Source: Nanobdellota archaeon
GTDB lineage: Archaea; Nanobdellota; Nanobdellia; Woesearchaeales; JAHWHD01
Length of the DNA: 36,182 bases
Assembly (NCBI GenBank): GCA_034722435.1
Contig: JAYENX010000036.1
Location: 1 to 36,182, forward strand
Direction: 5' to 3'
Of this stretch, positions 1 to 36,182 are shown in pieces (within the stretch, counting starts at the first letter, position 1; each line of letters opens with the position of its first letter). The translations under genes were made by a program, and so were the position numbers. The notes under the pieces were generated by a model that did no database searches, was not told the DNA's origin, and saw nothing but the letters and a program-made list of their open reading frames with translations.

Positions 1-56
1 CGTAAAAGCTATTGAGTCGCGAAGGGGGTCAAAAAATCGAGTAACTGGTCAATAAA

Positions 57-168
57 AAGAGTATGTCCCGACTTTCCATAACGGATAAAACCATCTTTAC
101 CGCTAAAGGACGCATTAAAACTATAACCCAGTAACTTGATTACTGAGTGTGCCACGTCGGCATAACAC
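57..168 (-). ncRNA. Candidate small structured RNA (unassigned)
   Basis: TTTATAAA box at 194-187 points into a non-coding stretch richer in GC than other intergenic DNA. It has a 9-bp hairpin ACUCAGUAA/UUACUGGGU, possible 5'/3' end pairing (UAUG-CCGAC with GUCGG-GA-CAUA) and a following T-tract. Confidence 0.3.
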
Positions 169-199
169 AAACAGATTGACTACGTATTTATAAAGATTA

Positions 200-1339
200 T
201 CATAATTTCCCATTCATATGCACTAAGTCAGACTTCCCATGCGTCGTTGCAAGTACAGGGAATTCAATCATTAAATACCTCATGGCTTCTTTTAAAAGAC
301 TAACATTATTCCTGGTTTTCAATTCAACCACGCTGAATGGTCTATATGTATCAATTCTATCGTGCGAAACCAACAACTCTTCATTTCGCGCATATGTCCG
401 TTCAAATTCAATCTCACTAACAAAGTTCTTAATGTGACTGTTAAGAAAATCTTTAACATTCTCATCTTCAACACCTTCAATAGATGTCGCAACTTTATCT
501 AAACTAAAATAATACTTTTCTTTTTCAGTTGGATAAAAGTTATGCTGACTTTTTTCTTTTTGTAACTGCGTCGCTCTTGTAAATGTTATTTGTGCACTTT
601 TCAATTCTTCTAGCCCGTTAAGCCTGTGCCTCAGCCTAACTTTCGCAGTTCGTCCTGAATAACTCTTCAAATGATTACTAAAATATCTATCATGATAGTT
701 CCATGTTTGGATATCGTCTAAAGAAAACCTTGCACTTAACCTGTCAATCACTTTTTCAGGTGAAACGTCTCGCGCAATATAAAATCTTGATTCTAAATAC
801 TCGTCTGACTCAAATCCTAAATCTATAAGTTTCTTTTTCTTCTTTCTAAACTTATGCTCGGTATATGCAACCTCTAACGTTGCTGCAGCAACTACAGCTA
901 TTGCAAAACTCATCCCTGATAACATAACAATTGGAACCTCAGGCACACTATACATTCCTGCGACCAGTAACCCACCATATATCGGATCATGTATACATAT
1001 ATCTTCAATCAAAGTCGCCTTTGCTTCATCATTAAAACTATTTTTAATGCAATGCCACCAACTATCTCTACTTTCTTTAGGTGTTGTCTTCCAAGTATCA
1101 TGCCCTTTTTTAAAATGCCAATACATTAATCCAACTTTTTCAACTATGGGTCCAACCGCAGCTAAACATAATTTACTACCCAAACCACCATTTTTAAGAA
1201 ACGGACTAGCTATTGCCGTACCTGTAATATTAAACACTCCTGAGGTAACCTCATCTCTTCCAAACCGTTTAAACACGCTCCAGAACGGACTCTCAGGCAC
1301 AATAATTGGCATCTCTGCTAACTTTTTCTCTAACGACAT
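200..1339 (-). CDS. Membrane protein with C-terminal CYTH/VTC-like (triphosphate tunnel) domain
   Basis: N-terminal half has hydrophobic segments. C-terminal half has YLESRF, YHDRYF, KVRLR, IEFER, VSHD and VVELK, matching the CYTH/TTM pattern. Confidence 0.65.
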   Translation of the reverse strand: MSLEKKLAEMPIIVPESPFWSVFKRFGRDEVTSGVFNITGTAIASPFLKNGGLGSKLCLAAVGPIVEKVGLMYWHFKKGHDTWKTTPKESRDSWWHCIKNSFNDEAKATLIEDICIHDPIYGGLLVAGMYSVPEVPIVMLSGMSFAIAVVAAATLEVAYTEHKFRKKKKKLIDLGFESDEYLESRFYIARDVSPEKVIDRLSARFSLDDIQTWNYHDRYFSNHLKSYSGRTAKVRLRHRLNGLEELKSAQITFTRATQLQKEKSQHNFYPTEKEKYYFSLDKVATSIEGVEDENVKDFLNSHIKNFVSEIEFERTYARNEELLVSHDRIDTYRPFSVVELKTRNNVSLLKEAMRYLMIEFPVLATTHGKSDLVHMNGKL

Positions 1340-1411
1340 ACTATTTCAAGAAATGAATTATTTATAAATCTTATCTAAATCTTTAAATACCTTATACTTC
1401 TAATAAAGAAC

Positions 1412-1663
1412 ATGAACAAAACTCAAATAGGAAAAATAACGCATTACTTCAGCGATATCAATGTAGCAGTGCTAGAACTAATTGCAGACCTAAAACTGGG
1501 CGATAACATCAGTATCGAAGGTCACGATAACATAACTAAGATGACTGTATCATCCATGGAAATTGACAGAACTCCGGTTGAAGAAGCTAAAGCAGGTCAA
1601 GCTATCGGTATGAAAACTAAACAAGAAGTTAAACCTGGCGATATAGTTTATAATATAAAATAA
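1412..1663 (+). CDS. Small stand-alone beta-barrel protein (EF-Tu domain II / peptidase U32 C-terminal-like)
   Basis: IGKITHYFSDINVAV...LKLGD.I...V.SMEID...VEEAKAGQAIGMK...V..GD.VY pattern. Confidence 0.75.
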   Translation: MNKTQIGKITHYFSDINVAVLELIADLKLGDNISIEGHDNITKMTVSSMEIDRTPVEEAKAGQAIGMKTKQEVKPGDIVYNIK

Positions 1664-1678
1664 TAAAGAATTAAAAAT

Positions 1679-1987
1679 TTATTCAATCATTTCAATCTCA
1701 ATATTCAAACCTTCGGGTATAGGTACTCTCATAACCAAACGAAGAGCTCTTTCATCAAGACCAAGATCAATCATTCTTTTATGAATTCTCATTTCATAAC
1801 GTTCCCAGGTAGCAGTTCCGTTACCGCAAGGACTTTTCCTGGTTGTGATCTTAAGTTTCTTTGTAGGTAAAGGTATAGGACCTCTCATTTGCACTCCTGT
1901 CTTATCCGCTATATCCTTGATACTACTACATATCTCGTTGATTTTGTCTATGTCTGTGCTTGCTAATTTTATTCTTGCTTTTTGCAT
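1679..1987 (-). CDS. rpsJ: 30S ribosomal protein S10 (uS10)
   Basis: [37 protein letters not shown]; lies downstream of tuf. Confidence 0.98.
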
Positions 1988-2047
1988 TGTTTTTTACCTA
2001 CATGATAAACATGGAATTCACCATGGAATGAAAATAAAAAAAAATAT

Positions 2048-3331
2048 TTATTCCTTTTTAACAACTGATATACACATACCAGCTGCTACTGTGGTACCTG
2101 AGTCACGGATAGCGAACCTTGAAAGTTGCGGAATCTCTTTCTGTGTCTCAATTACCATTGGTTGTACAGGTCTAATCTTAACGATTGCTGCATCTCCGTT
2201 TTTAATGAAGTCAGGATTCTCTTCTAAAACTTCACCTGTAGCCGGATTCAACTTTTTCTCAATTGCTAAAATTTGACATGCAACTTGTGCAGTATGAATA
2301 TGGAATACTGGACAGTAACCAACTGTGATAACACTAGGATGGTTAAGTACAACAATCTGTGCAGTGAACTCTGTCGCAACTGTTGGTACGTTACTTGCAA
2401 GACCCATTACATCTCCTCTTGCTATATCTTTCTTACCAAATCCTCTGATTGAAAGACCCACGTTATCACCTGGTTCAGCACTTGTTTGCTGCTCGTGATG
2501 CATCTCTATAGATTTACACTCGCCAGGTACACCTTTACCTTCTCTACCGGGTACAGCTATAACTTTGTCACCAACTTTAAGAACTCCTGTTTCGATTCTT
2601 CCAACTGGAACTACACCGATACCTGTGATGTTATATACATCCTGAATAGGTAATCTTAGCGGAAGACCAACTGGTTTATCAGGTTCTTTAAGTTCATTGA
2701 TTGTCTCTAGTAATGTTTTACCTGAATACCATGGTAAGTTTTCAGATTTTTTAACAACATTATCTCCTGGTAATGAAGCAATAGGTATGAAAGGTACTTG
2801 CTCAGGATTGTATCCTACAGTCTTAAGTAAAGCTCCCACTTGTTCTTTAACTTCATTAAACTTTTTTTCATCAAACTTTACCATGTCCATCTTATTGACA
2901 GCAACGATAAGTTGTGAAACTCCAAGAGTTCTTGATAAAAACACGTGCTCTTTTGTCTGTGCCATGATACCATCATTAGCAGCTACAACTAGAACTCCTG
3001 CATCAGCTTGTGATGCTCCTGTAATCATGTTTTTAATAAAATCCTTGTGCCCTGGTGCATCAATTACTGTAAAATAATATTTATCAGTTTCAAATTTCTT
3101 ATGAGCCAGGTCGATAGTAACTCCTCTCTCCTGTTCTTCTTTTAGATTATCCATTACGAAAGCAAACTCAAATCCGCCTTTACCAAGCTCTTGAGCTTTT
3201 TCTTTTAACTTTCTCATGGTGGACTCTTCAATAGTTCCACTATCGAAAAGTAATCTACCTACGCTCGTTGATTTACCGTGATCAACATGTCCTACGAATA
3301 CTAAATTAATGTGTGGTTTAGTTTTAGCCAT
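2048..3331 (-). CDS. tuf: Elongation factor 1-alpha (aEF-1A)
   Basis: [28 protein letters not shown]; C-terminal RFAIRD; SD GGAGGGAGTGA upstream. Confidence 0.99.
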
Positions 3332-3402
3332 AATTCACTCCCTCCGTTTTTCAATTTTTGAGCATTAATACTCTTTTAAATATAGAGTTTGGGATTAAAC
3401 AG

Positions 3403-3413
3403 TTATATATAAA
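3403..3413 (-). promoter_or_regulatory. TATA box of tuf promoter
   Basis: TTTATATATAA preceded by purine-rich CAGAAAGA in the 220-bp fusA-tuf spacer. Confidence 0.55.
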
Positions 3414-3552
3414 TCTTTCTGATGTTTATATGCTGTATAGCACGATATTACTATATAAACCCCTTATTTTGTAAATATTATTTTAATAAAAGAAAAAATA
3501 AAATTTACTAATTCCTTAAAATCATTGATTTTTAGGTTTAATAAGACGAGTC

Positions 3553-5721
3553 TTATTGATTAGCTGTAAGACCTTTTCTGTCCCTAATCTTCTTCAAGAC
3601 TTTAGCTTGTAGCTCGTCAGGAAGCTTCTCAAACATCTGGTCTACTAACGACGATGTACCTCTTCCGCCCGTAGCTGAACGTAGATCTGAAGACCAACCA
3701 AACATCTCACCTACTGGCATTTTAGCTTTAACAACTACATCGTTACCTTCTTGGTTCATCTCGAGAAGTTGACCACGTTTGTTAGATACAATCTTGGATA
3801 TTTCGCCCATGTATTCAACAGGAGCCTCGATATGCAAAATCTGTAATGGTTCGTACAATACAGGTGAAGCTTGCATCATAGCCCCTCTTATCCCTTCTCT
3901 AACTGCTGGATAAATCTGTGCAGGACCTCTATGGATTGCATCTTCGTGAAGAGTCATATCTTCCATTATAACCATAACTTTAGTACATGGTTCTCGACCT
4001 AGTGGTCCGGAATTCATAACATCTTCAAACGTATCGTTAATCATCTCTATTACTTCTAACAAGTGTACTTGACCTCTTGTAACTTCCATGAACACGTTAC
4101 CGTTATAGATATCTTTAATTCTATCAGCAACTTTTGAATTCATACCGCAATCAATGAACTTGTCCCGTAACTCAGTATCCTTTTTCTTGACCCTGATTTC
4201 AGGAATTATGTTATCTCTAATTGCCTTTGATATTTCCGGATTCAAAGGTTCAACTCTGAAATAGAACTTATTGTGCTTATTAGGCGATTTACCTTCTACC
4301 TCTGGAGAGTTTTTATTAATTGTTTCTCTGTATACAACTATAGGCGGTGAAGTAGATACTTCAACCCCTTTCTCGCTTCTTATCCTGTTTTCTATAACTT
4401 CCAGGTGAAGCTCACCCATACCATGCATAAGATGTTCTCCTGTTTCTTCATTAATCTCTATTTTGATGGTTGGATCTTCTTTCTGTACAATTCTAAGTAC
4501 TTCGATAAGCTTTGGAAGATCTGATGGTTTTTTAGCTTCAATAGCTTTAGTAATAACAGGGTCGAAAATGTGCGTAATTTCTTCAAACGGTTCTGTTGCT
4601 TCTATCGTTACTGTTTCACCAGGCCTTGCCTTGATACCCCCGATTCCTATGATGTTTCCTGCAGGTACATTATCAACAATCTCTCGCTTTGCACCATTGT
4701 AAATGAAAACTTGCTGTACTCTTGACGGCATGTTCAATCTGTTAAGGTATACGTGCGTACCTTTAACCATTGTTCCTGAAAATAATCTTCCTGCTGCAAT
4801 TTCTCCTGCCTGCGGATCAACAACAATCTTAATTATTACAAAGAACAGAGGTCCATTAGGATTGCATGCTAGCAAAGATTTACCTTCCTCGCTCTCTAAA
4901 TCTCCATGCCAAATCTTTGGAACTCTATACTTTTGTGCAACTACTGGGTTAGGATGATGGTCTACAACCATATCAAGAATAACTTCGTGAATCGGAGCTT
5001 TCTTTGCAAGTTCTTTATACTTATCATCTCCTGCTTTATAAGCATCAATGATATCTTTGAAAGTTATACCGTTTTTCTTCATGTACGGTATACTTAATGC
5101 CCAGTTATGGAACGCTGAACCGAACGCAACACTTCCTTCCTGAACATTTATTGCCCATTTATCTCCGTACTCTTCTTCAGCAATACTTTTGATCAATTTG
5201 TTAACGCTATTAATAATTCCAATAAACCTTTCCTGCATTTTTTCAGGTGTTAATTGAAGTTCCTTGATCAGTCTGTCAACTTTGTTAATGAACAGAATAG
5301 GTTTAACTCTTTCTTTCAAAGCCTGGCGTAATACAGTTTCAGTTTGCGGCATGATACCTTCTGAAGCACAACATAACACTATTGCACCGTCAACAGCTCT
5401 CATAGCTCTTGTAACGTCGCCACCAAAATCAACGTGTCCAGGAGTATCAATTAAATTAATTAGATACTCTTTTTCATCAACAGTATGAACCATAGATACT
5501 GACGCAGAATCAATTGTGATACCTCTTGACTGTTCATCTTCGTGAAAATCCAGAGCACAAGCTTTTCCAGCTAATTCCTCTGACAACATACCGGCTCCTG
5601 ATAACAAATTATCAGAGAACGTAGTTTTACCGTGATCAATATGAGCGCATATAGCAATATTTCTAATATTCTCGGGCACCTTCATAATTCTGGTGACCTT
5701 TTCAACCATCTTTTCTCCCAT
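3553..5721 (-). CDS. fusA: Elongation factor 2 (aEF-2)
   Basis: AHIDHGKTT, RGITI, DTPGHVDF, NKVD, GMGELHLE; diphthamide loop HEDAIHRG is intact. Confidence 0.99.
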   Translation of the reverse strand: MGEKMVEKVTRIMKVPENIRNIAICAHIDHGKTTFSDNLLSGAGMLSEELAGKACALDFHEDEQSRGITIDSASVSMVHTVDEKEYLINLIDTPGHVDFGGDVTRAMRAVDGAIVLCCASEGIMPQTETVLRQALKERVKPILFINKVDRLIKELQLTPEKMQERFIGIINSVNKLIKSIAEEEYGDKWAINVQEGSVAFGSAFHNWALSIPYMKKNGITFKDIIDAYKAGDDKYKELAKKAPIHEVILDMVVDHHPNPVVAQKYRVPKIWHGDLESEEGKSLLACNPNGPLFFVIIKIVVDPQAGEIAAGRLFSGTMVKGTHVYLNRLNMPSRVQQVFIYNGAKREIVDNVPAGNIIGIGGIKARPGETVTIEATEPFEEITHIFDPVITKAIEAKKPSDLPKLIEVLRIVQKEDPTIKIEINEETGEHLMHGMGELHLEVIENRIRSEKGVEVSTSPPIVVYRETINKNSPEVEGKSPNKHNKFYFRVEPLNPEISKAIRDNIIPEIRVKKKDTELRDKFIDCGMNSKVADRIKDIYNGNVFMEVTRGQVHLLEVIEMINDTFEDVMNSGPLGREPCTKVMVIMEDMTLHEDAIHRGPAQIYPAVREGIRGAMMQASPVLYEPLQILHIEAPVEYMGEISKIVSNKRGQLLEMNQEGNDVVVKAKMPVGEMFGWSSDLRSATGGRGTSSLVDQMFEKLPDELQAKVLKKIRDRKGLTANQ

Positions 5722-5734
5722 TAAAAACCCCTCC

Positions 5735-6310
5735 TTACAAATTCTTTCTATAAACTAAATCTTCATCTACACGTTTCCATGCAAATAGTTCATCATCTTT
5801 GAACCAAATCTTAATCTCTCGCTCGGCTTCATCAACAGCGCCTGAAGCGTGTATAAGGTTTTGGATTGGCCTCTTATAAGCATCAGCCAATGTATAATGA
5901 TCAATTGCAAAATCTCCTCTTACAGTACCTGGTGCACTATCGAACGGACTTGTAGTTCCAACAATCTTTCTTATCTTTGCTACAGCATTATGTCCTTCTA
6001 TAACTAGCGCAATAACTGGACTCATTGAAAGATAATCCATCAAAAGATTTCTTATCTTTTTTCCAAGTTCAATCTCAGTTTCTTCAAGAGTAGTTCCTCT
6101 TTCCGCATAAGCAGCTTTTTGTTTCCTGCCTACTTCAGTCATCCATTCTTCATCTTCAGCATAATGCTGGCCCGCCATATCTTTATCAGCATAGACCATT
6201 TTCATACCTATAATCTTAAGGCAACATTGTTCGAACCTTTTGATTATTTCACCTACGAGCCCACGCTGTACACCATCAGGTTTTATCAAGACTAAACTTT
6301 TCTCTATCAT
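5735..6310 (-). CDS. ndk: Nucleoside diphosphate kinase
   Basis: [31 protein letters not shown] with active-site His; ATGA overlap with rpl24e. Confidence 0.96.
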
Positions 6311-6495
6311 TTTTTAGTCTCCTTACCTTTAATGTAATGACCTGTCCATTTAATATATGCAGGTTTACGCTTAAGCTGTAGAGCATTTTTTTGACATTTA
6401 TTAGAACAAAACCAAAAAATCTTACCGTCTTTCTTGACGTACATCTTACCAGTTCCTTGCGCAATCATTTTATCGCAGAATGTGCATTTCGCCAT
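6307..6495 (-). CDS. rpl24e: 50S ribosomal protein L24e
   Basis: CTFC...[22 protein letters not shown]...KRKP...KWT. Confidence 0.97.
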
Positions 6496-6497
6496 TT

Positions 6498-6782
6498 TTA
6501 TTTACCTCTACCTTTTCTGCTAAGTTGTCTAGCTTCGATTTCAGTCTCTCTAAGCATCAAAATGTCTCCCACTCTTGTAGGTCCTTTAACATTTCTTCGC
6601 AAGATCTTGTTAGTATCTCTTCCTTCAAGAACTTTACATCTTACCTGGACAGCCTCTCCTCTTGTACCTGTCCTTCCACTGACTTCTTCAACTCTTGCAG
6701 GAACTGCAAAAGAAAATGATACTCCAGACTTTTTTTCTTCTTCTTTTCGGTCTCTTTTAGTTCGTTTTTTTACTTCAGCCAT
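6498..6782 (-). CDS. rps28e: 30S ribosomal protein S28e with charged N-terminal extension
   Basis: [19 protein letters not shown]...RNVKGP.RVGDIL.L.ETE.EAR. Confidence 0.96.
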
Positions 6783-6788
6783 CTTTCA

Positions 6789-7121
6789 TCACTTCTGAAG
6801 TTCTTCTGTTATTTGTTTAATTAGAGCTTTAGCATCTCCTTCCTGAACAACTGCAACACTAACTGTTGATACGCTAATACCTGCTGCTGCTCCAAGTTCT
6901 TCTCTTGACGGAACTTCAACGCAAACAATTCCTTTCTCTTTACATAATGCTGGAATATGCATAACAATCTCTGGTGGATTAACATCCTTAGCTACAGCAA
7001 CTAATTTAGCATTACCTCTTTCTATAGCTTTTGTTACTTCGTTGGTACCTTTTTTAATTTTACCAGATTTACGCGCGTGCTCAATAGCTTCGAACACTCT
7101 TTCTTGTATATCATCTGCCAT
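6789..7121 (-). CDS. rpl7ae: Ribosomal protein L7Ae
   Basis: KKGTNEVTKAIERG.AKLV..A.DV.P.EIV.H.P.LC.EK...V.S..ELG.AAG; SD GGAGGG. Confidence 0.97.
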   Translation of the reverse strand: MADDIQERVFEAIEHARKSGKIKKGTNEVTKAIERGNAKLVAVAKDVNPPEIVMHIPALCKEKGIVCVEVPSREELGAAAGISVSTVSVAVVQEGDAKALIKQITEELQK

Positions 7122-7177
7122 TTTTTTTTACCCTCCACTTTTCTAGGTAACAAATAAAAAAGAATAAATTATATGTT

Positions 7178-7238
7178 ACCTCAATCCTACTCCTTCCGTG
7201 TCATAGCCCACAACACTTCCGAAGCATCAATCATCGGT
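7178..7238 (-). promoter_or_regulatory. K-turn (box C/D-like) element in the rpl7ae leader
   Basis: ACC-GAU-GA-UU pairs with UU-GA-GGU (3-bp C-stem, 3-nt bulge, tandem sheared G.A, U.U), closing an internal hairpin GUGUUGUG/UAUGACAC. TATA TTTAAATATA at 7270-7261. Confidence 0.7.
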
Positions 7239-7331
7239 TTAGTACCAAAGTAAAAGTAGTTATATTTAAATGTTGCGGAGAATTAATTGTTTTCATATAT
7301 TCTTTATTTACTGTTTAAACATCCAACTTAG

Positions 7332-7670
7332 TTACTCATATAATCCCAAATCTCTAATAAGATCTTGATAATCAGCTATTGGCACCTTCACAGCATGTTC
7401 TTGGTGTATGTGTAACTCGTTATGCACGCTGGCGATGGTAAACTCTGTACCGTCCTCAAGAGCGATATCTCTTCTGTACAGGTTACGTTGGATATCATGC
7501 TTGATTCCTGCTCCGTTATTTATGTAATGCACTAAAAGCCGACTTCCATGGCCTGGAAAAATCACGTGCCCATTTTCATATTCGTCAAGATAAAATGAAT
7601 TACATCTACCTTCGCCTTCTAACACAACACCTGCTTTTGCAAGTTTTTCTAATGGTTCTAATTTTGCCAT
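7332..7670 (-). CDS. Hypothetical protein
   Basis: 112-aa ORF with ATG start and AT-rich upstream region; no recognised motif. Confidence 0.7.
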   Translation of the reverse strand: MAKLEPLEKLAKAGVVLEGEGRCNSFYLDEYENGHVIFPGHGSRLLVHYINNGAGIKHDIQRNLYRRDIALEDGTEFTIASVHNELHIHQEHAVKVPIADYQDLIRDLGLYE

Positions 7671-7723
7671 ATATTTAGAATTTTATTTTCTTTTTTATGT
7701 TTTTATATTCTCAAGATATAGAA

Positions 7724-7753
7724 TCTAAAAACTTCTTATATCTTTAACAAAGT
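7724..7753. repeat. 30-bp direct repeat, copy 1
   Basis: TCTAAAAACTTCTTATATCTTTAACAAAGT, identical to 8664-8693. Confidence 0.95.
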
Positions 7754-7835
7754 GATTCTTAAATCCACTAGACACTGGACAAGTGCGGTAAAAATTTATA
7801 TAGTTCTGAATTTAGTGAATTTTTAGAGGTTTAAA

Positions 7836-8657
7836 ATGTTAAATAACAAAATTATTGTATTTGAGAATAATAGAATTAGAAGAGTTTTGCATAATGATGA
7901 CTGGTATTTCTCAGTAGTTGATATTGTTGAGGCTTTAACAGATAGTCCTACACCTAGGCAATATTGGGGGAAAGTTAAAGATAGGGAATTTATACAATTT
8001 CAACTGTCCCCAATTTGGGTACAGTTGAAACTGAAGGCTCCAGATGGTAAAATGAGGTTTACAGATTGTGCAAACACAGAATCCATGTTTAGGCTCATTC
8101 AGTCAATACCTTCAAAGAAAGCAGAACCTTTCAAAAAATGGCTTGCAAAGGTTGGTTATGAAAGGGTGCAGGAAATAGAAAATCCTGAACTGGCACAAAA
8201 ACGTATGAAAGAAATCTATAAACAAAAGGGTTATTCTGAACAGTGGATTGAGAAAAGAATAAGAGGAATCGCTATCAGGCAGGAATTGACTGGTGAATGG
8301 AAACAAAGGGGTGTTAATGAACAAAAAGATTTCGCAATTCTTACAAATGAGATTACAAAAGCAACTTTTGGAAAGAATGTTAAAGAATACAAAGAGTATA
8401 AAAATTTACAAAACCAAAACTTAAGGGATCATATGGACGATATTGAACTTATACTAACCATGTTGGGTGAAGCTACTACAACAAGGTTTACAAAGGACAG
8501 AGATTCTAGGCAATTTATCAAATTAAAAAAAGACGCAAAAGATGGTGGGGATATTGCCGGTTCTACACGAAAAGACATTGAGAAAAAGCTAGGCAAAACT
8601 ATTGTTTCTAAAGATAATTATCTTGAATCTTCTGAGAAAAAGAAAAAATTAAATTAA
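7836..8657 (+). CDS. Bro-N domain protein (phage antirepressor-like DNA-binding protein)
   Basis: IRRV...DWYFSVVDIVEALTDS..PRQYW.K.K; DGKMRFTD; RLIQSIPSKKAEPFKKWLAKVGYER; LRDHM..IELI.TMLGEA. Confidence 0.85.
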   Translation: MLNNKIIVFENNRIRRVLHNDDWYFSVVDIVEALTDSPTPRQYWGKVKDREFIQFQLSPIWVQLKLKAPDGKMRFTDCANTESMFRLIQSIPSKKAEPFKKWLAKVGYERVQEIENPELAQKRMKEIYKQKGYSEQWIEKRIRGIAIRQELTGEWKQRGVNEQKDFAILTNEITKATFGKNVKEYKEYKNLQNQNLRDHMDDIELILTMLGEATTTRFTKDRDSRQFIKLKKDAKDGGDIAGSTRKDIEKKLGKTIVSKDNYLESSEKKKKLN

Positions 8658-8663
8658 TTACTT

Positions 8664-8693
8664 TCTAAAAACTTCTTATATCTTTAACAAAGT
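8664..8693. repeat. 30-bp direct repeat, copy 2 (3' end of the uppS-like gene)
   Basis: Identical to 7724-7753; on the minus strand it encodes FVKDIRSF-stop. Confidence 0.95.
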
Positions 8694-9372
8694 CATCTTT
8701 AGAATAATCTGGAAATAACTTGTTAGCAAACCTCACTTCTGCTTTCACAGAATCCCACAGAAGAAAACCGAACAACTGTTTTTTAAGGCCTGTTTTTATT
8801 ATGATGTCCGGGGGCATAAAGTAAGATGTGTAAATATTATCCTTTATTGTCGCCGCGGTTATAGTTTCTGGATCGAGTTTATCTGCTTGCACTTTCTTAG
8901 CTATCAACTTACACGCATCAACAATCTCTTCCTGACCATTATAATTTAAGCACAGATTAAGAAAAAATCTATCATAATCTTTAGTGTCTGAAATTAACTC
9001 TTTTACTTCTTCAATCAATCCAGATGGGAGGTTGTACCATTTACCTATTATTGACACTTTGACTTGATTGTTTTGTATAATCTCGCTCTCTTTCAAACCT
9101 TTCAAAAACTTGACAAGATAACTCAATAAAATGTCTGGTTTTGACATGAACTGTGGTAATAAATATACTGAAAGAATTCTAACATTGTGGCTAATTTGTT
9201 CATTTATTATCTCGTTAAGAACCTTGACACTTTTTTCATAACCTATGTCAAGAGCTTTACCATTTTTCTCACACCACGCCTCTGTTCCGTTCAATGTCAA
9301 ACCCACATGCAAAGGTACCCGTTTACCTCCTTCTTTCCGTTTTTTCATCAACTCTAAAAACTTTTGAAACAT
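8665..9372 (-). CDS. cis-prenyltransferase (UppS-like) homolog with degenerate active site
   Basis: PLHVG, SVY, LCLNYNGQEEI, PPDIIIKTG, FLLW mark the fold, but DGNxRW reads NGTEAW and there is no C-terminal RxG. Start placed at the ATG at 9372 from TATA spacing; the track start at 9393 is a TTG. Confidence 0.85.
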   Translation of the reverse strand: MFQKFLELMKKRKEGGKRVPLHVGLTLNGTEAWCEKNGKALDIGYEKSVKVLNEIINEQISHNVRILSVYLLPQFMSKPDILLSYLVKFLKGLKESEIIQNNQVKVSIIGKWYNLPSGLIEEVKELISDTKDYDRFFLNLCLNYNGQEEIVDACKLIAKKVQADKLDPETITAATIKDNIYTSYFMPPDIIIKTGLKKQLFGFLLWDSVKAEVRFANKLFPDYSKDDFVKDIRSF

Positions 9373-9427
9373 ACTACTAAGTAATGATACCAAAATATAT
9401 AAATCTTGTTGTTTATAATGTATTTAT

Positions 9428-10285
9428 ATGGTCGATATATTCATTATCATTGTTGCTCTTGTTGTACTTGCGATTGCAAGTTTGAACGATATAAGGACAA
9501 GAGAAGTACCTGACTGGTTATCCTACGGATTGATATTTACAGGTCTCGCGATAGGTACACTAAAATCTATTGCAACTTTAAAATATACATTTATACTTTA
9601 TAGTGCATTTGGTTTTGCAGTTTTCTTTGCAATTGCCTGTTTAATGTACTACACTGGACAATGGGGCGGAGGAGATTCAAAACTTTTGATGGGCCTGGGT
9701 GCATTAATAGGTTTACGATTTGAATATTCCATTCAGTTCATGTTTATGTTCTTGTTTAATCTACTTGTTGTCGGTGCCATCTACGGCTTTGCATGGAGTA
9801 TCACCCTGGCTTTAAAGAATAGACAATCGTTCAGGAAAAGTTATCTTTCGATGTTAAAGGATTCAAAGGTTGCAAAAATGCGTTCGTTAGTAATTACTAT
9901 AAGTATATCTTTTCTAATACTTTTCATAGTCTCATTATTTGTTTTTAATACCTTTACAGCAATTCCTTTACTTATGATTTCAATGCTAGCATTCCTATTC
10001 TTTTATTTGTTCATCTTTTCTAAATCTGTAGAAAACTCTTGTATGGTAAAACCTTATCCTGTATCTAAACTTACAGAGGGAGACTGGATAGCTAATGATG
10101 TTATTATCAAAGGAAAACATATCTGTGGCCCTAAAGACCTTGGTATAAGCAAGAAACAGATTTTAATCCTGCAAAAGCTTAAACTTAAATCAGTTTTAGT
10201 AAAAGAAGGAATTCCATTTGTACCAAGTTTCTTTTTTGCGTTCATAGCAACCTGGTTAATCGGTAACTGGTTTTTATTACTATAA
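9428..10285 (+). CDS. Prepilin/prearchaellin peptidase (A24 family, PibD/FlaK-like)
   Basis: SLNDIRTREVPD, WGGGDSKLL catalytic Asp pair, multiple TM helices, EGDW and GIPFVPSF near the C-terminus. Confidence 0.92.
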   Translation: MVDIFIIIVALVVLAIASLNDIRTREVPDWLSYGLIFTGLAIGTLKSIATLKYTFILYSAFGFAVFFAIACLMYYTGQWGGGDSKLLMGLGALIGLRFEYSIQFMFMFLFNLLVVGAIYGFAWSITLALKNRQSFRKSYLSMLKDSKVAKMRSLVITISISFLILFIVSLFVFNTFTAIPLLMISMLAFLFFYLFIFSKSVENSCMVKPYPVSKLTEGDWIANDVIIKGKHICGPKDLGISKKQILILQKLKLKSVLVKEGIPFVPSFFFAFIATWLIGNWFLLL

Positions 10286-10407
10286 CTTCATGATAACTTT
10301 CCCCATAATTTATTTATACCTTTTTTCTATAATATATTTTTAAGGATAAACTTGTTTATATGTTATATCTGCATTTATTCTATAAAACTTATTAAAGGTG
10401 ATATTTT

Positions 10408-10866
10408 ATGACTAAAAAAAATATAAAAAAGCCAGTTAAAAAAGATTCAACAGATTCTAAAATAATAGATAATTATCCTAATTCAACTTATGATTGTTTC
10501 AATGTATACCGAGCGACAGATACAAGGCCGGGTCAAGACGTTTATTTCTTAGAGGGTCATAGAGGAAAAAGTTTCGATTTTGGGACTGCTTTATGTGACG
10601 AAACAAAAAAGGGTTGGGAAGAAATTAAATCTGTTGCTCCTTCTCATGCGGGTAATGACCAAGCGGCACTTACTCAAAAAGAACTTGTAGGGTATATCGC
10701 AAGGAATTATGTGCGCGGCGGTAGTCCTATTATTTACACTGAAAAATCGCAAATACATCCTGAAAGAATGTTCGGGAGTGCTCATGGTAAGTACGTGTTT
10801 AAACGAGTTTCAACATTCGAACTTGAAGATCTTGTTGAAAGTGTATCTAAAACACTTCAGGGTTAG
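10408..10866 (+). CDS. Hypothetical protein
   Basis: 152-aa ORF, GGTGA SD upstream; no recognised family. Confidence 0.7.
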   Translation: MTKKNIKKPVKKDSTDSKIIDNYPNSTYDCFNVYRATDTRPGQDVYFLEGHRGKSFDFGTALCDETKKGWEEIKSVAPSHAGNDQAALTQKELVGYIARNYVRGGSPIIYTEKSQIHPERMFGSAHGKYVFKRVSTFELEDLVESVSKTLQG

Positions 10867-10870
10867 AAAA

Positions 10871-11206
10871 ATGGACATATTCAATATTTATTATAAAACA
10901 AATTTTGCCGATGATTCGAATACAGAGATGAGATATTTTGTAGAAGGTGGCGACCATCATGAATTCAAACTTCTCAAATATAAAGGAAAAGATTACCATT
11001 CCAATTTCAAATGTATTGCAGTCACAGTCGCGGCTAACTACACTGGTGCATTCAACGATCTTACACTTCTTTTTGAAAGACCTCAGCGTATGCATAACCG
11101 TGGTAAGTTCGGGATTATAAAAGGAGAATTGGTTGCTAGTTTTGATGTTTCTGCACAAAAAATGCTTGCAAGAGAGATAAAAATTGAATTAGAAGGTCGT
11201 AGTTAA
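10871..11206 (+). CDS. Hypothetical protein
   Basis: 111-aa 3' part of the 10709-11206 track ORF; ATG lies 4 nt after the upstream stop. Confidence 0.6.
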   Translation: MDIFNIYYKTNFADDSNTEMRYFVEGGDHHEFKLLKYKGKDYHSNFKCIAVTVAANYTGAFNDLTLLFERPQRMHNRGKFGIIKGELVASFDVSAQKMLAREIKIELEGRS

Positions 11207-11733
11207 GGCATTCTATCAAGCTGTTTAATTAAATAATTTTCTTCATCTTCTTCCTGCTCAATAGTTTCAATATCGTTAAGTTCATCTTTTACTTTTTTCT
11301 TTTCTTGTTTTTTATTTTCTTTCTTATCTTTACTTTTACCTTCAAGACCTTCCTTAATAAGAAGTCCAAAACCTTGTAATTCATCTTCAGAAAACTTTTG
11401 CGCTTCCCACACAAAGTTTAATCCGTCACTTTCAACACGTGGGATTACGTCTACAGAAAAATGTGGCACTTCCTGTCCAGGAATTCCATTCTGTACAACT
11501 ATATTTGTGCCTTGAACACTTAAAGTCTCAAACACTAAAGCACTTAACTTATTAGATACTTGGAAAATGTGCGTTACAGTTTCATCAGGAACTTCCTCAT
11601 ATATTCTATAATGTTCTTTTGGAACTATTTTTATATGCCCTTTAATGATTGCATTTGCAGGAAGAAAAGCAACCACCTTATCATCTTCATAAATTATTTT
11701 CTCTTTCACATCGCAATATTCGCAACCAGTCAT
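11203..11733 (-). CDS. HIT-family protein with degenerate triad (HFSVD) and acidic/basic tail
   Basis: CEYC, IYEDDKVVAFL, GHIKIVPKEH, GTNI, GQEVPHFSVDVIPR. Confidence 0.9.
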   Translation of the reverse strand: MTGCEYCDVKEKIIYEDDKVVAFLPANAIIKGHIKIVPKEHYRIYEEVPDETVTHIFQVSNKLSALVFETLSVQGTNIVVQNGIPGQEVPHFSVDVIPRVESDGLNFVWEAQKFSEDELQGFGLLIKEGLEGKSKDKKENKKQEKKKVKDELNDIETIEQEEDEENYLIKQLDRMP

Positions 11734-12461
11734 CCTAACAGATTAGCGATAGCATCTAAATCGATACCTTCACTCTCCTCAATCTTTTTATCCAGTTCTT
11801 CTTCAGAAGGTTCTTCCTTCTTCGATTTTTTAGAAACTTTCTTCTTAACCTTTTTCTTCACCGTTTTTTTAGAACTCTTTTTTTCTTTTTTAATTTCTTT
11901 TTTCACAGATTCTGTTTTTTCTTCTACCTTCGCCTCAATTTCTGCGTTCCCAGGTTTATACCCTATCTTGGCTGTAAGTTTTTCTTTAATAGATTCAATA
12001 TCTTGCTTCTTCAGTTTTTTAGTATTAAACTCTAATGCTTCAATTTCATCACCTTCATATCGCGGGATGATGTGTATCATGAAATGTTGAGCTCTTTGGC
12101 CGGCAACACCGCCATTAGCTATAAATATAGTTGTACCTGTAGCTTTTAATTTTTTAAGAACTGCGTTGCTTAACTTTTTTGCAATTATGAACATGTGCCC
12201 TAGAACTTCCTGCGGAACAATTGGCATGATAGCATAATGTTCTTTGGGCATAAGCAATATGTGTCCTTTACCTGCAGGGTTGATATCAAGAATTGCTAAA
12301 ACCTTATCATCTTCATACACTTTCTTTCCAGGAATTTTTCCCGAAATTATTTGACAGAATATACAATTTTGTTTTTGATACGCTTGCAACTCCTCTGGAG
12401 ACATGTTCTTAATCTTCTCCTGTAAAGCTGCCATATCCTGTTCAGACATCTGTTGCTGCAT
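11730..12461 (-). CDS. HIT-family protein with degenerate triad (HFMIH) and Lys-rich tail
   Basis: CIFCQII, VYEDDKVLAILDINP, GHILLMPKEH, GQRAQHFMIHIIPR. Start moved to the ATG at 12461, about 20 nt after the TATA at 12492-12481. Confidence 0.9.
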   Translation of the reverse strand: MQQQMSEQDMAALQEKIKNMSPEELQAYQKQNCIFCQIISGKIPGKKVYEDDKVLAILDINPAGKGHILLMPKEHYAIMPIVPQEVLGHMFIIAKKLSNAVLKKLKATGTTIFIANGGVAGQRAQHFMIHIIPRYEGDEIEALEFNTKKLKKQDIESIKEKLTAKIGYKPGNAEIEAKVEEKTESVKKEIKKEKKSSKKTVKKKVKKKVSKKSKKEEPSEEELDKKIEESEGIDLDAIANLLG

Positions 12462-12480
12462 ACCACTTTCTTTAATTCTA

Positions 12481-12520
12481 TTTATATATAAATGTTTCTC
12501 AACCTCAGTTATTTTTATAA
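12481..12520. promoter_or_regulatory. Divergent TATA boxes for the HIT pair (-) and the LAGLIDADG-HTH gene (+)
   Basis: TTTATATATAAA (12492-12481, minus) and TTTTATAA (12513-12520, plus), each about 20-24 nt before an ATG, consistent with leaderless transcripts. Confidence 0.55.
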
Positions 12521-12543
12521 GAAACTCTCCTGTTACACTATAC

Positions 12544-13353
12544 ATGGTTAATCAATTTGTTTTTGATAAGGATTCTGAGGAAAACAATTACGTTCTGGGA
12601 GCATTCTATGCTTGCTGTATTCCTCATGGCAAAAGCGGTTTTATGCTCAGGTCATCAAATAATGGCCTTGTAGAAATCGTGAAAGGTTTGTTAAATATTT
12701 CAAAACCTATCATACCTGATTCACGGGGTAAATCTTCGTATACTCTTCAGGTTGGTCGTGTCCATCGCCTTCGTAGAGAACTCTTATTCATGGGAATTAC
12801 TGAACCTAAGGACCAAAGAGAATTTCCTAATATTTCCGCGGGCTATATTGATCATTTTGTAAGGGGTTTCATGGACGGTATCCCTAGTTGTTGCACTAAG
12901 AACGGTATTAATATCTCTTTTCAGTCTAAAGAATTCGTGACTAGTTTACACGACGTCCTTGTAGATTACGCAAATATAATTCCTAAGAGGCAAATGTCAA
13001 ATTCTCATTTTAAACTTATTGGTAAAGATGTTGAGAAGTTAAAAGATTTTTTATATGCAGACTGGGAAACTATTGAAGGTATGAGTATTTATTTACCTGA
13101 GAAAAAAGCTGCTTTCGATACTTACCTAGAAACTTGCGACCTTACATCTAAAAAACGTGATTGGAAAGCTCAAGAACTTAAAGCTGAGGCTACCGAAAAA
13201 ATTGAATTTGCAAAACAGTTATTATGGGGAGAATCCCCTGCTGGAGTATCAACCATTCTTGGCTATGCTCATAGATCTGCTTTTTATCGCCAATTCAAAC
13301 GAAAAGTCGGAATGACCCCTGGTGAGTATAAAGATTCACTTAAACTATCTTAG
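12544..13353 (+). CDS. Degenerate double-motif LAGLIDADG domain fused to a C-terminal AraC-type HTH
   Basis: YVLGAFYACC and HFVRGFMDGIP helices, FPNI, FLY...YLPEKK..F; C-terminus AKQLL...STILGY.HRSAFYRQFKRKVGMTPGEYK. Confidence 0.8.
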   Translation: MVNQFVFDKDSEENNYVLGAFYACCIPHGKSGFMLRSSNNGLVEIVKGLLNISKPIIPDSRGKSSYTLQVGRVHRLRRELLFMGITEPKDQREFPNISAGYIDHFVRGFMDGIPSCCTKNGINISFQSKEFVTSLHDVLVDYANIIPKRQMSNSHFKLIGKDVEKLKDFLYADWETIEGMSIYLPEKKAAFDTYLETCDLTSKKRDWKAQELKAEATEKIEFAKQLLWGESPAGVSTILGYAHRSAFYRQFKRKVGMTPGEYKDSLKLS

Positions 13354-13392
13354 AAACTAAACATTTAAATATTAAAATTCTTTAATAAACCT

Positions 13393-13890
13393 ATGTTCAA
13401 ATCAAAAAGAGGTATATCACCATTAGTTGCTACTTTACTTCTGATAGGTTTCGCTGTTGCATTAGGCGGAGTTGTAATGTCTTGGGGCCAGAACATTGTA
13501 GAGGAAGGTGCTGCAGGCCACGCATCCTGTGTAGATGTAAATGTCAAAGTCCAATCTCTTCCAGGAATTGGCAAAAAAGTTTGTTACGGCGGTGTTGGTC
13601 CAGGTGGTTTTATTGACTTTGTTCTTGAGAACGATGCACCTTTCGCAGTAGACGGTGTAAATGTTTGGATATTTGGCCAGGCATTTGATCATAGCAATAT
13701 TGTTAAAGTAACTGACGTATCTGGTTTAGATATAAAGGCAGGCGAACCTTATGTGGGCCATATACTTTACGATTTTACAAGATTCGGCACTATTACTTCT
13801 GTACACTTAGTACCTAAAGTACTTCAGAAAGATAGCTATGTCCTTTGCCACGATCAAGCAGTCGTTATTGAAGATATTTCTGTATGTTAA
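13393..13890 (+). CDS. Archaeal type IV pilin-like protein (class III signal peptide)
   Basis: MFKSKRG|ISPLVATLLLIGFAVALGGVVMSWG; paired Cys in the globular domain. Confidence 0.88.
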   Translation: MFKSKRGISPLVATLLLIGFAVALGGVVMSWGQNIVEEGAAGHASCVDVNVKVQSLPGIGKKVCYGGVGPGGFIDFVLENDAPFAVDGVNVWIFGQAFDHSNIVKVTDVSGLDIKAGEPYVGHILYDFTRFGTITSVHLVPKVLQKDSYVLCHDQAVVIEDISVC

Positions 13891-13929
13891 ACCAAAAACT
13901 TTTTATTATCTTTAAAATTAAACCTTTCT

Positions 13930-14697
13930 ATGAAAATAATTCTTCATCTGGATAAGTCTTTAGAAGAGAACGCTTCTTTGTACTATGATAAGGCTAAGAA
14001 ATGTAAGAAAAAGATTGAAGGCGCAAAAAAAGCTTTAGATAATTCTCTAAGAAAACTTAAGAAACTAGAAAAAAATAAACCCGAAGAAATCATAACTAAA
14101 GTTAAAGAAACTGTTAAAAGAGAATGGTACGAGAAATTTCGATGGTTCCATTCATCAGAAGGATTTTTAGTTGTCTGTGGTAAAGACGCAACATCAAATG
14201 ACATAGTAATCAAGAAACATATGGATAAAGAAGATATAGTTTTCCATACTTCGATGCCTGGCTCACCTTTTTGTATAATCAAAACAGAGGGTAAACCAGT
14301 TACAGAAAAAACTTTAAACGAAACTGCTCAGCAAACTGCTTCATACTCAAAAGCTTGGAAACTCGGTATTGCTGCTGCCGAAGTGTTTCATGTGAAGCCT
14401 GACCAGGTTACAAAAACTGCGTTATCCGGAGAATACATAGCTAAAGGCGCTTTCATGATTTATGGTAAAAAGAATCTTATGACTGCAAAACTCGAAATAG
14501 CTATAGGTAATAAAGATGGTAAAATAATTGGCGGTCCTGTAGAAGCTATTAAAGCTCAAACAAAAGATTATGTCCGAGTAACGCAAGGCAAAGGTAAAAC
14601 TTCTGACATCGCAAAAAAGATTAAAAAAAAGATTGGTGGAGATCTGGACGAAATTGTAAGATTTCTACCCGCTGGCGGTTGTGAAATTAAAAAATAA
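13930..14697 (+). CDS. N-terminally truncated NFACT/Rqc2-like protein (NFACT-R and C-terminal part)
   Basis: ENASLYYDKAKK, WYEKFRWF.SSEGFLV..GKDA.SND, VFH...PGSPF, VTK...SGEY..KGAFMIYGK. Confidence 0.85.
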   Translation: MKIILHLDKSLEENASLYYDKAKKCKKKIEGAKKALDNSLRKLKKLEKNKPEEIITKVKETVKREWYEKFRWFHSSEGFLVVCGKDATSNDIVIKKHMDKEDIVFHTSMPGSPFCIIKTEGKPVTEKTLNETAQQTASYSKAWKLGIAAAEVFHVKPDQVTKTALSGEYIAKGAFMIYGKKNLMTAKLEIAIGNKDGKIIGGPVEAIKAQTKDYVRVTQGKGKTSDIAKKIKKKIGGDLDEIVRFLPAGGCEIKK

Positions 14698-14704
14698 TTA
14701 GTTT

Positions 14705-15817
14705 TTACCGTTGATGTTGATTTTCATCCAATTTGTAAATTTTCTCATTAATCACAACAGGCATATACCTTTTATCTATACGTAAACTTTTACCTATAAA
14801 AGGATATCTCTTCTTTTTTTCAAAAATAAAAAATTCATCACTATTTCTAAATCTTACTTCATCTCTCGCTTTTTCAAGCAATTCCATTTCATATCTTTCA
14901 TGAAATCTTAGACTTCTTTCTTCACTTTCTTGTTTTGAAAATTCAAGTATTGTTTGATAATCTAATTGTTCTGTAAATCCTGTTGGATCTACAAATTTTT
15001 TTGCAGTCTCAAGAAAGATACTTAAAGCATCATTTATGGAAGTTTTTCGTTTGCGTCTTTTCATAAAACTTCTTCTTGAATATTCTTCTTCAAAGATTTC
15101 TTCAGCCACGTCAATTAATTCCGAAGATTCTACCTCTCCATTCGGAAAGAATCTCTCGTGAAATTGAATTAATATATCAAGACTTAGTTTTACATTATTT
15201 GTTGAGTAGGATTCGGATTCCCAATCGAATCCATGCATTGTTAAAACTTCTCTTGCTTCATAAAACTCTCTTACTTCATTTAAATTATAACCTCTTTTGA
15301 TGATTTTTTCAATTTCAGTAAAATTAGTTTTATAATTATCCATTATTAGAACAACTTCCTGTGCCTGATCTACGTTAAGAGCATGATCCTCTGCAAATTT
15401 TTGAAAATATTCAGCTGTACGACTATTAACTATATCTTTATCTACTTTTGAAGATCTTTTTAATGATGATATAACCCGGGCAGTTTGACTTGTTTTTGAA
15501 GAGTTTTTTAATTGTGGGGTAATCTGTGCAGTTTGATCTACTTCTTTACCAAAATGTTCAATTTGATAAAATTTAGCCATGAATTGTTGTTGTGTCATTC
15601 CTTGCAAAGATCTTGACTCTAGAGCGTTCTTGTATGGATCACTTAATTTTGAAATATCAACATTTTGACTGTATTTTGAATGATTTTCAACTCTTCTAAT
15701 TTCAGAATCTGACATTGACATGAGTTGTACATAACTATTTAGCATTGATTCGATTCTTGTTTTTTTTAAATCTAATATAGAACTTACACGTTTAACATAT
15801 TGTTTTATTTTATTCAT
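14705..15817 (-). CDS. Hypothetical protein (charged, predicted helical)
   Basis: 370-aa ORF; no recognised motif. Confidence 0.75.
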   Translation of the reverse strand: MNKIKQYVKRVSSILDLKKTRIESMLNSYVQLMSMSDSEIRRVENHSKYSQNVDISKLSDPYKNALESRSLQGMTQQQFMAKFYQIEHFGKEVDQTAQITPQLKNSSKTSQTARVISSLKRSSKVDKDIVNSRTAEYFQKFAEDHALNVDQAQEVVLIMDNYKTNFTEIEKIIKRGYNLNEVREFYEAREVLTMHGFDWESESYSTNNVKLSLDILIQFHERFFPNGEVESSELIDVAEEIFEEEYSRRSFMKRRKRKTSINDALSIFLETAKKFVDPTGFTEQLDYQTILEFSKQESEERSLRFHERYEMELLEKARDEVRFRNSDEFFIFEKKKRYPFIGKSLRIDKRYMPVVINEKIYKLDENQHQR

Positions 15818-15964
15818 TTTAGTTTCCTCTTGTTGATTTAACTGTGTTAATGATTATTCCTTTATAAATGTTTCTTTTTTAACTACTGGTGAATGGCAAA
15901 TCGAGTCTATCCTAAACATTTATAAACCTCAATCTCTAAAATAATACTAAAAAGGGGTTTTTTA

Positions 15965-17647
15965 ATGACAGACGCAAATATATTTATCCAGATAGGTTAT
16001 GTTATCATAATTGCAACTTTGGGTGGATATATTGCAAAACTGTTCAAACAACCACTTATTCCTGCATACATTCTTGTTGGACTTATAATAGGCCCAATTC
16101 TTGGCATTATAACTAATTCTCTTATTATTGCGTCACTATCGGAGATAGGCATTGCTTTCTTGTTATTCATTGTAGGTCTTGAAATTAATTTAGACAGACT
16201 AAAACATGTCGCAGGCGTTGCAACTGTGGGGGGAGTTATACAGGTAGCTCTTATGTTCACTGCAGGTTTTCTCATCGCTTTATGTCTTGGATTTCTTCAA
16301 ATAGAAGCTGCATATATTGGTTTAATAATTGCATTTTCATCTACGATGGTTGTTGTTAAGATTCTTTCTGATAAGAAACAAATTGATACTTTACACGGAA
16401 GAATTATTTTAGGTATCTTACTTATGCAAGATATTCTTGCTATGTTCGCTTTATTAGTTCTTACTACGCTTAACGAGTTTTCATTTTTAGTGCTCGTCAT
16501 GGCAATGATAAAAGGCGTGGTGTTACTGGCAGTTGCACTTTTCGCAAGTAAATACGTTTTCCCTTCATTTTTTAAATTCGCTGCCAGGTCACAAGAACTA
16601 CTTTTCCTGGTATCTATAACTGTGATGTTCCTTTTTTCAATCCTTTTTGCAAGGTTCGGATTTTCAATCGCAATAGGTGCGTTCGTGGGAGGTCTTACTA
16701 TAGGTTCTCTGCCTTACAATATCGAGATTATTGGAAAACTAAAATCATTAAGAGACTTTTTTGCAACCATATTCTTTGTCTCGCTAGGACTTGGCTTATC
16801 TATTATGTATCTGAAAGAGTTAGTTGTCCCTCTTATCTTGCTAACTTTAGTCGTAGTACTGTTTAAACCTTTCATAACAATAATTTTATGTAACTGGTTT
16901 GGTTACAAAAAACATCCTGCTTTTTTGACTGGTATCTCTTTAGGACAGGTTTCAGAGTTTGGTTTAATAGTTGTTTTTGCAGGTCTTACCCTGGGACACA
17001 TCTCGGATCAAATTTATAATTTAGCTATATTCCTTGCAATCATCACTATAGCTCTTACCTCTTACTTCATGGGCTATGATAACAAGATTTATGCTCTATT
17101 TGCTAAAAAGTTAGCAGTTTTTGAAAAAATATCTCGGGGAACAAAACATTTGGAGTATGTTCCTGATAAGATGAAAAAAGATGTCATCCTTGTTGGTTAT
17201 AACAGGACAGGTTATAGTATTGTTAATACTTTAAAGAAAACTAAAAAATCGTTTTTAGTAGTAGACTACAATCCCGAAGTTGTTAAAACACTTATTGAGA
17301 AAAAAGTTCCTTGTATTTACGGCGACATTGGCGATACTGAAATTGTTGAACGTATGAATCTTAAGAAAGCTAAACTTATAATTTCTACAATTGATGATCA
17401 CATGGACAATAAACTCTTAATAAGACATGCTAAAAAAGCTAATAAGAAACTTTTGGTTTTCGTAGTTGCTGCACACGTCAGAGACGCTCTTGAACTTTAC
17501 GATTTTGGTGCTGATTATGTTATTCTACCTCATCTCCTGGGCGGAGAAAAAATGAGCTTTATGCTGGAACATCATGCTGGAAAGATTTCAAAACTTCTTA
17601 AAGAGAAATTAAAACATATTAAACAGTTACAGAAAAGGCATAGTTAA
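15965..17647 (+). CDS. CPA2-family cation:proton antiporter (Kef-like) with C-terminal KTN/RCK domain
   Basis: About 12 TM helices, GIAFLLFIVGLE, SSTMVV, QD motif, SLGQVSEF; C-terminal VILVGYNRTG...VVDYNP...IYGD. Confidence 0.92.
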   Translation: MTDANIFIQIGYVIIIATLGGYIAKLFKQPLIPAYILVGLIIGPILGIITNSLIIASLSEIGIAFLLFIVGLEINLDRLKHVAGVATVGGVIQVALMFTAGFLIALCLGFLQIEAAYIGLIIAFSSTMVVVKILSDKKQIDTLHGRIILGILLMQDILAMFALLVLTTLNEFSFLVLVMAMIKGVVLLAVALFASKYVFPSFFKFAARSQELLFLVSITVMFLFSILFARFGFSIAIGAFVGGLTIGSLPYNIEIIGKLKSLRDFFATIFFVSLGLGLSIMYLKELVVPLILLTLVVVLFKPFITIILCNWFGYKKHPAFLTGISLGQVSEFGLIVVFAGLTLGHISDQIYNLAIFLAIITIALTSYFMGYDNKIYALFAKKLAVFEKISRGTKHLEYVPDKMKKDVILVGYNRTGYSIVNTLKKTKKSFLVVDYNPEVVKTLIEKKVPCIYGDIGDTEIVERMNLKKAKLIISTIDDHMDNKLLIRHAKKANKKLLVFVVAAHVRDALELYDFGADYVILPHLLGGEKMSFMLEHHAGKISKLLKEKLKHIKQLQKRHS

Positions 17648-18720
17648 TTTTTTTTCCTTTTAATCAAATCAACGAACGCATCAATTCTTGTATCAAAACC
17701 TGTTTCGCTTGAATGTTCGTCCCTTGTTAAATGCATTATAGGGATTTCATAATCTCTGCTGACTTTTTGAAGAGCAGCTTTAGCATTAATCTCAGGCATA
17801 CACCCGAACGCATGCATTTGTATAACTCCGTCAAACTTATTCTGTGCATACCATACAGCTCTGCCCACACAATGATTACTATATCCTCCAATTATTTCTT
17901 TAATATATGGCTCTGCAAGTTTATGGTTAAGTTTGAAACTTTTATCCTTGAACGGCCCTAAAATCTTGAACGGTCTCCTTAACATTTCGTTAGTGTAAAG
18001 CGATTTATCAACTAACACCCCTTTATCTCCAAGTTTCTCTACAATATCTTGGTTATAGAACGGTTCTATTAATGCAAACAGGTCACCAACAAAACCAATC
18101 TTGACAACTGTTCTCGAATTATCAACCTTTATTTTTTCATGTAATATTTTGATCTCTTTTTTAGCTTTTTTCAAAGATTCACTCGCTTTAAATATCTCCA
18201 AACCTTTATTGTAAAGTTTGGTTGAATCTCCTTTTTCAACTTCATAAGGTCGGGTATCTGTACAAAGTTTCTCTAACCAATCAAGAGCATGTAAGAATCT
18301 TAGATGTTGTGCAGTGTGTTTAATTCCTTCCTTAAGCCCTACTGTTCTTCCTGCTAATTTGCTCATATTATTAAGTAAATCTTTTGTATCGGTACCTAGA
18401 ATCGGTATATATTCTACGTTATATCCTAATCTCTTAAGAATTTTCATGATACCCGCAATATAATCTGCTCCTCTACAATTATAGATGCTTTTCATAGGAT
18501 AAATAGAGATAACTTCAGCACCATTCTCAGCAGCTTCGATAAACGAACCTACAAATATCTTAAACGGAAAACATGCCGAATCCGGACTATGCTTAACTCC
18601 TAGTTCAATAGTTTTATTGGTTATCTTTGGCGGAGTTACTGGTTCACACCCTAACCTTTTAAAAAAATCTTCAAAAGCAATATATCCGTGTCCTATGTGA
18701 TAATATGTAACCTTTTTCAT
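17644..18720 (-). CDS. 2-hydroxyacyl-CoA dehydratase D-component-like Fe-S reductase subunit (PlsR-like)
   Basis: SPDSACFPFK..VG, YNCR, KIGFVGD, GGY, FGCMPE..A, DEHSSETG..TRIDAFVD. Confidence 0.8.
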   Translation of the reverse strand: MKKVTYYHIGHGYIAFEDFFKRLGCEPVTPPKITNKTIELGVKHSPDSACFPFKIFVGSFIEAAENGAEVISIYPMKSIYNCRGADYIAGIMKILKRLGYNVEYIPILGTDTKDLLNNMSKLAGRTVGLKEGIKHTAQHLRFLHALDWLEKLCTDTRPYEVEKGDSTKLYNKGLEIFKASESLKKAKKEIKILHEKIKVDNSRTVVKIGFVGDLFALIEPFYNQDIVEKLGDKGVLVDKSLYTNEMLRRPFKILGPFKDKSFKLNHKLAEPYIKEIIGGYSNHCVGRAVWYAQNKFDGVIQMHAFGCMPEINAKAALQKVSRDYEIPIMHLTRDEHSSETGFDTRIDAFVDLIKRKKN

Positions 18721-19538
18721 AGTATATCTGTGAACGCCTCCAATCTAGTTATTAACCCTGTTTCGCTTGAATGTTCATCTAATCTTAACACTAACATAGG
18801 TTTATCAACATTCACTAGTTCTTCAACAATAAAATCAGGCCCGCAATTAAATGGTTTGATATATATGATTCCTGATATTTTATCATCAGAATTAAACTTC
18901 TTTATTGAAGCTATTAATTTGTTAACATTTGTCCAATGAGTTAGTTTCTCTACATTTTTAGGATTTATATTTGTTACAACATCATAACCATAATCTTTTA
19001 ACTTCTTTTTCATGTCAAGATTTAATTTATTATCAAACAAATAATAACTTCTACCTACTAAAGCGACTGTTTTGTTCTTAAAAAAGTCAACATTCACTTC
19101 TACAAGATTTTTCAATTTTTCATATATTTTCTTAATATCTCCTTTTCCTAGCTTTTTCGCGAGCGCCTGGTAACTTTCCAAATCGTCCCTGAAGTCCACA
19201 TCCAAAATTTTAACCCCTTCAATACTGTTCTTTACTAGATCCGGAACACCTATAATGTTAGGACAATGATAAATCCATTCCTCGCTACTTCTTATCCTTG
19301 GAATAAACACTATATCACATTTATCTTTAAGCCAGAGAACATGTCCTATGAACACTTTTATAGGAAGACAATAATCAGTTAAAGTATTCTTTAGACCTTC
19401 ATCATATATTTCGTTATCTGTATCAGGAGATACTACTACTTCAAAACCTAACTCTTTAAAGAAACGTTCCCACTTCTTACCATATTCGAAGAACATTAAA
19501 GCTCTCGGTATACCTATTTTCATTATACCTTTCTTCAT
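18717..19538 (-). CDS. CoA-activase-associated reductase domain protein (DUF2229-like)
   Basis: KIGIPRAL, W..FF.ELG.EVVVS, CLPIKVF.GHV, HCP..IG.PD, LVGRSY, FNCGPD, DEHSSETG..TRLEAF; ATGA overlap with the next gene. Confidence 0.82.
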   Translation of the reverse strand: MKKGIMKIGIPRALMFFEYGKKWERFFKELGFEVVVSPDTDNEIYDEGLKNTLTDYCLPIKVFIGHVLWLKDKCDIVFIPRIRSSEEWIYHCPNIIGVPDLVKNSIEGVKILDVDFRDDLESYQALAKKLGKGDIKKIYEKLKNLVEVNVDFFKNKTVALVGRSYYLFDNKLNLDMKKKLKDYGYDVVTNINPKNVEKLTHWTNVNKLIASIKKFNSDDKISGIIYIKPFNCGPDFIVEELVNVDKPMLVLRLDEHSSETGLITRLEAFTDIL

Positions 19539-19667
19539 ATTACTAAGAAACTAACTATCTATTTTTAAAGTTTATTGTGAAACATACACATAGATTATTA
19601 AGTATATATTGAGCACAATATTTAAATATCCTTTATACAGCTTTTAAACAAATGAGGTGATTTTCCT

Positions 19668-20171
19668 ATGAAAAAAATACTTATGATTATTGCTCCAGAA
19701 AACTTTAGAGATGAAGAGTGTCTTATTCCTAAAGAGACTTTTGAAGCAGCAGGTGCGGATGTAACTATTGCATCAACTGAATCTGGCATGAAAAAAGGTA
19801 TGCTTGGAGCAGAGGTAGAAGCAACAATTTCTTATGTGGATGTTAGCATTGAAGATTACGATGTGATTGTTTTTGTAGGCGGTACAGGCGCAACGGTCTA
19901 CTTTGAAGATGAAACTGCGCAGGCTTTAGCCAGAAACGCTGCAGTCGCGCATAAACTTGTAGCAGCAATTTGTATATCTCCTTCGATCCTGGCAAATGCA
20001 GGACTTCTTGAAGGAAAGAACGCTACTGTTTACGAATCTGAAAAAGCAAACATAGAATCTAAAGGCGCACACTATACTGGAGATAATGTTACAGTAGACG
20101 GAAATATTATCACAGCTAATGGCCCACATGCTTCTAAAGAGTTTGCTGAAAAGATAATAGAACTTTGGTAA
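19668..20171 (+). CDS. DJ-1/PfpI family protein
   Basis: FRDEE, YDVIVFVGG.G, AAICISP nucleophile Cys, ITANGP; GAGGTGA SD. Confidence 0.92.
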   Translation: MKKILMIIAPENFRDEECLIPKETFEAAGADVTIASTESGMKKGMLGAEVEATISYVDVSIEDYDVIVFVGGTGATVYFEDETAQALARNAAVAHKLVAAICISPSILANAGLLEGKNATVYESEKANIESKGAHYTGDNVTVDGNIITANGPHASKEFAEKIIELW

Positions 20172-20242
20172 ACTTTTTTTAATCTATTTTATTCTAATGT
20201 TAATAATAAAGATAAAAAAAAGAAATAATTTAAAATTATACT

Positions 20243-21280
20243 TCAGATTCCTTCTTCAACAACTGTCATCACTAACTTCGTCATATTCTCTAAATCTTCT
20301 ATGTCAATTATCTGGTTAGGTGTATGCCAATACTTTGTAGGAACGCCTAACGTTATTGTAGGAAAACCTTCAGCAGTTATTTGCATTGCTGCAGAGTTAG
20401 TAACTCCCGGTACTGCTGCACTTGTCGTATCTATCTGAAGAGGTATTTTATGTTTTTCGGCTTTCTCCTTGAACACTTTAAGAAGTTTAGGGTTCACGAT
20501 AAGTCCTCTACCAAGATACTCGACTAAAGTGATGATCGGTCCGTCTCCAACCTCGGTTCCCATCTCCCATTTTTTTGCCATTGGCGGTCTTCCATGGCCC
20601 ATTTCTAACGTAATAATATAATCCGGCTTAATCTTTGCCGCAGCTACTCTCGCACCTTTAAGTCCTACTTCTTCTTGCGAACTAAATACCCCATAAATAG
20701 TTCCTTTGAACTCTTTAATCTGTTTAAGGATTTTAACTAAAGAAGCAGTACCTACTCTGTTATCAAAAGCTTTTGCCATGTACTTGGTACCGCTAAGATG
20801 TTCAAAAGTACCTTGTATTATTATAGAATCTCCATCTTTTATTCCTAACTTTTCAACCTCCTCCTTTGACGAAGCGCCTACATCAATAAACATATCTTTC
20901 CATTTAAGTTGTTTCTTGACTTCTTCTTCATCCATTAAAGAAGCAGGTTTGCACTGAATTACGCCAGTCACTTTCCCCTGCTTAGTCTGAATTGTAACTC
21001 TTTGATTTAAAATGTTAGGTGACCAGTGATAACCTATTGGAAAAAATCTTATAAATCCTTCATCCTCGATATACCTAACCATGAAACCAACTTCGTCCAT
21101 GTGCGCATCCAATAAATATACTGGACTTCCTTCCCCTTTTTTAACTATTAAATTACCTAACGCATCTTCTTCCATAGAATCAACATGATCTTTTAACATA
21201 TCTTTAAGGACTGTTCTTATACTTCCTTCATCACCTGATATAGAATTTGTCTCTGTTAGAATTTTCAATGTATCTTTCAT
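20243..21280 (-). CDS. M42-family (TET-like) aminopeptidase
   Basis: SISGDE, DALGNL, AHMDEVG, KAFDNRVG, SQEEVGLKGA, YWHTP. Confidence 0.92.
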   Translation of the reverse strand: MKDTLKILTETNSISGDEGSIRTVLKDMLKDHVDSMEEDALGNLIVKKGEGSPVYLLDAHMDEVGFMVRYIEDEGFIRFFPIGYHWSPNILNQRVTIQTKQGKVTGVIQCKPASLMDEEEVKKQLKWKDMFIDVGASSKEEVEKLGIKDGDSIIIQGTFEHLSGTKYMAKAFDNRVGTASLVKILKQIKEFKGTIYGVFSSQEEVGLKGARVAAAKIKPDYIITLEMGHGRPPMAKKWEMGTEVGDGPIITLVEYLGRGLIVNPKLLKVFKEKAEKHKIPLQIDTTSAAVPGVTNSAAMQITAEGFPTITLGVPTKYWHTPNQIIDIEDLENMTKLVMTVVEEGI

Positions 21281-21367
21281 TTTTCTGTACCTCCTAAGTA
21301 GAATCTTAATTTAATGTTTTATTTATATGTTTATTTGATTTGTTTATAAATGCGTTCCCATTAAAAC

Positions 21368-21838
21368 TTATTTATGTAATGTGGGTTCGTACCCGAACTT
21401 GCCCCTAAACCAGTCATTCCATTTTCCATTGAAAACACTTAAACAAATTCCTAATGGTGCCATTTTTAAAGCACCCTCTGCAGCTTTTTCAGAACCTGTT
21501 CCTACAACATTAAGAATACAATAATATGCTAAACCGTGTACTGCAACTGCATAAGTAGTATCTACAACATATTTTCTTAATTTAGAACTTTCGGGGGTCG
21601 TTCTGCATAATGTTGACCATTTTTCTCTACCCCATTGAAACGGATGACCTTTTACTAGATGAAATAAAGCACCTACTGCTCTTGCCTTTAAACTTTGTTC
21701 TGTTGTCAATCCTATATAATATATTTCCCATAAAATTGCTGGCGGGGTTGCATATATCATAGAAGCCATTGCATTCACTGCAGGTTCTTTCAAACCACTA
21801 ACAGCAGACTTAGTTTTATTAATTATATTTTCAAGCAT
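21368..21838 (-). CDS. L-alanine exporter AlaE-like membrane protein
   Basis: GLTTEQSLKAR resembles AlaE GMSFEQSLSSR; AYYCIL..VG and G...D..R..FG also follow the AlaE pattern. Confidence 0.6.
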   Translation of the reverse strand: MLENIINKTKSAVSGLKEPAVNAMASMIYATPPAILWEIYYIGLTTEQSLKARAVGALFHLVKGHPFQWGREKWSTLCRTTPESSKLRKYVVDTTYAVAVHGLAYYCILNVVGTGSEKAAEGALKMAPLGICLSVFNGKWNDWFRGKFGYEPTLHK

Positions 21839-21883
21839 ACGCTTTACAACTTTAGATTCTATTTAAAGTTAATTAGACATTTT

Positions 21884-22237
21884 TCAAAAATAGTTCTTAG
21901 CTAGATACCCTGACGTATACCCTAAAACATTTCCTGCTGTAGACATGATTGCCGCTATGTTAGCAAACCCTTTAATTGCAGCTGCAGAATTCTCAACATA
22001 CTCTTTTATTACTAATTTATCTTCAAGAGTATTTCCCTCAACTTCAGGTTCATTATCTCTTGAATAACTTCTATAACCAATCCAGCCTCCTACAAGGCTC
22101 ATAACTCCAACATGGAAAATCAAATTGCCGGGGTTTGCTTTACTATATGCCACAAAACTTCCATTAAAAAATCCCGTAATAAAAGACATAGTCGCAATAG
22201 AAACATAATCTCTTCCATTTACTGTGATTTCTCCCAT
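21884..22237 (-). CDS. Hypothetical membrane protein
   Basis: 117 aa with three Gly-rich hydrophobic segments. Confidence 0.65.
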   Translation of the reverse strand: MGEITVNGRDYVSIATMSFITGFFNGSFVAYSKANPGNLIFHVGVMSLVGGWIGYRSYSRDNEPEVEGNTLEDKLVIKEYVENSAAAIKGFANIAAIMSTAGNVLGYTSGYLAKNYF

Positions 22238-22268
22238 AAACTTAGAATGTCAAGATTGTATTTAAAGT

Positions 22269-23720
22269 TTAGTAACTCTTTCCAAACCTGAATAAGAACT
22301 TAGCAGATTTACCGCACTGTACGCACTTTTTACCTTTTACATCTGGCTGTTTCAGGGGCATGTTAAGTGTTTTTGCACCACCAGATTTATCTTTAATAAC
22401 TTCTTCACACTCGACAGAACCACAGAAATATGAGTTTACAATCTTTCCTTCTTTGACACTTTTCATGAACTCTTTCCAATCCTTAGCATCAACTGTACTA
22501 TTTTTCAGCATCTTCTTAGCATTTCTTAAAAGAGCTTTCTGCATACTATCCATTTCAGTAACAACTTCTTTATCAACATCTTTAATTGAAACAGCTTTTT
22601 TATCTCCTGTATCTCTTCTTGCCATCATTACAGAATTATTTGCAAGATCTCTTGGACCTAGCTCCAGTCTAATCGGGATACCTTTCAGTTCCCATTCATT
22701 AAATTTCCAACCAGGAGAATAATCCGTTCTATCATCTATAAACGCAGTAACTCCACTCTTTTCTAATTTTTCTTTAATTTCTATAGCCTTCTTCAAAACT
22801 TTATCTTTACTATCATCAAACAATATAGGAATTATAACTACTTGTTCAGGAGCTAACTTAGGCGGCATTACTAAACCTTTATCATCAGAATGTATCATGA
22901 CCATTATACCCAGCATTCTTGTAGATATTGCCCAAGTATTCTGCCATACATACTGCTCATTCTCTTTCTCATCCTTGAACTTTATATCGTAAGCTTTTGC
23001 AAAATTTTGTCCATCGTGATGAAAATCCGGACCTTGCGCAGCTTTACCATTAGGAAGCAGAAATTCCATTGAAACTGTAAACACAGCACCTGCAAACTTT
23101 TCTTTTTCACTCTTTTTACCAAAATAAAACGGTAATGCTAAATAATTCTCACAAATATCAGTATACATATTAATAATTGGCTTTTGCTCAGCCAGTGCAT
23201 CTTTCTCAGTTGCAAAAACTGTATGCCCTTCATTAAATACAAACTCTCTGGTTCTCATCAAAGGTGTTGCATGTTTAAATTCCCACCTTATAACATTACT
23301 CCACTGGTTATACTTTTGTGGAAGATCTCTCCACGACCTTACCCATTTAGAAAAACTAGGATACATGATAGCTTCTGATGTAGGCCTTATAGCTAACCTT
23401 TCATTCAATTTAGTTTCTCCCGCATGAGTTACCCATGCAACTTCAGGAGCAAACCCTTCAACATGCGACGCTTCCTGTGCCAAAAACTTTTCAGGAATCA
23501 ACATTGGAAAATAAACATTCTTAACATTCATTGGTTTAAGTCTATTATCAATCTCGTCTCTGATCTTCTCCCATACAGCCCATATTCTAGGCTTGAAAAC
23601 TATACAACCAGAAACATCAGTATAATCCGCAAGGTCTGCTTTCTGTATAAGTTGAGTGAACCATTCACTAAAATCTTCATCCTTTTTTACAGTAAGACCT
23701 TGCTTTGACTTTTTTCCCAT
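22269..23720 (-). CDS. proS: Prolyl-tRNA synthetase (archaeal/eukaryotic type)
   Basis: DFSEWF, RPTSE, NQW.NVIRWE, RTREF, HH.GQNFAKA, TTWA-like NTWAISTR, C-terminal FGKSY. Confidence 0.98.
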   Translation of the reverse strand: MGKKSKQGLTVKKDEDFSEWFTQLIQKADLADYTDVSGCIVFKPRIWAVWEKIRDEIDNRLKPMNVKNVYFPMLIPEKFLAQEASHVEGFAPEVAWVTHAGETKLNERLAIRPTSEAIMYPSFSKWVRSWRDLPQKYNQWSNVIRWEFKHATPLMRTREFVFNEGHTVFATEKDALAEQKPIINMYTDICENYLALPFYFGKKSEKEKFAGAVFTVSMEFLLPNGKAAQGPDFHHDGQNFAKAYDIKFKDEKENEQYVWQNTWAISTRMLGIMVMIHSDDKGLVMPPKLAPEQVVIIPILFDDSKDKVLKKAIEIKEKLEKSGVTAFIDDRTDYSPGWKFNEWELKGIPIRLELGPRDLANNSVMMARRDTGDKKAVSIKDVDKEVVTEMDSMQKALLRNAKKMLKNSTVDAKDWKEFMKSVKEGKIVNSYFCGSVECEEVIKDKSGGAKTLNMPLKQPDVKGKKCVQCGKSAKFLFRFGKSY

Positions 23721-23898
23721 AACAGAAATACAGAGATATATTGTTTATAAATGTTACTGAAATGTAGTAGATAACATAAATTAAATATATTTTAAACTCT
23801 CTACTATGTTGAAAAAGATAAAATTATTAATAATTTTTGTCTTTCTCTAATGCTTGTTTTGAGGATATCTTTATAAATTAACTTTAGCCACCATAGCA

Positions 23899-24690
23899 AT
23901 GAAGAAAGAATATTTTCAATGCCTTCCTGGTAAGTTATGTGAAACTGCTGACTGTTGCAAAGGAAAAGAAACTCCTGTCGCCCTTACACTTGGCGATTAT
24001 TCTAGGATTAAACAATATACTTCAGAATCATTAGAAGAAATCTGGAGAAAGCGCGGAAATGTTTGTCTTACTCCTCACTCAGTATTTGGCGAGATTATGC
24101 AAACCCTTGGCTTGTTCCATAACCCTTGCCCATACCTTTCAGACGAACATAGCTGCAGTATCTACGAATCCAGACCAATGGGTTGTATTGGTTTTCCTTT
24201 CTTACTTCTTTCAGATAAATCAGAAGAGTTAAAGACGGTATACCAATCTTTTCAATGTTTACATAATGTAAAACCTCCTCAGGACCATGAATTGCTTGCT
24301 AAAGAATTAATGATTCTTATGTACGAAGAGGCACGTATTGAACTTAGCATACTCGGAGATCCAAATGTCTGGACTGTAAGAACTGATCGCGATTATTTCA
24401 AACTTGCCGCTGATGCAATGAAGGTACAAGCGGCAAGAGATTTATCTGGACAGACTACAAGGAGCAAGTTTCTTACTAAAACAATCAGTCAAATGATACA
24501 ACTGCAAGAATCAGGCGAGTTAGCGCAAGGTATTCACGCAAACCTTTTCAGGTACTTGCTTGAACCAGTAATATTCGCTCTTGCTGAAGACAAGGTTGCA
24601 GCTAAACTTGCAGCTCTGGAAAACAAAGTAGATACTCATTTCAAGGAAACAACTGAAAGGTATAGAGAAATAAAAAGAAAAATAAAATAA
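23899..24690 (+). CDS. YkgJ-family cysteine-cluster protein (putative Zn or Fe-S binding)
   Basis: C...ADCC...; CPYL....CSIYESRP.GC..FP. Confidence 0.8.
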   Translation: MKKEYFQCLPGKLCETADCCKGKETPVALTLGDYSRIKQYTSESLEEIWRKRGNVCLTPHSVFGEIMQTLGLFHNPCPYLSDEHSCSIYESRPMGCIGFPFLLLSDKSEELKTVYQSFQCLHNVKPPQDHELLAKELMILMYEEARIELSILGDPNVWTVRTDRDYFKLAADAMKVQAARDLSGQTTRSKFLTKTISQMIQLQESGELAQGIHANLFRYLLEPVIFALAEDKVAAKLAALENKVDTHFKETTERYREIKRKIK

Positions 24691-24699
24691 TAATTTTAA

Positions 24700-24882
24700 T
24701 TATTTACACATTGGACATCCGTGTCCTTTGATGTGTACTAGACCAAGTATTAAAAACAATACTGTCCACCACTGGATACCGTAAAAAGTCCACGATCCTA
24801 AATCAACTAACAAAAACAAGATACCAATAATTAAAAACAAAGCACCCATTGTTTTACCGCATGTTTCACTTAAGTTATGCAT
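24700..24882 (-). CDS. Small two-TM membrane protein with C-terminal CxxC
   Basis: GAGGTTGA SD; GALFLIIGILFLL.DLG...WWTVLFLILG...CPMC. Confidence 0.75.
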   Translation of the reverse strand: MHNLSETCGKTMGALFLIIGILFLLVDLGSWTFYGIQWWTVLFLILGLVHIKGHGCPMCK

Positions 24883-25024
24883 TTTTTATCAACCTCTATT
24901 TTATTTTTAAAAACTCTTTGATACGATTATATTAACCATTGTATTTAAATCTTTATTTTCTTAAACTCATATTTTAATATCATACAATACTCTTATATAC
25001 TTTTATCTCTCCCATTTTAATTAT

Positions 25025-25768
25025 ATGAACTCTAAGATTGCTATAATACCTTTGCAAGAAAATTCATCGGTTCTTGAAAAATCAAAAGAATTAAATGTAT
25101 TATTTTCAGATTTTAATTCACTCATTATTACTGATCAAGAAATTCCTTCTAGTGTTATTTTTAAACTTGAACTCTCAGAAGAACTTTTGAAATCTAACCA
25201 ACTTACAATCATCGATTGCAGAACGCATGAAAAAGAGATTGTTAAACTAAATCTTGCAGCCGTAAATATAATCAATAGTGACTGCAAACCAAATATTCCT
25301 ATGACAAAAAGGAACATTGTTGCCTGTATTCTGAAACATCATACGGATGATAAATTTTTATTTCTTAAATGGAAAACAACATCCTGGAGATCTTTTGTTT
25401 CTGGAGGTAGGGACGGAAAATCTGTTGAAGAATCCGGAATGCAGGAGATAGTTGAAGAAACTGGATACAAAGATATAAGATTTATTAAAGAACTTGATTG
25501 CGAAGCATTTGATAAGTTTTACGCCCCGCACAAGAACGTTAATCGTTTTATTAACACTAAATGCGGAGTATTCCAGTTAATTAATGATGAACAAGTTGAA
25601 ATTTCAGATAAAGAAAAAGAGTTACACGAATGCGTCTGGGTAGATAAAACTCATCTTAGGGACAGTCTAAATATAGAAGCTAATAAGTTTTTTTGGGACG
25701 TTTACAACAATAATTATTTTTCGTTAAAAGGATTAAAAGATTATATTCTGTATAAGTTAAGTGAATAA
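25025..25768 (+). CDS. NUDIX-domain protein with unassigned N-terminal region
   Basis: SGGRDGKSVEESGMQEIVEETGY, a Nudix-box variant. Confidence 0.7.
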   Translation: MNSKIAIIPLQENSSVLEKSKELNVLFSDFNSLIITDQEIPSSVIFKLELSEELLKSNQLTIIDCRTHEKEIVKLNLAAVNIINSDCKPNIPMTKRNIVACILKHHTDDKFLFLKWKTTSWRSFVSGGRDGKSVEESGMQEIVEETGYKDIRFIKELDCEAFDKFYAPHKNVNRFINTKCGVFQLINDEQVEISDKEKELHECVWVDKTHLRDSLNIEANKFFWDVYNNNYFSLKGLKDYILYKLSE

Positions 25769-25783
25769 TTATTATAAACTTTT

Positions 25784-26293
25784 TTACAAAAAGAAATAAA
25801 TCGCGTACAACAAACCCACTCCTACAACACCAATTAACCAACTATGTTTCTTTACATCTGCAATAACATCAGCTGTAAACCCGAACAGTACAATGATATA
25901 GAACGGCAGTATTGAACTCACAAGATTTGAAATAACTGCAGTATTAAAAATAAACTCAAACAAAAACAGCGATAAGTAAGCTAATACGGCCGTTATTATC
26001 GTAGCAAAGAACACGACTGTAGAAACTGTATAAACAAATTTTATAAAGCTAGTTTTTGACTTGAGCAACTTAGAAAATAAAAACATAACAACTATTGCTC
26101 CAAAAAATTGTATGAATATCTTAAGAAAACTGAGATGCGTTGTAAATATTTCTTCATAAGTCAAAGGGAGTGCTTGCAACAACACAACCATAATCAAACT
26201 AAACACTAACGCTTTAAAATTTGCATAACTTCTCACGGCTTCAATAGCATGATCATCAAACAGGCAAGATTTAAAATATTTAAACGGAATCAT
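25784..26293 (-). CDS. Polytopic membrane protein (Yip1-like topology)
   Basis: About 5 hydrophobic helices; ATGA overlap with the ASCH gene. Confidence 0.7.
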   Translation of the reverse strand: MIPFKYFKSCLFDDHAIEAVRSYANFKALVFSLIMVVLLQALPLTYEEIFTTHLSFLKIFIQFFGAIVVMFLFSKLLKSKTSFIKFVYTVSTVVFFATIITAVLAYLSLFLFEFIFNTAVISNLVSSILPFYIIVLFGFTADVIADVKKHSWLIGVVGVGLLYAIYFFL

Positions 26294-26565
26294 TTTGTTT
26301 TGTGATTTTTTATTTCTAATATTTTTCCTAATTTTATTGCATACACTTTTTCCCCTTCAAGGTTATCAAACTCTAACCCTTTAAATTCAATTCTCATAAA
26401 AGGGCAATCTTTGTTATATCCATTTTTAAAATGAATTTCATCATACTCTTTATTTAATCTTATGTTCCAATAAGGTTTAATATCTCTATACTCTTTTTTC
26501 TTTTCTCCTGATACAATTTTATCAAACCATTTCTTTTTCAAAGTAAGATGCAATACCCTAGTCAT
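26290..26565 (-). CDS. ASCH/PUA-like domain protein
   Basis: LHLTLKKKWFDKIVSGEKKKEYR..KPYW..RL...I.FKNGY; start at 26565 from ATGA overlap with the cyclase stop. Confidence 0.85.
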   Translation of the reverse strand: MTRVLHLTLKKKWFDKIVSGEKKKEYRDIKPYWNIRLNKEYDEIHFKNGYNKDCPFMRIEFKGLEFDNLEGEKVYAIKLGKILEIKNHKTK

Positions 26566-27680
26566 TTTGACTTCATCACATGCACACCGTTCCAATCATC
26601 ACCAGGAGGATTTTTCATAAACTCTGTACATCTACCTACATACATTTTAGTAGGTCCATCCTTGGGAAGACTTTCAAAAACTGCTAAAGCATTTGAAAAC
26701 CTTTTCTTCCTGTACATGCTAAGAGCATTTTTCCACTTTTCAACATGCTCATAATCTAGAAGGACTTCATGGATTATAATCGGAACTGTCTTACCTTTCA
26801 CAATAACTTTATCCAGTTCTCTAACTATGAAATGCCCTTTCACCTGTTCATATATATTATCGCTTATTATTATCTCTGTACCATAGAACTTGTTTGAACT
26901 CTCAAGCCGTGCAGACAGATTAACATGATCTCCTAGACAAGTATAATCAAATCTTTGCTCTGAACCCATGTTTCCGACAATAACGTCGCCTGAGTTTAAT
27001 CCAATACCAATTTTAACTTCTGGAAATCCTCGAGCACTCCAATCTTTATTACATTTTTTTAAAGCTTTAATCATGTCAATAGCACTTTGTACTGCTTGCC
27101 TGGTATGTTTAGGATCGTCAAGAGGTGCATTCCAAAAAGCCATGATTGCATCTCCTATAAACTTGTCCACAACACCCCTATTCTCTAGCACAATATCCGT
27201 CATCGCAGTAAGATATTCGTTTAACAACTCTACTAATTTCTCAGGACCTAACTTTTCAGATATAGTCGTGAATCCTCTTATATCAGAAAAAAGAATTGTA
27301 AGATTCTTCTTCTCACCACCCAGTTTTAATTTTGCTGGATCTTTTAACATTTCATCAATTATTGCAGGCATCACATATTGCTTGAAAGCGCTCTTTATTT
27401 TTTCCTTCTCTTTCTGTTCCTTTCTCCGTTTAGTATCCAGATAACTATACAAAAAATAAATTACTAAAGGAATAAAAGTGAAAAGAAATCTGTACTGTGT
27501 AAAGAAGTTCTTAACATTTGCTCCATAGAAAGATATCCACGTATCTGTAAATATTAGGAGAACAACTGAAAGAAAAACTATATACTTCATATCATCTGTC
27601 TTTCTGTACATTGCATGAAGTTTTACAACACCATACGCACAAATTATTGCTACTAGTATTGTTATTACAAGTTCAATCAT
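26562..27680 (-). CDS. Membrane-anchored class III adenylate cyclase
   Basis: 3 N-terminal TMs; LFSDIRGFT, DKFIGDA, YTCLGD.VNLSARLE (both metal Asp, Lys/Thr ATP-specifying residues, Asn/Arg); TPR-like C-terminal tail. Confidence 0.93.
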   Translation of the reverse strand: MIELVITILVAIICAYGVVKLHAMYRKTDDMKYIVFLSVVLLIFTDTWISFYGANVKNFFTQYRFLFTFIPLVIYFLYSYLDTKRRKEQKEKEKIKSAFKQYVMPAIIDEMLKDPAKLKLGGEKKNLTILFSDIRGFTTISEKLGPEKLVELLNEYLTAMTDIVLENRGVVDKFIGDAIMAFWNAPLDDPKHTRQAVQSAIDMIKALKKCNKDWSARGFPEVKIGIGLNSGDVIVGNMGSEQRFDYTCLGDHVNLSARLESSNKFYGTEIIISDNIYEQVKGHFIVRELDKVIVKGKTVPIIIHEVLLDYEHVEKWKNALSMYRKKRFSNALAVFESLPKDGPTKMYVGRCTEFMKNPPGDDWNGVHVMKSK

Positions 27681-28753
27681 GAAAAAACCCCTACAATCTT
27701 TTTAATTAGCTTCGATAACCAGCTCGGACTATCCGCGGCCGCAGCGGCCAATGTATCAAAATTTTGTACATCTTTGCTAACTGTGAAAGAATAATCTTTT
27801 GTCTGACCCTGAGGTATATTCTTGAATGCCCATTTAATGACTGGATCTTCTTCAATTACTTCCGGTTCCTCTGAAAAATCCAACATTTTAACATTCTTAG
27901 CTATATCTTTTGGAACCACCAATAACAATTCAAGACCGTTAATGTTTTCTTCTTCAGCAGTAACTGAATACGTTAACTTTGATTTATCAATACTTTTATC
28001 ATCATTTATAACTTCGTAAATGTTCTTTACAACTTTAACATCTGGATGTCTTTTACCCTTAATCTGTCTCAACATTTTCGTTTCAATCTCTTGCTTCTCA
28101 TAAACCAGTGTTCTTTTATCAGAATCTACTTTATTTATTTCTGGAAGAAATTTTGCAGCTTCACCCCGTTTTCCCTGTTGCAATAACTCGATACCTTTAA
28201 CAAAGTCATCAACATCAATACCCAGGTCTAGAAGATCTTTCTTATTAAGTTCAATATGTTGTAGTTCGGGGTCTAACCTTTCAATCTGAACATTCATCTG
28301 TTCATTTACAAGCTCGGCAGCATCTTCATCTGACAATAAACCACTTAAACCGCCTGCAGCTCCTGAACCTCCCTCCGATTCAATAACTGTGGTCTTTGTA
28401 TAACGTTTATGCACGTACTCTTTATCGTAATAATCAAATATCAGGGTTGTTTTAAAATTACCGCTAGGCATTTCCATAGGTACTTCAAATATTGCACTAT
28501 CATGTGTGCCAATTCCACTTAATTTGTTATAGAACACCTGTTCAATTACCGGATTCTCAGAATCTACATCAATATTTTTGATAAATAATACATTATTCTT
28601 GACAATCTCAACTTTGACCATTGTCCCTGGCACAAACTCTATGTTAGAACCAATTTCAGCACTGTCAACTTTAATCTCAATATCCTCTAACGCATAAGCT
28701 AGTGGAAGAATCAATAACAATAAACTTATCATTAAAACCTTTTTCATAAACAT
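27677..28753 (-). CDS. Secreted/surface protein
   Basis: Signal peptide MFMKKVLMISLLLLILPLAYA; C-terminal VPKDIA...P.VIEEDPVIKW segment; ATGA overlap with the cyclase. Confidence 0.8.
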   Translation of the reverse strand: MFMKKVLMISLLLLILPLAYALEDIEIKVDSAEIGSNIEFVPGTMVKVEIVKNNVLFIKNIDVDSENPVIEQVFYNKLSGIGTHDSAIFEVPMEMPSGNFKTTLIFDYYDKEYVHKRYTKTTVIESEGGSGAAGGLSGLLSDEDAAELVNEQMNVQIERLDPELQHIELNKKDLLDLGIDVDDFVKGIELLQQGKRGEAAKFLPEINKVDSDKRTLVYEKQEIETKMLRQIKGKRHPDVKVVKNIYEVINDDKSIDKSKLTYSVTAEEENINGLELLLVVPKDIAKNVKMLDFSEEPEVIEEDPVIKWAFKNIPQGQTKDYSFTVSKDVQNFDTLAAAAADSPSWLSKLIKKIVGVFS

Positions 28754-28795
28754 CCCCTCTATACTATATTATTGTGCCTTCATTAATAAACATTT

Positions 28796-29278
28796 TTATT
28801 TTATTAACGAACCCATAACATCTTGGAAAAAAACACTTTCTCCTTTATAGAATATTCTTTCTTGGCCCTTGAAATAATCATAATCTCCTTCCATTTCAAA
28901 AGTATATCTAAAATCTCCTTCAATGAACTCTTTTGGACCCCTGAACGGCATATCATCATCAAAATTCATCAAAGCTTTTTTCAAGAAAGGAAATGCCCGG
29001 GTTTGAAAAAAGTCATCAGCATATTTTGAATTATACTGTCCTTGATATGCCATAGCCCAAATAGGTTTTCCTTTTAAGAAAACAACCTCTCTTCCAGGCG
29101 CTTGTGAACGTCCAGCATAAGAATCATGATAACTTAAATCTCCTTCAGAAAAATCATAATCGTAATGACCTTTTAAAATAGATACTTCGCATTTGTATTT
29201 TTGTTGCACTTCTTTTGGAGCTGCATAAGTATTCCTGTGCGCTTTTGCAATGAATTTTAAAAGTATTTCTTTCTCCAT
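28796..29278 (-). CDS. DUF5680-like protein
   Basis: Y.DSY.G....GREVV..KGKPIW.M.Y.G...FLKKAL....PFRGP..F.EGD..Y...EGD...F.G.E.I. Start set at 29278 because the track start lies inside the tRNA. Confidence 0.8.
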   Translation of the reverse strand: MEKEILLKFIAKAHRNTYAAPKEVQQKYKCEVSILKGHYDYDFSEGDLSYHDSYAGRSQAPGREVVFLKGKPIWAMAYQGQYNSKYADDFFQTRAFPFLKKALMNFDDDMPFRGPKEFIEGDFRYTFEMEGDYDYFKGQERIFYKGESVFFQDVMGSLIK

Positions 29279-29304
29279 TTTTTTAGTTGTAAGTTTAAAA
29301 AAAG

Positions 29305-29473
29305 TGAGCCCGCAGGGACTTTCGAAGCTGAGCATATCGGTTGTTTGACTTTATGCTCTAACTATTCGAACCCTGGTCGTCCGGTATCTTCTTACCTCCT
29401 AAAAGGTTATCCGAAGCCGGAAGCCCTATTTATCCTACTGGTAAAACCAGTCACCAGACTAGGCTACGGGCCC
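29305..29473 (-). tRNA. tRNA-Arg(UCG) with three introns; mature length 74 nt, CCA not encoded
   Basis: Exons 29473-29454, 29429-29411, 29385-29365 and 29318-29305 splice to GGGCCCGTAGCCTAGTCTGGATAGGGCTTCCGGCTTCGGACCGGACGACCAGGGTTCGAATCCCTGCGGGCTCA, a full cloverleaf. BHB-like motifs at all three junctions. Confidence 0.9.
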
Positions 29474-29495
29474 ATCATATATTGTAAAATAGAAG

Positions 29496-29503
29496 TTTAT
29501 AAA
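29496..29503 (-). promoter_or_regulatory. TATA box of the tRNA-Arg gene
   Basis: AAAAAGC-TTTATAAA ending 23 nt upstream of tRNA G1. Confidence 0.7.
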
Positions 29504-29552
29504 GCTTTTTATCAAAAACTATCGTGCTAAATGTTGATAGCATTATTACATG

Positions 29553-30893
29553 TCAGAATAACAGTATGTGCTCTCTAAAGAAATTCATATATCGGGGATA
29601 CTTGTTAATTTTATCAATTCTTGACCTGATTTTCTTTTTATACTTTTTTAACTCTTCTTTATCCATACCTTTAGAAACTTTATACGTTATTCTCTCAGGT
29701 AAAAGTTTTCTTTTTTCTTCTATAACTTCAACAACACCGAACTTTTCTGGTTCATTATATACTGGGGACCCTTTCTGTAACCCGAATATTGATATGGAAA
29801 CTAAGTCGATATTATATGTATTATCTTCTAAAAATTTAACCGTTATTTCTGCTTCTTCTTTGGTCTCTGTAGGAAACCCCAGCATAATATAGACTACATT
29901 TTTTATCCCTAAGTTATGCGAGTTAACTAAAACATTTCTAACTTCATCTACTTTGGTGGTTTTATTCATTAAATCTAGAATCCTTTGACATCCCGACTCA
30001 ACACCCCACGTGATTGTCTTACAACCTGATTCATGCATAACTTTCAATGTTTCAAGGTCGTAATCTTTTGTAGGACGTAACTGGCACGACCATTTTTTAT
30101 TATACTTCTTCATTATATCTGCTATCTTCAATATCCTTTGCTTATGTACCATGTCGTCAATGATGAAGAAATATTTATGTCTACATTTTTTCACAGTCTC
30201 TTCAATATTTTTAAGATTATATTCCAAATATTTTTCTCCTTTATGATGCGTACAAAAAGCGCAATTCGCATAGTAGCAACCATGCGACGTTTTTAACGGA
30301 ACAACCCCTTCATTAACAAAATATGCATCTGAATTAAATATTTCGTAGTCTAATGAATAATCGCATTTTACTTTATCATATTCAATCTTTCCAGAAATAA
30401 ACTCAAGCAACTCAAACTCATTCTTCAAATAATAATCTGCTTCTTCAATCAGGTTATCATTTACAGCAGGCCCTCCCACTATTGTTTTGATACCTAACCT
30501 CTTCAACTCTTTAATCAAAGCGATTGTATAGAACACTTGACTAGAGTATACAATACTAAAACCTACAACATCAACTTTTTTATCAACAATCAAAGAAATC
30601 ATTTCATCAAACAGTTCGGGATTTTTATTATCAATAACTGCTCTGTTATTTATAGAATAACATTCTCTTGAAACTTTATCATACTCTTTCACTCTTAAAT
30701 CATAATCTGATAAATCCTGAAGACTACGAAAATATTCTCTATATTCCTTAAACTTTCTATTATGGAATTCTACATTAAGATCTAAAACTGAACTCTCAAC
30801 ATTATTAGCTTTAAGAAATGCATGTAGATTAACTAGAGAATATGAAACTATCGCGGGCGTACAGAATGGCGGGTATACTAATAGAAGTTTCAT
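29553..30893 (-). CDS. Radical SAM protein with B12-binding-like N-terminal domain
   Basis: LLVYPP, VGFS, VGGP, SHGCYYANCAFC (CxxxCxxC), DD, GVESG.QRILDLMNK, IMLGFP.ET. Confidence 0.9.
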   Translation of the reverse strand: MKLLLVYPPFCTPAIVSYSLVNLHAFLKANNVESSVLDLNVEFHNRKFKEYREYFRSLQDLSDYDLRVKEYDKVSRECYSINNRAVIDNKNPELFDEMISLIVDKKVDVVGFSIVYSSQVFYTIALIKELKRLGIKTIVGGPAVNDNLIEEADYYLKNEFELLEFISGKIEYDKVKCDYSLDYEIFNSDAYFVNEGVVPLKTSHGCYYANCAFCTHHKGEKYLEYNLKNIEETVKKCRHKYFFIIDDMVHKQRILKIADIMKKYNKKWSCQLRPTKDYDLETLKVMHESGCKTITWGVESGCQRILDLMNKTTKVDEVRNVLVNSHNLGIKNVVYIMLGFPTETKEEAEITVKFLEDNTYNIDLVSISIFGLQKGSPVYNEPEKFGVVEVIEEKRKLLPERITYKVSKGMDKEELKKYKKKIRSRIDKINKYPRYMNFFREHILLF

Positions 30894-31282
30894 TCTTCAA
30901 ACTGATCAAAATGCTTTTTCATGAGCGCGACCATTTTCTCCCTACCACTTTCTTCACATTTTACAACCATGTGTAAATAATCATCAAAGATTACATGTAT
31001 TTTATAATTTGCATTTTCAAGGAATATCTGCCTGCCCATCCATTCTTTGTAAGTCTTTCTCTTGAAATGGTCTTCTTCATTTTTGTATATCCTATCTTTA
31101 GAATATAAAGACTTTTCAAAACCTACTTCTTTAAAGAATTCAATAAGGATTTCTTCATAAGCGTAGCTATCCTTATACTCTATTTGCAATCTAAAATAAT
31201 TCTCATCTCCTGAATTGAACATTTTCACAAGTTTAGGTTTCATACTCTCTAGTGATATGTAGTCACTTTTAAAGGTTATCAA
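30890..31282 (-). CDS. Hypothetical protein coupled to the radical SAM gene
   Basis: 130-aa ORF with ATGA overlap. Confidence 0.7.
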   Translation of the reverse strand: MITFKSDYISLESMKPKLVKMFNSGDENYFRLQIEYKDSYAYEEILIEFFKEVGFEKSLYSKDRIYKNEEDHFKRKTYKEWMGRQIFLENANYKIHVIFDDYLHMVVKCEESGREKMVALMKKHFDQFEE

Positions 31283-31316
31283 AAATAATAAATACCATGA
31301 ACTTATTCATTAATAC

Positions 31317-31757
31317 ATGCAAATCACAAGAGAATTCCTATCAACTGTATTCGTTGTACAAGATAATAAAGTACTTCTTAATTTCAATAACAAATGCCAG
31401 ATATGGGTCCCTGTTGGCGGACATATTGAGAAAGATGAACTTCCTTGCCAATCAGTTATCAGAGAGGCAAAAGAAGAATCCGGCTTGGATATTGAATTGG
31501 TTGATCCTTATCAAAGACCCGTACCATCTAATCTTATACGACCGGTAAATCTACAACTGGATCACATCAAAGAGGATCATAAACATATAAACTTGATATA
31601 CTTCGCGAGAGTCGTTGGCGGAACTTTTACAGAGATTGCGGACGATGGAGCCCCTTCTAAATGGTTTACATTAGAAGATCTTAAAACAGAACCTAAAAAC
31701 AAATTAATACCTGAGATAAAACTCTGGGCAATAGAAGCACTAAAAAAATTAAGCTAA
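31317..31757 (+). CDS. NUDIX hydrolase
   Basis: WVPVGGHIEKDELPCQSVIREAKEESGL. Confidence 0.9.
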   Translation: MQITREFLSTVFVVQDNKVLLNFNNKCQIWVPVGGHIEKDELPCQSVIREAKEESGLDIELVDPYQRPVPSNLIRPVNLQLDHIKEDHKHINLIYFARVVGGTFTEIADDGAPSKWFTLEDLKTEPKNKLIPEIKLWAIEALKKLS

Positions 31758-31758
31758 C

Positions 31759-31893
31759 TTATTTCTTAAACGGATCATCACCATGACCGACCCATAGCCA
31801 GTCACCTTTATTCGAATCTTTTTTTTGCTTGTAGAGAAAATATCCTCCAACTGCAACCAATACCATTCCAAAAATAAATCCTGTTCCTAACAT
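31759..31893 (-). CDS. Small single-pass membrane protein (44 aa, not in ORF track)
   Basis: MLGTGFIFGMVLVAVGGYFLYKQKKDSNKGDWLWVGHGDDPFKK; SD AAGAGGG upstream; fills the gap downstream of alba. Confidence 0.7.
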   Translation of the reverse strand: MLGTGFIFGMVLVAVGGYFLYKQKKDSNKGDWLWVGHGDDPFKK

Positions 31894-31933
31894 ACAATTC
31901 CCTCTTAAAAATCTTTAAATAAAATTTAAAAAA

Positions 31934-32218
31934 TTATTTTTTTGCAAGTGTAATTTCAATAGTTGAAACTCTTACTTGCTTTTCTTCTTTATTCTTGAAC
32001 TCTTCGCTGTCAATCTTAATATCTTTGACTTCCACTCGTCCTTCAAGAAATCTTTTACTTGCAACCTCTGAAATATCAACCGCTCTAGAAATAAACTTGC
32101 CTCGAGCTTTTACTATTACCTCGTTTGCATTTTTTGTTGTGAACTGCATAACTACTGCTGTTACATAATTCATAAACGGTTTTGTACCAACAAAAATAGA
32201 GTTATCCGCACCTTCCAT
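31934..32218 (-). CDS. albA: DNA/RNA-binding protein Alba
   Basis: IFVG.KPFMNYV, V.VKARGKFISRAVD, VSTIEI.L. Confidence 0.95.
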   Translation of the reverse strand: MEGADNSIFVGTKPFMNYVTAVVMQFTTKNANEVIVKARGKFISRAVDISEVASKRFLEGRVEVKDIKIDSEEFKNKEEKQVRVSTIEITLAKK

Positions 32219-32232
32219 ACTAAACCCCTCCT

Positions 32233-32424
32233 TTATTCGTCTTTGGTTTTAATTAATCTAGTTACATATCCAGCTATTACATTCCTTAGCTTTTTAGAAG
32301 GAAATTTAGCGAACTTTGTAACTAATTTCTTGTTTTCTTCAAACGAGTCTTTAAACTCACTTCTGTGTTCACTAACCAAATCATTAGTTACTCTCTTAAT
32401 CAACATAGTTTTTATTCGTCCCAT
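32233..32424 (-). CDS. rps17e: 30S ribosomal protein S17e
   Basis: MGRIKT..IKR...F...FEENKK.V...SKKLRN.IAGYVTR; start set at MGRIK. Confidence 0.95.
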   Translation of the reverse strand: MGRIKTMLIKRVTNDLVSEHRSEFKDSFEENKKLVTKFAKFPSKKLRNVIAGYVTRLIKTKDE

Positions 32425-32540
32425 TAAACCACCGTATCTCTGCAAAACACTGAGTTATTTATAAATTTATCGTTGTCTTTTATAAACAAAACTCATTTCA
32501 GACCCTAATTTTTATATATTTTCATATATTCCTAGTAATT

Positions 32541-33230
32541 ATGGGAGAAATATTGGTTATAGACGATGTACAAGTAATAAGAAAAGCGATTAAAGCAGTC
32601 ATAAAACGCGCTAAACCTAAATTTAATGTTTTTACTTATGAAAACATGACCCGTTTCTTATCAGACCAAGAATCCATTACAGAGTTTCTTTCTATAAACA
32701 AAACTATGGAAGATATCTTAGCTGAAGAACCAAGAATGTCTAGAAGATCATTACTGGCCAGATTAGATGTGGCAATCTTAGACATGAGCCTTGATTACAA
32801 GAAAGGCGATGTAGATATTCGTGAGGATGGATTAAAATATCTTAAAACTTTCATGAGATTTAACATTCCCGTTATTGTGTATACTGGCTCAGAAAAATTA
32901 GCACAAGAAGCCTTTGAAAATGGCGCATTTTATTCTTTTCAAAAATCAGGTCTTAATAATGATGCTCCAAAACTTATCAACGCTTTAGATCAATGCATAT
33001 CTATCAAAAAAGAAGTTGCTTGTTTAAAACCTGAAAACATTCCTACTTTCTTACAAAGCTGTTTTGAGGAATACCAAAGAGCGCCTACAGAACCTAAACG
33101 ATTATATTTCCTTACAACTCTTTATCTTGCAGCTTCTACAGACAGTGGTATGTCATCTCAGGTTTTTAAAGACGGTTCATCAGAATTAGAAGCATATTTG
33201 CAAGCGTATTCTAAGATTAATAAAGATTAA
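32541..33230 (+). CDS. Response-regulator receiver protein with insertion and unassigned C-terminal domain
   Basis: ILVIDD, AILDMSL phosphoacceptor, PVIVYTG, GAFYSFQKS. Confidence 0.75.
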   Translation: MGEILVIDDVQVIRKAIKAVIKRAKPKFNVFTYENMTRFLSDQESITEFLSINKTMEDILAEEPRMSRRSLLARLDVAILDMSLDYKKGDVDIREDGLKYLKTFMRFNIPVIVYTGSEKLAQEAFENGAFYSFQKSGLNNDAPKLINALDQCISIKKEVACLKPENIPTFLQSCFEEYQRAPTEPKRLYFLTTLYLAASTDSGMSSQVFKDGSSELEAYLQAYSKINKD

Positions 33231-33373
33231 TCTTTTTCATGATTCATTAAACAACTTCCACTATTAACCCATTTTTTGAACTAAACCCTAACACATATAA
33301 ATCCAAATTCAATAATTCAAAACAATTCTTAGAATTAAATAACTTATACTTAATAACTGAGGTGAAACTAAAA

Positions 33374-33712
33374 ATGAAAATAACAAAAATAGAAACTGTA
33401 AACTCTTCTCCTAACCATCACAATATTGATGCAAGAAATATTTACAATACCAAACACGCTTCAGTAACTCATTTAACATTACAAGCTGGAGAATCATTAA
33501 AACGACACATTACCCCTGTAGACGTATTTTTTTATGTCTTAGAAGGTACCGGGATTGTAGAAATTGGTGACGCACAGCAAGAGGTTCATAAGGACACTAT
33601 TATTGAAAGTCCAGCAAAGATACCTCATTGTTTATACAATAAAAGTAACTCAGTTTTTAGAGTGTTAGTTGCTAAAGTTCCAAGACCAACAAACTCAACA
33701 GTTATTTTGTAA
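33374..33712 (+). CDS. Cupin-domain protein
   Basis: GESLKRH.TP...FYVLEGTG.V.IG...ESP..IPH.L.N; GAGGTGA SD before the ATG at 33374. Confidence 0.88.
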   Translation: MKITKIETVNSSPNHHNIDARNIYNTKHASVTHLTLQAGESLKRHITPVDVFFYVLEGTGIVEIGDAQQEVHKDTIIESPAKIPHCLYNKSNSVFRVLVAKVPRPTNSTVIL

Positions 33713-33751
33713 CTTTGTTTAATAATTTTTTATTTGATTTATTTATTAATT

Positions 33752-34531
33752 TTATAAAAGTTCTTTCACAATCTTTGAACCTAACTTTACAGTAATACCA
33801 TTCATATCTTTATCGGGATTAATCTCTACAAGGTCAACCATTTTAAGATTCTTAAAATTCTTCATCCTTTGTAAGAAATAAAGTAACTCTCTGGATGTTA
33901 GACCGCCAGGTTCACAATACCCTGTTCCTGGCGCAAATGCTGGATCAACTACATCAATATCAATAGAAACATATATTGCAGGCCATTGTTTTGCAACATA
34001 CATTGCAGAATCACAAACCTCTCTAACTCCTTTTTCAGATATCTCTTTCATGTTAAAGTACTTAATCTTTTTACTCTGCAAATAATCGTACTCGTTTTTG
34101 TGCCAGTTTCTTAATCCTATTATTATGACTTTAGACGCATCCACAATCCTTTCTTCGATTAAAACTCTAAGAAAATCTTCATGACTTGGAGGAGAGAAGT
34201 TATTTTCGCAGTCAGGGTGCGCATCAAATACTATTAAACCTGCTCCGGGATTATTCAAAGCAAACGCTTTAAACGTAGAATACGTAATAGAATGATCTCC
34301 TCCGACTAATACTGCATGTTCATTTAAGCTTTTGATCTTTTCAAATATGTTGGCATTAGTTTCATCAATATTACTTTTTACAATATCAACAGAATCAATC
34401 TCAAACTCATTAAATTTTCCGAATTCGTTAAGGTATAAATCATACATTCCTCTTATTATCTTATCAGGCGCTTTATCGCTTCCCTTCTTATCCAAAGCCC
34501 CTTGATCTGACGATATTTTTATAAGTTTCAT
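33752..34531 (-). CDS. Arginase/agmatinase (ureohydrolase) family protein
   Basis: GGDHSIT, FDAHPD, YVSIDIDVVDPAFAPGTG..EPGGL, DLVEINP. Confidence 0.92.
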   Translation of the reverse strand: MKLIKISSDQGALDKKGSDKAPDKIIRGMYDLYLNEFGKFNEFEIDSVDIVKSNIDETNANIFEKIKSLNEHAVLVGGDHSITYSTFKAFALNNPGAGLIVFDAHPDCENNFSPPSHEDFLRVLIEERIVDASKVIIIGLRNWHKNEYDYLQSKKIKYFNMKEISEKGVREVCDSAMYVAKQWPAIYVSIDIDVVDPAFAPGTGYCEPGGLTSRELLYFLQRMKNFKNLKMVDLVEINPDKDMNGITVKLGSKIVKELL

Positions 34532-34576
34532 AATTTATAAATAAATAAGAATTATATAAAAAGGTTATGAGTTTTT

Positions 34577-34930
34577 TCAGATATTGTATTGTCCTGTACT
34601 GAAATTGTCCGAAACAATATCTATACATTCTCCAGTTTTTTGACTTTCTTTAGTAACTAATTCTCGAGCATAAGAATTGGCTTTTTTTTGCAATTTATCA
34701 ACTGCCTCTCCTAAGTCATGTGCAATCCCAAAATATTCTACTGGTCCGTCTGTATCAGTTCCCAAAAGGTAATGATCGTCAAGACTGTGGATACAAAAAA
34801 TTGGTACATCCTTTGCAATATGCTCCAAATTTTTACTTATTTCAATTGCAATACTTGGAATTCCTGTTTCAGAACTAACTTCAACTATCTTTATCAAATT
34901 ATGTCTTGTATCTTTGTTTAACATTTTCAT
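34577..34930 (-). CDS. Hypothetical protein
   Basis: 117-aa ORF; GIAHDLGEAVDKL only weakly recalls HicB-like folds. Confidence 0.65.
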   Translation of the reverse strand: MKMLNKDTRHNLIKIVEVSSETGIPSIAIEISKNLEHIAKDVPIFCIHSLDDHYLLGTDTDGPVEYFGIAHDLGEAVDKLQKKANSYARELVTKESQKTGECIDIVSDNFSTGQYNI

Positions 34931-35014
34931 ATACTTATTGAAGGTTCTTTAAATATTTAATGTTTGAATCTTTATTCCAAAACAAATATAAAGGACTAGA
35001 TTTCCAAAACTTCT

Positions 35015-36076
35015 ATGGTAGATTTCCAAGCTATTTTAGGTCTTATGATAGGTCAGAACACTGTACAAGAATGTCTTATTGCTTTGATTATTTTTGCGGC
35101 AATTGTCTTTGCTTTCAAAATCTTCAAGTTCACGATAGTGCACCATCTTCACAAACTATCAAAAAAGACGCATAATCAAATTGACGACCTTTTGATTGGA
35201 ATTATTGCAAGTATCACCTGGCCGTTCTATGTTATATTATCAATCTACATTTCAATAAAATGGATAATTCTCCCAACCATAGTTGGTACTGTTTTTAATT
35301 ATGTAATACTTATTGTGGTTGTTTATTATATCGTTAAAGCTATTAACTCAATTGTAAAATTCACTACTAATACTATTATCGAAAAACGAGAGAAGGAAGA
35401 AGAAAACGCTGACACTTCTGTAATTAAACTTCTTGCAAACGTTGTTCGTGCTTTAGTTTGGCTCGGCGCAGTTCTTTTACTATTACAAAACTTTGGTTTT
35501 AACATTACTACTTTAATCGCTGGTATCGGTGTAGGAGGTATAGCTATCGCTTTCGCTTTACAGAAAGTTCTTGAAGATATCTTTGCTTCTATCAGTATTT
35601 ACTTTGATAAACCTTTCAAGCCTGGCGATTTTATTGTCATTGGCGACGATTCTGGTTCTGTTGAACATATAGGAATTAAATCTACCAGGATAAAAACCTT
35701 ACAAGGCGAAGAACTTGTTGTATCTAACAGAGAATTAACTGGTACAAGGATAAGAAATTTCAAAAAGATGGAAGACAGACGTGTAGTTTTCAGTCTAGGT
35801 CTAACATACGATACAAAAGCTACCGCTCTAAAAAAAGTTCCAGGTATCATCACTAAAATCTTTGATAAGGTAAAACTTGGAACCCTTGACAGGTGCCATT
35901 TCAAAAGCTTTGGAGATTTCGCTCTTAACTTTGAAATAGTTTACCATGTAGGATCTACTGATTATGACGATTTTATGAATGTTCAGCAAGACCTTAACTT
36001 ATTAATCAAGCAAGAGTTCGATAAGGCAAAGATTGACATGGCATTTCCAACACAGACAGTCATTGTCCAGAAATAA
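35015..36076 (+). CDS. mscS: Small-conductance mechanosensitive channel (MscS family)
   Basis: GVGGIAIAFALQ..L.D.FAS..I.FDKPFK.GDFI, G.VEHIGIKSTR..T..GE..V.SN, AFPTQT. Confidence 0.95.
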   Translation: MVDFQAILGLMIGQNTVQECLIALIIFAAIVFAFKIFKFTIVHHLHKLSKKTHNQIDDLLIGIIASITWPFYVILSIYISIKWIILPTIVGTVFNYVILIVVVYYIVKAINSIVKFTTNTIIEKREKEEENADTSVIKLLANVVRALVWLGAVLLLLQNFGFNITTLIAGIGVGGIAIAFALQKVLEDIFASISIYFDKPFKPGDFIVIGDDSGSVEHIGIKSTRIKTLQGEELVVSNRELTGTRIRNFKKMEDRRVVFSLGLTYDTKATALKKVPGIITKIFDKVKLGTLDRCHFKSFGDFALNFEIVYHVGSTDYDDFMNVQQDLNLLIKQEFDKAKIDMAFPTQTVIVQK

Positions 36077-36182
36077 TTTTCTTTTAATTTAATCTTTTTT
36101 TTTAAAAACTAATATATAATCTTAATTATTGTTTTTATTTATTATTGTTATTAACTACTCTTCTTTATTGTCATTATTTTCT

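Follow-up and report, generated by a model that had tools for sequence, protein, structure and literature searches.

A gene on the minus strand of the window (by which we mean the whole 36,182-nt stretch of DNA that was analyzed), at positions 29473 to 29305, is very probably the genome's single functional tRNA-Arg(UCG) gene, with its own promoter and three BHB introns that are spliced by EndA. The introns account for 95 of the 169 nt, and the mature product is 74 nt long. The initial annotation had placed a tRNA-Arg(UCG) with BHB introns at 19/20, 37/38, and 59/60 at this locus, and this assignment is borne out by in silico splicing, a gap-free alignment to orthologues, covariation, and a census of the tRNA genes of the genome.

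Gene structure and the spliced tRNA

The exons, introns, and flanking elements are listed below in the direction of transcription. A hyphen within a bulge marks the predicted cut.

29496-29510, minus strand: putative promoter, BRE-like plus TATA, read from the sequence; purine-rich AAAAAGC (29510-29504), then TTTATAAA (29503-29496)
29454-29473, minus strand: exon 1, 20 nt; 5' strand of the acceptor stem, U8 A9, 5' strand of the D-stem, and D-loop to G18 G19
29430-29453, minus strand: intron 1, 24 nt, at 19/20 in the D-loop; central helix GUCU (29459-29456)/GGAU (29435-29432); bulges GG-U and AA-A; 5-bp inner hairpin ACUGG/CCAGU after a G.A mismatch
29411-29429, minus strand: exon 2, 19 nt; A20, 3' strand of the D-stem, 5' strand of the anticodon stem, and anticodon loop to G37, including UCG
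29386-29410, minus strand: intron 2, 25 nt, at the canonical site 37/38; central helix CUUC (29416-29413)/GAAG (29391-29388); bulges GG-A and AU-A; inner helix of U-A, A.A, and ACCU/AGGU (5 of 6 positions paired)
29365-29385, minus strand: exon 3, 21 nt; A38, 3' strand of the anticodon stem, 4-nt variable region, 5' strand of the T-stem, and U54 to A59
29319-29364, minus strand: intron 3, 46 nt, at 59/60 in the T-loop; central helix UUCG (29370-29367)/CGAA (29324-29321); bulges AA-U and AG-U; inner hairpin of 4 + 7 bp with one bulged A
29305-29318, minus strand: exon 4, 14 nt; U60, 3' strand of the T-stem, 3' strand of the acceptor stem, and discriminator A73
29297-29303, minus strand: T-tract, read from the sequence; seven T, one base past the discriminator

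The coordinates, central helices, and bulges first proposed for this gene, together with a 7-bp GAGCAUA/UAUGCUC stem, were all found in the sequence, and all of the pairs are valid. No CCA is encoded at the 3' end of the gene. The center of the TATA box TTTATAAA lies about 26 to 27 nt upstream of tRNA position 1, and five further tRNA genes that are transcribed independently (Met, His, Ser-UGA, Thr-GGU, and Pro) have an identical box at an equal distance upstream. On these sequence grounds, the TTTATAAA/BRE element appears to act as the promoter of the gene, and the seven-T run at the other end is likely an archaeal transcription terminator. The neighboring genes encode a DUF5680 protein (probable start at 29278) and a B12-binding radical-SAM protein (stop codon ending at 29553), and the tRNA gene therefore lies within a 274-nt intergenic gap. 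The ORF track had been described as running through the gene; this is the case for two longest-ORF artefacts that overlap it (28796-29335, minus strand, and 29345-29530, plus strand) and not for the real neighbors.

When the three introns were removed, ARAGORN called the resulting 74-mer as tRNA-Arg(tcg) with a score of 123.4 and with all four stems in the bracket structure. The acceptor stem has 7 bp (one G-U), the D-stem 4 bp, the anticodon stem 5 bp, and the T-stem 5 bp. The spliced tRNA also contains G18 G19, A20, U33, a 7-nt anticodon loop, A73, and the T-loop UUCGAAU, which reads as GUUCGAAUC and is of the GUUCRANYC type. A20 and C35 are Arg identity elements, established for the ArgRS enzymes of bacteria and yeast. 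Both bases are present here, with A20 at the start of exon 2 and C35 in the middle of the anticodon.

ARAGORN called no tRNA in the whole window and none at the unspliced locus with one intron allowed. Rfam reported nothing at the gathering threshold for the unspliced locus, returning only chance matches at E values of up to 10. The earlier expectation that standard annotation would miss the gene is true for ARAGORN and for Rfam/Infernal, neither of which makes a call on the unspliced DNA. tRNAscan-SE 2.0, in its archaeal mode, searches for noncanonical introns by default (PMC8450103).

The gene was recovered in a blind search that did not use the proposed coordinates. The input consisted of 119 GC-rich, mostly intergenic islands of this 33%-GC genome; a first GC-island screen had yielded 847 islands, which was too unspecific. 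BHB candidates (helix, 3-nt bulge, 4-bp helix, 3-nt bulge, helix) were enumerated, up to three of them were spliced out by cutting after the second bulge nucleotide, and the products were scored by ARAGORN. The best solution at the locus consisted of exactly the three introns listed above, and this splice rule yields the mature sequence of the orthologues described below. Among 11 strict BHB candidates in the 320-nt tile, the three introns ranked 1, 2 (tied), and 5 (score tied for fourth), with intron 2 having the top BHB score in the tile (28). The pipeline found 24 tRNAs on real tiles versus 0 on 151 shuffled tiles.

BHB motifs of the three introns

Each of the three introns has a 4-bp central helix between two 3-nt bulges on opposite strands (3-4-3), flanked by an exon-side helix of 4 to 5 bp. 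This exon-side helix is the anticodon stem for intron 2, the T-stem for intron 3, and the D-stem, in a register shifted by one step, for intron 1. Intron 1 has the weakest motif, since its central helix contains two G-U pairs, a G.A mismatch lies by the bulge, and the outer helix is the shifted D-stem. In intron 3, an extra U (29325) is able to pair with A58 to give a 5-bp helix and a 2-nt 5' bulge, and because of this possible pair, the motif is not perfectly strict. By eye, the introns looked too short to contain small functional RNAs, and no C/D-box pairs were seen in them.

The 169-nt precursor folds with an energy of -63.7 kcal/mol, compared with -47.2 ± 4.2 kcal/mol for dinucleotide shuffles (z = -3.9). 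A fold that includes all three BHB motifs contains valid pairs only and has an energy of -53.2 kcal/mol versus the shuffle mean of -47.2 kcal/mol. That the BHB form is not the minimum free-energy fold is expected, since nearest-neighbor energies penalize bulges. Because each motif occupies an arm of its own and a single fold accommodates all three, splicing would need no fixed order.

tRNA genes of the genome and the need for tRNA-Arg(UCG)

The assembly is a 60-contig draft that is 94.5% complete, with about 2% contamination and a GC content of 33%. Genome-wide, 10 tRNA matches were above the Rfam cutoff, and ARAGORN with introns listed 15 tRNAs, some of them dubious. When the splice pipeline was used for a census of the genome, 21 of 24 solved tRNA genes were interrupted, by 33 introns in total, and the remaining 3 were intron free; these counts are a lower bound, with several isoacceptors unsolved. 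The first BHB filter was too strict for this purpose (15 loci), and a relaxed filter was used. Four ambiguous loci (C8:22108, C26:12225, C31:35786, and an Arg-UCU gene at C16 with a score of only 101) were left out. Three of the solved genes (Lys-UUU, Arg-UCG, and Arg-CCU) contain three introns each, and the load amounts to at least 1.4 introns per solved gene. Noncanonical introns are concentrated at 59/60 and in the D-loop. The proposed accumulation of introns in a DPANN lineage is thus seen in the other tRNA genes of the genome as well. Since nearly every tRNA gene is split by BHB introns, standard finders miss most of the tRNA genes of this genome.

A second Arg(UCG) gene, intronless or otherwise, was sought with ARAGORN, Infernal, and BLAST, and none was found in the 94.5%-complete assembly; the initial annotation had named an intronless copy elsewhere as evidence that would count against the gene. 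The 739 long ORFs of the genome use CGA 997 times and CGG 365 times. tRNA-Arg(UCG) is the only decoder of CGA, and it probably also decodes CGG alone, because no Arg(CCG) gene turned up in the genome.

This codon use bears on whether the locus could be a decaying tRNA pseudogene that accumulated insertions and lost its expression or splicing. Three interruptions in 74 nt are extreme, standard finders are silent at the locus, and the motif of intron 1 is imperfect, as might be expected of a decaying gene. However, the genome uses both CGA and CGG and has no other Arg(UCG) gene in its assembled 94.5%, and the exons are without defect, with a score as high as those of intron-free genes. All three insertions have kept the 3-4-3 geometry, the predicted promoter and terminator are intact, and the same architecture is found in 21 of the 24 solved tRNA genes. 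We therefore consider it very improbable that the gene is decaying and favor a functional tRNA-Arg(UCG) gene.

Orthologues in related genomes

Orthologues were sought by BLAST of the locus against 60 relatives, and the splice pipeline was then applied to the fetched loci. The Arg(UCG) gene is present in other families of the same order, represented by genomes G023, G051, and G007. It is uninterrupted in G023 (L017:377-451) and contains a single intron of 17 nt at 37/38 in G051 (L015); in G007 (L004), it contains introns of 17 nt in the D-loop and 44 nt in the T-loop and none in the anticodon loop. The 37/38 site is therefore occupied in G051 and empty in G007 and G023. Together with the gene studied here, the orthologues form a series with 0, 1, 2, or 3 introns, and since the relatives carry zero, one, or two of these introns, there has been intron gain or loss within the order.

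The spliced sequence of the gene (G000) aligned with those of G023, G051, and G007 without gaps. In this comparison, the bases flanking the junctions are invariant, and where the D, anticodon, and T stems differ, the changes compensate each other. Compensation extends into an intron, since the D-loop intron of G007 lies at the same site as intron 1 and its central helix has C in place of U16, matched by a change from A to G on the intron strand (GUCU/GGAU versus GCCU/GGGC). Low-scoring Arg(tcg) solutions in G046 (L010) and G026 (L025) are probably mis-solved and were not used.

The two closest genomes, G001 (89% complete) and G002 (76% complete), yielded no Arg(UCG) orthologue when searched by BLAST with two queries, with an exon-2 pattern allowing 3 mismatches, and by synteny via the DUF5680 neighbor. 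The match to this neighbor in the closest genomes is only 41% identical, with no tRNA adjoining it. Four of the genomes are unpublished: G001, G002, and, within the 150-genome tally given below, G122 and G133. Unpublished genomes underlie the result that the closest genomes yield no orthologue (G001 and G002), the three-intron Arg-CCU gene of G001 (L019), and several T-loop, D-loop, and anticodon-loop intron entries (L009, L012, L019, and L020). The orthologue series (G007, G023, and G051) and the family alignment described next (G007 and G015) are independent of them.

A T-loop intron family and the choice of junctions

Intron 3 starts with TAGTT and finishes with AGCTTCGAAAG. The same ends are found on T-loop introns of 43 to 45 nt in Arg-CCU (C46), Arg-UCU (C16), and Leu-UAA (C25) and in the Arg-UCG gene of G007, and the T-loop intron of Arg-UCU in G015 differs by two bases at its 3' end. 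The intron of Arg-GCG (C52) is a more distant member of this family. Its hosts in the genome are thus Arg-UCG, Arg-CCU, Arg-UCU, Arg-GCG, and Leu-UAA, and further members are found in G007 and G015. Core members show 58 to 86% identity across the intron interior, and the introns of Leu-UAA and G007 Arg-UCG are 86% identical despite the unrelated bodies of the two tRNAs. Intron 3 of tRNA-Arg(UCG) is a diverged copy, with 50 to 67% identity to the remaining core introns. In the D-loop, the 24-nt intron of Arg-UCG has both ends in common with the intron of Arg-CCU, which is about 96 nt long.

Covariation was assessed in a seven-sequence alignment comprising the T-stem, the central helix, and the hairpin. 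In this alignment, 92% of the cells are paired, compared with at most 62% in slid-register controls. Eight pairs have changed on both sides, and none of 500 shuffles attained the observed score. A covariance model gave 76.3 bits for the intron 3 copy, with matches reaching 80.9 bits; at an E value of ≤0.01, matches were found in 45 of the 150 genomes that were sampled from the order. Full-length matches of >50 bits came from about a dozen families; because the model includes the T-arm, the weaker, shorter matches may be other T-loop introns and not members of the family.

The orthologues and the intron family also bear on where the introns begin and end. Given the mature sequence, the boundaries of intron 1 are unique, and introns 2 and 3 can each be slid by 1 nt in the 3' direction with the mature sequence unchanged; the initial annotation was correct in allowing such a shift for intron 3, and the same applies to intron 2. 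The gene could in principle be real and use other junctions, for example, 38/39 for intron 2 or 60/61 for intron 3, with the alternative 5-bp helix of intron 3 as a further point in favor, or intron 1, with its weak motif, could conceivably be processed by another route. The junctions 37/38 and 59/60 were selected by BHB geometry, as the cut follows the second nucleotide in each of the two 3-nt bulges only at the proposed positions. The gap-free alignment to orthologues without introns determines the mature sequence itself. In addition, all 25 T-loop introns collected from the genome and its relatives lie at one insertion site, and nearly all end in GAAAG, as the motif demands. A different set of junctions is accordingly very unlikely, and we retain 19/20, 37/38, and 59/60 as the predicted sites. 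A cloverleaf that arose by chance, or a chimera produced in assembling the metagenome bin, might be suspected in a 60-contig draft with about 2% contamination, but the locus lies deep inside a 36-kb contig with ordinary genes on either side, and the alignment to orthologues with the same exons in several independent genomes, together with the shuffled control without matches, effectively refutes this explanation.

Splicing endonuclease and ligase

The genome contains one EndA gene (C58:50280-50933), whose likely start gives a protein of 176 aa with the Pfam domains PF01974 (99.9 bits) and PF02778 (55.3 bits). Its best solved relatives are the alpha subunit of N. equitans (3IEY_A; E value, 1e-35) and the alpha4 enzyme of M. 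jannaschii (1A79; E value, 1e-31). EndA is colinear with 1A79, with 169 versus 168 aligned residues and one 1-residue indel, and, on our reading of this alignment, it retains the catalytic Tyr, His, and Lys. The Tyr-to-His spacing is that of M. jannaschii. Relatives with 70 to 84% identity, named Candidatus Woesearchaeota or Nanoarchaeota, are 166 to 240 aa long, and all contain both domains.

A beta subunit was sought by phmmer on six-frame ORFs and by searches with the Pfam N- and C-terminal domains at E values of up to 10, and no second EndA-like gene was found among the assembled sequences, from which about 5% of the genome is missing. One candidate (C30:972-1451; phmmer E value, 0.064) was rejected as a PUA-domain-like ORF by eye. 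EndA is presumed to be a homotetramer. Typing of the enzyme, which had been proposed as a check, thus gave a single alpha-type gene of the M. jannaschii kind.

Three loops were compared with those of other enzymes. Relative to 3IEY_A, EndA has a 2 + 4-residue gap at the Lys/Arg-rich insertion by the catalytic His, indicating that the L3 loop is absent; the Lys/Arg-rich loop of N. equitans comprises residues 90 to 98 (PMC3488258). Relative to 4FZ2, it is without the ARMAN-2 inserts, that is, 4 + 3 residues in the ASL region and 5 residues in the second loop. The Crenarchaea-specific loop (CSL) also appears to be absent, as judged indirectly from the colinearity of EndA with the alpha4 enzyme of M. 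jannaschii; an added loop could not be accommodated. Besides the imperfect motifs of introns 1 and 3, observations that count against the account given here are that the closest genomes yielded no Arg(UCG) gene and that EndA is without every loop so far linked to noncanonical cleavage.

Triple-intron tRNAs had been expected to need an endonuclease of broad specificity. This expectation is not upheld, because the only EndA found is an alpha-type protein without the known loops and the motifs are already 3-4-3. Alpha4 enzymes need strict 3-4-3 motifs (PMC3239211). Since the three motifs of tRNA-Arg(UCG) are essentially of this form, a strict enzyme could suffice. An RtcB ligase is encoded at C25:36993-38276 (566 bits).

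The following pathway is proposed for the gene, with its transcription, splicing, and exact cut sites predicted from the sequence. Transcription from its own TATA promoter would give a roughly 170-nt precursor whose D-, anticodon-, and T-arms each carry an intron hairpin as an extension. EndA, as a single alpha-type and presumably homotetrameric protein, would cut after the second nucleotide of each bulge. RtcB would join the four exons, the introns would probably be released as circles, and CCA would be added after splicing. The introns are typical of the lineage, and the T-loop intron belongs to a family whose members occur in a number of tRNA genes unrelated to one another and across many genomes of this order.

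Discussion

The gene described here belongs to a class of phenomena already published in kind, since multi-intron tRNAs, 59/60 introns, disruption-linked alpha4 enzymes of DPANN archaea, and intron families are all on record. The multi-intron tRNAs of Thermoproteales (Sugahara 2007/2008) have up to three BHB introns per gene, with a mean of 0.84 introns per tRNA gene and a record of 71 introns in 46 genes in Pyrobaculum calidifontis (PMC8450103). As in Thermoproteales, the genes of the present genome have no more than three BHB introns each, at canonical and noncanonical sites that include the D-loop and 59/60, and the intron density is near that of this group, with at least 33 introns in 24 solved genes versus the mean of 0.84 per gene. 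The two systems differ in lineage and enzyme. Thermoproteales are Crenarchaeota with an (alpha-beta)2 EndA and the Crenarchaea-specific loop, whereas the organism studied here is a member of the DPANN/Woesearchaeota with a single alpha-type EndA. The motifs differ as well, those of tRNA-Arg(UCG) being near-strict 3-4-3 and those of Thermoproteales being of the relaxed hBH/HBh' forms.

Closer parallels are found within DPANN. ARMAN-2/Candidatus Micrarchaeum has disrupted tRNA genes, including genes with T-loop introns at 59/60 and 53/54 (Fujishima 2011, PMC3239211). Like the present genome, it combines many interrupted tRNA genes with T-loop introns at 59/60, although the interrupted share is higher here (21 of 24 solved genes, compared with 56% in ARMAN-2). 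The ARMAN-2 EndA is a three-unit epsilon2 enzyme that comprises about 390 aa and includes the ASL loop, in contrast to the 176-aa protein described above, which is without these inserts. Kaneta 2018 reported that DPANN alpha4-type EndAs with the L3 (Nanoarchaea/ARMAN-2) loop go with more tRNA disruption; that data set includes a Woesearchaeota genome, and it was concluded that unidentified disrupted tRNA genes must exist in DPANN (PMC5829648). Our findings agree in that the enzyme is a single alpha-type EndA and the tRNA set of a DPANN genome is not fully predictable by standard tools. They differ in that Kaneta 2018 ties disruption to the L3 loop, and the EndA studied here is without those six residues and the Lys/Arg run.

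Families of similar introns are known from Thermoproteales and have been interpreted as the result of transposition (Fujishima 2010, as cited in PMC4090602). Those families resemble the one reported here in that similar introns occur in tRNA genes of different identity and differ from it in that all of the members found here lie at one site, 59/60. The initial annotation also raised the possibility that tRNA introns mask integration targets, which is a published hypothesis (Randau and Soll 2008, as cited in PMC4090602).

We tentatively suggest, as a possibility short of our favored expectation, that an alpha4-like EndA without a beta subunit and without the specificity loops L1, L2, and L3 supports a tRNA-intron load in this organism that ranks among the highest known and that this load is fed by a T-loop intron family with near-strict BHB motifs that spreads among unrelated tRNA genes throughout the Woesearchaeota order. 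If this is true, introns would have proliferated at noncanonical sites with no broadening of the enzyme, which would run counter to the usual co-evolution account. A very heavy intron load alongside a loop-less alpha-type EndA also calls into question the rule that only broadened enzymes allow noncanonical introns. The series of orthologues with 0, 1, 2, or 3 introns, together with a recognizable T-loop family, provides a tractable system for the study of BHB intron gain and loss. Finally, because most tRNA genes of this genome, including the one described here, are unseen by ARAGORN and Rfam, apparent gaps in the tRNA sets of DPANN bins are often failures of detection and not biology.

Genes and sequence motifs at the tRNA-Arg(UCG) locus

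The tRNA-Arg(UCG) gene is flanked by two protein genes on the minus strand of the window.

28796-29278 (-), DUF5680 protein gene (91 bits)
29553-30893 (-), B12-binding radical-SAM protein gene

A 358-aa ORF (window 27677-28753) was without a Pfam match. The hairpin of intron 2 carries AGGAGGU, a perfect Shine-Dalgarno-like heptamer (window 29394-29400, minus strand), which accounts for a weak Rfam "thermometer" match at the locus. The presence of this heptamer is probably a coincidence.

A family of T-loop introns

The T-loop (59/60) introns make up one sequence family, TAGTT...AGCTTCGAAAG, with a length of 43 to 47 nt and a conserved motif in the loop around CAAY.ACCGAGA. Its hosts are four Arg isoacceptors and tRNA-Leu(UAA), and a covariance model of the intron unit was matched by 45 of 150 sampled genomes of the order. 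Members were located in the window, in other contigs (C) of its source genome, G000, and in fetched loci (L).

Window 29319-29364 (-), Arg-UCG
G000 C46:6377-6437, Arg-CCU
G000 C25:7065-7125, Leu-UAA
G000 C16:4546-4605, Arg-UCU
G000 C52:1977-2040, Arg-GCG
L004:1515-1575, Arg-UCG of genome G007
L006:1500-1561

Other tRNA calls and the EndA neighborhood

ARAGORN (-i) reported a 1,473-nt "intron" in tRNA-Gln(ttg) (G000 C13:7566-9132) and a 1,742-nt "intron" in tRNA-Lys(ttt) (G000 C59:9940-11773). These calls are either false or represent tRNA genes with large inserts, such as an ORF-bearing intron. In C46 of G000, an N run, representing masked or withheld sequence, adjoins the intron-free tRNA-Thr(UGU) immediately upstream of 3177, rendering its promoter region unreadable. 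In C58 of G000 (L001:1474-2947), the EndA gene is the divergent neighbor of a gene for a 322-aa metallo-beta-lactamase. Since the latter matches the tRNase Z N-terminal domain (PF13691, 28.4 bits), two tRNA-processing nucleases are adjacent.

D-loop introns and intron turnover

Arg-UCG and Arg-CCU carry D-loop introns of 24 nt and ~96 nt, respectively, that have both ends in common, GACUGGUU... and ...ACCA..GGAUAA.

Window 29430-29453 (-), D-loop intron, Arg-UCG
L035 (G000 C46:6150-6500), ~71-166, D-loop intron, Arg-CCU

One of these introns seems to derive from the other by insertion or deletion. The two genomes of the genus, G000 (L035) and the unpublished G001 (L019:426-580), agree in having three introns in Arg-CCU at matching positions. 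However, the D-loop intron is 21 nt in G001 and ~96 nt in G000, and the 44-nt T-loop introns show strong sequence divergence. This comparison indicates that intron turnover is fast among close relatives.
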